From Marinicella sp. (GTDB taxonomy: Bacteria > Pseudomonadota > Gammaproteobacteria > Xanthomonadales > Marinicellaceae): a DNA stretch of 64,000 bases. The first letter of the stretch is position 1; each line of letters opens with the position of its first letter. Below the pieces are notes generated by a model. It was not told the DNA's origin. It worked only from the letters and a program-made list of their open reading frames with translations, and ran no database searches. The DNA is taken from positions 576,001-640,000 of the forward strand of contig OZ246001.1 of assembly GCA_965230295.1 (NCBI GenBank), in the 5' to 3' direction. This document shows, piece after piece, positions 1 through 64,000 of this stretch. A program made the translations under genes and the position numbers.

Positions 1-313
1 AACTCAATCCATTGGGTACCTCGACGGCTTCAGAACCACCTTTCAAACTGTGCTCCAACGCTTCTTCCTTGTTATCAAAAACGATTGAAAAGCCACTGGC
101 ACAAGGCCCATGTTCTTTTCTGAATTCTGCAGCGAACCCGGTTTTACTTTCATTGATATAAAAGTCGATTTGTCCTTGACGGTACAATGTGATGGGTTTT
201 TCTTTGTGCTTCTTGATGGCGTTGAAACCCATTTGGCGAAACAGTTGGTGTAATGGTGCGGCGTCATCGGCTGAATACTCAATGAAGCCAAAGCCGTTGA
301 TGGTTGCTGACAT
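1..313 (-). CDS. hppD: 4-hydroxyphenylpyruvate dioxygenase, N-terminal part (runs off window; not in ORF track)
   Basis: Manual translation from ATG at 313: MSATINGFGFIEYSADDAAPLHQLFRQMGFNAIKKHKEKPITLYRQGQIDFYINE...FAAEFRKEHGPCASG, typical HppD N-terminus (GF.FIE, LYRQG.I, HGP.A). Confidence 0.9.
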   Translation of the reverse strand, partial: MSATINGFGFIEYSADDAAPLHQLFRQMGFNAIKKHKEKPITLYRQGQIDFYINESKTGFAAEFRKEHGPCASGFSIVFDNKEEALEHSLKGGSEAVEVPNGLS

Positions 314-359
314 GGCGTGTACCCCAGTAATTAAATAAAAAGCGTATTTTAGCTGCATT

Positions 360-399
360 TAGTTTCATTTGAAACTATTTTTTGTTTCATTTGAAACTA
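360..399. promoter_or_regulatory. Two tandem palindromic operators between divergent hppD and marR
   Basis: TAGTTTCA-TT-TGAAACTA (360-377) and TTGTTTCA-TT-TGAAACTA (382-399). Confidence 0.8.
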
Positions 400-419
400 A
401 AATTGATTAAACTGTTCAA

Positions 420-842
420 ATGGAACTCAATAATTTCTTACCCTACCAGCTGTCAGTCTTGAGCTTGAAAATTTCCAAAGGCATTGCAGAGCATTATCAG
501 GATCAATTCGGCATCAACATTTCCGAATGGCGGGTGTTGGTCATTCTGTATAAAAACCCGGACATCACCGCCAAGAAGATTGCCCAGCTCTCACAAATGG
601 ATAAAGTGCGCATCAGTCGCACAGTCAAGTCACTGTTGCTAAAAGACTATGTACATCAAACCCGGCATCCATTAGATGCCCGTGCCAAAAACTACGAGTT
701 AAATAAACGTGGAAAATACCTGATGCGAGCAGTCATCCCGGATGCCCTGCGATACGAGGAAGAGTTGCTCAGCCAACTCAGTAAAGATGAACGCGACCAA
801 CTACATCACCTATTGAGTAAGTTTAATCAAATATTATCATAA
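420..842 (+). CDS. MarR-family transcriptional regulator (likely controls tyrosine/homogentisate catabolism)
   Basis: FLPYQLS...EWRVL...MDKVRISR...DARA MarR winged helix; divergent from hppD. Confidence 0.9.
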   Translation: MELNNFLPYQLSVLSLKISKGIAEHYQDQFGINISEWRVLVILYKNPDITAKKIAQLSQMDKVRISRTVKSLLLKDYVHQTRHPLDARAKNYELNKRGKYLMRAVIPDALRYEEELLSQLSKDERDQLHHLLSKFNQILS

Positions 843-851
843 CTAACAACT

Positions 852-888
852 GTCATCTTGAGCGCAACGCAGTGAAGTCGAAAGATCT
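852..888. repeat. REP-like imperfect palindrome (GTCATC..GAGCG..GAAAGATCT type)
   Basis: gtcatcttgagcgcaacgcagtgaagtcgaaagatct; resembles common GTCAT-type intergenic palindromes. Confidence 0.5.
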
Positions 889-903
889 CGTGACTTATTC
901 GTA

Positions 904-1377
904 GGAAAGCTGCTGAGCAGCTTGACCCACCGAGCCGGTTAGCAAATCATGCAATAATGGCGGTTTTTCAAAGCAAAGAAGCCTTGATGTAATGATTGAT
1001 TAGCCGTGAGCTTTTGTTATAGCGGCCGCTATCGCTCCTAGCTATCGCGGCAGACCTACATCCATGTAGTCACCTCTGATACCGGCATCCTGCCTCCTCA
1101 GAGGACTTACTTCCATGTAAGCCAATCAGAGGCGAAGAGAATAGCCAATGAGCATATGGCGATTTGACGAAGTCAAGAAGCCTTATGTGAATGGCGTTAT
1201 AGCACAGGCAATGAAAGTTGGGCGGTTTTATCGAAGATAAAGAAGCCCGATTTGAATGCCGCAGTGCGTGCGAGGTAGCATGTCATGTTCGCCTCGGCAG
1301 CTACCGCATGGATCCCCAGGACGGGGTGAATGCAGAGAATTGTTGGGAACAATTGCAGGAAAGCCCCAGAACATACC
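904..1377 (+). other. Structured non-coding element, copy A (long form); ncRNA or ssDNA-structured repeat
   Basis: Shares 36/37 nt 5' end and a 24-nt identical block with 56739-56885, and a 34-nt identical block with 33116-33492; many hairpins; no credible ORF. Confidence 0.75.
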
Positions 1378-1481
1378 TTAAGTAACATGCTCAAACTTAT
1401 AATTAGCAAATTACCCCACTCTAATCACTCAATCGGAGCGACACTCACCATATATTCAAACTCCAGATCAGGAATAGTTAA

Positions 1482-1636
1482 CCGCTGGCTGAGCGGAGTC
1501 GAAGCCCGATGAAACCAAGTCATCACAATGATCACTTCGGCTTCGCTCAGTGAACGGTTTTGGTGGCTGAGCGGAGTCGAAGCCTCATGATGCAATGGTA
1601 CTATTGATGATCACTTCGACTCCGCTCAGTGAACGG
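1482..1636. repeat. Two tandem inverted doublets of a REP-like unit (REPIN/BIME-like)
   Basis: GGCTGAGCGGAGTCGAAGCC at 1487 and 1565; inverted CACTTCG(G/A)CT(T/C)CGCTCAGTGAACGG at 1533 and 1612; period 78-79 nt. Confidence 0.85.
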
Positions 1637-3505
1637 TTATGCCTTCGCTTCCAATTCATCCCAGCGGGCATAAGCCGTTTGTAGCTCTTTTTCCAATGCA
1701 GACAATTCAGTCGTTACTGCTTTGATGGTGGATTCGTCTTGGCTGTAAAAGTCTGGAGCACAGACCTGTTCTGACAGTTCAGCCAATTGTGTTTCTAAGG
1801 CATCAATTTTTTCCGGCAGTTGTTCCAACTCATGTTTGTCTTTGAAAGTTAATTTGTTGCTGTTGTCTTTTTTGGGTTTGGCACTGGTTGCAGCTGGTTC
1901 TTTTTTAGCCTTTTGGGTCTCCTCAGGCTTTTTTCTCTGGCGCAGGTAGTCTTCGTAACCACCCACATACTCATTGACTTCGTATTGACCATCCACCGGG
2001 TTCTCAAACACGATGGTTTGGGTACAGACATTATCAATGAAGTCGCGATCATGGCTGATCAGAATTAAGGTCCCCTGAAACTCAAACAACAGGTCCTGGA
2101 TCAAATCCAAAGTTTCCATGTCAAGGTCATTGGTTGGTTCATCCATCACTATGACATTGGCTGGCCTGGCAAATAACCTGGCCAACAGCAACCGAGACCG
2201 TTCACCCCCGGACAACACGCTGGCAGGCCCCCTGATTTTTTCAGCACTGAACAAAAAATCTTGCAAGTATGAAATCACATGACGTGGTTTGCCGTTGATC
2301 TCAACAAAATCAGTACCCAGTTGTAAATTGTTTTGGACAGTGTCTTCATCATTGATGGCTTGCTTTAACTGATCAAAATAAGCGACTTCTAAGCCCGTTC
2401 CTAATTTGACTGAACCTACCTGCGGTTCGATTTCACCCAACAACAATTGCACCAGGGTGGTTTTACCCACACCATTCGGGCCAATGATCCCGACCTTGTC
2501 GCCACGCATGATTTTACTGGTAAAACCTTCCAGGATGGTTTGGTCACCATATTTAAAGCCCACATTGTGCGCCACGATGACTTTTTTACCACTGGCCTCA
2601 GCCACATTGATGCTGGCCTTGGTGGTGGCCGACTGTGTGCGTCTTTGTTTGCGTTCCTCGCGCAAAGCCAGTAAATCTTTGACCCGGCTTTCACTGCGGG
2701 TTCGGCGTGCTTTGATACCCTGTCTGACCCACACTTCTTCCTGGCTGAGCTTTTTATCTAATCGTTCCCATTCTTTGACTTCTGCTTCCAGCCGTTCTTC
2801 ACGCCGTTTTAAATATTTTTCGTAGCCACAATCATATTGGTATATCTTGCCGCGATCCAATTCCAGAATGCCATTGGCTATACTTCTCAAAAAGGTGCGG
2901 TCATGGGTCACAAATACCACCGCACAATGTAATTTATTGACCATGTCCTGGAGCCACAGAATGCTGTCAATGTCTAAATGGTTGGTCGGCTCATCCAGTA
3001 ACAACACATCGGGTTGTTGTACCAACGCAGCTGCCAGGTTGATGCGACGACGTACACCACCAGATAAAGTCTTGATCACATCATCAGGATTTAACTTGAG
3101 CTTAGAGGTAACCACATCAATCTGCTGTAACAGGTCCCACCCATTGTTTTCATCAATCACCTGTTGGTAGACTGCCATCTTGTCAGGGTCAGTGGCCAAC
3201 TCATATTGTTCCAAGGCTGCGCCAACCTCACCCAAGGCATGGAGCAAAAACTGCCTGACAGTGGCTTCTGTTTCATTGGCTGCAGATTGTTTCATCATGG
3301 CCACTTTCATGCCATCTTGTTTTTTGATTTGACCATCATCTATGGCGATGAGGCCAGCCAAAATTTTCAACAAAGTCGACTTGCCCTCGCCATTTCGACC
3401 AATCAAGGCTAACTTCTGACCTTTAGATATGGTGAGGTTCACACCATCTAATATGGGGTGTGCACCAAAATCGATGCTGACTTTGTCAAAACTGATGAGC
3501 GACAT
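1637..3505 (-). CDS. uup: ABC-F family ATPase Uup
   Basis: Two ABC domains (GRNGEGKS, LSGG, DEPTNHLD; GPNGVGKT, DEPTNDLD), EEVWVRQGIKARRTR linker, C-terminal RWDELE; start moved to MSLISF. Confidence 0.92.
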   Translation of the reverse strand: MSLISFDKVSIDFGAHPILDGVNLTISKGQKLALIGRNGEGKSTLLKILAGLIAIDDGQIKKQDGMKVAMMKQSAANETEATVRQFLLHALGEVGAALEQYELATDPDKMAVYQQVIDENNGWDLLQQIDVVTSKLKLNPDDVIKTLSGGVRRRINLAAALVQQPDVLLLDEPTNHLDIDSILWLQDMVNKLHCAVVFVTHDRTFLRSIANGILELDRGKIYQYDCGYEKYLKRREERLEAEVKEWERLDKKLSQEEVWVRQGIKARRTRSESRVKDLLALREERKQRRTQSATTKASINVAEASGKKVIVAHNVGFKYGDQTILEGFTSKIMRGDKVGIIGPNGVGKTTLVQLLLGEIEPQVGSVKLGTGLEVAYFDQLKQAINDEDTVQNNLQLGTDFVEINGKPRHVISYLQDFLFSAEKIRGPASVLSGGERSRLLLARLFARPANVIVMDEPTNDLDMETLDLIQDLLFEFQGTLILISHDRDFIDNVCTQTIVFENPVDGQYEVNEYVGGYEDYLRQRKKPEETQKAKKEPAATSAKPKKDNSNKLTFKDKHELEQLPEKIDALETQLAELSEQVCAPDFYSQDESTIKAVTTELSALEKELQTAYARWDELEAKA

Positions 3506-3760
3506 GGTTGAGTTTTTATAAAAAGTGGTCCACATTGTAATCAGAACCACAACAACCACAAGCATCAATCTGCTAATTTCTATGAATTAGAAAAAACGAC
3601 TGACCAAATTTGGCACATAAAGACAAGCCAAACTGAATGAAAATTTTAAGTTCACTCAATCTTTTGATGGCCATCACAGTTTTGGACACAAGTAATGCCT
3701 AAATTTGCTGCAAAACCCCAATACATGGTTAAAATAAATATCAATGAATCTCAGTGAAGT

Positions 3761-6013
3761 ATGTTGAAAACAGTCCCTAAACTCAATTTGAACATCCCTG
3801 ACCACACCATATTAGACAAGATCGGTGAAGGGGGGATGTCAGCAGTCTATCTGGGACGTCAAATTTCTTTACAGCGTAAAGTAGCCATTAAAGTTTTGAA
3901 AAAACTGGTGATGGATGACAAAACCCTGGCTGAACGATTTGTAGATGAAGCCAAAACAGTCGCTTCGCTGGACCACCCTCACATCATCAGTATTTACGAA
4001 GCCAAGAAATTACCATCCGGTTTGGCCTACTTCACCATGCCTTATTTGACACATGGCGACTTTGGCGAAATCATCTGTACCAATTCAGACCATTTGATTG
4101 AGCTGCTGTGCCAAATTTGTGATGGCCTGGACCACGCCCACCAACATGGCATCATTCACAGGGACCTGAAACCCGAAAACATTCTGTTTGATCAATTCGG
4201 CCGCATTAAAATTGCGGATTTTGGTATTGCCATTTCTAAAAACGTTAAGCGCAAAACCAAAGAAACACAATTATTGGGCAGTGCCCATTACATGAGCCCC
4301 GAACAAATTCAATCCAAGGAAATTGACCGACACAGCGACATTTACAGTTTAGGCTGCATCATTTATGAAAAATTAACTGGCGATCACGTCTTCCAGGCCA
4401 ACAATGATTTTTCTATATTGATGTCACACATCAACAAGCCAGTGCCTGAACTGCCCAAAGCCTTGGCTGAATGGCAGCCCATCATTGACAACTGTTTGGC
4501 CAAAGAACCTGCTGATCGCTTTGATTCAGTTGATGAATTAAAGGATGCCTTATTGGCCATCAAATATCAAAAACATGTGCCACCCAGTGAAGCACAAGTG
4601 GCAACGGCCAAAGGCATTAAATGGCCATACATCGGAGCTGGCGCTGCAGGCTTGATGTTGGTTGTTGCTGCTGCCTTTTTCATGACCAGACAATCAGCAG
4701 ACGAACCCAAAGAACATGAAACCGCTTTGGTGGCGGAGTCCACAAAACCAGTGGCAGAACAACAAACTGTTGTTAATGAACCACCTCCCTCCACAACGCC
4801 TTTGGAACTGTCAATTGGCGTGGTTGAAACCAACACTGATGATGAAGACAGCGAGATGGTTGACCTGACTAGCAATTTAGACAATGAAACCATCAACCAA
4901 ATGTCCATAGAAGTCACCTTGAAAGAAGCTCAGGATTTATTAAAAAGGTATCGGTTAACCAAGCCCAAAGGCGAAAACGCAGCCGACAAATTCCAGGCCG
5001 TATTACTGGAACAACCTGACAACCAGGAAGCCCGACAGGGACTCAATCAAGTGGGCAGAAACTATTTCAGCCTGATTGAAAGGAAGCTCAAAGAACAAGC
5101 CATCGATGATGCTTTGAAACATGTCAAATCATTGGTTGAGTACATGGACAAGTACCGCATTGATAAGGGCTTATTTGAACAGCAAGTGAGCACCATCATG
5201 ACCACAACCCATGGGTTGGTCAATCAAGCGGTGAATAAACGTCGAACCGATCCGCAGGCAGAAAGCTATTTACAAATGGCATCTCTGTTGATGCCCAATT
5301 ATGCTTTTGTGAATGACTTGCAGTCCTCTTACAACAACATTCCCAAGACTGGCGATTTGGTGACTGATCAGTGGGGCCACCAATTTGTTTATTTTGCAGC
5401 TCCCGAGTCCACTGGGCTGACTGATTTCATGGTTGGAGAGCATGAAGTAACGGTTGAACAGTTCACTCGATTTGCCCAGTCTCAATTCACTGAGGACAAA
5501 TGCCATCATTATGATAAAAAAGTTTTCTTCAAGAAAACCTGGCTGAAGCCGCCGTTTGAACAAACCAATCAACACCCGGTTATTTGTATAACAGCGAACC
5601 AAGCCCAAGCTTATGCCAGCTGGTTGTCAGAACAAACCGGTCACACATACCGGTTACCCACCCATCAGGAATTTCAATACCTGAACAGACAATTAAGCCC
5701 CGAAACCAATTGCCAGGCAGCCAATTTGGCCGGTTCAGAAGTCAAAGCTGAAAAGAAAGCCACCAACCAGGCACTAAGCTGTAACGATGGACATGTATTT
5801 ACGGCCGGCGTGAAAAATTTCAAACCCAACACCAAGATTCATGATTTCAATGGTAACGTCAGTGAATGGGTTTCAGGTTGTAGAACATCCAATGCCTGCG
5901 CCATGGGCAACTCGTGGCGTTCTGGGTCAGACAGCAAAAACAACATGACATTACCTGCACAATCCGGTGACACCCATTCTCACATTGGATTTCGTCTGGT
6001 CAGGGAAATTTGA
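3761..6013 (+). CDS. Hanks-type Ser/Thr kinase with TM segment and C-terminal FGE-sulfatase (SUMF1)-like domain
   Basis: GEGGMSAVY, VAIK, HRDLKPEN, DFG, YMSPE; TM ~aa 290-308; HEVTVEQF, HPVICIT, YRLPT, GNVSEW, GFRLVRE. Confidence 0.9.
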   Translation: MLKTVPKLNLNIPDHTILDKIGEGGMSAVYLGRQISLQRKVAIKVLKKLVMDDKTLAERFVDEAKTVASLDHPHIISIYEAKKLPSGLAYFTMPYLTHGDFGEIICTNSDHLIELLCQICDGLDHAHQHGIIHRDLKPENILFDQFGRIKIADFGIAISKNVKRKTKETQLLGSAHYMSPEQIQSKEIDRHSDIYSLGCIIYEKLTGDHVFQANNDFSILMSHINKPVPELPKALAEWQPIIDNCLAKEPADRFDSVDELKDALLAIKYQKHVPPSEAQVATAKGIKWPYIGAGAAGLMLVVAAAFFMTRQSADEPKEHETALVAESTKPVAEQQTVVNEPPPSTTPLELSIGVVETNTDDEDSEMVDLTSNLDNETINQMSIEVTLKEAQDLLKRYRLTKPKGENAADKFQAVLLEQPDNQEARQGLNQVGRNYFSLIERKLKEQAIDDALKHVKSLVEYMDKYRIDKGLFEQQVSTIMTTTHGLVNQAVNKRRTDPQAESYLQMASLLMPNYAFVNDLQSSYNNIPKTGDLVTDQWGHQFVYFAAPESTGLTDFMVGEHEVTVEQFTRFAQSQFTEDKCHHYDKKVFFKKTWLKPPFEQTNQHPVICITANQAQAYASWLSEQTGHTYRLPTHQEFQYLNRQLSPETNCQAANLAGSEVKAEKKATNQALSCNDGHVFTAGVKNFKPNTKIHDFNGNVSEWVSGCRTSNACAMGNSWRSGSDSKNNMTLPAQSGDTHSHIGFRLVREI

Positions 6014-6043
6014 TCTGCATGCGCTTTTTGGGCTGCGCATTTT

Positions 6044-7042
6044 TTAAACTTTAGGCTGCTCAATCAAATGGTCTTGATGCCACACTTTTTGCATGGTCGT
6101 TGCGTCTATATTTCCACCTGACAATATCACCAAAATTCTCCTGGGATTGGCGCTGTGATCAGCTTGCGATCTCAGCCATTGACACACCCCATCCATGACC
6201 ATGGCTGAAGTGGGCTCTACATGTAACTTCAACAGGTGTTGTAACCATTGGGTCCAATAAGCCATGGGGGGCTCATCGACGGCATAAAATTGATCCAAAT
6301 GTCTGATGTGCTCAAACGTTTTCTCCCCAATGGATAAAGTCATGGCACCATCTGCCAAAGTTTTCGGTGCATCATCCAGTTGTTGTATCTGTCCTGTTAG
6401 GTAAGAACGCATTGCATCATCACCAGCCAACGGTTCAACAGCAATAACCTGTGTATCAGAACAGTACTCACGTGTTGCCACCAAAGTACCGGAAATCAAG
6501 CCGCCACCACCACAAGGGGCAAAAACTGCATCAACCTTTTGATCAATCTGTTGGTACGCTTCATAGGCAGCTGTTCCTTGGCCTGCAATGACTGAGTAAT
6601 CATTGAAAGGTGGAATCCAAAACACCCCATCTTCATCAGCCGCTTGTTCAACAGCCAAATCAACGGCTTGACGGCTGGCAAGCAGCTCGACATCAGCACC
6701 ATATGACCTGATTGCCTGGGCTTTGACCTTGGAGGCAAATGTTGGCATAAACACGGTTGATGAGATGCCAAACAAATCAGCAGCCCAGGCTATCGACTGG
6801 CCATGATTACCAGAAGAGTTAGCCACCACACGCTTAACGCCCTCATGACTTTCTAACAATGACTGTACTGCATTACAGCCACCACGTGCTTTGAATGCAC
6901 CAATTTTTTGTAAGCACTCGGCTTTGAAATATATTTCGTGGCCAAGCCACTGATTTAACAAAGCAGAAGTGATGATCGGCGTCTTTTTAACGTAAGGTTG
7001 AATTCGTTGGTGGGCTTTTTTGATGTCGTCTATAGTGATCAT
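6044..7042 (-). CDS. PLP-dependent serine/threonine dehydratase (serine racemase-like)
   Basis: KAECLQKIGAFKARG, SSGNHG, GGGGL, SGGN motifs. Confidence 0.9.
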   Translation of the reverse strand: MITIDDIKKAHQRIQPYVKKTPIITSALLNQWLGHEIYFKAECLQKIGAFKARGGCNAVQSLLESHEGVKRVVANSSGNHGQSIAWAADLFGISSTVFMPTFASKVKAQAIRSYGADVELLASRQAVDLAVEQAADEDGVFWIPPFNDYSVIAGQGTAAYEAYQQIDQKVDAVFAPCGGGGLISGTLVATREYCSDTQVIAVEPLAGDDAMRSYLTGQIQQLDDAPKTLADGAMTLSIGEKTFEHIRHLDQFYAVDEPPMAYWTQWLQHLLKLHVEPTSAMVMDGVCQWLRSQADHSANPRRILVILSGGNIDATTMQKVWHQDHLIEQPKV

Positions 7043-7638
7043 GTTTTTTCAAATATCAGCATTTGATTGTTGGCCGGCATGGCCAAATCTTCGATCAGGT
7101 TCATGTCCTGATCATTCATTAATTGGTTGATGGTCTCAAAATCACGGACACCACTTTGAGCATCCCTTTCTTTCAACCACAAATCAAACGCACCATTCGA
7201 TTCAGAAGTGAATGCACCTTGGTATTTAAAGGGGCCGTAGAAAAACACTCGATTTTTAGGCTTTAAATGCTGTCCCATGTCGTCGATCAATTGTTTCACC
7301 AAGTCTTCACTGATGATGTGTAAGGTGTTGGCACAGAAGACCACATCAGCAGAAGCTGGCCATTGATCTTGCCCGATTTCATAGGGTAATGGAGCCATGA
7401 CATTCACAAGTTGGTATTCATTCAACCACATGTTAATTCCAGCATGATTATAAATCACATCTGATGTTTGCCACATCACATGAGGTAAATGCTGTCCCAT
7501 ATAGACGGCATGTTGTCCGGTACCTGAACCCACTTCAAGAACCCGCTGGTCGTCATGACGTAAATATTGTTTCAAAGTGGCAAGTATGACCCCTTGGTTG
7601 CGTTCGCACGAAGGGGAATGTGGTTTTTCTGTATTCAA
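7039..7638 (-). CDS. DUF938-family class I SAM-dependent methyltransferase
   Basis: SPSCERN, LEVGSGTGQHA, YGPF, FDLWLK, MPANN. Confidence 0.88.
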   Translation of the reverse strand: MNTEKPHSPSCERNQGVILATLKQYLRHDDQRVLEVGSGTGQHAVYMGQHLPHVMWQTSDVIYNHAGINMWLNEYQLVNVMAPLPYEIGQDQWPASADVVFCANTLHIISEDLVKQLIDDMGQHLKPKNRVFFYGPFKYQGAFTSESNGAFDLWLKERDAQSGVRDFETINQLMNDQDMNLIEDLAMPANNQMLIFEKT

Positions 7639-7652
7639 TTTTTGCTACCAAG

Positions 7653-9701
7653 TCATGGTTTTAAATTCACCCGTAATATATCAGATTCAGCCCGATCAGT
7701 CCTGGTTATTAACAATTGTGACTCATCATTGCTCACACTGAGGGACGTGCCCACAGAAAAAGGCCGGTGCTCGGTCACTTTCTGCATCGCTCCGTTGCTT
7801 AAGTCCAATCGCCAAATGCCTGAAAATTCACCGCCACGATCAAAATAAACTGCCTCATTAACCACTGTCCAAAAGTTAAAAGCTGTGCTTCTTAACTGGT
7901 CTGTTATCAACCTTTCTTGTTGGTTCTTTTGATCATAGCCAAACAAACCATCTTGTGCTGTTTTACTGTAAATCAACAGGCCACTGTCCGAGACCATAAA
8001 GCGGCTCACAAACTGTACAGGGAAAACTTCAACACCATCATCTGACAACTTCAGTATTTGGTTATTGAGTTCTACTGATTTTGCCAGTGCATAATAATCA
8101 CCTTGGTGTTCCTCTGCAGCCATATGTGCGTGACCAAAATCCAATTCAACTTTTTCTTGGCTGTTTAAATCCAGGATCAATGTACCGTAGCCACGATCAT
8201 CATTGATGGTCATCAACACCTTTTCCTCTGTATGGTGCCAACTGGGCCTGGTTAATTTGGCACCTTCAATAGAGACCAGTAATTTCTCTTCTTGACTGCT
8301 TAAATCATAAAGCCAAATGGCGCTTTGATCCATGCGATTACTGGAAAACAGGAACTGATTTCCGTTTGGCGAGAACACTGGATAGTTGTCGTATTTAGTT
8401 GAATGTATCACCCGGTTGAAACCATCAGAAGAAACATCATACAGCCAGATATTCGCTTCATAGCTGACTTCTTGAAAAGTCATTCGGGATCTGGCTTGAT
8501 CAAATGCAGGGTGTTGAGCACCATAAGCACCCAAAAGTTGAGGTACCTGTTCATTGATGTTGATTATCCACAACTGTCTGCTGCCACTCAAATCTGAATC
8601 AAAAACGATGTGTTCATTGTCATACCAAGTGTGACTGATGGTGTAATGTTCACCTTGTGTCAGTGCCCACTCTTCACCAGTTATGAGGTTCTTCAACCAC
8701 AGGTTCCTGACTGATTGGTTGCCTCTGGAAAAACTTAAGAATGTTTGATCTTGACTGAATTCAGGCGACCAGTCTTGGACATCGATGCTTGGCGGAGTTG
8801 TCAAGACAGTTTGTTCTCCTGTATTCATCATAACCTGCATGATGCCGACCAATCCTTGCTGATTTGGGCCTGCAAATGCGATGCTTTGCGCTCTTTCATT
8901 CCATGTCAAAGTCCTGGACTCTGAATTGAATTCACATGCTGCCATGTCTTTGAATTGCCGTGTTTTTAAGTGATAAGATTTCAAGTAACAAACCGTTTGA
9001 TCGCGGGCCGTAAAAATCAACAAGTCCTGCTCTGGCAGAAACAATGGCGAACCCAACCAATGGCGTGCCAATTCCACCACATGCTGCAGGCTGGCATCAT
9101 CTAACGATTTGACAATAATTTGGCTGCCCTGGCTGTTGTATTTGACATAGCTCAACCATTGACCATCTGAACTCATGGTACTTTGGCGCTCCATGCCGGG
9201 TAAGGCCGTGACTCGACTGGCATTGGTCACTGCTTTTTGTAATTGCTCGGCTGTGGTTTCTTGCTGCGAATAAAAGTATGTGAATAACAACAGAATAAAA
9301 ACACCCAAGATCGCCAATACAGCGTTTAACAATTGCTTTCTTTTGGTTTTAACTGGAATGGCTGTTTGGGTTAACTGATAACCTTTTTTGGGGATGGTTT
9401 TGATGTACTTGGCTTGACTGGCAGAATCACCCAGTATTTTCCTTAATTCGGCTATGGTTCTGGATAAGGCATCTTCATTAACCCATTTATTTACCCAGAT
9501 CTGTTCTAGAAAGACTTCTCGAGTAACCACCTCGGGTGCATTTTGAATCAATAACCACAAAACCTCATTCAATTGAGTGGACAATCGGGTAGATTGTTGA
9601 CCGCGGAACAGCTCACCCGTGTCAGGCAGGTATTGCCAATCACCCAACTGCCACAAGCCTGTGCTTTCAGCGGTCATCTTTTTTGAACTTGTGTTTGACA
9701 T
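7653..9701 (-). CDS. ToxR/CadC-like winged-helix regulator fused via TM helix to TolB-like PD40 beta-propeller
   Basis: LSRTIAELRKILGD...YIKTIPKKGY; TM; repeated P.FS.DG..L.F.S motifs. Confidence 0.85.
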   Translation of the reverse strand: MSNTSSKKMTAESTGLWQLGDWQYLPDTGELFRGQQSTRLSTQLNEVLWLLIQNAPEVVTREVFLEQIWVNKWVNEDALSRTIAELRKILGDSASQAKYIKTIPKKGYQLTQTAIPVKTKRKQLLNAVLAILGVFILLLFTYFYSQQETTAEQLQKAVTNASRVTALPGMERQSTMSSDGQWLSYVKYNSQGSQIIVKSLDDASLQHVVELARHWLGSPLFLPEQDLLIFTARDQTVCYLKSYHLKTRQFKDMAACEFNSESRTLTWNERAQSIAFAGPNQQGLVGIMQVMMNTGEQTVLTTPPSIDVQDWSPEFSQDQTFLSFSRGNQSVRNLWLKNLITGEEWALTQGEHYTISHTWYDNEHIVFDSDLSGSRQLWIININEQVPQLLGAYGAQHPAFDQARSRMTFQEVSYEANIWLYDVSSDGFNRVIHSTKYDNYPVFSPNGNQFLFSSNRMDQSAIWLYDLSSQEEKLLVSIEGAKLTRPSWHHTEEKVLMTINDDRGYGTLILDLNSQEKVELDFGHAHMAAEEHQGDYYALAKSVELNNQILKLSDDGVEVFPVQFVSRFMVSDSGLLIYSKTAQDGLFGYDQKNQQERLITDQLRSTAFNFWTVVNEAVYFDRGGEFSGIWRLDLSNGAMQKVTEHRPFSVGTSLSVSNDESQLLITRTDRAESDILRVNLKP

Positions 9702-9784
9702 TTCAAAGTAAATAGGAAGTTTTCCGAAGGTTTTTTTTCATGTTCTCAGTCAGTATTTACATTTTCACAAACCAAGAGATAAAC

Positions 9785-11110
9785 ATGAAATTATTAATCA
9801 TATGCGGACTCATTATAACCAGCGCTTTCGTAGACGCACAAGACTTGGGTGACCCCAACTGTGACACTTTATTGTTGGTCAGCAGTTGGAGTAGAGACAA
9901 CGTAAAAATCTATGATGGATGTGACGGTGAGTACATCAGGGATTTGGCCGATCCAGGCGTCCTGGACGGTCCCCAAAGCATGTTTCAAGAACCCAATGGC
10001 AACCTCATTGTGGTCAGTGAATCCAATCATAAACTGGTTCAATTCGACCGTGACACCTTATCAAGTCCAACAACAGTGATTGACTCTGGCCAATTCAATA
10101 ACCCCATCACTGTGGTCCCAAAAGACGACAACACCATCTATTTAGGCAGTTACTCAAGCAATGAAATCGCCGAAGTAGATACCCTCACTTGGCAAACCAA
10201 TCGAACGGTGTTAGCTGCCAACAATGGACAAATTCAGGGCATCGACATTGGCATGGCGATGGGCCCCGATGGACAGCTTTACGTACCTGGTTATGACTCA
10301 GACAACATTCTAAAAGTCAATCCAAACACCGGCACCACCAGTCAGTTCATCCCATCTGGTGCATTCAACTTAGATCGGCCGCGCTCAATCCTGTTCTTGG
10401 CAGATCGCATGTTGGTTACCGCTTGGGGTAACCAAGCCATTTTAAGTTTCGACTTCAATGGTCAGTTGCTGGATACTGTGGTTTCCGGGTTCCCTGGTGC
10501 TGCTGGTATGGTGATGGATGGCCCTGACCATATTTTAGTCACCAGTGATACGCTCAGCACAGTGCGTCGCTATCGATTGAGTGACTTCAGTTTTGAAACC
10601 GTGGTTCCTGCCCGCAGTGGCGGCTTAGCGGGTGCCACTTTTGTGTATCGTTTGACCAAGGTACCTAATGAAGTGGCCATCACAGGCCTGCGCCAAGCCT
10701 GGTTAACAGGTGTGGGTACCATCAATGACAACCAATTGCTGGTCAGTGAATTCATCACCACCGGAGGGCAATTTGGCGAAGCCTTTGATGCCACTGACAT
10801 TGAAGTCGTCTTCTGGGGCGAAGTGTTGTTAGAATTCACCGGTTGTCATACCGCCATGATGTCATATTCTTCTGTTTTGAAAGTCAACGAAACATCTTTT
10901 GGCAGCGGTGCCTACCCGGTTGAACGGCTGGCCATGAATCCATATGGCGTTCAGTGTGATGACATAGGGTTTGCTCAAATGACTGATTCACGCTACATGT
11001 CTGGCGTTTTTTATGGCGGTGTTGAGCGCAATGGTGAGGGCTTTACCGTTGATTACCTGAACCGAAACCAAGCTGTGGTGACTTGGTTTACCTACTTACC
11101 ACAAGAATAA
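9785..11110 (+). CDS. Secreted beta-propeller (NHL/SMP-30-like) protein with C-terminal beta-rich domain
   Basis: Signal peptide MKLLIIC...VDA; LDGPQ, NNPI, GPDGQLYV, LDRPR repeats; start moved to ATG 9785. Confidence 0.7.
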   Translation: MKLLIICGLIITSAFVDAQDLGDPNCDTLLLVSSWSRDNVKIYDGCDGEYIRDLADPGVLDGPQSMFQEPNGNLIVVSESNHKLVQFDRDTLSSPTTVIDSGQFNNPITVVPKDDNTIYLGSYSSNEIAEVDTLTWQTNRTVLAANNGQIQGIDIGMAMGPDGQLYVPGYDSDNILKVNPNTGTTSQFIPSGAFNLDRPRSILFLADRMLVTAWGNQAILSFDFNGQLLDTVVSGFPGAAGMVMDGPDHILVTSDTLSTVRRYRLSDFSFETVVPARSGGLAGATFVYRLTKVPNEVAITGLRQAWLTGVGTINDNQLLVSEFITTGGQFGEAFDATDIEVVFWGEVLLEFTGCHTAMMSYSSVLKVNETSFGSGAYPVERLAMNPYGVQCDDIGFAQMTDSRYMSGVFYGGVERNGEGFTVDYLNRNQAVVTWFTYLPQE

Positions 11111-11632
11111 TCAATGTTTTGATTGGGTTCTGAGCAGTGAAGCACTTAACAAACTGATGATCAATCCAACCGGCAAGATTTCTATCAAGGTAATGAAAGC
11201 CCTGAAATAAAACTTTGCATACAAAGCAGCAAAGTCAGCCATTTCTTGCTGAAATGATTCAATGGCTGCTGCCGTCGCACCATCGTCTCTCATTTTTGCT
11301 AAATGTGATTCTTGGTATGCAGCCATGAAGTCCTGCCCAGCATTTTGGTAATACAATTCCCATGAAATCACATAACAGGCTGAAGCAATCAACGTGACCC
11401 AAAGGCCCACCATAAATGCCGTTTTAAAGCCAATCACACCACCTAAATGATGATCTCTGTGCTGTTTAACTGCAATGAATATGACTGATAATCCAACGAT
11501 CATGATCAGATAACCCAACCACTCTGATTGACTGTGGCTGGACTCAGGCCCGGCTGACCACAACATCAATGAAGAGATGCCTGAAATCAGTAAAGCTGCA
11601 ATGATGCCGTTGACGAAAACTATTTTTTTCAT
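11111..11632 (-). CDS. DUF4199-family membrane protein
   Basis: GYLIMIVGLSVIFIAVKQHRD..GG.I.FK.AF..G pattern; start moved to MKKIVF. Confidence 0.75.
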   Translation of the reverse strand: MKKIVFVNGIIAALLISGISSLMLWSAGPESSHSQSEWLGYLIMIVGLSVIFIAVKQHRDHHLGGVIGFKTAFMVGLWVTLIASACYVISWELYYQNAGQDFMAAYQESHLAKMRDDGATAAAIESFQQEMADFAALYAKFYFRAFITLIEILPVGLIISLLSASLLRTQSKH

Positions 11633-11717
11633 AGAAGGTTCCTGTAACAAATCACCAGCAATCATAACGCCTGGATTTTCAATGTCTTCACCCAAACAGG
11701 TGAATTCAATATTTTTT

Positions 11718-12134
11718 CTATTGAATGATGCTCAATTCCTTGAGTTTATTGATGGCTTGTAAGCGGCTATTCACCTCAAGCTTACTGAACCCGTTTTTTA
11801 AGTGAGTTTTTACGGTATTGACAGAAACATACAATTGATCTGCGATGTCCTGATTAGACAAACCTTCAGCCAGTTTTTGTAAAACTTGCAATTCTCGTTC
11901 AGATAACCTCAAAGCGTTGATGGCTCTGATATTGGGCTGAAATGGTCCGATGGTCTCATTTTTTCTCATCAGTCGGCCACTGAACCACATGCCCAATAAA
12001 GTAAAAAATACGGCTATGAACAGCACATACAGTTGCCAACTGATGTCCCTGACCAACCACTTATATTCGATGCTTTTCAATACCGCCACCAAGAAGGCCA
12101 ATGACATACCATAAATGATCACAGTTCTTTTCAT
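11718..12134 (-). CDS. Membrane-anchored LuxR/NarL-type HTH regulator
   Basis: Two N-terminal TM helices; LSERELQVL..LAEGLSNQDIADQLYVSVNTVKTHL. Confidence 0.88.
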   Translation of the reverse strand: MKRTVIIYGMSLAFLVAVLKSIEYKWLVRDISWQLYVLFIAVFFTLLGMWFSGRLMRKNETIGPFQPNIRAINALRLSERELQVLQKLAEGLSNQDIADQLYVSVNTVKTHLKNGFSKLEVNSRLQAINKLKELSIIQ

Positions 12135-12242
12135 GAGGTTATTTTAACAACTTATGGCATGGCACAAGAAAATATGTTGGTTTTCCCTGTTACTACTACA
12201 GTATTTTTCGTACAATGACTGAACTTAGCCAGAGGGTCAATC

Positions 12243-13289
12243 ATGAATAAACCATTAAAAGTCACTGTTTTTTTGTTTTTATCAACCTCCGTTTTTGCCC
12301 AAGACTTCCAAGTCCAACAAGCACATACTGGAGCTTGGTTTAATCCGGATGAGTCTGGACATGGCCTCATGTTGGAAGTTTTCACTGATGATTTGGCGCT
12401 GATGTGGTGGTTTACTTTTGATTCCGAAGGCAATCGCACTTGGTTTGGTGGTGTCGGTAACATAACGGGAGACACCATCACTATTGAAGCCTACGAAGTC
12501 AGCGGGGGTGCTTTTCCTCCAGAATTTGATGCCAATAATATCAATCAAGTTGTTTGGGGTGAAATCATCATTCGTTTCGAATCTTGTACACAAGGTACAG
12601 TCAACTGGACTCCTGTACTGGACGGTTATCAATCAGGCTCTATGCCCATAAGCAGGTTAACCGGGATAGAGCAACTGATTTGTGTTGAGCCTGAAGAAAT
12701 CAATGCCATGAATATTAACTTCAGCACCACTCAGGTCGTATTGGATGGTACCAACAGCCCTGGCGAGTGGGATGAAGCTTTCACAGCTGAAATCGTTGTT
12801 AATGCAGGATGGACTGTACCGGTTGCCATCATGACCAATGGCAGCGAAATTTCTATTTTATTTGATAACCTGGCTGGACCGAATGGTTCCAATGATGTCC
12901 AGGCTGTTCGGCCAGACACCCTCTTTCCTGAAGTGTTTATTAAAACAGACCCTGAAGTGCCCACCTGGAATTTCAATACCTTTTGGTTCCATGCCTCATT
13001 CCAAGATTGTTTTCAACCGCGTGCCTGGAACTTGGCATTTGACTGTAATTTTTCATTGCCCTTATGGTCAGCAACTAATTGGCCACTGAGCTCAGGTCAA
13101 GCCTCAGAGATCGTCATCAGCTATGAAAGGCTGGGATTGGAAGACAACAAAAGTGCTGAGTTATTATTGAATTTAACCTTAACCAGTGCTTTATTGGGCA
13201 ACAATGTATACCACTCCTGGCCCGCCAGTGCCCAGGCAGACCAACCATCAAGTTGGCTAACGGTGGTGCTGCCTGCGGTCGACGAGTAA
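12243..13289 (+). CDS. Secreted hypothetical protein (N-terminal GAWFNP..GHG domain, C-terminal CBM9/DOMON-like region)
   Basis: Signal peptide; TGAWFNPDESGHG...WFTFD; LDG...PGEWD. Confidence 0.65.
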   Translation: MNKPLKVTVFLFLSTSVFAQDFQVQQAHTGAWFNPDESGHGLMLEVFTDDLALMWWFTFDSEGNRTWFGGVGNITGDTITIEAYEVSGGAFPPEFDANNINQVVWGEIIIRFESCTQGTVNWTPVLDGYQSGSMPISRLTGIEQLICVEPEEINAMNINFSTTQVVLDGTNSPGEWDEAFTAEIVVNAGWTVPVAIMTNGSEISILFDNLAGPNGSNDVQAVRPDTLFPEVFIKTDPEVPTWNFNTFWFHASFQDCFQPRAWNLAFDCNFSLPLWSATNWPLSSGQASEIVISYERLGLEDNKSAELLLNLTLTSALLGNNVYHSWPASAQADQPSSWLTVVLPAVDE

Positions 13290-14531
13290 CTACATGTTTT
13301 GCACTGAGGATGTATTTTTTACCAAGGTCATCTGTGAATGACGATTACGCCACAACGAGAAGACTGCAGACAAAACCAAAGCCGCACCCAGCAACAAAAT
13401 CCAAACAGAATCAATGATGGACAAAGGACCACCAATGGTGGCTATGATCACATTGGTGATACAAAATGTGGAGGTTTGTAATCCCATCACTTTACCTTGC
13501 CCCAAATGGCCAAACTGATGCGACAGATAACTGGGAACCATGCCATTGGTCATCGCGATCGTTCCGCCGATCAAGGCAAACATAAAAAACGTGGAAAAAT
13601 AGCCTAAGAAGGGTTGCACAGTCAACAATACAGACAGAATCAGGCCGCCGACCAACATGGCTTTGATTTCTCCAAAGGAGGATTGCACCCTGGCTACTGA
13701 TGTGCTGCTGACAATGATCATCACTGTGGTTAAACACACCGTTGCCCAAGCAATGAGTTGACCATCTGCCTGGTGGTAATCTACGTACCACACCGGATAG
13801 AAGTCATAAAATGCATTCAAACCCATTGAATACAGGAAATAAAACCAAAAAATGGGCCTGATTTCATGATGTCGCAGCAGTGTTAATGAATTGTTTTCTT
13901 TGATCGCTTGCCAAAAAGGTGTCTGGTCTAATTCATCTGAACGATCCTTGTTGATCAATAGCGCGACCAATACCACTGATAACAACATACCAACCCCTGC
14001 CAACAAGAACACTTCAGCCACACCATAGACCATCAAAAAACCGCCAATAACCGGCCCCAACAGCCAACCTGTATAAGTGGCGGCATACACCATTGACAAA
14101 GCCTTGGTTCGATCAATGGCAGGATGCAATTCAGCAGCAATGGCTCGGGCAATTGATATGTTACCTTCACAAACTCCTGTAAGAAAACGTGCTGTGACAA
14201 AGAAAACAAAAGATTCCTGGTAAATTGCCCATGCTGTTAAGCCATAACCAATCACAGATCCCATCAGGGTGATTTGCAAAACTTTCTTCCGACCAAATCC
14301 ATCAGAAAGCGCACCGATATAGATGCTGCCTAGCAACAAACCCAATGGATAAATGGCCAAACAAATACCCAAAAGTATCTTCGGATGGAAACCCATAAAG
14401 TGGGTCAGGTCATTGGCTGGGTAGTCGATAAAATAAGGGGCCAATACCGGGTAGGGCAAAGCAATACCCATGGTACCTAACAAGCCAACCAGCATCACCG
14501 TCATGAGAATCAATTTAGGGTTATTGATCAT
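13290..14531 (-). CDS. MFS transporter (TetA/DHA1-like)
   Basis: GALSDGFGRKKVL motif A; ~12 TM. Confidence 0.9.
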   Translation of the reverse strand: MINNPKLILMTVMLVGLLGTMGIALPYPVLAPYFIDYPANDLTHFMGFHPKILLGICLAIYPLGLLLGSIYIGALSDGFGRKKVLQITLMGSVIGYGLTAWAIYQESFVFFVTARFLTGVCEGNISIARAIAAELHPAIDRTKALSMVYAATYTGWLLGPVIGGFLMVYGVAEVFLLAGVGMLLSVVLVALLINKDRSDELDQTPFWQAIKENNSLTLLRHHEIRPIFWFYFLYSMGLNAFYDFYPVWYVDYHQADGQLIAWATVCLTTVMIIVSSTSVARVQSSFGEIKAMLVGGLILSVLLTVQPFLGYFSTFFMFALIGGTIAMTNGMVPSYLSHQFGHLGQGKVMGLQTSTFCITNVIIATIGGPLSIIDSVWILLLGAALVLSAVFSLWRNRHSQMTLVKNTSSVQNM

Positions 14532-14570
14532 CGAAATCACCGGTTGTGAGTCTTTTATGTTGCCTCGTTG

Positions 14571-16934
14571 TTACAGGCTTTGTGACTGCTTATTGAGGCT
14601 TGCTTCGAACTCAAGCAATTCTTGGTAGTCACGATACTCCGGATCGGCATTTGACCACAATTGTTTAATCCGATTGATTGAATTTGTCGCCTGCTCATAT
14701 TCCCCCATGGCAGCAAACACTTTGGTTTGTAACACAATGCATTGACCGAACAAGGGGTTTCGCAACAAAATTTCATCCAAAATAACAAGTGCTTCTTGAT
14801 ATTGTTCTGCCTCGAACAGGGTTTTAGCCTTTTGAAATTTCAATTCATCCAAAATGAAATAGGCATTTAAATTCAAAAATGATTGTTTGGATTCCTCAAT
14901 GGCCTGTGTATGCAACAGCAAGGCTTGATCAAACTCACCTTGTTTTCTAAGATGCACAGCCTTGGCTGAAAGCACAAATTGGTCATAAACAGTCATCTGA
15001 AACTCTTGTTTAAAGGCTTCGAACTTGTCCATTGCTTGCTTGGCCAGGTCATCATTTCCCATCAACTCCTGAATGTTGTGTTCCATCATAAACAACATTT
15101 GGTCAAACGGTGGCTTGGTCTGTGACCGCATATCTGCGAGCATCTGCAAAGATTTTTCATCTTCCTGTAGATAGGCCCAGTATGCCGCCTCCTTTCCATC
15201 AAACATCAATATTTGCGTCAAGGGCGGCATGTAAGACTGACTGGCTGTCTTCATTTGACCCAAAGCCGTCATGGCCTCTTTCAAACGACCAGTAAAGTAC
15301 AGCACTGTTTCCTTTTCAGTCAGGATATTAACTTTGTCTGCATCAGATTCTGCCTTGGTCAACAAATGATCCATGGCAGCCAACCCTTGCTCAACCTCTC
15401 CTTGCATGGTCATTATTTTAGCCAAACCCAAATCAGCACTGATGTTATTAATGCTAAGCAAACTGGCCTCATCATATTTTTCTCTGGCCAGCTCAATGTC
15501 ACCAAACTGCATATAAGTTTCAGCCATTGCCAGTAATGGCTCGGTTTCATTGGGCTCGTCATGTTGGTACAGCTCAAGCACTTCTATGGCTTTGTCTTTA
15601 TCGCCTTTTAATCGATAAATCTTTGCTAAGTTGATGTAAGTTTCGGAGCCGGCTTCTTGTAACTCGTTCAACCGCTCAAAAACCTTCAGCGCATCATCCA
15701 AACGATTGCCGATGAAGATGTAGTTGCTACCGAGAATACGCAGTGCGTCGGCACTGTCATCATGAATTTTGACCCAGTTTTCCAGTACCCTGATCGCTTT
15801 GGTTTGCTCTCCATTGATGGCGTAATAATTTGCTTTGACTTTGAACACCGATTCTTGGTACAGCTTGTATTCCAATTTCAATGCATCTTCTGCAGCCTGT
15901 TTGGCTGATTCGAAGTCGCCCATGGCACGGAAATAATCAATCAACAAGACATAGGCTTCGGCCAATGATTCATCGCTTTCCAGAGCCGTTTTCAGGTGTT
16001 CAACACCTTCGACATAGTTATTTTCAAAGGTGACTGCATTCAATGCATTAATCACTTGTTTAATGGCTGTGATATTGGTTGAGACATGATCAGAGATGGC
16101 CAAATCCGGAATCAATGTGGGCTGTATATTGGCTTGTTTCAAAATGATGGTGCCCAGTTGTTCTGCCACATCATCTAAGGCAAACAACCAGTCATCGTAT
16201 GCTGATGTGATGGTGGTGACCAAAGCACCCGTTACCACATCATACAAAGACACTTCGAAGGACAATTGTGCACCATCTTTGTTGATTTCACCTTTAATCA
16301 TCCACTGAGAATCCCGGTCATCAGCAATACTGAGGTCTAAAGATAACGGTTCTCCAACGGCATCTTCATACCCCTGTTTGGTGACTCGATTGAACATGGT
16401 CCTGGAATCGTAGGGTGTTTGGATACTAATGATGGGACTGCGATGTAAATCTTTAGAGACCAACCATGCCGCACCATAACTTAACCAATCCAGCTCTTCA
16501 TCTCCGGTGTTGTTATCCCAGAAGAAGCTGGTGACTTTTTGATTCAGCCCGGTTTTAGCAACTTCAAACTCCACCATTTGACCGGTTTGTTCATCCACAA
16601 CGCTCATGATTTCAGTGGCATTGACTTCGGGCTTGATGAATGATTCGACTGCAAACCAGGCGATCGCGATGTTAAAAGGTATGAATATGATCTGTTTTTG
16701 GGTCCACTTGTCCTTGCCCGGACGGCCATGACCCCATGCCAATAAACCAACCAACGGAATAAAAGCGATCATGATGACGAAAATATAAGAAGAGGTTTGT
16801 TCAGGCACAGCAAATCGTTCACTCATCCACTCACCAATTTCAACAGCCAACCACACGGCGGCCACATACATACCGAGTATTTGCGGCACTCTTCGCTCGA
16901 TGAGCTCAGTCATTAAACTCTTATTGCGGGTCAT
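14571..16934 (-). CDS. Membrane-anchored TPR-repeat protein (TolB-N-like region plus TPRs)
   Basis: EL.ERRV...Y...W N-terminal 3-TM module, then helical TPR-like repeats. Confidence 0.7.
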   Translation of the reverse strand: MTRNKSLMTELIERRVPQILGMYVAAVWLAVEIGEWMSERFAVPEQTSSYIFVIMIAFIPLVGLLAWGHGRPGKDKWTQKQIIFIPFNIAIAWFAVESFIKPEVNATEIMSVVDEQTGQMVEFEVAKTGLNQKVTSFFWDNNTGDEELDWLSYGAAWLVSKDLHRSPIISIQTPYDSRTMFNRVTKQGYEDAVGEPLSLDLSIADDRDSQWMIKGEINKDGAQLSFEVSLYDVVTGALVTTITSAYDDWLFALDDVAEQLGTIILKQANIQPTLIPDLAISDHVSTNITAIKQVINALNAVTFENNYVEGVEHLKTALESDESLAEAYVLLIDYFRAMGDFESAKQAAEDALKLEYKLYQESVFKVKANYYAINGEQTKAIRVLENWVKIHDDSADALRILGSNYIFIGNRLDDALKVFERLNELQEAGSETYINLAKIYRLKGDKDKAIEVLELYQHDEPNETEPLLAMAETYMQFGDIELAREKYDEASLLSINNISADLGLAKIMTMQGEVEQGLAAMDHLLTKAESDADKVNILTEKETVLYFTGRLKEAMTALGQMKTASQSYMPPLTQILMFDGKEAAYWAYLQEDEKSLQMLADMRSQTKPPFDQMLFMMEHNIQELMGNDDLAKQAMDKFEAFKQEFQMTVYDQFVLSAKAVHLRKQGEFDQALLLHTQAIEESKQSFLNLNAYFILDELKFQKAKTLFEAEQYQEALVILDEILLRNPLFGQCIVLQTKVFAAMGEYEQATNSINRIKQLWSNADPEYRDYQELLEFEASLNKQSQSL

Positions 16935-17001
16935 TTTCTATCCATCCAATAATTGGTAAATGCATTATACTATGACAATCTTACTGATAGAAAGGTCGCA
17001 A

Positions 17002-17208
17002 ATGACAGATACAAAATTCATTGATTTAGAAACGCGCATTGCCTTTCTAGAAGATACGGTTGAAGCATTGAATAAGCTGGTCTATCAACAATCCAAGGAA
17101 ATTTCACAGTACCAACAAGCTTTGCAAGACATGACACAACACATGAAACAAGTGCAAAGTGATATTGAGGAGTTCAAGCCACAAAACGAAATTCCCCCCC
17201 ATTATTGA
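17002..17208 (+). CDS. slyX: SlyX family protein
   Basis: DLETRIAFLEDTVEALN...EIPPHY. Confidence 0.92.
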   Translation: MTDTKFIDLETRIAFLEDTVEALNKLVYQQSKEISQYQQALQDMTQHMKQVQSDIEEFKPQNEIPPHY

Positions 17209-17210
17209 TG

Positions 17211-17406
17211 GAATTCCGAGTTCGCTTCTTTTGACTATGCCAAAAACCGCAAACTCTTCATATATTTGATGAGTTTATTTCTGGATCACTCCGCTCACCA
17301 ACCATAAACATCGGCTGAATTCCGAGTTCGCTTCTTTTGCTACGCTAAAAACTGCCTATAAGGATGTAGGTATGCCGCGAGCGAATGGATGCAAAAGCGG
17401 TAAACT
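17211..17406 (+). repeat. Direct repeat pair; second copy carries a two-hairpin AYGGAY-like insert
   Basis: GAATTCCGAGTTCGCTTCTTTTG at 17211 and 17317; GCCTATAAGGATGTAGGT (17354) and CCGC..ATGGAT..GCGG (17375-17400). Confidence 0.7.
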
Positions 17407-17426
17407 AGAGGGGTGTAGATAGGCCG

Positions 17427-18347
17427 TTAATCCAGACTGAAATCAGGTTCCGGCATCTCCACTTTCACTGGAAAAGGATTGATCTTATTTTCCAATGCCT
17501 GGAAAAACACAGTGTCCATGTTGTTGGTGGTTGACAGTTCGAACAAAAAACCGGTGTACTGGGCTTCACCAGCGACTTGGAATTCGCTGTTTTCGAAATC
17601 CCCACCCGTGTGCAATTGCTTGACCCACTGCATGTCTTCAAAACGCATACTGTCATAATAAATATCATCTTCCACCTCGGCGAAAATGATCAATTCTTCA
17701 TCGGTCATCAGCACCCCACCGGTGCGCAATGAAAACAAACCATAGCTGTAGAAGAATTCAATTTCAGTATGCGGTTCAACCAAGTTCATTTCCTGCAATG
17801 TTTGGCGTTCCTGTTCAGTGATTTCGTGCTTTGATTTGACATGTTCAGCTGGGATCAACTCGAAATAAGACAAGGCCCCAAAGGCGAGGAACAGCCCGGC
17901 GATCAATGAGAGTGGAGTGAAAACCACCCACATCCAGCGTTTGGTCGGCTGGTGATTCGGATTCATTTGTTTCTTCAAAGCATGGTAATCAAACGTACCT
18001 TTGATACCCCGGCCAAAGAAAAACATAAAAAACAGGCCTATGGCCACCGCCCAAATTGAAGCGGTTTCCAAAAAAACCAGAGCTTGATTCAACAGCACGA
18101 ACACAAACATCGCCACCGCTGCCGCCCTGGAATATCGGGTCATCCCCCATATCAATAAGAACATAATCATCAATATAGCCACTGTCCACAGATCGAAGTG
18201 GGTACTGATCGGCGCATGATTGGTATCCGAAAGGTACGATATAAAGACCCTGCCTAAATTGATACCAAACAGGATCATACCCATGATGACACCCGCCCTG
18301 ATGTTATTGATGGCCAATTCTTGTTCGTATTTTTGATGATCTTCCAT
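17427..18347 (-). CDS. Hypothetical membrane protein
   Basis: 306-aa ORF, ~5 TM plus soluble C-terminal domain. Confidence 0.7.
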   Translation of the reverse strand: MEDHQKYEQELAINNIRAGVIMGMILFGINLGRVFISYLSDTNHAPISTHFDLWTVAILMIMFLLIWGMTRYSRAAAVAMFVFVLLNQALVFLETASIWAVAIGLFFMFFFGRGIKGTFDYHALKKQMNPNHQPTKRWMWVVFTPLSLIAGLFLAFGALSYFELIPAEHVKSKHEITEQERQTLQEMNLVEPHTEIEFFYSYGLFSLRTGGVLMTDEELIIFAEVEDDIYYDSMRFEDMQWVKQLHTGGDFENSEFQVAGEAQYTGFLFELSTTNNMDTVFFQALENKINPFPVKVEMPEPDFSLD

Positions 18348-18519
18348 GATGATATTCCTACAACCTGTGATCGGCTATTGTAGCTGAATACCGCAGTCGG
18401 AACAACGTTCTGATTGGTGAGTATCCTGTGGCTATGTTGGGCAAAACCAATCAATCACATAGCCTTCCACTGCGGCTCGCCTTAGATTACAATGTGGATT
18501 CGAACCAAAGGAGATGCGC

Positions 18520-19089
18520 ATGGAAAAAACGGACCCTAAACTCATCATTTTACTGCTGTTGGTCATTGCTGGATACTTCATCAGCCAGGCCATGAACCCG
18601 CACAAAAAATACAGCACCCAAGCCTATTGGGAAAACGCCACGTTAGCAGATGTGGCTGATATACCTGATGAGGCACTGGCCGCAGGTAATGACAACGGCC
18701 CTGTTTTGATGTGGGCTGCCACAACCACAAAAGACCCGGCCATCATTGATGCATTGGTTGCCAGAGGTGCTGCCATCAATGAGGTGGATGGTAGTTTTCT
18801 TGGAACCCCTTTATCAGGTGCCGCCAGTCACAACAGCAGCACAGCTGTGATCGACGCATTGCTGGCCCATGGTGCCGACTTACATGCTTTATTGTTGCAT
18901 GACAACAGCATCCTCCAAGCCGCAGCCATGTACAATGAAAACCCAGGCATCACCTTGCATTTAATCAAGTTGGGAGCGGATGTAAATCACCGCAATGTGT
19001 ATGGACAAGATGTGATGGATTTAGCCATAGAAAAGGATAATCAAATGGCATTGGCAGACTTACATCAATGGTTACCGGAAACTGAATAA
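18520..19089 (+). CDS. Ankyrin-repeat protein with N-terminal anchor
   Basis: LMWAA, GTPLSGAA, L.HGAD, LGADVN; AAGGAG upstream. Confidence 0.85.
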   Translation: MEKTDPKLIILLLLVIAGYFISQAMNPHKKYSTQAYWENATLADVADIPDEALAAGNDNGPVLMWAATTTKDPAIIDALVARGAAINEVDGSFLGTPLSGAASHNSSTAVIDALLAHGADLHALLLHDNSILQAAAMYNENPGITLHLIKLGADVNHRNVYGQDVMDLAIEKDNQMALADLHQWLPETE

Positions 19090-19111
19090 CTGGTGATCAG
19101 TAGAGTAACTG

Positions 19112-19705
19112 TCAGCCATTTCCAACCAATTCGCATTTGGCCGCCATTGCTTCTGGATTGACCATGCCCTGGATAAGGAAAAAAAATGTCACCATACAAA
19201 CCAAAAATGCGAAACCCAATGCAACCGATAATCCCATAAATAATTTGGCTTTCCGAAGGGCAGCTGCACCCGATATCACTTTCTGTGGCTTCCAAACCTT
19301 TTGTCCAGGTAATGGATACTGTTCATGACGCAATACCTTTTGCCAATAGACCCATTGAAAAGCCATACCCCCTAAAAACAACAACAGCATCAATAAAACC
19401 ATACCTAAGATGGACCCATACCAATGCAAGATGCCCCATGTTTCACCACAAAGAAAAGAAGGGGCTTTGGTTAAGTTGATGATATATTGAAAGCCGATAA
19501 TCAATGGGATGGCCCAACCGGCATGTTTGCCCATCATCGTTAGCTTTTCACGCCAAGTATACTCAGGCGCCCAGCTTTGTTGTTGGTCTTTGGGGTCCTC
19601 CTTCGACTTTAACCAGTTTTTTTTGGGTGTTTTGATCACAACAACGATGGCCAAAGTCAATGCAGCCAGTGCAATGGCCCATGATATGATTTGTTCAGTA
19701 TTCAT
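19112..19705 (-). CDS. Hypothetical membrane protein
   Basis: ~4 TM; Q.PLPG.KV motif. Confidence 0.65.
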   Translation of the reverse strand: MNTEQIISWAIALAALTLAIVVVIKTPKKNWLKSKEDPKDQQQSWAPEYTWREKLTMMGKHAGWAIPLIIGFQYIINLTKAPSFLCGETWGILHWYGSILGMVLLMLLLFLGGMAFQWVYWQKVLRHEQYPLPGQKVWKPQKVISGAAALRKAKLFMGLSVALGFAFLVCMVTFFFLIQGMVNPEAMAAKCELVGNG

Positions 19706-19717
19706 CAGCAACCAAAC

Positions 19718-20746
19718 TTAAACGATCAACATGGCATCACCATAGCTGAAAAAGCGGTATCGTTCATTGATGGCATGCTGATAGGCATTCAAAATTGACT
19801 CGCGCCCTGCCAATGCTGACACCAACATCACCAAGGTGGATTCAGGCAGGTGAAAGTTGGTAATCAAACCATCTATACAATTGAAGGTGAAACCTGGGTA
19901 AATGAAGATTTGGGTGTCTCCCAAATAGGGTTGAATTGAACCACTGGATGAGGCCGTTTCCAAGCACCTGACTGCGGTTGTTCCTACCGCAATGACTCGT
20001 TTGCCTGCAGACTGAGTGGCTTTCACCCTATCACACACTTGTTGATCAACTGACAACCATTCTTTGTGCATTTGATGCTGGGTTAAATCATCAACTTTGA
20101 CAGGTTGAAAGGTTCCTGCGCCCACATGTAACGTCACAAAAGCTGTCTTAATGCCTTTGGCATCGATGGCTCGCAGCAATTCTTCATCAAAATGCAACCC
20201 TGCAGTGGGTGCCGCCACGGCACCAGCTTGACCTTCATCGGCATAAACGGTTTGATAACGATCATCGTCTTGCTGCTCAGCTTCTCGCGTGATGTAAGGA
20301 GGCAACGGCATATGACCATAGGCATCCATCAATTCAGGCAAACTCAAATCTGTTGTTGTTTCAACCAAGTAGAACATGCCTTTTTTGGCACTGACCACCA
20401 GCTGAGACTGGCCATTGAACTCAATCAAAGTGCCCATTTTTACCGGTTTATTGGATTTCAATAAGGCCTTGGCTTGGTGAGCATTGAGCATGCGCTCAAT
20501 AAACACTTCAATCTTGCCACCAGTGGGCTTATTCGCCAATAATCTGGCAGGGATCACCTTGGTGTTATTGAACACCAACAAATCACCAGGTTCAAGTTCG
20601 GTCAAAATATCTGTGAACTGAAGGTCATTGGTGGCCCCTGAATGCCTATCCAGTTTCAATAATCGAGAGTGGCTACGTTCGGCCAGGGGGTGTTGTGCGA
20701 TCAGGGAATCAGGTAACTGAAAATTAAAATCAGCTTTGTTTAACAT
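19718..20746 (-). CDS. queA: S-adenosylmethionine:tRNA ribosyltransferase-isomerase
   Basis: VFNNTKVIPARL, PLPPYI, AVAAPTAGLHF, LHVGAGTF, NFHLP, FSYGDAM. Confidence 0.98.
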   Translation of the reverse strand: MLNKADFNFQLPDSLIAQHPLAERSHSRLLKLDRHSGATNDLQFTDILTELEPGDLLVFNNTKVIPARLLANKPTGGKIEVFIERMLNAHQAKALLKSNKPVKMGTLIEFNGQSQLVVSAKKGMFYLVETTTDLSLPELMDAYGHMPLPPYITREAEQQDDDRYQTVYADEGQAGAVAAPTAGLHFDEELLRAIDAKGIKTAFVTLHVGAGTFQPVKVDDLTQHQMHKEWLSVDQQVCDRVKATQSAGKRVIAVGTTAVRCLETASSSGSIQPYLGDTQIFIYPGFTFNCIDGLITNFHLPESTLVMLVSALAGRESILNAYQHAINERYRFFSYGDAMLIV

Positions 20747-20756
20747 AAGCCCAGTC

Positions 20757-21188
20757 TCATTGTTTTTTTACTGGAAAATCCAAATGTTGAATCAATTCTT
20801 CACCACTTTGATTTTGATAGATCAAACAAATCCTGACCTCATCGCCCACTTGAATGGTTCGTTGTGGCATCATCAGCATGATGTGCAAACCACCCGGTTC
20901 CATCACGATTGTAGATTGAGCGTTCAATGCAAGCTGTTTTTGTTCGCGCATACGAAACATCCCATCCACTTCAACTGTTTTGTGAATTTCAGCCATACCA
21001 AAATCAGGTGCATAAGCACCAACCAGATTCAGGTTTTCAGCGGTTTGGTTGTCCAGAGTGACATAGGCTGCCATCATCTTGGCATTGGGTGGTGCGGCCC
21101 TTAACCACATCTCATTGGCACCAGGAAGTTCTGTTGAATAACTGATCTGACTGCCAAGCAGCAGCATGGTAATGATGAAAATTTTCAT
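20757..21188 (-). CDS. Periplasmic copper chaperone PCu(A)C
   Basis: W.RA.PP...AAY, EIH...M.M, PGGLHIML. Confidence 0.9.
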   Translation of the reverse strand: MKIFIITMLLLGSQISYSTELPGANEMWLRAAPPNAKMMAAYVTLDNQTAENLNLVGAYAPDFGMAEIHKTVEVDGMFRMREQKQLALNAQSTIVMEPGGLHIMLMMPQRTIQVGDEVRICLIYQNQSGEELIQHLDFPVKKQ

Positions 21189-22516
21189 AATGTTTGTGCC
21201 ATTTGAGCCAGTTGTTCCGCATGTTCTTGTGCCAATTGTGGATTTTTGGCTTCCACCATCACTCGCAATTTCGGTTCAGTTCCAGAAGGTCTGATCAAGA
21301 CCCTGCCCTCATCACCCAATAACTGGTTAACCTGACTGGCCTGTTCTGTCAGTTGCGGGTTGACTGCCAATTCTTTCGGTTTTTCTGTCTGAACATTGAT
21401 CATGACTTGTGGGTACATGTCCATTTCTGCCGCCAGTTCTTTTAATGACTGTCCTGTTTCCATGATAACTTCCAGCACCATCAAAGCACTGATGATGCCA
21501 TCACCTGTGCCGGCTAATTTTAAATTCAATATATGACCAGATGATTCGCCACCCAAAATCCAGTCACGCTTGCTTAATTCTTGATGGACATACCGGTCGC
21601 CCACATCGGCCCGGACAAACGGTATTCCCAATTGATTCAATCCAGCTTCCATTCCCTGGTTAGACATCAGTGTACCCACCACACCACCATCAAGCTTATT
21701 ATGTTGGTGTAAATGTTTGGCCACCATGAAGATCAACTGATCACCATTCACTTCATTACCGGTGTGATCTACCATCACCACCCGGTCACCATCGCCATCT
21801 AAAGCCACACCCAGATCGGCTTTGGTTTCAATGACTTTCTCACTGAGGACCGAAACTTCGGTTGACCCACAGTCACGGTTGATGTTGAAGCCATCAGGCT
21901 GATTGCCCATTACAGTAATGTCAGCGCCTAATTCCTCAAACACCTGAGGTGCGATGTGATAACTGGCCCCATTGGCACAATCCAATACAATTTTCTTGCC
22001 TGCCAGCAACTGCCGGTTTGCAGCCCTTTTACAAAACTCAATATAACGTCCAGCCACATCATCCAAACGTTTGGCTTTGCCCAAATGTGCCGATTCAACC
22101 ATCTGCATCGGCTGATCCAATAAAGCTTCAATGGCCAACTCTTGCTCATCATTGAGTTTCTGGCCATTTTGATTGAAAAATTTAATGCCGTTATCAAAAT
22201 AAGGGTTGTGTGAAGCACTGATCACAATGCCTGCGCTGGCATGCAAGGTTTTGGTCAACCAAGCCACAGCCGGGGTTGGCATGGGGCCGAATAGAATGAT
22301 ATTGACACCTGCTGATGACAATCCGGCTTCCAAAGCCGATTCCAACATGTAGCCTGATACCCGGGTGTCTTTACCAATGACTATGGTGTTGTTGGGCATG
22401 GATTCGCCCAGAACTTTACCAGCAGCATAGCCCAAACGAAGCGCAAATTCGGCCGTCATCACTGCCCCGCCCACTTTGCCCCGAATACCGTCTGTGCCAA
22501 AATATTTTTTACTCAT
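21185..22516 (-). CDS. glmM: Phosphoglucosamine mutase
   Basis: YFGTDGIRG, ISASHNP, DGDGDR, GGESSGH, RPSGTEP. Confidence 0.98.
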   Translation of the reverse strand: MSKKYFGTDGIRGKVGGAVMTAEFALRLGYAAGKVLGESMPNNTIVIGKDTRVSGYMLESALEAGLSSAGVNIILFGPMPTPAVAWLTKTLHASAGIVISASHNPYFDNGIKFFNQNGQKLNDEQELAIEALLDQPMQMVESAHLGKAKRLDDVAGRYIEFCKRAANRQLLAGKKIVLDCANGASYHIAPQVFEELGADITVMGNQPDGFNINRDCGSTEVSVLSEKVIETKADLGVALDGDGDRVVMVDHTGNEVNGDQLIFMVAKHLHQHNKLDGGVVGTLMSNQGMEAGLNQLGIPFVRADVGDRYVHQELSKRDWILGGESSGHILNLKLAGTGDGIISALMVLEVIMETGQSLKELAAEMDMYPQVMINVQTEKPKELAVNPQLTEQASQVNQLLGDEGRVLIRPSGTEPKLRVMVEAKNPQLAQEHAEQLAQMAQTL

Positions 22517-23318
22517 GTGCCATTTCTCCAATCAAAGCCTGGCTGGTTTTCAACACATCTACTGTCGCAGCCACATCATGTACCCGAAAATAATCTGCAC
22601 CTTGTAAATAAGCAAATTGCGCAACCGCCAATGAGCCAGCCAAACGCTGATCAACTGGACGCTGCAACAAATCGCCAAACATCGATTTTCTGGACACACC
22701 CATTAATACCGGAAAACCCATTTGCTTTATGGTGGCTGTATTTTGAATCAATTGTAAGTTATGGTCCAGGGTTTTGCCAAACCCGATACCCGGATCCAGA
22801 ATGATTCGATCAGCGTCCATACCATAAGCCAAACAAGCTTCTACCCTGGCATCAAAAAAGTCCAACACCTGTTGTACCACATCATCGTATTCAGGGTTGT
22901 TCTGCATGTCTTGCGGTGTTCCTCGTTTATGCATCAAACAAACAAAAACATCATGCTTAACGGCCACTTCAACGGCGCCGTCTGCTTGTAAAGCATTGAC
23001 ATCATTGATCATGTTGGCACCGGCCATTACAGCGGCTTCCATCACCTCTGGCTTGCTGGTATCAATTGAAATGTTTTGCTTTGGAAACTTTGCCCTGATG
23101 GCTTTGATGACTGGTAGGACTCGATTCAGTTCGTCATCAACGGATACTTCTGCAGCCCCGGGTCGGGTTGATTCGCCACCCACGTCGATCCAGTCAACAC
23201 CTTCATTGACCATTTCTTCAACTTGCTGCATGGCCGCATTAATTTGATTGAATTTTCCACCATCTGAAAATGAATCGGGGGTCACATTCAGGACCCCCAT
23301 CACTTGAAAATCATTCAT
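22509..23318 (-). CDS. folP: Dihydropteroate synthase
   Basis: MGVLNVTPDSFSDGG, GGESTRPGA, DPGIGFGK, SRK, RVHDV. Confidence 0.98.
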   Translation of the reverse strand: MNDFQVMGVLNVTPDSFSDGGKFNQINAAMQQVEEMVNEGVDWIDVGGESTRPGAAEVSVDDELNRVLPVIKAIRAKFPKQNISIDTSKPEVMEAAVMAGANMINDVNALQADGAVEVAVKHDVFVCLMHKRGTPQDMQNNPEYDDVVQQVLDFFDARVEACLAYGMDADRIILDPGIGFGKTLDHNLQLIQNTATIKQMGFPVLMGVSRKSMFGDLLQRPVDQRLAGSLAVAQFAYLQGADYFRVHDVAATVDVLKTSQALIGEMAHE

Positions 23319-23324
23319 GATGAT

Positions 23325-25256
23325 TTATAACTCGGTTGCGGGACCACCGATGTTAGGTTGGCCATCATTGGACTTTTTGCCTTTCGAGTCATCATCGCTG
23401 TCATCAGGCAAATCATCCATGTCCCAACCTTCAGGTGGCGATGGATCTTTCCCTGCCATGATCTCTTTGATCTGACTGGCATCAATGGTTTCGTACTTCA
23501 TCAAAGCTTTGGCCATGATGTGTAAGATATCCATGTTTTCTTTGAGAATTTTTTCAGCTCGCGCATAATTGCGGTCAATCAACTCACGAATGGCCAGATC
23601 AATTTTCTCAGCAGTGGTGTCTGACATGTTCTTGTGTTGGGTGACTTGACGCCCCAGGAACACCTCACCTTCATCTTCAGAGTATGACAACGGGCCCATT
23701 TCAGACAAACCCCATTTGGTCACCATATTTTTCGCAATCTCAGTGGCCCGTTCAATGTCATTTGACGCGCCTGTGGTGACGGCATCTTCACCGCCAATGA
23801 TTTCTTCTGCAATGCGACCGCCATAAAGACTCGAAATCTGGCTCTCTAAAGCAGTCTTGCTGTAAGAATACTTGTCTTCTTCCGGTAAGAACATGGTCAC
23901 ACCCAATGCCCGTCCACGAGGAATGATGGTTACTTTGTAAACAGGATCATGTTCTGGCACTTTCAAACCCACAATGGCATGTCCGGCTTCGTGGTATGCC
24001 GTATTGAGTTTTTCTTCTTCTTTCATCACCATGGATTTGCGCTCAGCGCCCATCATGATCTTGTCTCTGGCCTTATCAAACATTTCCATGTTGATTTCAG
24101 TTTTGTCTTCCCTGGCTGCAAACAAGGCTGCCTCATTGACCAAGTTGGCCAAATCAGCACCGGAAAAACCAGGCGTGCCACGGGCAATCAATGAAGGGAT
24201 GACATCATCAGCCAGCGGTACTTTTTTCATGTGTACTTTTAATATGGCTTCACGGCCTAAAATGTCTGGTAGAGGCACCACCACTTGCCGATCGAAACGA
24301 CCTGGACGCAACAGAGCTGGATCTAATACATCGGGTCGATTGGTGGCCGCAATGACAATCACCCCTTCATTACCCTCAAAACCATCCATTTCGACCAATA
24401 ACTGGTTCAATGTTTGTTCACGCTCATCATGACCACCACCTAAACCGGCGCCACGCTGACGACCCACCGCATCTATCTCATCAATAAAGATGATACAAGG
24501 TGAATTCTTTTTGGCTTGTTCAAACATGTCACGAACCCGGGATGCGCCCACCCCGACAAACATTTCAACAAAGTCTGAACCTGAAATGGTGAAAAAAGGC
24601 ACTTTGGCTTCGCCTGCGATGGCCCGAGCCAACAAAGTTTTACCGGTACCAGGAGATCCCACCATCAGAATGCCGCGTGGGATGTGTCCACCGAGCTTTT
24701 GGAATTTGGTCGGATCACGCAGGAAATCCACCACTTCGGTGACTTCTTCTTTGGCCTCTTCGGCACCAGCCATATCAGCGAAAGTCACTTTGTTTTGTTC
24801 TTCGGTCATCAACTTGGCCTTGGATCGGCCAAAACTCATGGCACCACCTTTACCGCCGCCACCTTGCATTTGGCGCATGATCAGGAACCACAAGCCAATG
24901 AATAACAAGATGGGGAAAATGGTTTCAAAAATACGCCAACCCCAGCCTTCTTGTTGAGGTGCTTTGATGGCATATTTAACGTTGTTCAATAATAAATCAT
25001 CTTCCAAATGTGGGTCATCACCACCTTGAACGATGATTTTTTCACCACCTTTGGTGATGGCCACAATTTTACGATGAACAGAAGTTTCAGGGTCAATCAT
25101 CACTTCTTCGATTTGGTTACTTTGTACCATGTTGATGAATTCGGAGTAAACCACCTCACCCTGTTTTTGAGGTTGTTGGACCATGCTGCCGAAGACACTC
25201 ATCAGTACCATCAAAACCACAACCCATAATAAGATATTTTTTGCTATGTTATTCAA
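23325..25256 (-). CDS. ftsH: ATP-dependent zinc metalloprotease FtsH
   Basis: [28 protein letters not shown]. Confidence 0.99.
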
Positions 25257-25283
25257 AATCAGCCTCTGCCTTTTTGTGTTTAT

Positions 25284-25901
25284 TTACTTAAATCCTGTGG
25301 CCACCGCAAACACTTCTCTGGATCGTGGGCGCGATGACTTGGGTTTATAAATCACAACTTTGTTAAACAACTGACGAATGTTTTGTATGTGTTGATCAAA
25401 ACCTTCACCCTGAAACAGTTTGACAACATGCGCACCGTTAGGTTGCAGTGCTTGCTGACAAAATTCCAATGCCATTTCGGCCAACAGCATACATCGCGGT
25501 TGATCCATGGCATTCATACCACTTAAATTGGGGGCCATATCTGATAATACAAGGTCTATTTTACGAGTTCCCAACAATTCTAAAAGTTGTTCATAAACCG
25601 CATCTTCTGTGAAATCGCCTTCGATAAAATGCACCCCTTCAATGGGTTCAATGGGCAACAAATCCAGCCCAATAATAAACTCAGTTTTGGGTGATTTGAT
25701 TTTGATCACCTGACACCAGCCGCCAGGTGCAGCGCCCAGATCAACCACTGCATTGAGGCCCTTCAACAAATCAAACTTTTCAGCAATTTCTTCCAACTTA
25801 TAGGCTGATCGCGCCCGGTAACCAGACTCTTGTGATTTTTTCACAAACTGATCATCAAAATGCTCTTTCAGCCATTGATTTGAACTCTTACTTCTGCCCA
25901 T
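25284..25901 (-). CDS. rlmE: 23S rRNA Um2552 methyltransferase
   Basis: RSKSS..WL, YRARSAYKL, DLGAAPGGW, SDMAPN. Confidence 0.97.
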   Translation of the reverse strand: MGRSKSSNQWLKEHFDDQFVKKSQESGYRARSAYKLEEIAEKFDLLKGLNAVVDLGAAPGGWCQVIKIKSPKTEFIIGLDLLPIEPIEGVHFIEGDFTEDAVYEQLLELLGTRKIDLVLSDMAPNLSGMNAMDQPRCMLLAEMALEFCQQALQPNGAHVVKLFQGEGFDQHIQNIRQLFNKVVIYKPKSSRPRSREVFAVATGFK

Positions 25902-25975
25902 AGTTATTCACGTTTTTCTGTATTACGCATAGGAAAATGATAAAATGCGCCTTTAAATTAAAAGTGTATCACTGA

Positions 25976-26302
25976 ATGTCTAACAAAGCTGCAAATAAAT
26001 CTGCCAACCAACCACTGAGCAAGAACGCACTCAAGTTCCTCAGAGGCATAGCCCACGACACCAAACCAGTCCTGACCATAGCTGACAAAGGCATCACTGA
26101 AAACATCTTGCTTGAATTAGACATCTGTCTCAAGCAACATGAGTTGATCAAGATCAAAATGCGTGCAGATCGTGATACCAGACAACAATTCATTAAACAA
26201 TTGCTGGAAGAGTCAGGCGCTCATATGGTGCAATCCATTGGCCAAACTTTAACCATTTTCCGCACCAATCCCAAAAAGCCTGTATTCGAGTTACCTAAAT
26301 AA
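25976..26302 (+). CDS. yhbY: RNA-binding CRM-domain protein YhbY
   Basis: LRG.AH..KP, HELIKIK, VQSIG; divergent from rlmE. Confidence 0.92.
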   Translation: MSNKAANKSANQPLSKNALKFLRGIAHDTKPVLTIADKGITENILLELDICLKQHELIKIKMRADRDTRQQFIKQLLEESGAHMVQSIGQTLTIFRTNPKKPVFELPK

Positions 26303-26315
26303 ACCACTATTGACC

Positions 26316-26690
26316 ATGGATTTATCTGAAAACCGCAGCCAACACCCGAATTTGATTGTGTCAGCCAAGCCCCACCAGTGCACCATTGGCAATCAAACGT
26401 ACCAACACAGTATCATCATTCCTTCGAACGAAGCCGTCATCAAAACACCAGTAAAAACAACCCATCATTTAACATTGGAAGTCATGGAACAATTGTGTCA
26501 ATACGCACCTGAAGTGATCATCTTGGCAACCGGTGCTGAGATCGTCTTTCCGGATACTGATTTGCTGCATCCCTTGATCAAGCAAAACATCGGTCTTGAA
26601 GTCTTGAATAACCAAGCAGCTGCCAGGACATTCAATGTGTTGTTGGCTGAAAGTCGTCAAGCCGTTTGTTTGATGATGATAAACCGCTGA
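26316..26690 (+). CDS. Mth938-like (DUF498) protein
   Basis: PEVIILATG, IGLEV, AAARTFNVL.AE.R. Confidence 0.88.
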   Translation: MDLSENRSQHPNLIVSAKPHQCTIGNQTYQHSIIIPSNEAVIKTPVKTTHHLTLEVMEQLCQYAPEVIILATGAEIVFPDTDLLHPLIKQNIGLEVLNNQAAARTFNVLLAESRQAVCLMMINR

Positions 26691-26693
26691 CCA

Positions 26694-26742
26694 TCCAGGC
26701 AAATTCTCCAGGCAAATTCTCCAGGCAAATTCTCCAGGCAAA
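26694..26742 (+). repeat. 13-bp tandem repeat (3.8 units)
   Basis: TCCAGGCAAATTC x3 plus TCCAGGCAAA. Confidence 0.95.
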
Positions 26743-26769
26743 AAAATACCCTCATCAGAGGGCATTTTT
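26741..26769. terminator. Bidirectional intrinsic terminator
   Basis: AAAAAATACCCTC-atca-GAGGGCATTTTT between convergent genes. Confidence 0.75.
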
Positions 26770-26790
26770 AATATTCAGTCTCAAAGCGGT

Positions 26791-26916
26791 TTATCTTTGA
26801 CGTGCTTTCAATTTTGGATTTGATTTACAAATCACAAATACTTTACCACGGCGGCGAACCACTTTGCAGTCTCTAGAACGAGTCTTGGCTGATTTCAAAG
26901 ATGATAAAACTTTCAT
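26791..26916 (-). CDS. ykgO: 50S ribosomal protein bL36, type B (YkgO-like, 41 aa); missed by ORF track
   Basis: Manual translation [41 protein letters not shown]. Confidence 0.95.
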
Positions 26917-26945
26917 AATTTACCGCTGATTTAAAAAGATTGGAA

Positions 26946-26974
26946 ATTATACCCATCTACCACAAAACTGCAAA
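26946..26974 (-). promoter_or_regulatory. Sigma70-like promoter of bL36 gene
   Basis: Minus strand TTTGCA-17nt-TATAAT. Confidence 0.65.
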
Positions 26975-27015
26975 CCCTTTTTAAGATTAATTGAGAATAT
27001 TTTCCAGCCACTAAA

Positions 27016-27720
27016 TTATGCTTCAGGTCGGGCATAAAGCTGTTCGGCACGTTGATAGAGCACCCAGGAAGTAAAAATATACTTGTCATTAGAGACGGGC
27101 ATATTCCCCCTGTGGGTATGGGTAAACCCGGCTGGTGCAATCACCAATGACCCTTGCTTCGGCTTGGTGACCAATTGTTGGTGGTAAAATTCTGTTTCAC
27201 CACCCTCCTCGACATCGTTTAAATAAAACATCCACAACAGTTTACGATGTAGGGCATCATTGGGCTGGTCATTCGGATGAGGGTAAATTTCAGAATGGTA
27301 GTAAAAATAACCACCTTCATTTTGCTTGTACTTTTGGATGTTGATTGAGCCCAAACGGAACACAGTTTGGATCAATCGCCCCAATGATTGGTCATTCAAT
27401 TTAGGGATGTCAACGTATGATATTTGTTCAACACCATCAGGTGTCTGAACTTGTAAGGCAATGGAGCCAACCAAAGAAAACGGGTACTTCCTGACATAGT
27501 GTATCAGACCTTGGAGCACCACATTTTGCAACTGTTCAATTTCCTGCTGCCACTCCTTTGAATGGGTGATGGTGATGTCAGAACTGTTTTTCTTGATCAA
27601 GTCAACGCCATGCCCTGTTCTACCTTTGTGACGCTCATTACTTTGTTCAAACTTTTGGATACATTGTTGACAAAACTCAGGGCTTAATGCCCCTTCATAA
27701 ATTTCTATAAATTGACTCAA
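27016..27720 (-). CDS. 2OG-Fe(II) oxygenase
   Basis: IQKY...H.E...MFYLNDVEEGGETEF...FTHTHRG..KY; probable TTG start at 27720. Confidence 0.85.
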   Translation of the reverse strand: MSQFIEIYEGALSPEFCQQCIQKFEQSNERHKGRTGHGVDLIKKNSSDITITHSKEWQQEIEQLQNVVLQGLIHYVRKYPFSLVGSIALQVQTPDGVEQISYVDIPKLNDQSLGRLIQTVFRLGSINIQKYKQNEGGYFYYHSEIYPHPNDQPNDALHRKLLWMFYLNDVEEGGETEFYHQQLVTKPKQGSLVIAPAGFTHTHRGNMPVSNDKYIFTSWVLYQRAEQLYARPEA

Positions 27721-27829
27721 ATAAAATTCCGCTTTATAAAACCACAAGCATTATGAAAAATGTTGACTTGGGTTTCAAGCACTTTATTTATTGGCAATTA
27801 ACCCATGAACTTCAAACAAGCAATGTATT

Positions 27830-28699
27830 TCATGCAGCAACACATTTATTCTTGCCATTGCTTTTGGCTTTGTACAACGAGCGGTCTGCCCTTTTGATGG
27901 CATCCATGATCGGTTCATTCTTTTTCTTCTGGCTCACACCCAGACTGACAGTCATCGCATGGTCACCCATGGCAAGCGGCAGCTTGATATCGGCGACAAC
28001 TGCACGTATTTGCTCCGCAAACTCAATGGCCTCATTCATATCACTGCCCAACATACAAATGGCAAACTCTTCGCCCCCCCACCGTCCTATGACTTGATTT
28101 TTACCCATCATTTTCATCAAGCTTTGACCCAAGTTGGCCAAGAATTTATCTCCTGATAAATGACCCAAAGTATCATTGATTCTTTTAAAATCATCCAGGT
28201 CAGCAATAATAAATGACAACACCAACCTTTCTTCGGCTGCCTTCTCACTGAGGGCTTCAAATTTTTTCAACATGCCACGGCGATTGTACAAACCAGTTAA
28301 TTCATCTGTAAACGCCTGGCTTTCCAGTTTTGAGTTGAGGTTACCGTATTCCACAATCCATTTATTGATACCAATAAACAGCAGCACGAACCCAGAAAAC
28401 AAAGTGGCCTTTTCAGCCACAGCTGTATACATCTCACCATGTAAATGAAATTGGTCTAACCCATCTACATACATGGAGGTGAAGACCAACAGAAAACCAT
28501 AGTTCAAATAGTTATAAAAATCTTTACCGCTTAAACTACCAATCAACAAGAACATCACGACAGCCATCAAAGCAAAGGCGAATTCAAAGACTACATTATA
28601 AATTCTGACATGGTCGACTGCGGGAAGGTAAACTGCATCATATACCGCAAATGCGACGATGATTAACAACAAAGTAATTACTTTATTAATATAAGGCAT
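27830..28699 (-). CDS. Membrane-bound diguanylate cyclase (GGEEF)
   Basis: 4 TM; DELTGLYNRR, DLDDFKRINDTLGH, RWGGEEF; start moved to MPYINK. Confidence 0.92.
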   Translation of the reverse strand: MPYINKVITLLLIIVAFAVYDAVYLPAVDHVRIYNVVFEFAFALMAVVMFLLIGSLSGKDFYNYLNYGFLLVFTSMYVDGLDQFHLHGEMYTAVAEKATLFSGFVLLFIGINKWIVEYGNLNSKLESQAFTDELTGLYNRRGMLKKFEALSEKAAEERLVLSFIIADLDDFKRINDTLGHLSGDKFLANLGQSLMKMMGKNQVIGRWGGEEFAICMLGSDMNEAIEFAEQIRAVVADIKLPLAMGDHAMTVSLGVSQKKKNEPIMDAIKRADRSLYKAKSNGKNKCVAA

Positions 28700-28916
28700 A
28701 ACAAACACACAACCCAGGTATGTTTGAATAAACGGCATTGCTCGCTCACCCACACATACACACACATTTAAAACACACCAGTCATTCTAACCCGAAATAC
28801 AGACCGATTACCTGAGCCACAAGGTAAAGATTGGTATTATTTAGTTTGTTTTGGCAAAAAAATGCCATTTGGTATTATTTTAGGGGTCAATTTTTAACAA
28901 AGTTCTGAATTTTGTC

Positions 28917-28946
28917 AAAAAAAAAGGCGTCAAATAGATGACGCCT
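28917..28946 (-). terminator. Intrinsic terminator
   Basis: Minus strand AGGCGTCA-tctatt-TGACGCC followed by T9. Confidence 0.85.
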
Positions 28947-29110
28947 GAAGTATTTCGCTGAGGAAGAGGGAGGAAAACCTCAGCTATTTTTTGTATGTGC
29001 TTGGCACATACGTGAAATCTTGCGATTTCGGGGAACAATGAAAATTGTTACATTCCATTTTACTTGTCTAACATGAATATAATGTGAATTAGGTTGGCCT
29101 AATTGAGCCA
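28917..29110 (-). ncRNA. Putative sRNA divergent from gcvA-like gene
   Basis: Orphan terminator, anti-SD loop hairpin GCTGAGG-TTTTCCTCCCTCTT-CCTCAGC and further hairpins; 5' end approximate. Confidence 0.55.
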
Positions 29111-29293
29111 TTTATTCTGCTATATAGTACGTTTGATGTGTTTTCAAAGTAAAAGTTCAAATAATTTTGATTTATTGAAATTTATTTAAACACTCGTTTG
29201 AATCACTCTTATTGCGGTATTTTACTTATCAACAACACTTTGACAAGCTAATTGTTTTTGTTATTCGGATAAATTATACTAATGCGAAACACC

Positions 29294-30211
29294 ATGGCCA
29301 ACCAATACAGAAACATACCTCCACTCAGATCAATCAAAGCTTTTGAGGCTTCAGCGCGCCTATTAAGCTTTACCAAAGCCGCAGAAGAATTACATGTTAC
29401 GCAAGCTGCCATCAGCCATCAAATCAAAAACCTCGAACAGCTCACCGGGGTTCAGTTATTTGAAAGGTTCAACCGGTCTTTGAAATTGACCTTCGAAGGA
29501 CGCTTGTATTTGATCTCGATCAGAAATGCCCTTGAGAGCATTGAAAAGGCCACCAGGCAGCTCAAAAACAAAGACGCATCAGGCACCTTGAATATATCGG
29601 TGCTGCCATCTTTTGCCTCCAAGTGGCTGTCAAAAAGGATTTGGAAGTTTCAACAACAACACCACGAATTGGACGTGAGGATTTCTGCCTTTGAGAAACT
29701 GACCGATTTCAAAAAAGAAGAATGTGACATTGCCATTAGGTATTCCTCAGATCCCACACTTCCCGGCTTAACGACCGAATTACTGCTAGAAGAAGACGTT
29801 TTTCCAGTTTGTTCTAAAAAATTGTACGACTCTTATAAGGGAAACATCAAACCTGAATCCTTGCTCAGAGCCAATCTTTATCATGAAGATTTCACCACCG
29901 AAGACTGGCATGACTGGTTTGATGCGGTTGGCATACAAGCCAATCCAAATTTACGTGGTACCCGGTTCAGTCATATGGCCATGATGCTAGAAGCGGTAGA
30001 AAACCACCAAGGATTTGCTTTAGGAAGGACACCTTTGGTGCAAGATGACATCAAGCGCGGGCTTTTGGTGGCACCTTTTGATGTGAAAATTAAAGGCAAA
30101 ATGTCTTACTACTTGGTCTACCCCAGTTCCACAGAGAATGACCAAAAATTACAGATAATCAGACAATGGCTGTTTGCTGAGGCCGACCAATTTAAACAAG
30201 GTATTCAATAA
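29294..30211 (+). CDS. gcvA: LysR-family regulator, GcvA-like
   Basis: PPLRSIKAFEASARLLSFTKAAEELHVTQAAISHQIK, PSFASKWL, DIAIRY. Confidence 0.75.
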   Translation: MANQYRNIPPLRSIKAFEASARLLSFTKAAEELHVTQAAISHQIKNLEQLTGVQLFERFNRSLKLTFEGRLYLISIRNALESIEKATRQLKNKDASGTLNISVLPSFASKWLSKRIWKFQQQHHELDVRISAFEKLTDFKKEECDIAIRYSSDPTLPGLTTELLLEEDVFPVCSKKLYDSYKGNIKPESLLRANLYHEDFTTEDWHDWFDAVGIQANPNLRGTRFSHMAMMLEAVENHQGFALGRTPLVQDDIKRGLLVAPFDVKIKGKMSYYLVYPSSTENDQKLQIIRQWLFAEADQFKQGIQ

Positions 30212-30228
30212 AACGAAATGGGTATGAA

Positions 30229-31254
30229 TCATGCCCATTCGTCTTCTTCACTGAATAGGTAGGCAGCAATGTCTTTGATCAATTCACCCAAACCAGTTTT
30301 GTTGATTGATGAAATCAAATAGTATTTTTCCTGCCACCCCATGTCTTTGGCGTAAGCATCAGCCAGCTGTCGGGCTTCTTCTTCAGTGGTGACATCCGAC
30401 TTTGTGAAAACCAACCACCGCTGTTTTTCCTGTAGTTGTTCTGAAAACTTAACCAGTTCTTCAGAAAGCTGATGAAATTGAGCCACTGGATCCGACAGAC
30501 CTTCATAAGCAGGCAACTCAACCATATGTAACAACAAACCTGTTCTTTGTAAATGTTTGAGGAATTGAATGCCCAGGCCAGCACCTTCTGCCGCACCTTC
30601 AATAATGCCAGGTATGTCAGCAACCACAAAACTGGTTTCCGCATCAACTGGCACCACACCCAAAGCCGGATACAACGTGGTGAATGGATAATCCGCTATT
30701 TTAGGCCTGGCTTTAGAGATGGCATTAACAAATGTAGATTTTCCTGCATTGGGAAATCCCAGCAAGCCCACATCAGCAAGCACTTTCAATTCCAGTTTGA
30801 TTTCCCTCAACTGACCCTGCTCTCCAGAAGTGAATTGTTTGGGTGCTCTATTGACGGAGCTTTTGAAATGCATGTTGCCCAACCCTCCTTTTCCACCATG
30901 GGCCACTATCAGCTGCTGATCATGTTCGGTGATGTCACCTAATTTCTGGTCGGTTTCAAGGTCATACACTTCTGTGCCTGTGGGTACTTTGATGATCAAA
31001 TCATCACCACCTTTCCCATACATCTGGCGGCCTTTGCCAGATTCACCATTTCTTGCATCAAAGCGTTTTTTATGACGAAAATCAACCAAAGTATTAAGGC
31101 CTTGGTCTCCTTGTAAGATGACGCTACCACCATGTCCACCATCACCACCATCTGGTCCGCCAAAGGCAACAAATTTTTCTCGACGAAAACTGGCTGAGCC
31201 ACTGCCGCCATTACCGGCCTTAACGGATATTTTTACTTCATCTACAAATTTCAT
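30229..31254 (-). CDS. obgE: GTPase ObgE/CgtA
   Basis: MKFVDEV, GGPDGGDGG, GFPNAGKS, YPFTTL, DIPG. Confidence 0.98.
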   Translation of the reverse strand: MKFVDEVKISVKAGNGGSGSASFRREKFVAFGGPDGGDGGHGGSVILQGDQGLNTLVDFRHKKRFDARNGESGKGRQMYGKGGDDLIIKVPTGTEVYDLETDQKLGDITEHDQQLIVAHGGKGGLGNMHFKSSVNRAPKQFTSGEQGQLREIKLELKVLADVGLLGFPNAGKSTFVNAISKARPKIADYPFTTLYPALGVVPVDAETSFVVADIPGIIEGAAEGAGLGIQFLKHLQRTGLLLHMVELPAYEGLSDPVAQFHQLSEELVKFSEQLQEKQRWLVFTKSDVTTEEEARQLADAYAKDMGWQEKYYLISSINKTGLGELIKDIAAYLFSEEDEWA

Positions 31255-31278
31255 AGCTTAGACTATACTGGTGAATAT

Positions 31279-31307
31279 AAAAAAAGCCCACTAATTAGTG
31301 AGCTTTT
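31279..31307 (-). terminator. Intrinsic terminator after rplU-rpmA
   Basis: AAAAAAAGCCCACT-aatt-AGTGAGCTTTT. Confidence 0.75.
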
Positions 31308-31338
31308 AAAAGTACTTCGTGTTGAACTCTGGTGGTTC

Positions 31339-31599
31339 TTAGCTTTGTGTTTCGATGGTCACGTATTGACGGTAATTTTTGCCTTTCTTGACAAACTTAA
31401 CCACACCATCTTTCAGGGCGAACAAAGTATGATCTTTACCCATACCAACATTGTCGCCGGCATGAAATTTGGTGCCACGTTGACGCACTAAAATGTTACC
31501 AGCGATGGCTGCTTGACCACCGTACATTTTGACACCAAGGTACTTAGGATTTGAATCGCGACCGTTATTAGTACTACCCGCTGCTTTCTTATGAGCCAT
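31339..31599 (-). CDS. rpmA: 50S ribosomal protein bL27
   Basis: [16 protein letters not shown]...RQRGTKFH. Confidence 0.99.
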
Positions 31600-31612
31600 G
31601 ACGTTTTACCTC

Positions 31613-31921
31613 TTATCCTATTTTAGTGATTTTCAATTCAGTAAAATTCTGACGATGACCCATTTGTTTCATGTGGTGCTTACGTCTCTTGAATTTAATG
31701 ATTCTTACTTTCTTATGGCGACCATTCGACAACACTTCTGCTGACACAGATTTACCTTCCAACAAAGGTTTGCCAATTTCAATGTTTTCACCATCTGAAA
31801 CCATCAACACTTGGTCTAATTTAATCTTGTCACCAGCTTCAACCTTCAACGACTCAACTTTAATGATGTCGCCTTCTTTGATTCTGTATTGTTTGCCACC
31901 TGTAGCTACAACTGCGTGCAT
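31613..31921 (-). CDS. rplU: 50S ribosomal protein bL21
   Basis: TGGKQYR...KFKRRKH...GHRQ. Confidence 0.99.
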
Positions 31922-32145
31922 GAAACTACTCCAATTCGGTTGTTCTTAAAAAGAGCGGGGATTTTACTTAAATAAATATACCGGGTCAACTTAATTTTAC
32001 AGAGTTTTTAATTCCCGGCGTTTAATGGATCAGATGCAAGGGTGTTTTAATGACTGCTGTTGATTTCAGTCGTCATTTTCCAGATGATTGATTGAATCAT
32101 GAGCACATGTCATCAATTGATCAAGGTGTGTGTCAATGAAAACCT

Positions 32146-32916
32146 TTAACCGGGGTTGTTTAAAATAATTAACAGCAATATAACCAGCCCTACCAATAAG
32201 GTAATCCACCATAAATTGTGCCTCAAAAAGTCGTTGCCAGGCTTGATCTTGGCCTCATCTGCTGGTTGTTCTGCCGGTTGAATCATGGATTCACTGAGTT
32301 GAACATTTCTTGGGTGTGAGGGACTGAATTTTGAAAACCCTGAGGTGCCAGGTAATTCAACCCTGTATTTATAAACCGCATTTGAGATCACATCACCATT
32401 ACTCAGATTGGCTTGGGCAATTTGCAGGCCATTCAGAAAGGTTTTGTGTTTACTGTCAACAAAATGCAACTCATTGTCCTGACGAAACACATGCCACCCG
32501 TCCGCGTGATGTAAGTCATCAATGATAAATTTCCCTGTGGTCTCATCAGCAAAGCTCCTGATACCGTACACTGAAGATTGATTGGTGATCTCGTTGATGG
32601 TTACATTGGTGTGGTTCAAATGAGAATCTTTAGGGATGTATTCATCATCCAACAACCTGAATGATAAATCATCAACGGCCAAAACATCGCCGGTATCAAG
32701 CAAGCATCTTTCGTGGACTGCCTCATTATTGACTTGTACTCGGTCGTTATACACTTCCAACACACAACCATAACTCTTGTGCATGATGGAAAAATGTCGC
32801 CCCCAAATCTTGGGGTGATTTATTTGCACATCACAGTCAAAATCATTACCTACAAGTAAAGTTTTACTGTCCGGAAATGAAAAAGATTTTTTTGTGTTTT
32901 CAATAACTAAATACAT
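32146..32916 (-). CDS. FHA-like domain protein with C-terminal TM helix
   Basis: VG.D..CD...I..RH..., LDTGDVL, TFLNG, LSNGDVI (two degenerate FHA-like folds). Confidence 0.6.
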   Translation of the reverse strand: MYLVIENTKKSFSFPDSKTLLVGNDFDCDVQINHPKIWGRHFSIMHKSYGCVLEVYNDRVQVNNEAVHERCLLDTGDVLAVDDLSFRLLDDEYIPKDSHLNHTNVTINEITNQSSVYGIRSFADETTGKFIIDDLHHADGWHVFRQDNELHFVDSKHKTFLNGLQIAQANLSNGDVISNAVYKYRVELPGTSGFSKFSPSHPRNVQLSESMIQPAEQPADEAKIKPGNDFLRHNLWWITLLVGLVILLLIILNNPG

Positions 32917-33115
32917 CTAAATAAGCCAATTTATCAAAAGATTGTAGCTGCTTTAACGATGAAATATCAATCCTAAATCTAAAATTCTTGAAGCAAATCA
33001 CAGTTTTCTGGAGTCAAATGTACATGCATGAATCTTCATAAAAAACCGGGCATCTGACAACATGACCACTGCTTGGTGTAAAAATTGCCATGTTCTTTTA
33101 TTCAGTGACATCGTT

Positions 33116-33492
33116 GGAGAACTGTCGAACAGTTCGACCAGCGCAGGTAATGAAAGCTTGGTGGTTTACCTGATAAGGTAATAAGCCTTGCTTGAATACC
33201 ATAGCGCGTGCACTCGGTTAGGCAGATCATGTAAGAATGGCGATTTGACAAAGTCAAGAAGCCTTGATGGAATGATCGATAAGCCGTGAAGCCTCGCTGG
33301 TCGCTTCCGCATCGATCCCCAGAACGGGGTGAATGCAGAGAATTGTTGGGAACAATTCCTGCCTGCTCACGCGACAGACCTACATCCCTGTAGGCCAGCC
33401 AGAGGGTGTAAGCCCGAGATAGCAAGCCATGCCCGTCGAGGCCGTTTTCACTTTTGTTTCAACAAAAGTGAATGAAGTCCCAAGGGCATTCC
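33116..33492 (+). other. Structured non-coding element, copy B (divergent, rearranged modules)
   Basis: Same core as copies A and C with compensatory stem changes; shares modules with both. Confidence 0.75.
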
Positions 33493-33534
33493 TTTATAAT
33501 ATGACGTACAAATTTTAAATGGAGCTGCAAAACT

Positions 33535-34653
33535 GTGGAATTGAGGTCTGTTTTATATTGGATGATGTCTATTGGCACTTTGGTTTTATGCCTGTTGTTT
33601 CCAATAAAATCAACCACCAGCGATCTGAACATGACTGCGATAAACCTGGCTTCATACCTCAAAGTTGAACCCAGATACATTTATTATGCTGACAACCGCT
33701 TCCATGCTCGTGTGATTGGTTCACTTAAAATTGACTTGAAAACAGATGACATGCCAGTCGAATTTATTCGGTACAACACCTTAATCATCAATGATTTTCA
33801 TTTTGAATTAGACACCAAGTACAGTTTGAATTGGCAAATTGGCAACCAAACACATCAAGTGTTGATCAACAAAACCAATGATTCAATTACTTTCTTCGAC
33901 TTCAAGACCAACGACCACACACAGATTTCAGATGTGCACATCCTCATTGAACCAAACACTGAACTGAGTAATCAACTGGCATTCAATCAAGAAGCCTCAT
34001 TTCAAGCGTTGGCTTTTGATGTCATAGAAAACCAATCGGTACTGGCATCCAACATCAGCGAATGGACAGACTTCACCCCCATCAAGTTCAATTCAATCAA
34101 CAGCTACACCAACAGCCAGGATTTACATTTAAAACAGTTGGTTATGCGACTATCTGCTTGGATCCTGTTTTCTGTGGTCATTTACTTGATCATGAAGATC
34201 AGCGGTGTTCATTTGGTGGTTTCGCTGATTTTTGCTTGGGCCATCACTGCCTATTTCTTTGTCAACAACCACACCAAACAAAACCAACAATTAAGCATGT
34301 CATTTGCCGCCGATGGCCAACAGCTGAACCCCCTGGATCAGTCGGCATTAGACATTGCTCAATCCATTGAAAGTAACCTTGACCAAAATCCAGCCTACGA
34401 TGAGGCCTTGAAGTTTGTGTTATTGGGCCAAAATGATTTTTTTCATTTAAGGCTGATTCATCACTTGTTTCAATACAACATAGGGTTGTCACTGAACTTT
34501 GAAGAATTGTTCAAAAAACACGACCAATTTGCTTTTATATTGCTAGATCAAGCCTATTGGTATTGCGAGAATTCAGACAAACATGACTGGCTGGAAAACC
34601 AAATCGAATTCATCATCAAAAATGAAGATTATTGCATAGTGAAAAAGAAATGA
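33535..34653 (+). CDS. Hypothetical membrane protein
   Basis: 372-aa ORF overlapping next gene (ATGA); start uncertain. Confidence 0.65.
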   Translation: MELRSVLYWMMSIGTLVLCLLFPIKSTTSDLNMTAINLASYLKVEPRYIYYADNRFHARVIGSLKIDLKTDDMPVEFIRYNTLIINDFHFELDTKYSLNWQIGNQTHQVLINKTNDSITFFDFKTNDHTQISDVHILIEPNTELSNQLAFNQEASFQALAFDVIENQSVLASNISEWTDFTPIKFNSINSYTNSQDLHLKQLVMRLSAWILFSVVIYLIMKISGVHLVVSLIFAWAITAYFFVNNHTKQNQQLSMSFAADGQQLNPLDQSALDIAQSIESNLDQNPAYDEALKFVLLGQNDFFHLRLIHHLFQYNIGLSLNFEELFKKHDQFAFILLDQAYWYCENSDKHDWLENQIEFIIKNEDYCIVKKK

Positions 34654-36068
34654 ATCAGTTGTTGGGCATCATTTATATCATTTACTTCATATCTTTGGGC
34701 TATGGCTTCAGGGTGGCCTTTAACAAAATAAAACAGCAACAACTCATCATTGAAAATAAAACTGATTTCTTTGCCCATGCATTTTTTCAAGGGGTCTTTA
34801 TTCATGTTGTCATTTTCAATTTGTTCCAGTTATTGAATTTATCAAACTCAACGGTGTTAGTGGCCTTGCCTTTGCTTTTGCTTGTTTGCATGGCGTTGAT
34901 TTTTTGGCACATCCTCCACAAAGGCCTACAAGGCCAAACTTTCGTTCCAAAACTTCACAATGTATTGATTACCACTGTTTTGCTGTTGATGTCTGCTTTC
35001 ATTTATTGGAATGGGTCTTTGCTACCAAACATTGCATGGGATTCATGGGCCGTTTGGGAAGGAAAAGCACAACAATGGGTTGAACATGGTTTAAATGTCG
35101 ACATCATGGCTTGGAATGATTGGGTCAACGAAGACACGGCCATCTTTAATGCTTCTGCCAATTACCCCGATGGCCTTTCATTGATATACTTCTTGCCAAA
35201 AGTGTTGTTTCAAGAAGGGTTTGCCATCACCCAAATTGTGGTGCTGTTTGCTTTTGCCATGATGACACTGTTGCTGATCAGTCGCATTGCCAAATTAGGC
35301 GCACCTGTTTATTTACAATTGGCCATGGTACTGGTTATCTACACCACCCCCTTCATCAGCAACCACCTGATGATTCAAGGTTACGCCGACATCTGGTTGG
35401 CCATGTTTATTTTGCTGGTCATGTTGAGCTTGATGGATTACATTGACGACAATAACATGGGGATAGGGCTGACCATCATATGCTATTTGGCCATGTTACC
35501 CATGTTGAAATTGGAAGGCTGGGTGTGGTTATTGTTATTCTTTATGGCCTATGGATTGACGTTATTATCAACCCACAAATCAAAGTATAAAGTTTTGGCA
35601 GGTGTTGCTGGTGTGATATTGGCGTTGGTATTACTTGGTGGGATTGATCTGAATTTTTCGTTTGGAAACATCACCATCACTCACGAGCGCATCACATTGT
35701 TAAACTTATTCGACTTGCACATTAACTTCGTAAACATCACCGAGCCATTGCTGATCAGTTTTTTATGGCAAAATAATTGGTCTTTGTTGTGGCTAGGCCT
35801 GCCTTTCTTATTGTTTACATTTTTCAGCAGGCGCCACAGTCTGGCCAGTCAAGTCTCTCATGTATTCCTTATTTTGGCTCTGGGCTGTATGTTGTTTTTA
35901 TTTTATTTCACTGAAGCCAGTCGATGGGCTCAGGACTTTACAGCCATAAACAGAATCGTCTTACAACTGACTCCCTGTTATTTGTTTTTATTGTTTAAAA
36001 TGATTGTCAGGATCAAAGGCATTCAAGCACCCACAACCAAACAGCAGTCATCAAAAACACCTGAATGA
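34650..36068 (+). CDS. Polytopic membrane protein, probable GT-C fold glycosyltransferase
   Basis: ~13 TM; WDSWAVW..KA loop, NYP, GYADI, K.EG motifs; near GT2/GT4 genes. Confidence 0.6.
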   Translation: MNQLLGIIYIIYFISLGYGFRVAFNKIKQQQLIIENKTDFFAHAFFQGVFIHVVIFNLFQLLNLSNSTVLVALPLLLLVCMALIFWHILHKGLQGQTFVPKLHNVLITTVLLLMSAFIYWNGSLLPNIAWDSWAVWEGKAQQWVEHGLNVDIMAWNDWVNEDTAIFNASANYPDGLSLIYFLPKVLFQEGFAITQIVVLFAFAMMTLLLISRIAKLGAPVYLQLAMVLVIYTTPFISNHLMIQGYADIWLAMFILLVMLSLMDYIDDNNMGIGLTIICYLAMLPMLKLEGWVWLLLFFMAYGLTLLSTHKSKYKVLAGVAGVILALVLLGGIDLNFSFGNITITHERITLLNLFDLHINFVNITEPLLISFLWQNNWSLLWLGLPFLLFTFFSRRHSLASQVSHVFLILALGCMLFLFYFTEASRWAQDFTAINRIVLQLTPCYLFLLFKMIVRIKGIQAPTTKQQSSKTPE

Positions 36069-36079
36069 CTGCTGTTTGG
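36037..36079. terminator. Inverted repeat between convergent genes
   Basis: CCAAACAGCAGTCAT...ATGACTGCTGTTTGG. Confidence 0.6.
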
Positions 36080-36090
36080 ATTGTATTCAT

Positions 36091-37824
36091 CTACTTAATG
36101 AACTTCATGCCTTGTTGAAAGATGACATCAACTGGAATGCCGGCAGCATTGATGCGCTCTAACGATTTTTCTAATTGCTGGTTGATGTGCCCCTTATCTT
36201 CAAACCATTGTTTAACCCCAGCATAATCACCCGACCCTTGGTGGGTCAGAATTTTTTCCGATAAAGAGGCCACAGCGGCGGACATTTTTTCTGCATTCAC
36301 CGAATAATGACCTGTGGCTTCATCATAACTGAATGCGCCTTGCTCTGAGAAGTAGTTAAAACGAAGCAGGTTTGCAACACCATGAGCTGAACTTGAACCA
36401 AAACGAACCGAGCGGAAAATGCCTGCCATAAAGGTGGTGTAATAATCCATCATTTCACCCTCTTCCAGCTCACCCAACTTGTGTAATTTCTCCACCATAT
36501 ACAAGCCCAGAATATCGGCTTTGCCTTCTTCTATGGGTGAAGCCAATTCTTTCAATGCCGTTCTGACTGTTCCTTTATCATTGATGGTGTTTTTTACACC
36601 CAGACCATGCGCCACTTCATGAAACATGGTGTTGGCAAAAAACGCATTGAATGTGATGTGCTTTCTTTGTGAAGGTGTCACCAATTGTTCGGCTATGGGA
36701 ACCAAGATTTTTTCAAACTTGGCTTGCATGACATTTTTCAACTGTAACCGACGGGTGCCTTTTTCTAATTGTACACTTTCATCATTGGGCAAATTGATGG
36801 CAATGGTTTTACTACCGGCATTTGAATGGCCTGCATAATAAATGGCATCGTAAGCATTCAAGTCCGAATCCGTACCAGGCGTTTCTTGTTTATAGGCCTC
36901 ATCAACAGGCAATTCGGCTTGCAACTGCGGCAAAAAGGCCGCAAATTTCGCCAGTTTTTCACTCCAGGCCAAGTCTTTTATCAAGACATAAGCTTCATAG
37001 GCGGCTTTATAGCCAAACAACTGATCTTCATAGGTTTCAATAGGACCAATAACCAGTTCGATCGAATTGTTTTTCATGTCCATCCATGCCAAATCAGATG
37101 CCTTGAACTCGTCATTGACTAAGGCCGCTGCTCGCAAGGTGATGTATTTTTTAAATCCTTCATCCTCTGCCAATTCTGCAGCTTGTAACAACAAGTCAGA
37201 AGCTTTTTTAAGTTGGGCAGCATATGCTTCATAGAAGGGTACTGCCACTAAATTTCCAGCCTCGTCTCTCACCACATGGGTGTATAAACTCTTCATGGCT
37301 TCTGAAGCGGTTGCCTCAAATGCCTCTTTATCCAGATCTTTCGGATAAAAGTTAGCACCCAAGAATTTTTGTTCATAGCCCTTCAAGAATGGTTTATCCC
37401 CATCCAAACGATCCCATGGACCATAATTGATGTCAGCGAACTTTCTGAGTCTTTGATCACTGATGCTGTCCAAAAATGCTTGCTTAGGACCATAACTTTG
37501 TAACCAAAACAATTCATCCATAATTTCTGCTGCTGCCACCAACAAGGGCAACATGTCCTTTTGTTGTTGAGACAAATGAGACACATCACTGGTGAGCTTG
37601 AAAGTGGCGTATTTATTCAATAACTCACTGTGCTTTTTAGGTGTTTTTTCGACCAAGGGATCTTTTTGGTATGCCACATTTGAATGGTCTTTAGGTGGCG
37701 CTTGAGTAGATTCTGTCGCCGCCTCTTTTGCGGCGGCCGGATCTTCTGTTGTTGGTTCATTTTGGCAAGCACTGAGGCACAGAGCAAGCAGCATAAAAAA
37801 AGATGATCTTGAATAACTTTTCAC
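36091..37824 (-). CDS. Lipoprotein zinc peptidase, M49/dipeptidyl-peptidase III-like
   Basis: Lipobox LSAC; GPWDRL, IGPIETYED, AINLPND, HEVAHG, EEGKAD. Confidence 0.88.
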   Translation of the reverse strand: MKSYSRSSFFMLLALCLSACQNEPTTEDPAAAKEAATESTQAPPKDHSNVAYQKDPLVEKTPKKHSELLNKYATFKLTSDVSHLSQQQKDMLPLLVAAAEIMDELFWLQSYGPKQAFLDSISDQRLRKFADINYGPWDRLDGDKPFLKGYEQKFLGANFYPKDLDKEAFEATASEAMKSLYTHVVRDEAGNLVAVPFYEAYAAQLKKASDLLLQAAELAEDEGFKKYITLRAAALVNDEFKASDLAWMDMKNNSIELVIGPIETYEDQLFGYKAAYEAYVLIKDLAWSEKLAKFAAFLPQLQAELPVDEAYKQETPGTDSDLNAYDAIYYAGHSNAGSKTIAINLPNDESVQLEKGTRRLQLKNVMQAKFEKILVPIAEQLVTPSQRKHITFNAFFANTMFHEVAHGLGVKNTINDKGTVRTALKELASPIEEGKADILGLYMVEKLHKLGELEEGEMMDYYTTFMAGIFRSVRFGSSSAHGVANLLRFNYFSEQGAFSYDEATGHYSVNAEKMSAAVASLSEKILTHQGSGDYAGVKQWFEDKGHINQQLEKSLERINAAGIPVDVIFQQGMKFIK

Positions 37825-38990
37825 GATGGTCTCCTGGTTAAGGTTGCTAGATAGTGTTGTTCTATGGTTTCAACGATCACTGACATGTGATATTTAAAAT
37901 CCCGGGGATGTTTTGAAATGGCTGTGAAATTTTGCTGAATGTCGTCTATTTTTTGGGCAAAATCTTTGGGGTTGTTACCCTCATACACAAATCCTTTGTT
38001 GTAATTGTCTGCCAGCCAACGCATGCCAGAGCCGACAGTATCAGGGACCAAAATAATTTTGTTGTGATACATGGCCTCCAGTAATACCACACCAAATGAT
38101 TCAGCCCGATCATTGGATGCCATACAAAACACATCACAAGTGTCATACAAAGCATGTATCTTTGACCAACTTTGGCTGCCCAATAATTCAACACTTTCAG
38201 TCAGATTCATTTGGTCGATCTGTTGAGATAATCTATGTTTCAATTGCCCATCACCGGCGATCAACAAGTGGCAATTGTGGGTCAATCGCATGGCTTCGAT
38301 CAACATTTTCTGATTTTTATAAAATGTCAACCGACCTAAATTAAACAGTTTGATTTTTTGGATCGGCCATTGCGCTCTGGCCCACTTCAATCCGGAAACT
38401 CTTTTTGCTTCATCCATTGATTCCAGCTCTTGGATTCTCAAGCCCAGTGGCACAACCACGGTTTTGTCGGCATGTTTAATTAATTGTTGGGAATGATCAG
38501 CGTAGTCCTGAGTAGAAACTAAAATACAATCTGACTGTTTTATCAGCCTGTTTTCAATCGGTTTAATGAACAGGTATATTAATTTCATTAACCACCTGCT
38601 GTTTCCGGTAACCATGTCCGAATGCCAGCTGAATACCCATGGTACCTGTTTGATCTTTTTATTCAGCAACAACATGAACAAACTGGGGTTCGGACCATGC
38701 AGGTGGACAATGTCCGGTTTTTGCTGTTGAAACAATTGCTTGATTTGTTTATTCAAGCCTATCATCAATGGGGCAAATAAGATGGGGCGCAATGATCGCA
38801 TCCTGATGACTTGAACACCATCAACCATTGCTGTTGTTTTTTTTGCCGTGATTGTTTGCCATTGGTGGTTGTGAACCAACACCGTCACTTGATGGCCTTG
38901 GCTGACTTGTTCTCGGGCGAGGTCACATAAGTAATGCTCCATACCACCATGGTAGGGTGGGTAGAATTTACCTATGTGCAGAATATTCAT
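37821..38990 (-). CDS. Glycosyltransferase family 4
   Basis: GKFYPP..GG.E, GRL..YK, ESFGVVLLEAM. Confidence 0.92.
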   Translation of the reverse strand: MNILHIGKFYPPYHGGMEHYLCDLAREQVSQGHQVTVLVHNHQWQTITAKKTTAMVDGVQVIRMRSLRPILFAPLMIGLNKQIKQLFQQQKPDIVHLHGPNPSLFMLLLNKKIKQVPWVFSWHSDMVTGNSRWLMKLIYLFIKPIENRLIKQSDCILVSTQDYADHSQQLIKHADKTVVVPLGLRIQELESMDEAKRVSGLKWARAQWPIQKIKLFNLGRLTFYKNQKMLIEAMRLTHNCHLLIAGDGQLKHRLSQQIDQMNLTESVELLGSQSWSKIHALYDTCDVFCMASNDRAESFGVVLLEAMYHNKIILVPDTVGSGMRWLADNYNKGFVYEGNNPKDFAQKIDDIQQNFTAISKHPRDFKYHMSVIVETIEQHYLATLTRRPS

Positions 38991-39001
38991 TTAACAACCA
39001 T

Positions 39002-39346
39002 TCAATGCTTGTCTTCATCCTGTTTAAGGGCATCTTCAAGAATGGCCATCTTTTGTGTGAGGCGCCTGATTTTTCTTTCTTTTTTGGTGAGCGCCATGTC
39101 CATGGTCAACATGCGGATCAAAATCATGCTGACTGCAAGCACCAAAAGTAAAGTGGGTGGGTATGTGATGCCTACTTTTGCGGCAACCCAGTCAACGCTG
39201 CTGGGGAAAATAGAAAGTAAAATGGCCGATACTGCCACCAACAACCACCAAGTTGCATAAGGGCCATGCATCTTACCTTTACGAACCAGATATAAAATAC
39301 TGATCGATAAAATGGCTCCAATTATCAGGATTGTTATGTTTGTCAT
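39002..39346 (-). CDS. DUF2304 small membrane protein
   Basis: 3 TM, GITYPP, coiled tail LTQKMA; follows GT2. Confidence 0.85.
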   Translation of the reverse strand: MTNITILIIGAILSISILYLVRKGKMHGPYATWWLLVAVSAILLSIFPSSVDWVAAKVGITYPPTLLLVLAVSMILIRMLTMDMALTKKERKIRRLTQKMAILEDALKQDEDKH

Positions 39347-40023
39347 TTAGTTGGCCTACTTCCCATATTTGCTATACACAAGGTTGTGGTTTGAATCATG
39401 TACTTTAAAACCACCAACCATGAGCTGAACACCCTAGATTTGCCGTCATTGCGGTCATGCATTTTAACAGGAACTTCATGGATAGTTAAACCCGCACCTA
39501 AAAGTAATAACAACACCCCGACATCCTGGTAATCCAACATACTCGCCGGCCTCGAAGCCAAGACCCGTATGGCTTGTTTGTCATACAACCTGAAACCTGA
39601 TGTCAAATCTTCAATTTTTATGTGAGTGAGCATTTTAAAATACTTCCAGGCCAGTTTTTTCATGCGGCTTAAACGTGATGGAAATGTGCCGATGATGACA
39701 TTCGCCTCACTGTCACTATAGACAGCTGTGAGGGTATTGACTTCATTGGGTAAATGCTGTCCATCAGCATCCATGGTAATGACTTGGTCATACTGGTGCT
39801 GTTCTGCATACCGAATACCAGTTTGTGTGGCGCCCCAGGCGCCCAACTGAATGGGCAATGTCAGACACATCAAACCGTGTTCCTTTACCACTTGAGCTGT
39901 TTGATCTGCACTGGCATCATCAACCACAACGATGTCATGATCCACTTGATCGAGCAACTGGGGTAGTAAATTTGTTAGATTATTTGCCTCATTAAAAGCA
40001 GGAATCACAATAAGTGTCTTCAT
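39343..40023 (-). CDS. Glycosyltransferase family 2 (DPM1-like)
   Basis: IPAFNE, VVDDAS.D, DADGQH, DLTSGFR. Confidence 0.92.
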   Translation of the reverse strand: MKTLIVIPAFNEANNLTNLLPQLLDQVDHDIVVVDDASADQTAQVVKEHGLMCLTLPIQLGAWGATQTGIRYAEQHQYDQVITMDADGQHLPNEVNTLTAVYSDSEANVIIGTFPSRLSRMKKLAWKYFKMLTHIKIEDLTSGFRLYDKQAIRVLASRPASMLDYQDVGVLLLLLGAGLTIHEVPVKMHDRNDGKSRVFSSWLVVLKYMIQTTTLCIANMGSRPTK

Positions 40024-40110
40024 GACTGAAGTATTGTTTTAAAATAAAGCACACGTTATATATCATGTACCCACTTTTGTGGTGTTTTTTTTCAATTATT
40101 TTATCATTTC

Positions 40111-41202
40111 ATGACGGACTTACCTGCTAACAATTCCATTCAAATCATTCACGACTTGTTTCAAATCAAAGGCGGTGGAGAACGGTTGATTCAAACCTTG
40201 TGTGAAAGCACTGGTGCAGACTTACTCACTGGACACATTGGATCGGATACATTTGAATTGAATCATTTGGCTGGACAAGTGCGCGATTTGGCGGCACTCA
40301 GCAACATCAATGGTATAAAAACCTGGCATCTTGCCAGGGCCTTCAGAAATCACCAGCCCAGTCACGAAAGCTATCAGACTGTGATTTACAGCGGTGTGGC
40401 CAGTCCTCTGGCTGTGAAGCAATACCCTGCTGCCAACAACATCTTTTATTGCCACACACCACCTCGTTTTGTTTATGACAAACGAGAACACCATGAAGCC
40501 GAATTGAATCGCATTAAAAAACTGGCATTTAACTTGCTGATCAGGTGGTTCAAACCCCAATATGAAGCCGCCGTGGCACAAATGGATGTGCTCTTAACCA
40601 ATTCGAACTATGTCAAAAAACGCATCAAAGACAACCTCAATTTAGATGCCACTGTGGTGTATCCACCCTGCGATACCAAACACTTTACATGGCAAAGCAC
40701 AGGTGATTATTATTTATCATTAGGTCGCCATGATGACTTGAAGCGCATCGATCAAATCATCAAAGCATTTAACCAGATGCCTGAAAAAAAGTTGGTTGTG
40801 GCATCTGGTGGAAACAACACACCTCAATTGCGACAATTGGCAGCCAACAACCCCAACATCAGTTTCACTGGATGGTTGAATGAATCTGAATTATTACAAC
40901 TGATGGGCGGTTGTTTGGCCACCATTTATATACCGATTGATGAAGATTTTGGCATGTCACCGGTAGAATCTATGGCCGCTGGAAAACCTGTCATCTGTTC
41001 AGATCATGGGGGTTTGTTAGAATCTGTCGTTGATCAAGAGACAGGATTCTATGTTTCAGGTGATGGTTTGCAACACAATCTAATTCAACAAGTAAGCAAC
41101 CTTACGCCAGCCAAAGCTGAAAGCATGCGATCTGCCTGTGAACACCGGGCCAAGGGCTTTGACACCGAATTGTTCTTGAAAAAATTCAAAGAATTTCTGT
41201 AA
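40111..41202 (+). CDS. Glycosyltransferase family 4
   Basis: GGGER, YCHTPPR, VYPP, EDFGMSPVESMAAGKPV. Confidence 0.92.
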   Translation: MTDLPANNSIQIIHDLFQIKGGGERLIQTLCESTGADLLTGHIGSDTFELNHLAGQVRDLAALSNINGIKTWHLARAFRNHQPSHESYQTVIYSGVASPLAVKQYPAANNIFYCHTPPRFVYDKREHHEAELNRIKKLAFNLLIRWFKPQYEAAVAQMDVLLTNSNYVKKRIKDNLNLDATVVYPPCDTKHFTWQSTGDYYLSLGRHDDLKRIDQIIKAFNQMPEKKLVVASGGNNTPQLRQLAANNPNISFTGWLNESELLQLMGGCLATIYIPIDEDFGMSPVESMAAGKPVICSDHGGLLESVVDQETGFYVSGDGLQHNLIQQVSNLTPAKAESMRSACEHRAKGFDTELFLKKFKEFL

Positions 41203-41265
41203 ACCCGCGACCATTTGACTCTAAACTCAGTCTTATTGGGTATATTGCATCATTTACTTTGAATT

Positions 41266-41817
41266 TTGAGCTATTTTAACCAAACCATCGACGACATCAC
41301 CAAGCACAGTGTATTGAAAGGAAAACAGAGTGCTTGTCGCCAGGTGTATGACATGTTTTCAACACCGGTCTATAACCTGGCTTATCGCATGCTTCAAAAT
41401 GCCGATGATGCCCAGGATGTGATGCAAAACGCATTCATCACTGCTTTTCAAAAAACTTCACAATGGTCGGGCAAAGTGGCTTTTGGTTTTTGGTTGAGAA
41501 AAATCGTGGTCAACCAATGCTTAGACCAGATCAAAAAGAATCACCACCAAATGACCATTGAAGTGGATGAATTGGCCGCACAAAGTGATCAATTACTTTA
41601 TGACCATCAACATGACTTGAGCTTGATGCTGGCAAAGTTGCCACCGCTATCACGTTCTGTCTTGTGGCTTTACGAGGTAGAAGGCATGACCCATCAAGAA
41701 ATTGCTGAGGTTTACCAAATGTCCACCAGTTTCTCTAAGTCACAACTGGCCAGAAGCAAACAACTGCTAACTAAATGGCTACAAAATCAGGAGCAAAATA
41801 ATGAACAACGCTTATGA
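41266..41817 (+). CDS. ECF RNA polymerase sigma factor
   Basis: DAQDVMQNAF, WL.KI..N.C, EGMTHQEIA, SKSQLARS; TTG start. Confidence 0.92.
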   Translation: MSYFNQTIDDITKHSVLKGKQSACRQVYDMFSTPVYNLAYRMLQNADDAQDVMQNAFITAFQKTSQWSGKVAFGFWLRKIVVNQCLDQIKKNHHQMTIEVDELAAQSDQLLYDHQHDLSLMLAKLPPLSRSVLWLYEVEGMTHQEIAEVYQMSTSFSKSQLARSKQLLTKWLQNQEQNNEQRL

Positions 41818-42271
41818 TGCAAAAATAAACAAGCTGTTACTAGAACAGCCTCAAATGCTGCCAGCCAAAGATGGATTTGATGCCATCATGGATGAAGTTC
41901 ACCATCACCAAAGACAACGCAGCTTCAGGCTACCAGCCCTGGCCGCAGCCGTGCTGGCTGTCGTTTTGTTGTGGCAGTGGCCAAATTCTAACAACAATCA
42001 GTTACAAGAATTGAACTCGTTAACTGACAAAATTGCCTTGATCGAACAGGTGGTACGTAATGAAGTGATTAACCACTCAGTACCAGGTTCCCAGATCTTG
42101 GAAAAAATGGTTTCTATGGAAAACTGGTTGGATCAACTCGATCAGAACATCGCGCAAACTGATGACACCAACCAAAAACTCGAGCTGTTGCATGCCAAGC
42201 TCGAAATACTCGACGACCTTGTGGCATTGCATAAAAAGTACAAGTCACAAGGTTCACATCAAATGATTTAA
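41801..42271 (+). CDS. Putative anti-sigma factor (single TM)
   Basis: Overlaps ECF stop; one TM followed by coiled coil. Confidence 0.55.
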   Translation: MNNAYDAKINKLLLEQPQMLPAKDGFDAIMDEVHHHQRQRSFRLPALAAAVLAVVLLWQWPNSNNNQLQELNSLTDKIALIEQVVRNEVINHSVPGSQILEKMVSMENWLDQLDQNIAQTDDTNQKLELLHAKLEILDDLVALHKKYKSQGSHQMI

Positions 42272-42291
42272 TACAGATAACAGGTGAAAAT

Positions 42292-43584
42292 ATGAAATTG
42301 AAAACTGCAATACTGACTGGCCTGATGGGCTTCAGTGGGATGGCTGCTGCGACAACCACCACTGCAAACACCAACGTCAACGTTGAAGTCAAAGACGGCA
42401 CAGGCAAAGTGGTCGTCATCAAAAATGTTGATGGTGATCAACAAACTTTTGAAGAGTCATTTACGGTTGGCCCAGACACCGACATCGATGCTGAAATTGC
42501 AGCCATCATGGAAGCACATGGACTTGACCAAGGCGAAAAGCATGTTCATAAAGAAGTCATCAAATTGGGTGACCACAGCAGCAACAAAATGGTGTGGGTA
42601 CAAAAAAGCGGTGATGTCGACATGAACTTGGTGGGTGGTAAAGCCACCGTGGTCATTAAGAAAGACAACAACGGTGATGTTGAAGTCATTGAGGAAACTT
42701 TTGACATGGAAGATGGTACAGACATCAATGTTCTGGTTGATCAATTGATGGAAGAACATGGCATCGAAGTTGGAGATGCTGAAGTGCATCGCAAAGTCAT
42801 CCAACTAGACAAAAGCTTCACTCGAATTGATGATGACAAGCCACGCATGGGCTTTATGGCCACAGTGAATGATGAAGGCTGGGAAATCATGTCAGTGGTT
42901 CCTGACAGTGGTGCAGCTGAAGCCGGCATCCAAAAAGGTGATGTGGTCATCAGCATCGATGGTGAAAGCACCGCCAAAGATGGTTTAGGTCTGACTGAGT
43001 TCATTGCCATGGATCATCAGGTTGGTGATGTCAGTGAAGTGGTGGTGCTGCGTGATGGCAACACCATTGCCATGAATGTGGCTGCTCGGGTCCTTGATTC
43101 ACCGGACATCATCATGGAAATGAACGGCAAGAACAAATGGTTCTCCTCATCTGGCAAAGATTTTAAATTCACCACTGGTGATTTGGATTCCATGTTCGAA
43201 GGTTTACATGTGGATGTTGAGCATTTGGGCGAAATGGTTGAAGGCTTGGGTGATCATGACATCCGCGTGGTTACCACGGGTGATGCCGATGCCTACTTCT
43301 TCTCTGGCAGTAAAATGAACCAATGGTTGGGTAAGAACCACCACTTTTCAACAGTCACTGAATCCTTGGGCAAATACTTTGGCACCCAACAAGGTGTTCT
43401 GGTCCTGGAGGTTGATGAAAACAATAAACTCGGCTTACAAGACGGTGATGTGATTCTTTCCATCAATGGTGATGATGTTAAATCACCCAAAGATGTGGTT
43501 AAAATCATGTCTGGGTTCAAGACTGATGAGTCATTTGAAATCGAAATCATCCGTGAAAAAGAAACCTTATATTTAGAGTCTTAA
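42292..43584 (+). CDS. Secreted double-PDZ protein with duplicated N-terminal repeat
   Basis: Signal peptide; AAEAGIQKGDVVISIDG and GLQDGDVILSING; repeat GK..VVIK...G....EE.F...TDI. Confidence 0.8.
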   Translation: MKLKTAILTGLMGFSGMAAATTTTANTNVNVEVKDGTGKVVVIKNVDGDQQTFEESFTVGPDTDIDAEIAAIMEAHGLDQGEKHVHKEVIKLGDHSSNKMVWVQKSGDVDMNLVGGKATVVIKKDNNGDVEVIEETFDMEDGTDINVLVDQLMEEHGIEVGDAEVHRKVIQLDKSFTRIDDDKPRMGFMATVNDEGWEIMSVVPDSGAAEAGIQKGDVVISIDGESTAKDGLGLTEFIAMDHQVGDVSEVVVLRDGNTIAMNVAARVLDSPDIIMEMNGKNKWFSSSGKDFKFTTGDLDSMFEGLHVDVEHLGEMVEGLGDHDIRVVTTGDADAYFFSGSKMNQWLGKNHHFSTVTESLGKYFGTQQGVLVLEVDENNKLGLQDGDVILSINGDDVKSPKDVVKIMSGFKTDESFEIEIIREKETLYLES

Positions 43585-43630
43585 ACTTGCTATCGCATTC
43601 TGTCTTTTGATAGAATACGCGCTCTCTGAG

Positions 43631-43660
43631 AAACAAAGCCCGAATCCGGGCTTTGTTTTT
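43631..43660 (+). terminator. Terminator-like hairpin upstream of tRNA
   Basis: AAACAAAGCCCG-aatc-CGGGCTTTGTTTT. Confidence 0.65.
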
Positions 43661-43685
43661 GGATTTCAGACTGTTCAAGTCTTGT

Positions 43686-43760
43686 GGACGCGTAGCTCAG
43701 CGGGAGAGCACTTCGTTGACATCGAAGGGGTCACTGGTTCAATCCCAGTCGTGTCCACCA
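43686..43760 (+). tRNA. tRNA-Val (GAC)
   Basis: GGACGCG/CGTGTCC acceptor, CTTCG-TTGACAT-CGAAG anticodon arm, GGTTCAATCC T-arm, encoded CCA. Confidence 0.98.
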
Positions 43761-43786
43761 ATTTTCTTAATCCACCTGCTGTTCAA

Positions 43787-44317
43787 TTACACTGATTGAT
43801 CGTACGCTTCTTTGATCCACCCCATCAATTCATCATCCACATCTGCGACATCAGTCAGTTGGACCCTGTGGGTACACATGGAACCAAATGGTCCAGAATC
43901 CCCGAGCCGATCGGTGGTGGCCTTACCTTTTAACTTCAAACCCAAATCAATGCGTTTCTTGGTGGCTGGTTTAATCAAAGCAAACTGATGTTTCCTGATG
44001 AAACTGACTGCCGTTTTTTTGGGTGTCTCTGTGACATCATCGCCGAACGCCTTGATGTTTTTTTCCAATGTATCGAAGATGGGTTTGAGCGCTTCTTTAC
44101 CTTGGTATTGATTGGACAGCAAATCACCATCATCTTGAGATGCCGCATCTGATGCCCTTGTTTTGTGCGCCACAAAATTGGCAAAGCCATGGGTAAAGCC
44201 GTGCTCTGCTTTCAGAAAATCAATCATTGCTTTGTGTTTGTCAATACCCGTTTTTTTAACCACCGCAACCCAATGCTTTAGGTCTTTGCCAGTTTTTTCT
44301 AACAACCCTTTTTCCAT
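43787..44317 (-). CDS. DUF4287/DUF5655 domain protein
   Basis: EKTGK.L..W, LK.EHG.THG.AN, R.HQFA, THRV.L. Confidence 0.8.
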   Translation of the reverse strand: MEKGLLEKTGKDLKHWVAVVKKTGIDKHKAMIDFLKAEHGFTHGFANFVAHKTRASDAASQDDGDLLSNQYQGKEALKPIFDTLEKNIKAFGDDVTETPKKTAVSFIRKHQFALIKPATKKRIDLGLKLKGKATTDRLGDSGPFGSMCTHRVQLTDVADVDDELMGWIKEAYDQSV

Positions 44318-44351
44318 ATCATCACCTCTATTACTTATTTATTGTATTATT

Positions 44352-44768
44352 TCACATAAAACCTATGATGCCACCCATGCAAGTCATGGCAACCACACAA
44401 TACCCTGCATTGATGGCATAAGCTTGGATCGACCTGTGCTCAAATAGATAAAGGATTCCCAATAAGGTAGCAACCCAGCCGAAACCAGCAAAAAAACCTG
44501 CCATCAATCCAAAACTCAAATCTGCATCCGGACCCATAAAAAGCGCCAAATTGATCGCTGCAATCAAAGCCAGTAAAAATGACAAACCAAAAACTTTTGG
44601 CATGTTTCTGCTGGCCAAGTCATCTTCTGTGAGTCCGAATGCTTGCATCCACGCTTTGCCAAACAAGGGCCCATACCAAAGACCACCAACCACAAAGAAC
44701 CCAAACACGGTCGCAGTCAAAATGGCCAACCAGTTAATGTGGCCAAACGATCCCGTCACATCCATCAT
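44352..44768 (-). CDS. DUF1761 membrane protein
   Basis: INWLAI, GGLWYGPLFGKAW, INAGY. Confidence 0.85.
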   Translation of the reverse strand: MMDVTGSFGHINWLAILTATVFGFFVVGGLWYGPLFGKAWMQAFGLTEDDLASRNMPKVFGLSFLLALIAAINLALFMGPDADLSFGLMAGFFAGFGWVATLLGILYLFEHRSIQAYAINAGYCVVAMTCMGGIIGFM

Positions 44769-44854
44769 ATGCTCCCAATAAAAAAGTCCAATTTAGGTGA
44801 ATCAGGATCAGACGTATTGTAAAAAATTAACCAAGGACTGCCTTACAGTCCTTC

Positions 44855-45676
44855 TTAGTCCAATGGAAAGAAGTTTGGCGGCTCATGCTGCAAGTCCTGG
44901 TTGATGAACTCACTGGGGTTAAACCCTGAAAAGTGTTGAAATTCTTTGATGAAGTGAGATTGGTCTGAAAAACCGCATTGGTAAGCCACATCAGACCAAT
45001 TGATGTTATTTTTGGCTTGAATGGTTAAGAGTAAGTCATTAAACCTTAAGATGCGTTGGTAGTATTTTGGCGTCAATCCGACATATTTTTTGAATTGATC
45101 GATCATGTGTTTTTGTGAATTTGGATAGTTTTTGATGATTTCCGAATATTTTTCTGCAGGCTCGGCTTGTAGTTGTTTTATGAGGATTTGAATATCTTTC
45201 GGTATTGTCAAATTGCGTTCAAAAAGGTCTAACAACCACTGTTCTGCCAGTGCCATTTTATCTGTGGTCAATTCGGCTCGTAAAATTCGCGACCTTAAAT
45301 GTAAGACTTCATTGCCGAAAACCCCGTCTGCGGCAATGACAGTATCATTGAACTGATGCATGGGGCGATGGAAAAAAGGCATGGCACCACCCGCTTTAAA
45401 CTGTACCACCAACATTTCAGAGTTTTCGTGGGCTGAAATGGCCAGATGGTGTTTGTGCATCCCTGAAATCCAAACTTCTTTGAACTCAGCATTGGGTTTA
45501 AGTGTTGCATGGTCAAATGTGTTTCTGGTAAATCCATCCAGTTCAAACAACAAAAACACATGACCCGTTGGTACCACCCTTTCAATAGAATGGTCCGGTT
45601 GAAAGTTCTTGAAATGAAAAATCGACTCAACAAATGGCACCAAAGCTTCAGACAAGTTGTGCTGAGAGAATATCAT
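44855..45676 (-). CDS. AraC-family regulator (DUF6597 N-terminus)
   Basis: VVPTG, VGLTPK.Y.RI.RF, GFSDQSHFIKEF..F.G. Confidence 0.9.
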   Translation of the reverse strand: MIFSQHNLSEALVPFVESIFHFKNFQPDHSIERVVPTGHVFLLFELDGFTRNTFDHATLKPNAEFKEVWISGMHKHHLAISAHENSEMLVVQFKAGGAMPFFHRPMHQFNDTVIAADGVFGNEVLHLRSRILRAELTTDKMALAEQWLLDLFERNLTIPKDIQILIKQLQAEPAEKYSEIIKNYPNSQKHMIDQFKKYVGLTPKYYQRILRFNDLLLTIQAKNNINWSDVAYQCGFSDQSHFIKEFQHFSGFNPSEFINQDLQHEPPNFFPLD

Positions 45677-45700
45677 TCAGTGCATCAATTACAATAGAAA

Positions 45701-45741
45701 TGGTGTTGAATGACCCAAGCTCATCAGGTCATTCAACACCA
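45701..45741. terminator. 15-bp inverted repeat after the amine-oxidase-like gene
   Basis: TGGTGTTGAATGACC...GGTCATTCAACACCA. Confidence 0.6.
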
Positions 45742-45750
45742 GGTTGTTAA

Positions 45751-47538
45751 CTATTCAAAGTCATCTTCAAAGATCAAATCGAATGGGGCCACACAATTAA
45801 CAGTCACTTGTACTGCCGCTGACGAACCACCATTCAGGGTGTAGGTAAAATCATCAGTGGGGTTACCATCATTGCAGTAATCCATCAAGGGCGAATATTC
45901 CACATTCGCACCGGCTGCTCCAATGATGACCGTACCATTGGCAGGTTGAGTTACTGAATCAACAAATCTAGGACCGCCATCAGGATCAAAGTCATTACTG
46001 ATGACATCGATCACTACATCGACCTCATTTTCATTCAAGCTAGCCACATCGGGACTAGCGGTTGGCAAAGAGTCTATACATGCTACAGTGATGTTTACAG
46101 TGGTTGAGGAACCACCATTGAGGGTATAACTGAAATCATCAGTTGGGCTGCCGTCATTGCAATAATCGGCATCAGGCGTGTACAACAGCGCTGACCCTCC
46201 CGATCCAATCACCACAGTTCCATTGACAGGTTGTGTCACTTGACTCACAAATTTAGGGCCACCATCAACATCGGTATCATTGAACAGCACATCTATCACA
46301 TTATCTGTGGTGTTTTCATCGACTGTCTCAATGTCAGCATTGGCTTGCGGTGCAGCACTCAGTTGCCAGTCACCAACAGGATGCAAAGTGGGACCACCGG
46401 TCTTACATAACATGCCATCAGGAGCGATGTCGTTGACTGCAGTTCTATACCAAAACACCAGGTTCTCACCAACCAATGATTCTGGAAGGTTCCCTGGGTC
46501 ATTCACATCACCAACCAAGTTTTCCTCTTCCAATTGACAATCGAACAGAGAATTATCAGGTTGGTCAGCATACTCTGGCACACCATTATTTAATTTGTAC
46601 TTTGTGGCCATCACATCCACTTCATGGAACCCAACTCCGCTGGGATCAGCAGGTACAGCATAATCATCGATTTCGCCTTTTTGTGAATCACCACCGCCTC
46701 CAGCTACCACCCGGTATCCTCTACCACTCACGCTGTCTTTAATCACCCAAGTGACTTCATCAGTAAAAACATTGGGGTCATTGGGTTGACCACTGGTGAT
46801 TTCCCGAAAATCTGCGAACTCAGTGGTCTGTAAGGTTTCTCCACTCGAGTCAGCAATGAACACCTGATCGTCGTTGATGCCATCAATGTCAAAGTTCAAC
46901 CGCCAATAAGCATGATGCCAGTGAGTTGTCGAATTTTGGGTGCCATTTCTGTTCCCAAAACCAAATCGGGGCTGTATGCGACCATCGGCATGAAATATAT
47001 ACCGCACTGAATATTTATACCAAGAAGCCGCATGATTGGTGGTCAAAACCATACGGTCGCTGTATTTTTCAACCTGAACACCAGTGATACAATCTACGGG
47101 GTTGCCAGCCTGGCCTCCTTGAGGCAAATCGAAAGGACAAAAACCAACGCCATTAGAGTCTGTTGCTGAAGTAGAAACATCACATGTGGTTATGGCTGGC
47201 CTGGTTGGGTTTTCAACCACGTCTGCTCTTAAAAACTCTGCATTGTCGTCTTTCCAGTCTCGATAGCACAAACCAGAGGTGTATTGAGCAAACAATATGG
47301 GGACATGCGCACGCTCTAACACCAACAGCTCATTAAAGTAAACATTTCTGACTTCCAAGCTAGACCCCCTTGACGCAGAACTTTGACCGGGTGACAAATA
47401 ACACATTTCCCACACGGGATCGACTGTTGGCCACCCAACATATGTTTCATTGATGTTGGTATCACAAATGGATGGCCCCACTGCAGCTGAAACATGGCTG
47501 GAAACCAGACATGTGAAAATAAGTATCAAGTATTTCAT
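45751..47538 (-). CDS. Secreted copper-amine-oxidase-like catalytic domain plus two cadherin-like (Big_9) Ig repeats and C-terminal DLIFEDDFE motif
   Basis: WYKY...IFHADGRI, HWHHAYWRLNFDIDG, LVFWY; IDVLFNDTDVDG/IDVISNDFDPDG...DDF.YTLNGG repeats. Confidence 0.65.
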   Translation of the reverse strand: MKYLILIFTCLVSSHVSAAVGPSICDTNINETYVGWPTVDPVWEMCYLSPGQSSASRGSSLEVRNVYFNELLVLERAHVPILFAQYTSGLCYRDWKDDNAEFLRADVVENPTRPAITTCDVSTSATDSNGVGFCPFDLPQGGQAGNPVDCITGVQVEKYSDRMVLTTNHAASWYKYSVRYIFHADGRIQPRFGFGNRNGTQNSTTHWHHAYWRLNFDIDGINDDQVFIADSSGETLQTTEFADFREITSGQPNDPNVFTDEVTWVIKDSVSGRGYRVVAGGGGDSQKGEIDDYAVPADPSGVGFHEVDVMATKYKLNNGVPEYADQPDNSLFDCQLEEENLVGDVNDPGNLPESLVGENLVFWYRTAVNDIAPDGMLCKTGGPTLHPVGDWQLSAAPQANADIETVDENTTDNVIDVLFNDTDVDGGPKFVSQVTQPVNGTVVIGSGGSALLYTPDADYCNDGSPTDDFSYTLNGGSSTTVNITVACIDSLPTASPDVASLNENEVDVVIDVISNDFDPDGGPRFVDSVTQPANGTVIIGAAGANVEYSPLMDYCNDGNPTDDFTYTLNGGSSAAVQVTVNCVAPFDLIFEDDFE

Positions 47539-47602
47539 TTATTGTCCTCTTTTTTAAGTTTTGAGAATAAGCATCTGTCTATTTTTCAATTTTATTATTC
47601 GC

Positions 47603-48169
47603 TCAGTTTCTCAAATGGTGGTTGTATGTCGGGTAAGGTATTGTGCGGTCAGTCAACCTCACAATTGAATGCAAAATGATGGGTTTTGACTCATTGTTGG
47701 CAAAGATGTGAACGCAGCGCAGACCCCGTGAGCACGGTTGATCCTCGCCTTTGTCAGCATAAGTAAAACCACCAAACAGTTCAATAGGCCCCTGTTCTTT
47801 CTGCAAGATGCCTTGTACGGTTGGATGGGCCTTGAATAAATCAAATGCCAGCAGCATTTCTTCTTTTGTGATGCTGCCATCATAATCAACACCGTATACT
47901 TCGCTCAATAACTTACCATCCAAATCGTAGACTCGCATGAATCCCTGTTTTTTATGATAATTATAACCTTGAGCATATTTGCGTTTCAGTTTACCTGCAT
48001 CGGTGTGAATCACATCAACCCATATATCTACGGTTAATTCCAACCAATTTCCATCATCATCTAATGTGATTTTATAGGCCGGGTCCGGTAATTCCTCATC
48101 AAACAATGGTTTATATTCAATGCCATCAACAGTGTTTGATAATAACAAGATAAGCCAGATCAATTTCAT
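47603..48169 (-). CDS. Secreted hypothetical protein resembling amine-oxidase N2/N3 domains
   Basis: RVYDL...S, ITKEE...A..L.K.HP.V...L, IVRLTDRTI; overlaps cytochrome gene stop. Confidence 0.5.
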   Translation of the reverse strand: MKLIWLILLLSNTVDGIEYKPLFDEELPDPAYKITLDDDGNWLELTVDIWVDVIHTDAGKLKRKYAQGYNYHKKQGFMRVYDLDGKLLSEVYGVDYDGSITKEEMLLAFDLFKAHPTVQGILQKEQGPIELFGGFTYADKGEDQPCSRGLRCVHIFANNESKPIILHSIVRLTDRTIPYPTYNHHLRN

Positions 48170-50016
48170 AACGAAACCTCCAGTAAATCAGTGACCATAT
48201 CCACCGGAGCAGATTTACCATAATCTTCCCATAACTGTTTCATGAATGCGCCTCTTGACTGATCTTGAGGACCCACTGACCAGTTACGATCACACATCAA
48301 GTTCTCCGAAGGGGTGCTGTTGGCAGTTGCTTCAGCATCCAGAAAGTCAATATATTCTTTACTGGCAGTTTGATATTTTAATGTGGCAAAGACAGTGATT
48401 GGGAGTTGGGCTCCAGATATGGGAATGGTATAACGCGTGGTGTCGTAATTCACTAAATATTCAGAAGATTGTGGATCTGTTGGATAATTTTGGCCAACTG
48501 GTTTAAGGGTGATGTCATCCCCTCCCCTGAACCCCAATGGTGGAATGCGATTGTCTTTGTAGATGCAATCATTAAGTACGAAGTGAAACATTTTTTGGTT
48601 GCTGCTGTCTTCAATTTCACAAGTATCGTTGAGTTCATTCCATTGGCCTTGTAATGATTCATAAATCTTGATCTGCGGATCTTCAGTCAATACAGCTGTC
48701 ACTGGATCATAAGCCCCAGATTCAAAAAGATCCACCGCCAAATCATCTGTAGCAACCACATTCAACCACATACGCCGACCTTCAGGATAACCTGTTGGCA
48801 ATTTGTGCCCGGTTAAATTGGTTACCCTCACATCAACGACCAAATTGTTGCCATCATTGGAAACCAGTTCCACATCGATTGCTGCACTGTTCAATTGAAG
48901 CATATTGGTTGCGTAGGTGGTGGTCAGGTCCAGCATTTCTTTTATGCCTTGGTCAACCACTTCCAATTGGTCGCCATAAATGGCTTTGATGACTTGAGGC
49001 ACCCATGTATTACCACCTGCAAACTGATGGGTACGCATGTTATTTTCACGATCACCAGGCGCATTGAAAACACAGGCCCTTGAGGCCATGTCAGTTGATT
49101 GAGGCATGTGGCATCCCTGGCAAGTTTGGCCCTCTGTAAGCACTGGTATTTGACCGTAGTCAGCCATTTCTGACCCATCCCGAAAAATCAAATCCGCGAA
49201 TAATGATAATTTCCACTCTGTATATGTCCTTTCTATCGGCATGGGTAGGCTGGTCTCTGTCAATGTTTCATTGTTCCAAAAAAGCTGCGCATAGCTCAGC
49301 ACACCGTTGTTATCTATTTCAGGTGATGACACGTCATGGCAACTGCCACAAAATTCGGCAGATTGGATGAAGCTGGAATAAGACCATTCATGAGGCGGTT
49401 GTCCAACTGGGCTGCCTGCTTCATATTTGTAGGGCCCTTTGCGACAAGGGCCTTGACCTGGAAGGCATTCATCGTCATCCATCCAGACGTTACCATTTTC
49501 AATGATTTGTGGTTCTCCATTGGGCCCATATTGGTCGATGCGATGACAAAAATGACAGGTCACACCGCTGTAATCATTGGTGGCGCTGTTAATGGCTGTA
49601 TGATTGCCTTGAAGTTCACAACCATCAGCGCCATCTACCAAGGGTAAACCTGCACTGGCCGGTTTAACCACATTACCTTTGAACCAACCTTGTGGTGTGT
49701 GACACTTTAAACAAAAATCTCCCACTCCTGGAACATCATTGTTGGCCACATCAAGAGCAGCCCAGAATAAAGGATCTCTGGTGGCTTGAGCTTTCATTGA
49801 ACCAGCCCATGTGGTATAGGGCATGAAATGTTTGTCATTGTCATAGTTAGGGTCGCCAAAGTAGCCAGCATGACAACTGTGGCATTCAGCAGGTCCTGAT
49901 AAACCAAAATTCAACCCAGGCTGGCTGGCGTGTGGAGTGAAATCAATTGGGTCGCCCGCGTGGACTGAATGACTGACACTGCAAACAGTGATTAGATACA
50001 AAAATATACGAATCAT
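48166..50016 (-). CDS. Secreted pentaheme c-type cytochrome
   Basis: CxxCH x5 (CHSCH, CLKCH, CHFCH, CGSCH, CQGCH); GHKLPTG; signal peptide. Confidence 0.88.
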   Translation of the reverse strand: MIRIFLYLITVCSVSHSVHAGDPIDFTPHASQPGLNFGLSGPAECHSCHAGYFGDPNYDNDKHFMPYTTWAGSMKAQATRDPLFWAALDVANNDVPGVGDFCLKCHTPQGWFKGNVVKPASAGLPLVDGADGCELQGNHTAINSATNDYSGVTCHFCHRIDQYGPNGEPQIIENGNVWMDDDECLPGQGPCRKGPYKYEAGSPVGQPPHEWSYSSFIQSAEFCGSCHDVSSPEIDNNGVLSYAQLFWNNETLTETSLPMPIERTYTEWKLSLFADLIFRDGSEMADYGQIPVLTEGQTCQGCHMPQSTDMASRACVFNAPGDRENNMRTHQFAGGNTWVPQVIKAIYGDQLEVVDQGIKEMLDLTTTYATNMLQLNSAAIDVELVSNDGNNLVVDVRVTNLTGHKLPTGYPEGRRMWLNVVATDDLAVDLFESGAYDPVTAVLTEDPQIKIYESLQGQWNELNDTCEIEDSSNQKMFHFVLNDCIYKDNRIPPLGFRGGDDITLKPVGQNYPTDPQSSEYLVNYDTTRYTIPISGAQLPITVFATLKYQTASKEYIDFLDAEATANSTPSENLMCDRNWSVGPQDQSRGAFMKQLWEDYGKSAPVDMVTDLLEVSL

Positions 50017-50254
50017 GTTGTGTGGTTTTTATGCGGTCAATTTTAAACCCAATGATTATAGGCATAATAAGCACAAATGCCTACTCATCTAAGCATAAAT
50101 TGACATAAAAAGCCGTCTATTTGTACATTTAAGTCAGAAATTTTCGATTTCATCAGCAAATCTGTCCAATTACACTGGTTCTCCATGGCCAAGATTGATT
50201 CTAATTCTGGCCATTCGCAATGAATAATCAACTTAACAATATGAGGAGAAATAC

Positions 50255-50509
50255 ATGAAGTTATTCAAAAGCATAGTTATCGCAAGCCTGTTGTTGGCAC
50301 AAACTGTCATGGCAGCCGTTAACATCAACACCGCCGATGCCGATAAAATTGCCAGTGAGCTCAAAGGAATCGGGCTTTCAAAAGCAACCGCGATTGTGGC
50401 CTATCGAGCCAAAAACGGCCCTTTCGAAACGGTGGAGCAGCTGACCAAAGTCAAAGGCATTGGCTTGAAAACAGTCGAGAAAAACCGCAAAGAAATATTA
50501 TTGAAATAA
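50255..50509 (+). CDS. ComEA-family helix-hairpin-helix DNA-binding protein
   Basis: VNINTA, LKGIG.SKA.AIV.YR..NGPF, VKGIG. Confidence 0.92.
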   Translation: MKLFKSIVIASLLLAQTVMAAVNINTADADKIASELKGIGLSKATAIVAYRAKNGPFETVEQLTKVKGIGLKTVEKNRKEILLK

Positions 50510-50558
50510 ACCAGAACCATTGAGACTTCTCAGTTTCAAACACATTGACCCGGCTGGT

Positions 50559-50918
50559 TTATAATGAATCAGTCGGGTCCTCTGTTTGTTCTGTGTCTGA
50601 ACTTTTCAAGTACTTAATGGTGACTTCTCTGGATTTGCGATTGATCAACTGGTTTTTTATTTGCTCTTCAGTCAGCAAATTTTCAGCAGATTCGGACAGG
50701 TGTTCAAAAACCTCTTTATAACTGTTGGTCAGGTTATCAATCAAATCGGCCGTCTTGGCAAAATGACTTTCTACATCTTGTTGGTAATTTTGCAACTGCT
50801 CTTCAACCGCTTTAACCGATGGTCCCGTGGTTTTATTTCGCAATGAGAAATACATAAAAAGACCACCAATAACCAATCCAACAATCCCTGCCAATACCAT
50901 GTTCAAAACATCATCCAT
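50559..50918 (-). CDS. YhcB/ZapG (DUF1043) family protein
   Basis: N-terminal TM, YQQDV..HF.KTA.L...L...Y..V..HL. Confidence 0.85.
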   Translation of the reverse strand: MDDVLNMVLAGIVGLVIGGLFMYFSLRNKTTGPSVKAVEEQLQNYQQDVESHFAKTADLIDNLTNSYKEVFEHLSESAENLLTEEQIKNQLINRKSREVTIKYLKSSDTEQTEDPTDSL

Positions 50919-50929
50919 TTCATCACCTC

Positions 50930-51262
50930 TTAATCATTTTCTTGTACCAACACCCACGGTGCCACTGTGACTGCTTGCAATTCAGTGCGATTCGCAAGCC
51001 ATTTTTCCGCATGCTCATCATGTGCCCTCACCAACTGTTCCTGTTCCATCCACAGCTTAATCTGATCTGCATTATCGGCATGGATCTGAACCGCCGCTTC
51101 AATCAAATCAAGGCGAGCATCAACCTTGATTAAAATGCCTTTGGCGAAGTGCTTTTGGAGTTCATGAAAACCGATCACACCAAGTTCGCGCTCAAAATGT
51201 TCTCGGGGGGTCATGTCTTCATCTGATTTGACGGGCTGTTCTTGTGTCATTTTTTCTGCCAT
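50930..51262 (-). CDS. DUF2288 family protein
   Basis: EL..HFA.G, LDL, VAPWVLVQ. Confidence 0.85.
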   Translation of the reverse strand: MAEKMTQEQPVKSDEDMTPREHFERELGVIGFHELQKHFAKGILIKVDARLDLIEAAVQIHADNADQIKLWMEQEQLVRAHDEHAEKWLANRTELQAVTVAPWVLVQEND

Positions 51263-52092
51263 TAAAATTCAGGTTCTTCACGCCACGGTTGACGGTTTAC
51301 ATAAGTCTGTAAACGCTTGATGGCACCAAAGCACAATTCGTCATCGGAATGACTGAATTGCTCTGTGTATTTATCTACCGATAGTTTAAATTCATTTTCA
51401 TCATTGGAAAAGTCCAGATCACAAAAATCTTCCACCACCCATGACTGAACCTCGATGGCTTCATTGTAGTCTGCAATTTCTGCCAACACCGCTGCTTTGG
51501 TATCTAAATAGGCCCAAGGAATGGGTTCCATGCTCGAGTACAAACTTTGTAAATCAGCATAAATTTTCCATGCTTTTTGCCCATTTCTACACTGTTTATC
51601 GGGCAAGGTTGACAGCATCCAGGCATGGTCATTATAAGCAGCCTTGACATCTCTCAATTGTGCTTCATGCAACAACTCATAGGCTTTGTTACAATCAAAC
51701 GCTTCGCCATCAATTTGGTATATGTGGTAAATACTTAAACGGTAAAAGGCTTCACCATGGCCCGCATCTGAGGCTTTCTCAAACCACTGCTTTGCTTCTG
51801 GGTAAGATTGGTCCTGATAAAACATTTTACCCAATTCAAACATCCCGTGAACGTAACCCATTTCGGCCGATTTCATAAACCATTCTTTGGCTTTTACCAA
51901 GTTTTTTTCAATCCCCATTGACCCGTCAGCAAATGCCGAAGCAATGAAAAAGGCACTTTCGGCATGGCCTGCTTCAACTTGCTCCAATAATGCAGTAGGT
52001 ATGATGGATTCTTCGGCTGGCACAATGACATCTTGAGTCGCCTCAACCCCAGTTGAAAGCAACAGGATGATCAAAGTGATTATTTTATCCAT
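51262..52092 (-). CDS. Sel1-repeat secreted protein
   Basis: A.EWF.KSAE.G, A.QWFEKA...GH.EA. Confidence 0.85.
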   Translation of the reverse strand: MDKIITLIILLLSTGVEATQDVIVPAEESIIPTALLEQVEAGHAESAFFIASAFADGSMGIEKNLVKAKEWFMKSAEMGYVHGMFELGKMFYQDQSYPEAKQWFEKASDAGHGEAFYRLSIYHIYQIDGEAFDCNKAYELLHEAQLRDVKAAYNDHAWMLSTLPDKQCRNGQKAWKIYADLQSLYSSMEPIPWAYLDTKAAVLAEIADYNEAIEVQSWVVEDFCDLDFSNDENEFKLSVDKYTEQFSHSDDELCFGAIKRLQTYVNRQPWREEPEF

Positions 52093-53387
52093 TGTAAAAA
52101 TTTGCGACCTCTGTGTTGGTAATCAGTAAATGCATCAAAACTCGGCGCACCTGGGGAAAACAATACCGTGTCGCCAGGTTCAGAATCCTGTTTTGCTTGC
52201 ATGACTGCCTGTTTTAAATCTGCTACATATATACATTGTGTTTTTATGGCTTGATTCAAGATCAATTGCTGAATTTTTTTGCCATTTTGACCACTGCAAA
52301 CAATCATTTTAGGTGAACTTTCATGCAACTTCTCAACCCACCATGACCAGTCTATCCCACGATCATAACCACCGACCAGCAAAATGGTGTTTTTCATGTC
52401 TACAGTAGACAAAGCGGCCCAAGTGGCATGCGGGGTTGATGAAATGCTGTCATTGATGTAGCTGACTCCTGCTAACCTTGCCACTGTTTCAAGACGATGT
52501 GGTAAAGCTTTGAATGTCTTTAATTCATTGATGACTGTCTTGATGTCTAGACCCAATAGGCCCATCACTGTACAGACGGCAGCAGCATTGCTCAGATTAT
52601 GCACCCCTTTCAGTTGCCAGCCATATACCGAAATCAAGGCTTTGTCTTGATACATCAACACCCCATTGAGCACATAAAACCCTTGCTGGTCTTCAAAATA
52701 GTTTATGTCAGCTTCCAGTGGTTGTTGTAACAACCAATCAGCGCTGTTTGGGTCTTTGGCATTCAGCACCACTTGTTGGGCATGTTGCAGCAGTTGCCAT
52801 TTATCAGCATGGTACTGTGTTTCACTTTTATGCCAATTCAAGTGTTCGCTGTATAGATTTAACAACAGTGCCATATCGGCTTTAATTGCACCATCTTGGG
52901 CCTGATAACTGGAGGTCTCTAAAACCACATAGTCATACTGTTCTAGACATGCAATCAATGGGACACCAAAATTCCCTGCCAACACCACCCGATGGCCTTG
53001 GGCTTGTAAAACAGCAGTCATCATGGCACTGGTGGTACTTTTGCCTTTGGTTCCCGTCACTGCGATGACACAACCTGACTTTTCATTACTGAACCACAAC
53101 GCAGATGAGCTGATGATTTGGCACGAAGCATTCATAGCTGTTGCTTGGTACGGGCTGATTCCCGGTGACTTGATCACCACATCAAATTGGTCCAACACTT
53201 GTGTGGTCACTGCTGCCGTCATGAACGTCACTGTATCATTGTTAATTTCATTGATTTCTTCAGCCGGACAGAGGATGGTGAAATTCAATTCAGGACAGCG
53301 CAACTTCAAATAATCAGCTGTGGCTTTGCCCTCGACACCGTAACCCCAAATGGCCACTTGGGCTGTTTTGAGCCGTTCAAGTAACAT
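52080..53387 (-). CDS. murD: UDP-MurNAc-L-Ala:glutamate ligase, MurD2 type
   Basis: WGYGVEG, KSPGIS, TGTKGKSTT, EHLNWH, LPHRL, INDSISSTP; adjacent to murL. Confidence 0.9.
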   Translation of the reverse strand: MLLERLKTAQVAIWGYGVEGKATADYLKLRCPELNFTILCPAEEINEINNDTVTFMTAAVTTQVLDQFDVVIKSPGISPYQATAMNASCQIISSSALWFSNEKSGCVIAVTGTKGKSTTSAMMTAVLQAQGHRVVLAGNFGVPLIACLEQYDYVVLETSSYQAQDGAIKADMALLLNLYSEHLNWHKSETQYHADKWQLLQHAQQVVLNAKDPNSADWLLQQPLEADINYFEDQQGFYVLNGVLMYQDKALISVYGWQLKGVHNLSNAAAVCTVMGLLGLDIKTVINELKTFKALPHRLETVARLAGVSYINDSISSTPHATWAALSTVDMKNTILLVGGYDRGIDWSWWVEKLHESSPKMIVCSGQNGKKIQQLILNQAIKTQCIYVADLKQAVMQAKQDSEPGDTVLFSPGAPSFDAFTDYQHRGRKFLQWIK

Positions 53388-54732
53388 CGGTCAATACCTG
53401 CTTAAAATTTCGCTTTTCTGGTAATCCATGCCCTTTACTGGCAGTCATGATGGTGACGGCTTCAGCGGCTTCAATCACCGGCATTTGTGTCAGCCAAGAT
53501 TTTACTTTAGGGTTATTCTGCCAATCCGGATGCGCTGACAACAGCTGTAATGCCAGGCGACATTCCTGTTCTTCGCCCACACACTCAAATGGCTTAACAC
53601 CCTGGATACCCAATAATGATTCAAATAACTCATCCAGTTGGTCGTCTGCCAACAAATTCTTTCTGAAAATACCCAATAATTTATCTTTCGAGACAAAGGG
53701 TGCCAAACACAGAAACACAAATGCACATTTGGGGCAGTGGCCACACCAATGGTGTGCTTCGTTTTGCGAACCGGCTAAATGAAAGTTCCGATTACAACTG
53801 GAGAAATGAGGAAAATAGCGTTCGAGGTGTGAAAATTTTTTCACAATGGCCAACTCTGAAAATGGCCTCAACAATGAAAAACAATCCAGGTCTTTGGCGA
53901 TTTGTTCCTCAATCACCTGCTGCCATAGCAACTCATAGGCCAGTGATTTTGAATGTTGATGATTGACCCACTGACCCGATTCAGCTTTGAAGTTACCGAC
54001 TTCAGCTGATCGTTCATTGGAAAACACCACAGAATCAAAATCAAATATCAAAGCAGCGGCCACTGCGACACAGGCATTTATGGCAGTGATGGGCACATGA
54101 CCATTGAAAGCTCCGGCGGCATTGGCCTGCGACAATTTACCGTCCACTTGCCGCTTAATTTGCAGCAGTGGCAAACCCGTTTCATGAGCTACGCCCTGGA
54201 TAAATTCAGATTGACCCACCATGAATAAACTGGCCTCTTCACCCATGGATTTGATGGCTTCAATGCTGACCAAAGAATCCTTGCCACCTCCTATGGCCAC
54301 CAATGAACGGGGGGCTAAATGCGAAGTTTGTGCTACAAGCACCGAGGCTTGTTGCCCTGTAAATTGGATGTGGTCCAGCCAGGGTAAACCATTTTCAAAG
54401 GCCAATTCAGCCAACCCAGCTTGCCAGGTTTGGGTCAACCACTGTGCCTGCAATTCACTGGGCGTTCGACCAGTAAATGACAATTTTGGGGACAAGGTGG
54501 TTTTGTAATAACTGACTCCAGCCATCCAGTGCAAACAATCAAAAGCAGCCTGCAGTGGTTTTTTGACTTTTTTCAAGCGTTTTGGGTCTGGCTTGGGGAA
54601 TTGATAGGATTCAGTGAAATCGCCGAACTCAGGATTTGAGTACCTCAGCTCAAGTGTGCCACTGTCGACACAGAAATCCCAGTCTTTGAAACAGAATCCC
54701 ATACCAAACTTTGCTTCAGGATGGGCTCCCAT
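53377..54732 (-). CDS. murL: UDP-MurNAc-L-Ala-L-Glu epimerase MurL
   Basis: AGVSYYK, GGGKDS, NGHVP.TA, SNERSA, VNHQ.SK, FSSCN, WCG.CPKC, KPFECVG. Confidence 0.9.
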   Translation of the reverse strand: MGAHPEAKFGMGFCFKDWDFCVDSGTLELRYSNPEFGDFTESYQFPKPDPKRLKKVKKPLQAAFDCLHWMAGVSYYKTTLSPKLSFTGRTPSELQAQWLTQTWQAGLAELAFENGLPWLDHIQFTGQQASVLVAQTSHLAPRSLVAIGGGKDSLVSIEAIKSMGEEASLFMVGQSEFIQGVAHETGLPLLQIKRQVDGKLSQANAAGAFNGHVPITAINACVAVAAALIFDFDSVVFSNERSAEVGNFKAESGQWVNHQHSKSLAYELLWQQVIEEQIAKDLDCFSLLRPFSELAIVKKFSHLERYFPHFSSCNRNFHLAGSQNEAHHWCGHCPKCAFVFLCLAPFVSKDKLLGIFRKNLLADDQLDELFESLLGIQGVKPFECVGEEQECRLALQLLSAHPDWQNNPKVKSWLTQMPVIEAAEAVTIMTASKGHGLPEKRNFKQVLTDVT

Positions 54733-56048
54733 CAATCACCTGCAATGGTCATTTCTTCTATCAGCCATGAGCCAGTTTGAATCTTGCTGCGGGTATCAAC
54801 ATCATCACCCACTGCCAACAAAGACTGGTACATGTCCTTCAAATGCCCTGCAATGGTTAATTCACTGACCGGAAATTGAATTTCGCCATGCTCTACCCAA
54901 AACCCTGAAGCACCGCGAGAGTAATCACCGGTGACTGCGTTCACTCCTTGGCCCATCAGTGATGTGACATACAGACCTTTTTGCATGTTTTTTAACATGT
55001 CAGTGGTATTTTCTGTGGGAGAATCTACACTCAAATTGTGTGCCCCACCTGCGTTTCCGGTGGTTTGCATACCCAACCTTCGGGCTGAATATACAGACAG
55101 TAAAAAACCACTCAGCACACCCTGGTCAATGAGGTTTCGCTGTTGGGTTTGCACCCCGTTACTGTCAAAATTACGGCTGGCGAATCCAGCCGCCAGAAAT
55201 GGATTTTCGTTCAAACTGAACCAAGCAGGAAATATGGCTTTATTCAGATCATCTTTTAAAAAACTGGCTTCTTGATACAAAGCACTGCCACTGATGGCAG
55301 ACAGGGCATGCCCAAGCAGTGATTTGGCACATGATGGATCAAATAAAACCGGCGCCTTGGTTGATTTGACTTTCTTTGAACCCAATCGCTTTAACGTGCG
55401 TTCAGCCGCTTTGGCTCCCAGTTCACCAAGCGGCATCAATGAATCAATATCGCGACTGGCATCCCACCAATACTCTCGCTCCATGAGCCCGTTTTGAGTG
55501 GCAATGGCCACCACACTGGCTGATACGTTGCTGCCTCGTTTTTCACCAAAGAAACCGGCTGAGTTGGCATAAATACTGTGGCCTTCACCGAGTTGAACAT
55601 TGGCTTCATCTACATTGATTTCAGCACCTGCTTGACTGGCATAATCAACAGCGCCTTGGTTGGCCATCAAGGCCATGTCCACCAATTCATCTGCCGTTCT
55701 TTGGTTCTCATACTGGGTTTTCAAATCTTTAAAGTCAGAACAGAATAAATGTTCATCAGCCAAGCCTGCGGCCTCATCAGCCTCGGTCAGGCTGGCAATG
55801 GCCACCGCTTTCTCAATGGTTAAATCGATATTGGCCGGATCAATCACAGCTGTAGATGCAGATCCTTTGGCTTGATTCTTGTACGCTGTCACAATCAGGG
55901 ATTTATCATGGTTATTTTCAATGGTATCCACTTCACCATCACGACAACTGACCGACACACCAGATCCCTCTGAATAAACCACTTCAGCTTCAGTGGCACC
56001 TTGTTTTGTTAATTTTGCTAAGACTTGTTCTATGATCGCAGATGACAT
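54732..56048 (-). CDS. pmbA: Metalloprotease PmbA/TldE
   Basis: FDSNG, YSARRLG..TTGNAGG, GQGVN.VTGDYSRGA.GFW. Confidence 0.95.
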   Translation of the reverse strand: MSSAIIEQVLAKLTKQGATEAEVVYSEGSGVSVSCRDGEVDTIENNHDKSLIVTAYKNQAKGSASTAVIDPANIDLTIEKAVAIASLTEADEAAGLADEHLFCSDFKDLKTQYENQRTADELVDMALMANQGAVDYASQAGAEINVDEANVQLGEGHSIYANSAGFFGEKRGSNVSASVVAIATQNGLMEREYWWDASRDIDSLMPLGELGAKAAERTLKRLGSKKVKSTKAPVLFDPSCAKSLLGHALSAISGSALYQEASFLKDDLNKAIFPAWFSLNENPFLAAGFASRNFDSNGVQTQQRNLIDQGVLSGFLLSVYSARRLGMQTTGNAGGAHNLSVDSPTENTTDMLKNMQKGLYVTSLMGQGVNAVTGDYSRGASGFWVEHGEIQFPVSELTIAGHLKDMYQSLLAVGDDVDTRSKIQTGSWLIEEMTIAGD

Positions 56049-56180
56049 TTTTGATTGGTATTTTGGCTGTTCAATAAGGGTGACAGTTTACAAGATTTGA
56101 CACAGACTTTGTCAAAATGATACCTCACTATTTAGTACCTTTTTGGTATCATTCAAGTTTCTGAACAAAAATGGTCCTCA

Positions 56181-56732
56181 ATGAGCCGAAAAAGCAAACA
56201 CAACAACCCCTCTGAAAACCATACACAAGACGATGAAGTCATCAGCAAAACCCAAAAAAAGCAAATGGTTCATGAGTTACAAGAACTGGCTAAAGTCATC
56301 ACCGGCATGCCAAAGAAGAAAATCGCTCAATTAGACCTGTCTGACAATTTCCTGGATGCCATCAACGAGTCCAAACGCATCACCAGTCACATAGCCAGAA
56401 AAAGACATTTCCAATACATGGGTAAACTACTGCTCAAAGCCGATCACACAGCCATCAAAGCACAGATTGAACAAGTTGAGAACAGTGACGGCCACTACCA
56501 AGTCAGAGATGCGGTGATTAACTTATGGATTGAACATTTTGTCGAGCATGAAAAAAAACTGTTTGATCATCTGTACCAGCACCATGACAATGAATTACTC
56601 AGTGCCCTCAGACAAACTTTAAGAAATCACCGCAAAAAACCTGATAACACGGCCAACCGGAAAAAACTATTTCAAGCACTGCGTCAGCTTGACCAGCAGA
56701 TTGAATTACCCAATCCGGTGACCTTGGTCTGA
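56181..56732 (+). CDS. yjgA: Ribosome biogenesis factor YjgA/DarP (DUF615)
   Basis: SKTQ.K....LQ.L, AR.R..QY.GKL, RKKLFQ.L; divergent from pmbA. Confidence 0.88.
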   Translation: MSRKSKHNNPSENHTQDDEVISKTQKKQMVHELQELAKVITGMPKKKIAQLDLSDNFLDAINESKRITSHIARKRHFQYMGKLLLKADHTAIKAQIEQVENSDGHYQVRDAVINLWIEHFVEHEKKLFDHLYQHHDNELLSALRQTLRNHRKKPDNTANRKKLFQALRQLDQQIELPNPVTLV

Positions 56733-56738
56733 CTCAAT

Positions 56739-56885
56739 GGAAAGCTGCTGAGCAGCTTGACCCGCCGAGCCGGTTGGTGAGCCTTGCGAAACAGAGGCGA
56801 AGAGCGCGAGGTAGCATGTCATGTTCGCCGTGGTCGCTTTCACTTTTGTCAGGAACAAAAGTGAATGAAGCCCCAAGAACATTCC
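56739..56885 (+). other. Structured non-coding element, copy C (minimal 147-nt form)
   Basis: Core blocks near-identical to copy A; TTCACTTTTGT/ACAAAAGTGAA hairpin shared with copy B. Confidence 0.75.
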
Positions 56886-56899
56886 TTAGTTAATGGCGC

Positions 56900-57592
56900 C
56901 TATTCAGCATCTGATATTTTAAGCCCCACACCTGGGATGGTGTGTAGCAGTTGTTTGTCGAAAGGTTTGTCGATGGTTTTGCGTAAAATATACAAATGGC
57001 TGCGCAACACATCTGAATCTGGAATCAAGTCACCCCATAACTGCTGTGCCAGCTGATCTTTTGACACCACTTCTGGTGATTTTTTCATCAAAATTTTCAA
57101 AATTTGCAGGCCAGTGGGAGAGACTTTCAGTTTTTGTTTTTCTCGGGTCACCTCCATTGTCCCCAGGTCAAATACCAAGTCACCCACTTTCATTGCTTTG
57201 CTGTCAAATTCACCTCTATGACGCCTGATCATGGATTGCAACCTGGCAATCAATTCATCAGGGTTAAAAGGTTTGGCCAAATAATCATCGGCACCCGTAT
57301 TGAACCCCTTGAGCTTGTCGCCAATCTGGTCTCTGGCTGTCAACATGATGATCGGTACATCAGATTTGGCTTCCCTACGGATTTTATCGCATATCTGAAA
57401 ACCATCTAATCCAGGTAGCATCACATCCAATATCACTGCATCGTAGGGGTTGGTGACTGCCAAATGAAGACCAGTGATACCATCTGCTGCAAAATCCACT
57501 GTAAAGTCAGCCAACTCTAAATGGTCAGCAATGGTTTGAGCCAGGGCTTGGTGGTCTTCCACTAATAGTACATTTGTGCTTTTCTGAGTCAT
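56900..57592 (-). CDS. OmpR-family response regulator (ColR-like)
   Basis: LVED, LDVMLPG.DG, GADDYL.KPF, SD.LRSH.Y.LR..IDKPF. Confidence 0.92.
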   Translation of the reverse strand: MTQKSTNVLLVEDHQALAQTIADHLELADFTVDFAADGITGLHLAVTNPYDAVILDVMLPGLDGFQICDKIRREAKSDVPIIMLTARDQIGDKLKGFNTGADDYLAKPFNPDELIARLQSMIRRHRGEFDSKAMKVGDLVFDLGTMEVTREKQKLKVSPTGLQILKILMKKSPEVVSKDQLAQQLWGDLIPDSDVLRSHLYILRKTIDKPFDKQLLHTIPGVGLKISDAE

Positions 57593-57601
57593 GACTATAC
57601 C

Positions 57602-58936
57602 TTATTGATTTGTGGCCAAGATTTCAACTTCTGGCAGGGTTAAAATGGCTTGGGTTCCTGCTCCCAGCTCGCTTTCAAATGAAATGTCCCACTGGCATTG
57701 TTGACACACCATATCAACGATGGACAGCCCCAGTCCAAAGCCTTTTTCCTCACCGTGTTCATCCGCCCGATAGAAGGGTTCCATGATGCGTTTCAGTTGT
57801 TCTTCATTCATGCCCTTGCCATTGTCTTGTATGATGATATTCGAGCCGTCCACCACAACAGTGATTTCTGCGGATTCAACTGAATAAATACATGCATTTC
57901 GAACCAAATTACTGATCACAATAGCAAACAACTGTTCTGAAATATGGGCTTGAATCAGGTTTTTCGGTTGCCAATTCAATTTGATGTTTCGAGGGTCAAA
58001 TAATCTGATGGTATCTTCAACAGTGCTTTTCAATAAATCATTGATTAACAGTGGTTCATCGGAAATTTCAATCACTTCATCACGTGATAGCATCAACAAC
58101 GCTTCTATCAATGCCTGCATGTCCTCAATCATGGGTTGCATGCGATCGACCAGTTGATGCCCTTTGTCTGTAAGTTCCTGGCGTTTCAACAATGACATGG
58201 AACCTCGCAACACCGTCAGTGGTGTTCTGAGTTCATGTGAAGCATAACGTGAGAAATTGCGTTCTCGATTGATCAATTCTGAGATCCGATCAGAGAAATT
58301 TTGGAAGGTATCAATCAAAGTATTAACGTCAACATTGCCAATTTTTTTGATGTCATCAAATTCCAGATCGTGCAAACCTGAACGCGATATTTTCGCACTT
58401 TCTAAACGGTTGACCAACTTCAACACCGGAGAAAAGGCACGCTTAGAAAACACAAATGAAATGAATGCCGGCAAATACACGATCAACAACACGATGATCA
58501 ACGGTGTGATACCAAAATACAGCGCCAGCTTGGATACTTGCGCTTCTTCAAACACCAAAATCAGTTTTCTGTTGCCCTTCTCCGTCACGTAAGCGATGGG
58601 TTTTTTGCCATTGATTGATATCCTTTGGTATTGCTCAGTGATGTTCTTCAGTGCTGCAGGCACTTTTGAGTAATCATCATCGTAAATCATGTAACCGGTC
58701 AGATTCATGGTTACAGGTAACGGAAAATCAGGTTTTTGTGCTTTGTGCTCCCAATAAAATTCCGCTTCACCTATCAAGGCCTCCTTGATCAGCACGTCTT
58801 CTACCACTTTTGCGGCACCAATCACGCCCCCAATGGTAGCAATGCTGATGAAAATAATTTGGAAGATGAACACCTTATTGAGGCGGCTGACCATGCTCCC
58901 TTTGGCTGCTTTGTTCTTTTTGACCGTTTTTTTCAT
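57602..58936 (-). CDS. Sensor histidine kinase (ColS-like)
   Basis: 2 TM; ASHELRTPL, NLVRNA, DNGKG, GFGLGL. Confidence 0.92.
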   Translation of the reverse strand: MKKTVKKNKAAKGSMVSRLNKVFIFQIIFISIATIGGVIGAAKVVEDVLIKEALIGEAEFYWEHKAQKPDFPLPVTMNLTGYMIYDDDYSKVPAALKNITEQYQRISINGKKPIAYVTEKGNRKLILVFEEAQVSKLALYFGITPLIIVLLIVYLPAFISFVFSKRAFSPVLKLVNRLESAKISRSGLHDLEFDDIKKIGNVDVNTLIDTFQNFSDRISELINRERNFSRYASHELRTPLTVLRGSMSLLKRQELTDKGHQLVDRMQPMIEDMQALIEALLMLSRDEVIEISDEPLLINDLLKSTVEDTIRLFDPRNIKLNWQPKNLIQAHISEQLFAIVISNLVRNACIYSVESAEITVVVDGSNIIIQDNGKGMNEEQLKRIMEPFYRADEHGEEKGFGLGLSIVDMVCQQCQWDISFESELGAGTQAILTLPEVEILATNQ

Positions 58937-59976
58937 GAACTGGATGACTGTTGTTTACTGAACAAATAATGCGCCACAAACCACTGCCTACCTTGGTCAT
59001 AACCGAACAACTCGGCACATGACATGAAGAAAATTCGCCAGCGCTGAAACCACAATTTGGCCTCGGCACCATAAACTTGATCGAAGATTGGCATTATTTG
59101 TGCTTTGTTTTGGTCCATGTTTTCCAACCAATGATTAGAAGTTTTTTCATAATGCTGACCAGAGTTTAGCCAACGTCTTTCTATTTTAAGTTGTTCTTGA
59201 AAATGATAAAAGGTGTCTGCCGCAGGCATTTGCCCACCGCTGAAAAAGTACTTGGCCATCCAATTATCTTCACCTTCAGCGATAAAAGGATACATCAAAA
59301 AACGATGACAAAATACATGCACAAACAATTTACCATCGGGATTAAGCCAACCAGCAATGTTTTTAAATAAATTTTGGTAATTCCTGACATGTTCAAACAT
59401 TTCAATTGAGATCACACGATCGAACTGTTGGTGCAGTTCCAGCTCGTTGATGTCACATGTGATGATGTTGATATTTTCAAACCCTTTGGCTTGTGCCTGA
59501 GACATGATGTGGCGACGTTGTGAATTTGAATTAGAAACACCTGTAATTTTAGAGTTGGGCAATTTTTCTGCCAAATACAAGGTGATTGACCCCCATCCAC
59601 ACCCTAACTCAAGAATGTCTTGACCATCTATGAACTGTCCACGTTCAAGGTAAAGTGCCAACATGGCCTCTTCTGCCTCATCCAAAGTTTCATTATCATG
59701 GTAGTAACACGATGAGTATTTTCTTCTGGCACCCAAGGCATATTGATAAAAATCGGCATCCACTTCGTAGTGTTGCTCATTGGCTTTGTCGGTATCGATG
59801 GCCAATGCAGAAGTTTTGATCTCTTCGAGAAACTCATGGTACCTGGCATCACATTGTTCTACATCATCTGCTTTTTCCTCTACCAACCGCTGCCTGACCA
59901 ATTTTCTGATGCCTGCTCTGACCACAAAGTCAGGTAAATAGCCTTTCTCGATCCATTGAATCAGTGTTTTAATCAT
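58933..59976 (-). CDS. CFA-synthase/coclaurine N-methyltransferase-like SAM methyltransferase
   Basis: ANEQHYE, KYSSC, LELGCGWG, SIEMFEH; start moved to MIKTL. Confidence 0.88.
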   Translation of the reverse strand: MIKTLIQWIEKGYLPDFVVRAGIRKLVRQRLVEEKADDVEQCDARYHEFLEEIKTSALAIDTDKANEQHYEVDADFYQYALGARRKYSSCYYHDNETLDEAEEAMLALYLERGQFIDGQDILELGCGWGSITLYLAEKLPNSKITGVSNSNSQRRHIMSQAQAKGFENINIITCDINELELHQQFDRVISIEMFEHVRNYQNLFKNIAGWLNPDGKLFVHVFCHRFLMYPFIAEGEDNWMAKYFFSGGQMPAADTFYHFQEQLKIERRWLNSGQHYEKTSNHWLENMDQNKAQIMPIFDQVYGAEAKLWFQRWRIFFMSCAELFGYDQGRQWFVAHYLFSKQQSSSS

Positions 59977-60748
59977 TTTGGGGTCTCCATAGTATAAAAG
60001 GACTGGTTTTGTCCATATAGTCTCTGTAAGCTTGTCCACGTTTTTTCAAGGCTTGCTGTTCTGAAAATGGGATGCCGGTCAATTTCAACAAAAACAACAG
60101 CATCAAAAAGACCACGGCAATTGACCACCAAAAATATTCACTGCCCCACAACAATATGGGATAAACAAACCAATGCAACCACTCGAAAAAGTAATTGGGG
60201 TGTCTGGAATAACGCCACAAACCCACATCACACACTTTTGAAGTGTCATGACTGCGTTTAAAACTCAACAGTTGTCGATCAGACACTGTCACCCCTACCA
60301 GAGCCACACCACCGACAATCAGACTGGTCACGACCTGTGACCATTGCAACTGGGCTGTGGTCAGCACCCAATATGCGGTCAGCGAAAACAGGACTGACAG
60401 GCCAGCCTGAAACATGAAAAAGGACAGAAATTTAATTTGGGTGTTAGCTGACCAGTGGGCCCTTAAATTTTGATATCGACTGTCTTCATGGTTGGCATCA
60501 TAGCGATCGACCAAATGAAACAACAACCGGCTGTACCATATGACTGGGAAAACAAACACCACCCACATGGTCAAATCATCAGCGGGAATCAGAAACATAT
60601 AAATCACCGTACAAACGATGATACCTAAGGTCCAAGCTATGTCTACGGTATCGGCATTGTTGTTTTTGCGCTGAAGATGCCAGGCAAATAACTGTAACAA
60701 TACACATGCCAGGGATGCATAAACAATGGGGTGATTAAGCCACAACAT
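59969..60748 (-). CDS. DUF1295 (steroid 5-alpha-reductase-like) membrane protein
   Basis: VDIAW, EDSRY, GLWRYSRHPNYFFEW, TGIP..E. Confidence 0.88.
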   Translation of the reverse strand: MLWLNHPIVYASLACVLLQLFAWHLQRKNNNADTVDIAWTLGIIVCTVIYMFLIPADDLTMWVVFVFPVIWYSRLLFHLVDRYDANHEDSRYQNLRAHWSANTQIKFLSFFMFQAGLSVLFSLTAYWVLTTAQLQWSQVVTSLIVGGVALVGVTVSDRQLLSFKRSHDTSKVCDVGLWRYSRHPNYFFEWLHWFVYPILLWGSEYFWWSIAVVFLMLLFLLKLTGIPFSEQQALKKRGQAYRDYMDKTSPFILWRPQND

Positions 60749-61259
60749 TTTTGTTCAACTCCTTGTTCTGGGTGAGTAACACCAGTGCCGCAAAATACAG
60801 CAGCCATGTGATACCAACAAAGGACATGGCTTGCCACAAATTATTGATCGAGATGGCACCTAATTTGGCTGCTGAAAAGTAACTCAATGGTGCGCCAATC
60901 AACATGAAGGCCCCACCGATGATTGGATTATTCAACAACCATTGCATGCCCACACGGACAGTGGCCGCAAAGCCTACCCACAACATCATGATCCATGCCG
61001 GTGGCAAATAACTGACTTCATGCAGGGTATGGCTGTAGGTGATGACGCCTTGAAATGCCAGAAACCCGTCAAACAACAATCCACACAACACACTCAAGAC
61101 CATGATTTTGCGATCAGTTTTGTTGATGCCCTGATAGATGAATGTAACCAATAACAGCAGGCTCAGCATCAGCAATGCCGGCCACAACATCTGGTTCGCC
61201 GCACCCAAAACACTGGCAAACCACAACAAATTCAGTAAAGTGATGTTGATCAATATCAT
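60735..61259 (-). CDS. DUF2878 membrane protein
   Basis: N..WFA.V, P.W...LW..FA, GAPLSY..A..LGA; start moved to MILINI. Confidence 0.8.
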   Translation of the reverse strand: MILINITLLNLLWFASVLGAANQMLWPALLMLSLLLLVTFIYQGINKTDRKIMVLSVLCGLLFDGFLAFQGVITYSHTLHEVSYLPPAWIMMLWVGFAATVRVGMQWLLNNPIIGGAFMLIGAPLSYFSAAKLGAISINNLWQAMSFVGITWLLYFAALVLLTQNKELNKNVVA

Positions 61260-62521
61260 TATTTTACGGCCAAAATAGCATCTCTGCGATTGAGTGATTT
61301 GGCAAACACCAAGTGAACATCGCTGATCGCCCTTTCGATGAAACCACCTTCGCAGTAGCTGAAATAGAAGCGCCACATGCGTTGAAAGTCTTTGCCATAA
61401 CCCGCTTGTTCAATGGCATCAATGTTTTGATTGAATTTGTCGTGCCAATCCCTCAATGTAAAAGCGTAGCTTTCACCAAAATCTTCAAGATTAATCAGTT
61501 TCATTTCTGTGCTCTTGGCATTGGCGGTTGCAATGGCACCCACTGATGGGATGAAACTACCAGGAAATATGTATTTCTTGATGAAATCGACCGATTTCAA
61601 TGCCATTTCATAGCGGTGGTCTTCAATGGTGATGGCTTGGATCAAAGCCAGTCCATCAGGCTTGAGTAAATCATCACACTTTTTTAAATAAGTGGGCAAA
61701 TAATGGTGACCCACGGCTTCAATCATTTCTATAGAGACCAACTTGTCAAATTGACCATTCAACAATCGATAATCTTTTTTCAGCAAAGTGATTTGATCCT
61801 CTAAACCTTTGGCACTGATTTGTTCTGCTGCATAGGCATGCTGCTCTTCTGAAATGGTGGTCGTGGTCACATGACAGCCATAATTTTCAGCGGCATAAAT
61901 GGCAAAACCACCCCAGCCTGTGCCAATCTCGACCACTTGGTCGGTAGGCTGTAATTGTAATTTCTCACAGATGGTTCTGAGTTTCCTTTCACTGGCCACT
62001 TCCAGATCTTCATCAGATGTGTGGTAAATGGCCGATGAATACATCATCCTGGCATCTAAAAATTCCTTGAACAAATCATTGCCTAAATCGTAGTGACCAG
62101 CAATGTTCTTTCGGCTGCCTTTGAGTGTATTTTTATTAAAGAAATGCCCCACCTTCAGCAACGAATTCTTGATCCTGGCACTGCCGCCTTCCATGTTATC
62201 CAGTAAAGACCTGTTGCGAACAAAAATTTGTATCAAGTGCGTCAAATGATCACAGTCCCAATCACCAGCGATGTAAGACTCTGCTGCTCCAACACTGCCT
62301 TGAAAAGCCACATCTGAATAAAAGTTATCATTGTGCAAACTGATCACGGCTTTGAGGTCTGCCTGCTCATCACCAAACACATAGGTTTCATCAGGAGCAT
62401 GGATGGTCAGTTGGGCTTGTTTCAACTGATTCAAATGCTGAATGACTTGTTTCTTGATGAAACTTTTCATCCACCCAGCTTTGCTTGATCTTTTACTGCT
62501 TAAGGCTTCACTGTGGTTCAT
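61259..62521 (-). CDS. Cyclopropane-fatty-acyl-phospholipid synthase family methyltransferase
   Basis: NIAGHYDLGN, MMYSSA, EIGTGWG, SIEMIEAVG, KYIFPG, YCEGGF. Confidence 0.92.
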   Translation of the reverse strand: MNHSEALSSKRSSKAGWMKSFIKKQVIQHLNQLKQAQLTIHAPDETYVFGDEQADLKAVISLHNDNFYSDVAFQGSVGAAESYIAGDWDCDHLTHLIQIFVRNRSLLDNMEGGSARIKNSLLKVGHFFNKNTLKGSRKNIAGHYDLGNDLFKEFLDARMMYSSAIYHTSDEDLEVASERKLRTICEKLQLQPTDQVVEIGTGWGGFAIYAAENYGCHVTTTTISEEQHAYAAEQISAKGLEDQITLLKKDYRLLNGQFDKLVSIEMIEAVGHHYLPTYLKKCDDLLKPDGLALIQAITIEDHRYEMALKSVDFIKKYIFPGSFIPSVGAIATANAKSTEMKLINLEDFGESYAFTLRDWHDKFNQNIDAIEQAGYGKDFQRMWRFYFSYCEGGFIERAISDVHLVFAKSLNRRDAILAVK

Positions 62522-62572
62522 GGTATTGTCTCCAACGGTTCAACGTCCCGTAATGTTTGTTGTATCAAATTC

Positions 62573-63361
62573 TTATTTCAAGGTTTTCGGGTGGGCAAAA
62601 AAAGGTACTCGTTTCAGCCATAATTTTAAGGCTTGCCAATAAATGCCCAGCGACATTTTCCAAGGTTGAAATGACCTCTTCAATGCAAAGCTGTTGATGT
62701 TATTTTCCATAACAGGTGTGATTTTCGTGTCTAAAACAACATTCAAAACATTCACGTCATTTTTATCCACTGCCATCCTCACCCCTATTCTTTCTGGGGA
62801 AACACTGAAATCCCAGCGGTAAGACATCTGCATGTCCATAAACGGTGAAATATGGAATTGTTTAGCAAAAGAAAACGCGTAATTGCCTTGATTGATGATG
62901 GCTTGATGGCAGTCATGAAGATACAAGTGTTTTTCACCCCATGGGGTGTTGGTGATTTCAGACACGATGTAACGCAATTTTTGATCGTTATAACAAAAAT
63001 AGAAATTAACCGAATTGAATCCATACCCTAAAAACCGGGGGTGGGTGAACAAAAACACCTGCCCCTTAAATTCAAGGCCTGTTTGTTGTTGCAAAAAGGA
63101 CTCAAGTTTCTCCTTGATTGGCAATTGTTCCTGATTGATGTAATCTTTGTCATGAAGGCTAAAAACTGCGAATTTATTGTGTTGCCAAAACTTTGATTTT
63201 TCTGTCCATTGGTTGAATTTATCCAAGTCAAACAAACACCAACACATTTGATACTTAAAGCGGTGTTTTTTGGGTACTTTGCGGTTGTGGATCACATAAC
63301 CATCCGCAAACCCGGGTCGAATCTGGCTGAGTTCTTTGATCATTTGTTGACCCAGATTCAT
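62573..63361 (-). CDS. DUF1365 family protein
   Basis: H.R..P..H.F.Y, FN.V.FYFCY, EITNTPWGE, K.FH.SPFM, IYWQAL.LWLK. Confidence 0.9.
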   Translation of the reverse strand: MNLGQQMIKELSQIRPGFADGYVIHNRKVPKKHRFKYQMCWCLFDLDKFNQWTEKSKFWQHNKFAVFSLHDKDYINQEQLPIKEKLESFLQQQTGLEFKGQVFLFTHPRFLGYGFNSVNFYFCYNDQKLRYIVSEITNTPWGEKHLYLHDCHQAIINQGNYAFSFAKQFHISPFMDMQMSYRWDFSVSPERIGVRMAVDKNDVNVLNVVLDTKITPVMENNINSFALKRSFQPWKMSLGIYWQALKLWLKRVPFFAHPKTLK

Positions 63362-64000
63362 AACAACCCTTTCAACAAAGCAGCCACTTCGACACCACTT
63401 CTTGCACCATCCTCATGAAAGCCCCAACCCAAATAAGCGCCACAGTAATAAGTGTTCTGCTGTCCTTGTAATTGTTGGATTTGTTTCTGTGCCACCAATG
63501 TTTCCCGGGTATAAACAGGGTGGTGGTATTTTTTGGACAATAAGATTTTATTCGGGTCTATGTATTCATTTTGATTCAAGCTCACCACCACCGGGGTGTC
63601 ACAGGGCAATGACTGTAATAAATTCATGTAATAATTGACGGTACAAACAGGCTTGGCTGTGGCGTGTTTGTTAACGCTCCAACTGGCCCAGGCTTGTTTA
63701 TTTTTCGGCAACAGGCTGGCATCGGTGTGTAAATCCATATGATTTTCTACATAAGGGATACCACTGAGTGCAACTTGTTCTGCCTGACTGGGTTGGGACA
63801 ACATCTGCAAGCTGGTGTCCGTGTGGGTGGCAAAAACCACATAATCAAAGGTTTCTGCTCCTGCCTGGGTCACCACCTCCACTTGAGGACCACCGCGGTT
63901 AACTGCATACACAGTCGTGTCCAATTTTATTTTTCCAGTCATGTGCTCTTCAATGGCTTTGACGTAAGCTTTTGAACCCTGCTTGATGGTTCGCCATTCT
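63358..64000 (-). CDS. FAD-dependent oxidoreductase/desaturase, C-terminal part (begins outside window)
   Basis: FD.VVFATH, LHTD..LLP...AWASW, Y.HP, GAY.G.GFHEDG..SG. Confidence 0.88.
   Translation of the reverse strand, partial: EWRTIKQGSKAYVKAIEEHMTGKIKLDTTVYAVNRGGPQVEVVTQAGAETFDYVVFATHTDTSLQMLSQPSQAEQVALSGIPYVENHMDLHTDASLLPKNKQAWASWSVNKHATAKPVCTVNYYMNLLQSLPCDTPVVVSLNQNEYIDPNKILLSKKYHHPVYTRETLVAQKQIQQLQGQQNTYYCGAYLGWGFHEDGARSGVEVAALLKGLL

Follow-up and report, generated by a model that had tools for sequence, protein, structure and literature searches.

Three related intergenic stretches on one strand of the Marinicella sp. chromosome raise the question of whether they encode a structured non-coding RNA or represent a mobile element that acts as folded single-stranded DNA. 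They were identified in a 64,000-nt stretch of DNA (the window), which spans positions 576001–640000 of the 4,008,074-bp single-contig genome (G000). The original prediction, made from the letters of the window, left both readings side by side. All three plus-strand copies were found in the positions predicted, each being completed by a terminal TT, and the ordered core motifs and four compensatory stem changes listed for them are present. The coordinates of the copies, their parts and adjoining features are collected in Table 1.

Table 1. Positions of the elements, their structural parts and associated features. Numbers refer to the window unless the genome contig (G000:C1) is given.
Feature	Position	Strand	Description
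Copy A	904–1379	+	Full-form element, colinear with positions 1–452 of the 633-nt form
5′ flank of copy A	900–903	+	CGTA
Module M1 of copy A	942–1005	+	Hairpin module branching off the 5′ strand of long hairpin P2
Module M3 of copy A	1144–1195	+	Hairpin module of the same type as M1 and M2
Module M2 of copy A	1207–1260	+	Hairpin module; stem GGCA/TGCC, exchanged for GGTA/TACC in copy B
REP-like 16-mer	1480–1630 (also 856–893)		Four copies of TGAGCGGAGTCGAAGC (at most 3 mismatches), adjoining copy A
Weak R1 match	17208–17323	−	15.9 bits, E = 0.003
Copy B	33116–33494	+	Divergent subfamily with the same core
5′ flank of copy B	33112–33115	+	CGTT
tRNA gene	43686–43757	+	Sole Rfam gathering-level match in the window
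Copy C	56739–56887	+	Minimal core element of 149 nt; 175 bits with the covariance model
5′ flank of copy C	56735–56738	+	CAAT, the C-N-N-N target-side motif
P1 of copy C	56742–56758	+	7-bp hairpin AAGCTGC/GCAGCTT, 3 nt from the 5′ end; 7/7 pairs covary
P2 of copy C	56763–56806	+	Long irregular hairpin with tandem G·A pairs and invariant GGTTGGTGAGC...GCGAAnCAGAGG
P3 of copy C	56821–56882	+	ATGTTC/GAACAT, 6/6 pairs covary; encloses the P4 hairpin and conserved GCCGTGGTCGCTTT and AATGAAGnCCCAAG
P1-less tandem array	G000:C1:1313000–1313530		4.5 units of 122 nt
187-aa Y1 HUH gene	G000:C1:1669300–1669863		RAYT-like, single-copy, HVHLLF motif
315-aa Y1-like HUH gene	G000:C1:3171273–3172217	−	Long C-terminal extension, single-copy in G000

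Size and architecture of the family

BLAST searches with the three window copies as queries returned 113 loci in the genome, and pairing of the 5′ and 3′ end motifs delimited at least 94 complete elements, so the expectation of many copies genome-wide was borne out. These 94 elements sum to 30,005 nt, equivalent to 0.75% of the 4.0-Mb genome, and young subfamilies are present among them. All copies are intergenic, 28 of the 94 complete ones being located between convergent genes. Lengths extend from a core of 147–149 nt to a full form of 633 nt, in which optional hairpin modules are added to the core; the size classes comprise 149 nt (n = 14), 150–151 nt (n = 5), 236 nt (n = 7) and 633–634 nt (n = 7), with further classes at 356, 420, 453 and 485 nt. 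The other repeats of at least 400 bp and at least 85% identity in the genome were three rRNA operons, about five TonB-dependent receptor paralogues and four β-helix paralogues, and a classical multicopy insertion sequence was not seen among these large repeats.

The core is organized as three imperfect hairpin domains, namely P1, P2 and P3/P4. In longer forms, modules are inserted at the apex and the internal loops of P2, between P3 and P4, and in P4; as they occupy only loops and junctions of the core, the core helices are kept. The units of 149–633 nt contain from three helices to the approximately twenty of the full form. Most hairpin loops consist of 3 nt (GAA, GCA or GTA) closed by C-G, a loop type known above all for forming very stable DNA hairpins. 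One recurrent hairpin module, whose internal loops (GRTTT / AAGAA) are conserved, is represented by three copies in the full form and by 94 across the genome; it harbours the originally listed GGCA/TGCC versus GGTA/TACC and AATCAT/ATGATT versus GATCAT/ATGATC changes. When all copies were mapped onto the 633-nt form, breakpoints recurred at its positions 37/42, 167, 219, 237, 299, 368, 391, 492, 516 and 609, and modules were found to be occasionally relocated or duplicated.

Within the window, residues 1–451 of copy A match positions 1–452 of the 633-nt form at 97% identity, after which about 156 nt of the 3′ domain are absent and the 3′ terminus is slightly decayed. Copy B carries an M2-type module after P1 and a module of about 100 nt (CCCCAG..GGGG / AATTGTT..AACAATT) that is located in the apex of P2 and not in the 3′ domain. 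Short ORFs overlap copy A and are not conserved because the element varies by indels and modules, in line with the original view that no ORF is evident. A weak match to the covariance model described below holds the GGTTGGTGAGCGG motif as its reverse complement, with a direct repeat of GAATTCCGAGTTCG on both sides, and may be a decayed element fragment.

A different arrangement was observed elsewhere in the genome, where a tandem array is made of units that each correspond to an element without P1. The array is followed, after about 40 nt, by a nucleoside transporter gene in the same orientation. Comparable P1-less arrays are found in G015, G031 and G008, and those of G000 and G015 are located just upstream of co-oriented genes. 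The genes between or beside paired elements or arrays proved unrelated (DoxX-like, MsrB, GST, nucleoside transporter, GH3, CysS, RF3 and PurF).

Fold and covariation

A core alignment was built from 51 copies (15 from this genome and 36 from other species) with a mean column identity of 86%. Both-side (compensatory) changes were found in 19 of its 42 consensus pairs across several species. The covariance model derived from these copies, R1, recovered more distant ones, and the 78 copies from several genera that were aligned to it showed changes on both sides in 37 of the 42 pairs, as well as 96.1% of paired cells compared with 33–44% when the partners were slid, with none of 500 shuffles reaching the observed values; as the model guided this alignment and many of its sequences are close kin, these 78-copy figures lean towards structure. 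The covariation anticipated from the three window copies was thus recovered in both larger alignments. Cells with G·U exceed those with A·C (67 versus 35, p = 0.002), besides two nearly invariant wobble pairs, and the 633-nt form folds better as the plus strand than as its complement (z of −7.0 versus −4.5), which together identify the strand as given as the folded one. The distant copies retain GGTTGG.GAGC...GCGA..CAGA, GCCG.GG.CG.TTT and AAG.C..AAG while their helices covary, and both covariation and conservation span the whole core, including the junction bases, rather than the ends alone. The fold is real and has been kept by compensatory change across genera that belong to several families of one gammaproteobacterial order.

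The elements had not been recognized as a known RNA, and the Rfam searches agreed. At gathering level, Rfam 15 returned a tRNA gene only for the window and no match to the elements, and relaxing the threshold to E ≤ 10 brought up only chance-level matches of copy A and the 633-nt form to snoRNA, miRNA and lncRNA families.

A fold of this kind could belong to a multicopy structured RNA, either ribozyme-like, protein-binding or part of a 3′ or 5′ untranslated region, which would be selected at the RNA level and would have spread by an RNA-dependent route or by duplication. Such an RNA would explain the conservation over the whole length. It is also consistent with the strand specificity of the fold and its better score on the plus strand, with the conserved G·U pairs, tandem G·A pairs and invariant unpaired stretches that persist across families of the order, and with peripheral modules restricted to loops and junctions, as in large RNAs. 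The P1-less arrays just upstream of co-oriented genes likewise point in this direction. The orientation of the elements, examined below, bears directly on this reading.

Distribution among genomes

Within the genus, 18 of the 23 other genomes were BLAST-positive for the family, compared with none of 17 from other genera. Searches with R1, as originally suggested for related genomes, uncovered copies in the genus and beyond: positive results were obtained for 13 of 121 genomes of the order (4 of 55 genera), which comprise all nine sampled genomes of the genus and one genome each from three other genera in three families, whereas the 150 other genera sampled from the class were negative. The public records in which the 3′ motif occurs were titled Marinicella or gammaproteobacterial MAGs. 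A metagenome scan yielded nine loci, all of them ordinary short elements, and viral contigs gave no match to two core patterns. A literature search retrieved nothing on such elements in this genus, which is not mentioned in the main text of PMC11602168.

Orientation relative to replication and transcription

According to GC skew, replication starts near 1.71 Mb and ends near 3.82 Mb, in agreement with gene strand bias and the direction of the 16S genes. With this assignment, the folded strand corresponds to lagging-strand sequence in 69 of the 94 copies (p = 6e-6). The ratio of lagging to other orientation was 22:9 between two leading-strand genes and 15:3 between two lagging-strand genes, and the upstream gene was found on the same strand as the element in 52 copies and on the opposite strand in 42; the gene calls behind all these counts are crude ORF picks. 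Among young copies, defined as those with at least 94% identity to their nearest full-length relative, the bias reached 36:7 (84%) versus 33:18 for the rest (Fisher p = 0.06). As it is greater in young copies, it looks like a property of insertion and not the outcome of slow selection. The orientation of the elements follows the replication fork, not the neighbouring genes.

These data weigh against a structured RNA, in that orientation is unrelated to flanking genes and tracks replication instead; moreover, of the 31 elements flanked by leading-strand genes, 22 run antisense to the gene on either side. Promoters or terminators were not found in the elements above chance level, and no reverse transcriptase was found in the genome that could serve an RNA-dependent route. 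The unrelated nature of the genes adjoining the arrays, the lack of an Rfam family match and the C-G-closed loops familiar from DNA hairpins speak against it as well. We therefore regard the RNA reading as unlikely, albeit the most substantial of the competing explanations.

Insertion sites, ends and flanks

The convergent genes around copy C are separated by 185 nt, compared with 8–41 nt in five sister genomes (G012, G022, G017, G007 and G003), which lack the element at the orthologous site. Three copies of G001 are also missing at the orthologous site in four to five sister genomes each, in a comparison that provided 3 usable loci with flank identity of about 80%. One of these loci gave an exact junction, GGCCAT-element-TTTTT, opposite the empty site GGCCAT-TTTTT, without any duplication. 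The elements are insertions relative to the orthologous sites of sister species, and the search for empty sites envisaged in the original prediction was therefore successful for copy C and the three G001 copies. Over a 20-kb stretch with three elements, the contigs of three read runs are interrupted at the repeats and show no clean junction of an empty site.

The insertion with the exact junction sits between a terminator stem and its T-run, and the element together with the T-run could still be able to terminate transcription. Terminator targeting was considered and rejected: despite this one locus, upstream hairpins are no commoner than at random intergenic sites.

The ends of the 94 copies, GGAAAG... 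and ...CATTCCTT, are complementary only as GGA/TCC, and the flank bases are not repeated. The reported lack of terminal inverted repeats and target-site duplications thus held in the full set, and a MITE derived from a DDE transposase was discarded on both grounds. By contrast with the variable positions −3 to −1, position −4 of the 5′ flank is C in all three window copies and in 69 of the 94 copies (19% background, p = 1.6e-29). The same base occupies this position in 31 of the 39 copies taken from other species and in all 8 from the GC-rich genome G033. The last four bases of the element itself are CCTT, with the first C present in 94 of 94 copies, or CCGA in G033. As this repeats the CNNN pattern of the flank, both junctions read C-N-N-N immediately before the joint. 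Hairpins are subterminal at both ends, with P1 beginning 3 nt from the 5′ end and the foot of P3 lying 5 nt from the 3′ end.

If the host had domesticated these elements as BIME-, BOX- or ERIC-type repeats, they would owe their persistence to a role in the chromosome, for instance as binding sites for gyrase, IHF or a nucleoid protein, in protecting transcript 3′ ends or in termination, and their similarity within the genome to gene conversion instead of recent transposition. The strictly intergenic placement, the 28 copies between convergent genes, the mosaic modular makeup known from BIME and BOX, the insertion exactly between terminator stem and T-run, and the presence of the family in every one of the nine genomes that represent the genus in the order sample are all compatible with such a role. 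However, presence and absence at orthologous sites denote gain at new loci, upstream hairpins and terminators are not enriched, and a replication-strand bias that is strongest in the youngest copies argues for an insertion bias. A specific flank base, C at −4, is also hard to reconcile with a host function, and we consider domestication quite improbable.

Search for a mobilizing enzyme

Profile HMMs of the two element halves were used to look for an autonomous copy, and no 5′ half followed by a 3′ half at 0.7–6 kb was found in the genome. Neither was one present among 54 loci from other genomes and metagenomes, which included two 5′ halves without any 3′ partner. Pairs of ends 2–4 kb apart retrieved with loose regular expressions were spurious on inspection.

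A co-occurring HUH/RAYT or reverse transcriptase gene had been named among the things to look for. The genome contains two Y1 HUH genes, a RAYT-like one of 187 aa and one of 315 aa, but neither has ends or flanks resembling the element. For reverse transcriptases, PF00078 (RVT_1) had no match in G000.

The 187-aa gene scores 67 bits with NF047646, below the cut-off, and has no relative in G021, G024 and G033. It is flanked by small GACTTCAGTC-type hairpins and not by the structured element. The four copies of a REP-like 16-mer that adjoin copy A alternate in orientation and form REPIN-like pairs; the 16-mer occurs at 74 sites in the genome and is unrelated to the structured element. The RAYT-like gene may be the partner of this REP-like repeat rather than of the structured element.

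The 315-aa gene is carried on a unit of about 1.1 kb, the right end of which is a GCAGA..TCTGC hairpin. The ends of the unit are unrelated to the element and no R1 match was found nearby. This gene was detected by a motif screen only; it scores 24 bits with PF01797 and was missed by a six-frame PF01797 search. Absences in family searches such as the PF01797 profile of the genus are therefore unreliable, and the apparent lack of co-occurrence between Y1 genes and elements in that profile was dismissed, given that the same type of search had missed the gene in G000. In the order sample, 77 of 121 genomes carry the 315-aa family, many of them in several copies and with up to 29 matches per genome. 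It covers 13 of 13 element-bearing and 64 of 108 other genomes; this association is weak, because the family is also present in those 64 element-free genomes and 9 of the 13 positives come from one genus.

Among other enzyme families, PF07282 (TnpB) was absent from G000, and PF00239 revealed one resolvase there. PF04986 (Y2) gave no match in G000, with control genomes equally silent. PF01548, the DEDD recombinase of IS110, was not found in the element-rich genomes G000, G019 and G021 by a six-frame search of the type that missed the weak Y1 gene, and IS110/IS1111 elements with a bridge or seek RNA were rejected on this basis.

Proposed mechanism and implications

Taken together, the family is best explained as a new non-autonomous, strand-specifically folded mobile element, to which we assign a probability of roughly 0.55. 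It would follow the logic of IS200/IS605 elements or REPINs without qualifying as a member of either group. Given its IS200/IS605- or REPIN-like junctions, the four misfits with these systems detailed below and a competing RNA reading that finds no support in promoters or gene context, we file it among the non-autonomous, structure-dependent mobile repeats. Of the two alternatives in the original prediction, the structured single-stranded mobile element is thus favoured by the empty sites, the high copy number, the young subfamilies, the absence of ORF, inverted repeats and target duplication, and the replication-linked orientation, whereas the ncRNA or ribozyme gained no positive support, with promoters and terminators at chance level and no link to gene direction.

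In the mobile-element reading, a putative trans-acting enzyme would cut one strand after CNNN at both junctions, beside the feet of the P1 and P3 hairpins, and the folded strand would then be moved or copied in a replication-coupled step. This logic would be of the HUH type, as in IS200/IS605, REPIN/RAYT or rolling-circle systems, and the helices would be maintained by selection for recognition of the fold.

A bolder variant, which we view as a speculative outsider, posits a new class of mobile element in which the entire folded single strand is the functional unit and adopts the polarity of the nascent lagging strand on insertion, assisted by an unknown enzyme family or only by host replication and repair proteins. 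For example, folded single-stranded DNA might be joined between Okazaki fragments, or insertion might proceed through a nucleic-acid-catalysed or RNA-primed step. This would explain the covariation along the whole length, the junction bases that are invariant across families, the absence of an autonomous partner and a strand bias opposite to that of IS200/IS605; the core is more conserved than a transposase-binding end usually needs.

Descent from a class C group II intron, a group I intron or another retroelement, with loss of the ORF, is largely refuted and most improbable: the 633-nt size of the full form, its dense structure, the lack of target-site duplication, one insertion directly after a terminator hairpin and the replication-linked orientation would suit it, but Intron_gpI, Intron_gpII and group-II-D1D4 were not matched even at E ≤ 10, the element starts with GGA and not with the consensus GUGYG, RVT_1 is not matched in the genome, a general association with upstream hairpins is lacking, and a fixed guide pairing is unlikely because the 5′ flank varies at −1 to −3.

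The family indicates that gene-less repeats can exceed REPs, MITEs and PATEs in size and folding, reaching 633 nt and about twenty helices. It also supplies testable rules, namely a CNNN cut beside a hairpin at both junctions and the location of 84% of young copies on one replication strand. If the mobilizer belongs to the poorly understood long Y1 HUH proteins, the elements would provide a substrate for that family; if not, they would point to a new transposition route. In practice, the R1 covariance model allows intergenic screens of the genomes concerned to tell these elements apart from true ncRNA candidates.

Comparison with known systems

Integron attC sites, the core sites of which read RYYYAAC ... 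GTTRRRY, were rejected because the element ends do not fit this pattern on either strand. Class C group II introns insert after terminator hairpins and resemble the element in the absence of target-site duplication and in its one insertion between a terminator stem and the T-run. Unlike them, the element carries no intron RNA signature (domain V/VI, D1–D4), has no reverse transcriptase and shows no general association with hairpins.

BOX of Streptococcus pneumoniae, BIMEs and the ERIC sequences of enterobacteria are modular, mosaic intergenic repeats with predicted stable folds. They share with the element a fixed module order with optional or repeated internal modules, but are unrelated in sequence and shorter. 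To our knowledge, they have no flank rule or replication-strand bias comparable to those of the element.

REP and REPIN sequences with their RAYT enzymes are likewise abundant intergenic palindromic repeats whose hairpins are kept by compensatory change, and for which a single-copy Y1 gene could act in trans; the genome studied here also possesses a classical REP-like family and a RAYT-like gene. According to PMC3733652, REPs are single hairpins of 20–40 nt with a GTAG or CGTC head, and RAYT genes are flanked by their own REPs, as described in PMC6006769. The unit reported here measures 149–633 nt, and the flanks of the RAYT-like gene are unlike the element.

Close parallels are the PATEs of IS200/IS605 and the peel-and-paste elements IS608 and ISDra2, which also lack inverted ends and target duplication and have hairpins near both ends. 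Further common points are insertion on the 3′ side of a flank motif that recurs in the final bases of the element itself, a strong orientation bias relative to the replication fork and the presence of Y1 HUH genes in the genome. Four differences stand out. IS200/IS605 elements require a fixed target of 4–5 nt, whereas only the C at −4 is fixed here. A PATE has the ends of an autonomous insertion sequence encoding a Y1 TnpA, but no such partner of the element was found. The active strand of IS608 is excised from and inserted into the lagging-strand template, according to PMC5027513. If the folded strand is the transferred one, the present family follows the reverse rule, with this strand lying on the leading-strand template in 69 of the 94 copies. 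Finally, the whole 149-nt core is conserved and covarying in this family, and modules extend it to up to 633 nt.

Follow-up and report, generated by a model that had tools for sequence, protein, structure and literature searches.

A mosaic family of structured intergenic repeats in a Marinicella genome

The analyzed window, a stretch of 64,000 nucleotides from a Marinicella genome (positions 576001-640000 of a single-contig genome of 4,008,074 bases, 44% G+C and 97.9% complete), contains three copies, A, B and C, of a repeat family that is itself undescribed but belongs to a known kind, that of mosaic non-autonomous intergenic repeats. The repeat is present about a hundred times, between genes. 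We consider it probable that A, B and C represent a non-coding, non-autonomous and structure-dependent mobile repeat, which has diversified by the gain and loss of hairpin units and by recombination between paralogous units. The three loci were tied together by a repeat scan of the window (families D3-D5, D7, D8, D15 and D17), and no account of the family was found in the literature on Marinicella repeats or on mosaic/modular or interspersed covarying repeats. Within the window, Rfam searches at gathering scores returned only a tRNA, and at E-values up to 10 the loci of A and B returned only chance matches to snoRNAs and miRNAs. A coding role was considered, as reading frames are open in some copies, and was rejected because the unit lengths (49, 55, 64, 65 and 97 nt) are not multiples of three. 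The parts of the three copies are listed below in window coordinates, with K and Y denoting two types of hairpin unit.

904-1379, + strand: copy A, 476 nt, A-type, composed of H1, a, b, b2, c, d, p and an alternative tail (genome 576904-577379)
904-927, + strand: head hairpin H1 of A, GGAAAGCTGC-TGA-GCAGCTTGACC
942-1004, + strand: K-type unit a of A, an insertion within the core's P2 arm (element positions 39-101)
1005-1069 and 1070-1123, + strand: Y-type units b and b2 of A, in tandem (element positions 102-166 and 167-220)
1140-1200 and 1201-1266, + strand: K-type units c and d of A, in tandem; d is the 'late' module of the original prediction
1311-1354, + strand: first 44 of the 49 nt of unit p in A, joined directly to the tail AAAGCCCCAGAACATACCTT (1355-1379)
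33116-33494, + strand: copy B, 379 nt, B-type, composed of H1, kB, aB, the Y unit bB carrying p, the core 3' domain and the tail hairpin
33140-33210, + strand: K-type unit kB of B (element positions 25-95), directly after H1; the 'early' module of the same prediction
33222-33284, + strand: K-type unit aB of B, 83% identical to a of A
33314-33362, + strand: unit p of B, 49 nt, 98% identity, inside Y unit bB (...CCGCATC / p / CTGCT...)
33446-33494, + strand: tail hairpin and 3' end of B, TTTCACTTTTGT...ACAAAAGTGAA, then ...CCCAAGGGCATTCCTT; helices 4 and 6 of the core fold
56739-56887, + strand: copy C, the minimal core of 149 nt (14 copies have this length), between two convergent genes

Using A, B and C as queries, 126 merged BLAST intervals were obtained genome-wide. 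A scan for pairs of the shared 5' end GGARARCTGYYGARCAGYTYGACC and 3' end GAARNCCCMAGRRCATWCCTT yielded 78 complete head-to-tail copies in the 4.0 Mb genome, which together comprise 25,692 bases, or 0.64% of the genome. Recurrence on this scale goes far beyond what chance would give. All copies have fixed ends (5' GGAAAGC... and 3' ...CATTCCTT) and they fall into discrete length classes, including 149 nt (14 copies), 236 nt (7) and 633 nt (6), next to 420, 356, 485 nt and others. Two core lineages can be discerned: an A-type head is present in around 65 copies, including A and C, and a B-type head in around 13, including B. The H1 hairpin of A is identical to that of C at 56739-56762 (24/24 positions).

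Alignment of all copies to the core made clear that the extra sequence enters at fixed core positions, around 37, 47, 65, 89, 91-94 and 119-123. When reference modules were cut from the long copies and mapped back onto the 78 copies, 42 different module strings were recovered, and 20 copies lacked any large module. A single module order applies throughout (k < a < b < b2 < c < d < g < e(p) < f). Copy 2487719 alone received an odd label, which stems from a truncated b unit that also matches the paralogous e3. Ten paralogues make up the K type (k2, kB, a, a2, aB, c, d, g, plus the inner portions of f and fB), with one architecture and differing stems: an outer stem, AATGA, a middle stem, GR-TTT, an inner stem and a 3-nt loop, followed by AAGAAG and GAATG on the return strand. 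The Y units (b, b2, bB and e) have in common the succession X, CCGCATCCTGC, X', ACYTACATCCATGTAAG. Tandems of K and Y units are frequent (k2-a, b-b2 and c-d), and unit ends coincide exactly with helix boundaries. Both b and b2 of A are 100% identical to the reference copy. The tail hairpin of the core is disrupted in the copies bearing f, which have nevertheless multiplied. On reading, this tail hairpin resembles a K unit.

These data bear directly on the original prediction, which held that plug-in hairpin modules are shuffled between copies of the element by a recombination or template-switch mechanism. The strings it quoted are present at all of the positions given. Thus a K-type module of the form AGCRCAGGYAATGAAAG...TTGAATRCC..GYGCGTG occurs at 1201-1270 in A and at 33140-33210 in B, and the unit GGYGRTT-hairpin-AAKAAGCC recurs three times in A (around 959, 1158 and 1222) and twice in B (around 33160 and 33239). 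Likewise, the tail hairpin TTCACTTTTGT/ACAAAAGTGAA is common to B and C and lacking in A, and a 34-nt string is shared between A (1321-1354) and B (33324-33357), where it forms part of a 44-nt stretch with 43 identical positions. The claim that one K module moved from a late position in A to an early one in B did not hold, as d and kB are position-specific paralogues that are identical in 52 of 73 aligned columns (71%). The more general claim of shuffling stands in so far as the elements are combinatorial mosaics in which the same structural type recurs at several core positions; permutation was not observed. The prediction itself had named a colinear order in all other copies as the finding that would speak against it and, since all module strings share one order, the tabulation of the collected copies went largely that way. 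The occurrence of one and the same module at different positions applies to p, which is found in two different host units, and not to the K modules.

Unit p gave 25 matches: 17 within an e unit of A-type copies, four within a b unit of B-type copies (including B), three in fusions to an alternative tail (including A) and one elsewhere. We consider it unlikely that the hairpin units, or at least p, are small site-specific insertions nested within a mobile element, which would be the strong form of the plug-in idea. Support for such nesting comes from p itself, which is 49 nt long and 98-100% identical between copies and has the same boundaries (CCGCATC / p / CTGCT) in both host units, although the host flanks are around 73% identical (11/15 positions; longer flanks were compared by eye only). 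The shared flank identity of just 5-7 nt is short for ordinary homologous recombination, and the start and end of units at helix boundaries would also fit an insertion. On the other hand, p is confined to the family (24 of 25 matches, the sole match outside being partial and 91% identical), each K position has its own diverged paralogue, and no duplication signature is seen beyond an ambiguous CTGC or ATC. Moreover, the tandem paralogues (b-b2, c-d and k2-a) and the fusions described below fit duplication and recombination.

Several copies carry fused units. In copy 2934277 a B-type head runs straight into unit d of the A type (97% identity to d). Units a and d are fused in copies 3334366 and 3441525, as are a and c in copies 113794 and 3281049. 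The 3' arm of A is a join of the second hairpin of p with a homologous alternative tail hairpin, the latter being present in five other odd tails; the p-tail fusion itself recurs at genome positions 3656769 and 3094699. These fusions and chimeras match what would be expected from ectopic recombination or slippage between paralogous hairpins. The proposal that recombination assembles variants therefore accounts for several copies (the head-d join, the a/d and a/c fusions and the p-tail of A), and a dedicated template-switch assembly is not needed, although it is conceivable for p.

The chance that the arrangement is an assembly artefact, given that repeats of this kind break short-read assemblies, is negligible. 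The arrangement of B recurs at two other loci with 91-92% identity over around 380 nt, and the a-b-b2-c-d-p string of A recurs in six full copies of 633 nt, which settles the question of a chimera that had been raised at the outset. More generally, architectures are repeated at many loci whose flanks are unique, and independently assembled related genomes hold the same core. Contigs of run X1 span both junctions between B and its flanks without a difference, although X1 may be the source sample and is therefore not independent; none of the contigs listed covered 33232-33374, the repeated middle of B.

The core of 149 nt folds on one strand. Its head hairpin is followed by a P2 arm with branches and by a 3' domain that is closed by a long-range helix. 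We use 'top' for the strand that runs from GGAAAG to CCTT. The fold was evaluated on an alignment of 54 core copies from 15 genomes, of which 18 belong to this genome and 36 to 14 relatives (of 40 copies fetched from relatives, four with loop insertions of 15-18 nt were excluded). RNAalifold returned 42 pairs, 22 of which have compensatory double changes, and 97.9% of the cells are paired. The number of double-change cells was 185 versus 43.9 +/- 6.2 in shuffled alignments, and none of 500 shuffles was as good. As a control, sliding the partner by 1-3 columns lowered pairing to 36-40% and left at most 7 double-change pairs. Compensatory changes were found in six of the nine pairs of helix 1 (H1), and covariation in five of the six pairs of the long-range helix (columns 86-91 with 144-149). 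The statistics should be read in the light of the fact that the structure was derived from the tested sequences themselves and that the relatives share ancestry. Nevertheless, chance is an unlikely source of the signal, considering the size of the effect and a copy in which all helices are kept with different letters, found in a genome of 62% G+C that belongs to another family of the order. The core fold is strongly supported by covariation across genera. As a separate observation, if the optional units were mere passengers, their compensatory evolution would need another cause, such as selection or arm-to-arm correction, which weighs against the preferred reading of a structure-dependent mobile repeat.

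Concerning the strand that folds, 29 pairs were predicted on both strands, and for these 39 cells hold G-T and 10 hold A-C when read on the top strand. Among the 78 copies, the top strand is the better folder in 59 under RNA parameters (mean 6.0 kcal/mol) and in 49 under DNA parameters (mean 1.1 kcal/mol). The hairpins lie 3 nt from the 5' end of the element and around 25 nt from the 3' end, and most loops are 3-nt loops of the C-GAA-G or C-AAA-G type. Triloops of this type are very stable in DNA.

It is rather unlikely that the elements constitute a structured non-coding RNA family, with a transcribed top strand, a fold that acts as RNA (e.g. as a multivalent protein scaffold or a stabilizer of mRNA ends) and the units as expansion segments. 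Several properties of the fold are in line with an RNA: next to the strong covariation, the P2 arm contains two nearly invariant G-U wobble pairs (columns 36-59 in 52/54 copies and 39-56 in 50/54), and the top strand is favored more by RNA than by DNA parameters (-6.0 versus -1.1 kcal/mol). The internal loops, which are purine-rich on the top strand, are conserved in all K units, positions of tandem G-A are replaced by Watson-Crick pairs in other lineages (as read from alignments), and the fold is kept across families. Yet the flanks are not conserved and no promoter is visibly conserved in the core alignment, no Rfam match was obtained up to E 10, and around 100 copies with 42 architectures are unlike the known ornate RNAs. 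The predominance of the above triloops is a further argument against an RNA.

In the 78 copies the flanks are unrelated and the boundaries sharp; position -4 is a C in 59 of the 78, and A/T prevails from -3 to -1 and from +1 to +4. No target duplication was detected, as flanking k-mers (k = 2-6) matched as often as shuffled ones for three choices of the boundary. Comparison of the head with the reverse complement of the tail showed that most copies agree at 9 of 16 positions (GGAA.G.T..TG.G) and never or rarely at the other seven, a similarity that could equally represent a helix between the two ends. On the basis of a crude ORF map, 21 copies lie between convergent genes, 21 between tandem genes in sense, 21 between tandem genes in antisense and 15 between divergent genes. 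As the copies are spread over all four arrangements there is no tie to the direction of the neighboring genes, and the upstream gene lies on the same strand in 42 copies and on the opposite strand in 36, which argues against a role of the element as RNA. Eighteen copies overlap a called ORF, and 11 of these ORFs are one spurious frame inside the element.

For two of the three loci, sites without the element were found in relatives. The two genes that flank B are also adjacent in G015, G003 and G022, where the spacers are around 380 nt shorter. The site is empty in G015 and G022, which places the insertion exactly between ...CGTT and TATAAT..., with TT as the only possible duplication; in G003 an apparent, decayed remnant of the tail can be read. 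At locus C the element is absent from all six aligned relatives (G022, G007, G003, G012, G017 and G023), in which the convergent genes are 5-40 nt apart. Another relative, G021, has a decayed copy of the other lineage at this locus, interrupted by another repeat, which may point to either a hot spot or an ancient insertion that was lost elsewhere. Conversely, an element of G019 is missing from the syntenic site in this genome; nine elements of relatives were checked for orthologous sites, of which one (L032) kept synteny with this genome. Positions that differ between species are again not what the RNA interpretation would lead one to expect. Because copies of the same architecture at different loci are 93-96% identical (median 93% for the 149-nt and 96% for the 633-nt copies), several architectures have each multiplied as such. 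One gene pair (2341842/3091771), with a mini hairpin versus a 356-nt element upstream, was considered as additional evidence for insertion and rejected, as the regions are not homologous.

A relation to replication was observed in this genome. By cumulative GC skew, replication starts near 1.72 Mb and terminates near 3.86 Mb, consistent with 60% of the called ORFs being co-directional with replication. In 56 of 78 copies (p = 1.5e-4) the top strand reads as the nascent lagging strand, which means that the strand that folds serves as leading-strand template. The bias resides chiefly in the architectures that have multiplied: it includes all 14 copies of 149 nt (one of which lies just past the terminus and flips as predicted), all six of 633 nt, 5/7 of 236 nt, 3/3 of 420 nt and 2/3 of 356 nt, and the other 45 copies are divided 26 versus 19. 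Length as such did not differ between the two replication orientations (Mann-Whitney p = 0.42). If the elements were transcribed from the top strand, 72% of the copies would be transcribed head-on to replication, which does not favor the RNA interpretation. In four relatives, for which the orientation of core copies was derived from the GC skew in 20-kb windows around them, the biased orientation was found for 10/11 copies in G021, 4/5 in G014, 3/8 in G001 and 4/10 in G023, or 21/34 when pooled (p = 0.23). The orientation rule holds in this genome and in G021, and is not general. According to the cited accounts, members of the IS200/IS605 family insert and excise on the lagging-strand template (PMC5027513), and large chromosomal integrons limit rearrangement by keeping the attC strand that folds on the leading-strand template (PMC5371416). 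As far as these accounts go, the polarity of the element matches the attC pattern and not that of IS200/IS605.

The search for a mover in this 97.9%-complete genome yielded no match to the RVT_1 reverse transcriptase domain (PF00078), the TnpB zinc ribbon, the IS110 DEDD domain or the IS91 Y2 domain. There was no multi-copy IS-like ORF either, the only multi-copy ORF family being the spurious frame inside the element. DDE transposases and integrases were covered through these multi-copy ORFs, so that a single-copy one would escape. In a loose scan that allowed 4 mismatches and returned mostly chance matches, no head-to-tail pair enclosed a gene.

The one Y1 gene of the genome, whose best family is the 'REP-associated tyrosine transposase' (67 bits, below the cut-off of 80 bits), is the only transposase-like gene that was found. 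In combination with the lack of target duplication, the abundance of hairpins, the high copy number and the replication-related orientation bias, this would be in keeping with a BIME/REPIN-like family moved by the single RAYT (Y1 HUH transposase). We regard this as quite improbable. On its flanks the RAYT-like gene has another hairpin repeat, one with around 48 genomic matches, three of which lie beside copy A, and this repeat is not associated with the elements (2/78 within 300 nt). In addition, the element lacks the form of a tagged palindrome of 20-40 nt that is typical of REPs. A Y1 gene was found in 16 of the 24 genomes of the genus. A match (E <= 0.001) was missing from three of the eight relatives with at least 14 element matches (G016, G019 and G021, of which G021 is 99% complete), and it was present in three of the five relatives without a core match (G003, G018 and G020). 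The presence of Y1 does not track that of the element.

The family is found mainly within the genus. A BLASTN search with the core gave matches in 18 of 23 other genomes of the genus and in one of 17 genomes from other genera. A covariance model (R1) was run on 151 genomes of the order and detected it in 15. Besides this genome, these are 11 of the 12 others sampled from the genus, one from a second genus of the family, with 7 matches, G033 from another family, with 16 matches, and one further genome with a single match. Public contigs with the tail motif were from Marinicella and from MAGs of unclassified Gammaproteobacteria and Lysobacterales.

Compensatory change maintains the fold in its entirety and not the ends alone, and from this we infer that a folded single strand is the substrate of mobility, and single-stranded DNA at the replication fork seems a more likely substrate than RNA. 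According to the preferred reading of a structure-dependent mobile repeat, the units would be paralogues, which slippage or unequal recombination would add or remove as complete hairpins. The fusions, the chimeras and the transfer of p between Y units would result from gene conversion or ectopic recombination among paralogous units, within or between copies. Whole elements of several architectures (149, 236, 420 and 633 nt) would then be copied to new intergenic sites, with a trans-acting machinery that may recognize the folded single strand. No evidence of a host function was seen in the data considered here. Weighing against this reading are the outcome of the search for a mover, the distribution of Y1, a polarity opposite to that of the IS200/IS605 model, the restriction of empty sites to two loci, the decayed copy of G021 at locus C and the limited generality of the replication bias. 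Conceivable, if on balance doubtful, is a more far-reaching interpretation, in which the whole 149-nt fold would be the substrate of an undescribed, replication-coupled and strand-specific mode of copying without a recognizable transposase, or otherwise an ornate RNA of around 100 copies that accretes K and Y units. Either way the family would represent a new structure-defined mobile class, with units like p plugging into matching junctions.

BIMEs, BOX elements and the neisserial mosaics have been known for decades, and yet their assembly and movement are mostly unsettled. The present family offers a clean case, as the genome is otherwise IS-free, the boundaries are sharp, the fold is backed by covariation and the gains, losses and fusions of units can be read copy by copy. 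It is unusual in that it combines a well-kept fold with no visible enzyme to move it. Its young subfamilies insert in one fork orientation (14/14 and 6/6). A mover, if found, may be a new structure-recognizing enzyme that acts on single-stranded DNA; if the fold works as RNA, the family would show how a structured RNA grows by modules, of which natural examples are rare. In practical terms, the elements are strain-typing markers and a cause of assembly breaks in Marinicella genomes.

ERIC/IRU, Correia and the neisserial mosaics are imperfect palindromes located between genes. Some of them contain internal insertions at fixed sites, and they have clear terminal inverted repeats and TA duplications. 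Two hallmarks of classical MITEs, a target-site duplication and a partner IS with matching ends, are absent here. The REP/BIME elements have been described as high-copy extragenic mosaics of hairpins that are accompanied by a single-copy domesticated Y1 transposase (PMC2817692, PMC3116915), and the family resembles them, in the terms of these descriptions, as a high-copy extragenic hairpin mosaic in a genome with a single-copy Y1 gene. REPs as described there are palindromes of 20-40 bp in alternating orientation, whereas the element has a multi-helix core of 149 nt and all units on one strand. For the IS200/IS605 family, the left end is reported to abut a short preferred target and the orientation to be tied to the fork (PMC5027513). 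As far as that source extends, the likeness includes the lack of target duplication, the hairpins near both ends and the fork-linked orientation. The differences are that the target of the element is loose (a C, then A/T) and its two end hairpins dissimilar, that copies with f multiplied despite a disrupted tail hairpin, that there is no TnpB here and Y1 is uncorrelated, and that the better-folding strand lies on the leading-strand template. The attC sites of integrons (e.g. the Vibrio VCRs) are, according to PMC5371416, recombination substrates that are recognized as a folded single strand through structure and not sequence, and are variable in length. In that account they form one array beside the integrase and flank cassettes, whereas the Marinicella elements are single, dispersed and intergenic.

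By analogy of design, BOX is the closest counterpart of the family; the two are set side by side on this ground only. BOX occurs in a different phylum. BOX elements of Streptococcus pneumoniae and S. suis consist of boxA, a variable array of boxB and boxC, range from 67 to 637 bp, are present in more than 100 copies and are highly base-paired (PMC3049150). The internal module is described as folding independently, so that it can be absent or multiple, and larger arrays are more variable (PMC3049150). The likeness, as far as that description goes, lies in the combination of fixed terminal and variable internal modules, represented here by 42 colinear architectures among 78 copies. The same source reports terminal inverted repeats, target duplications and a link to an IS through the ends of BOX (PMC3049150), unlike the Marinicella family with its weak inverted-repeat likeness (9/16), no duplication and no IS. 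Furthermore, relative to BOX as described there, the family has two types of unit at no fewer than six fixed sites instead of one tandem array, and, unlike in BOX, the whole core covaries across species. In the defining features tested, the family differs from BOX as well as from classical MITEs, REP/BIME and derivatives of IS200/IS605.

Copy B of the element, a non-coding intergenic repeat family, was inserted immediately upstream of a TATAAT hexamer (33495-33500 of the window). This hexamer is kept ahead of the downstream gene in three relatives, which suggests that the insertion may have displaced the upstream promoter region of that gene. Elsewhere in the window, a 13-nt sequence (TCCAGGCAAATTC) is perfectly repeated in tandem at 26694-26742 (~3.8 copies), and a single Rfam match reached the gathering score:

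43686-43757, tRNA gene

Outside the window, a variant form of 122 nt, without the head hairpin (the first stem-loop at the 5' end of the element), is repeated around 4.5 times in a head-to-tail tandem array at 1312973-1313530 of contig C1 of the same genome (G000). Similar overlapping tandem matches were observed in two related genomes, G015 (C19 and C12) and G008 (C50). Three near-identical, perfect hairpins of 23 nt, GGAAAGCTGC-TGA-GCAGCTTTCC, were also observed, all located at gene ends outside the window:

G000:C1:902116, 23-nt hairpin
G000:C1:1199635, 23-nt hairpin
G000:C1:2341472, 23-nt hairpin

Their sequence equals the head of the element fused to its final bases. They may represent extreme deletion forms, footprints or ordinary terminators.

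Multi-copy insertion sequences appear to be absent from G000; at an identity of 85% or higher, just one family of ORFs exceeded two members, and this was a spurious frame within the 633-nt form of the element. Only one gene resembling a Y1 (HUH) transposase was recovered in this genome, outside the window:

G000:C1:1669261-1669824 (L081:1300-1863), Y1 transposase-like gene, 187 aa

The best NCBIfam match of its product was 'REP-associated tyrosine transposase' (RAYT), at 67 bits and thus below the cut-off of 80, and the gene is flanked by hairpins of the GTCGAC-TGAA-GTCGAC type. In G021, the locus orthologous to that of copy C (G021:C53:16250-16730, L211) carries a decayed copy of the B lineage that is split by a pair of REP-like hairpins, despite which no Y1 gene was found in the G021 genome.

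Shortly 3' of copy A (window 1480-1640) lies a second hairpin repeat that is not related to the element, consisting of GAGCGGAGTCGAAGC and its inverse:

1491-1505, plus strand, match to GAGCGGAGTCGAAGC
1569-1583, plus strand, match to GAGCGGAGTCGAAGC
1613-1627, minus strand, match to GAGCGGAGTCGAAGC

Allowing for at most two mismatches, around 48 matches were recovered across G000. Considering that similar hairpins are found on both sides of the single RAYT-like gene, this repeat probably represents the REP family of G000.
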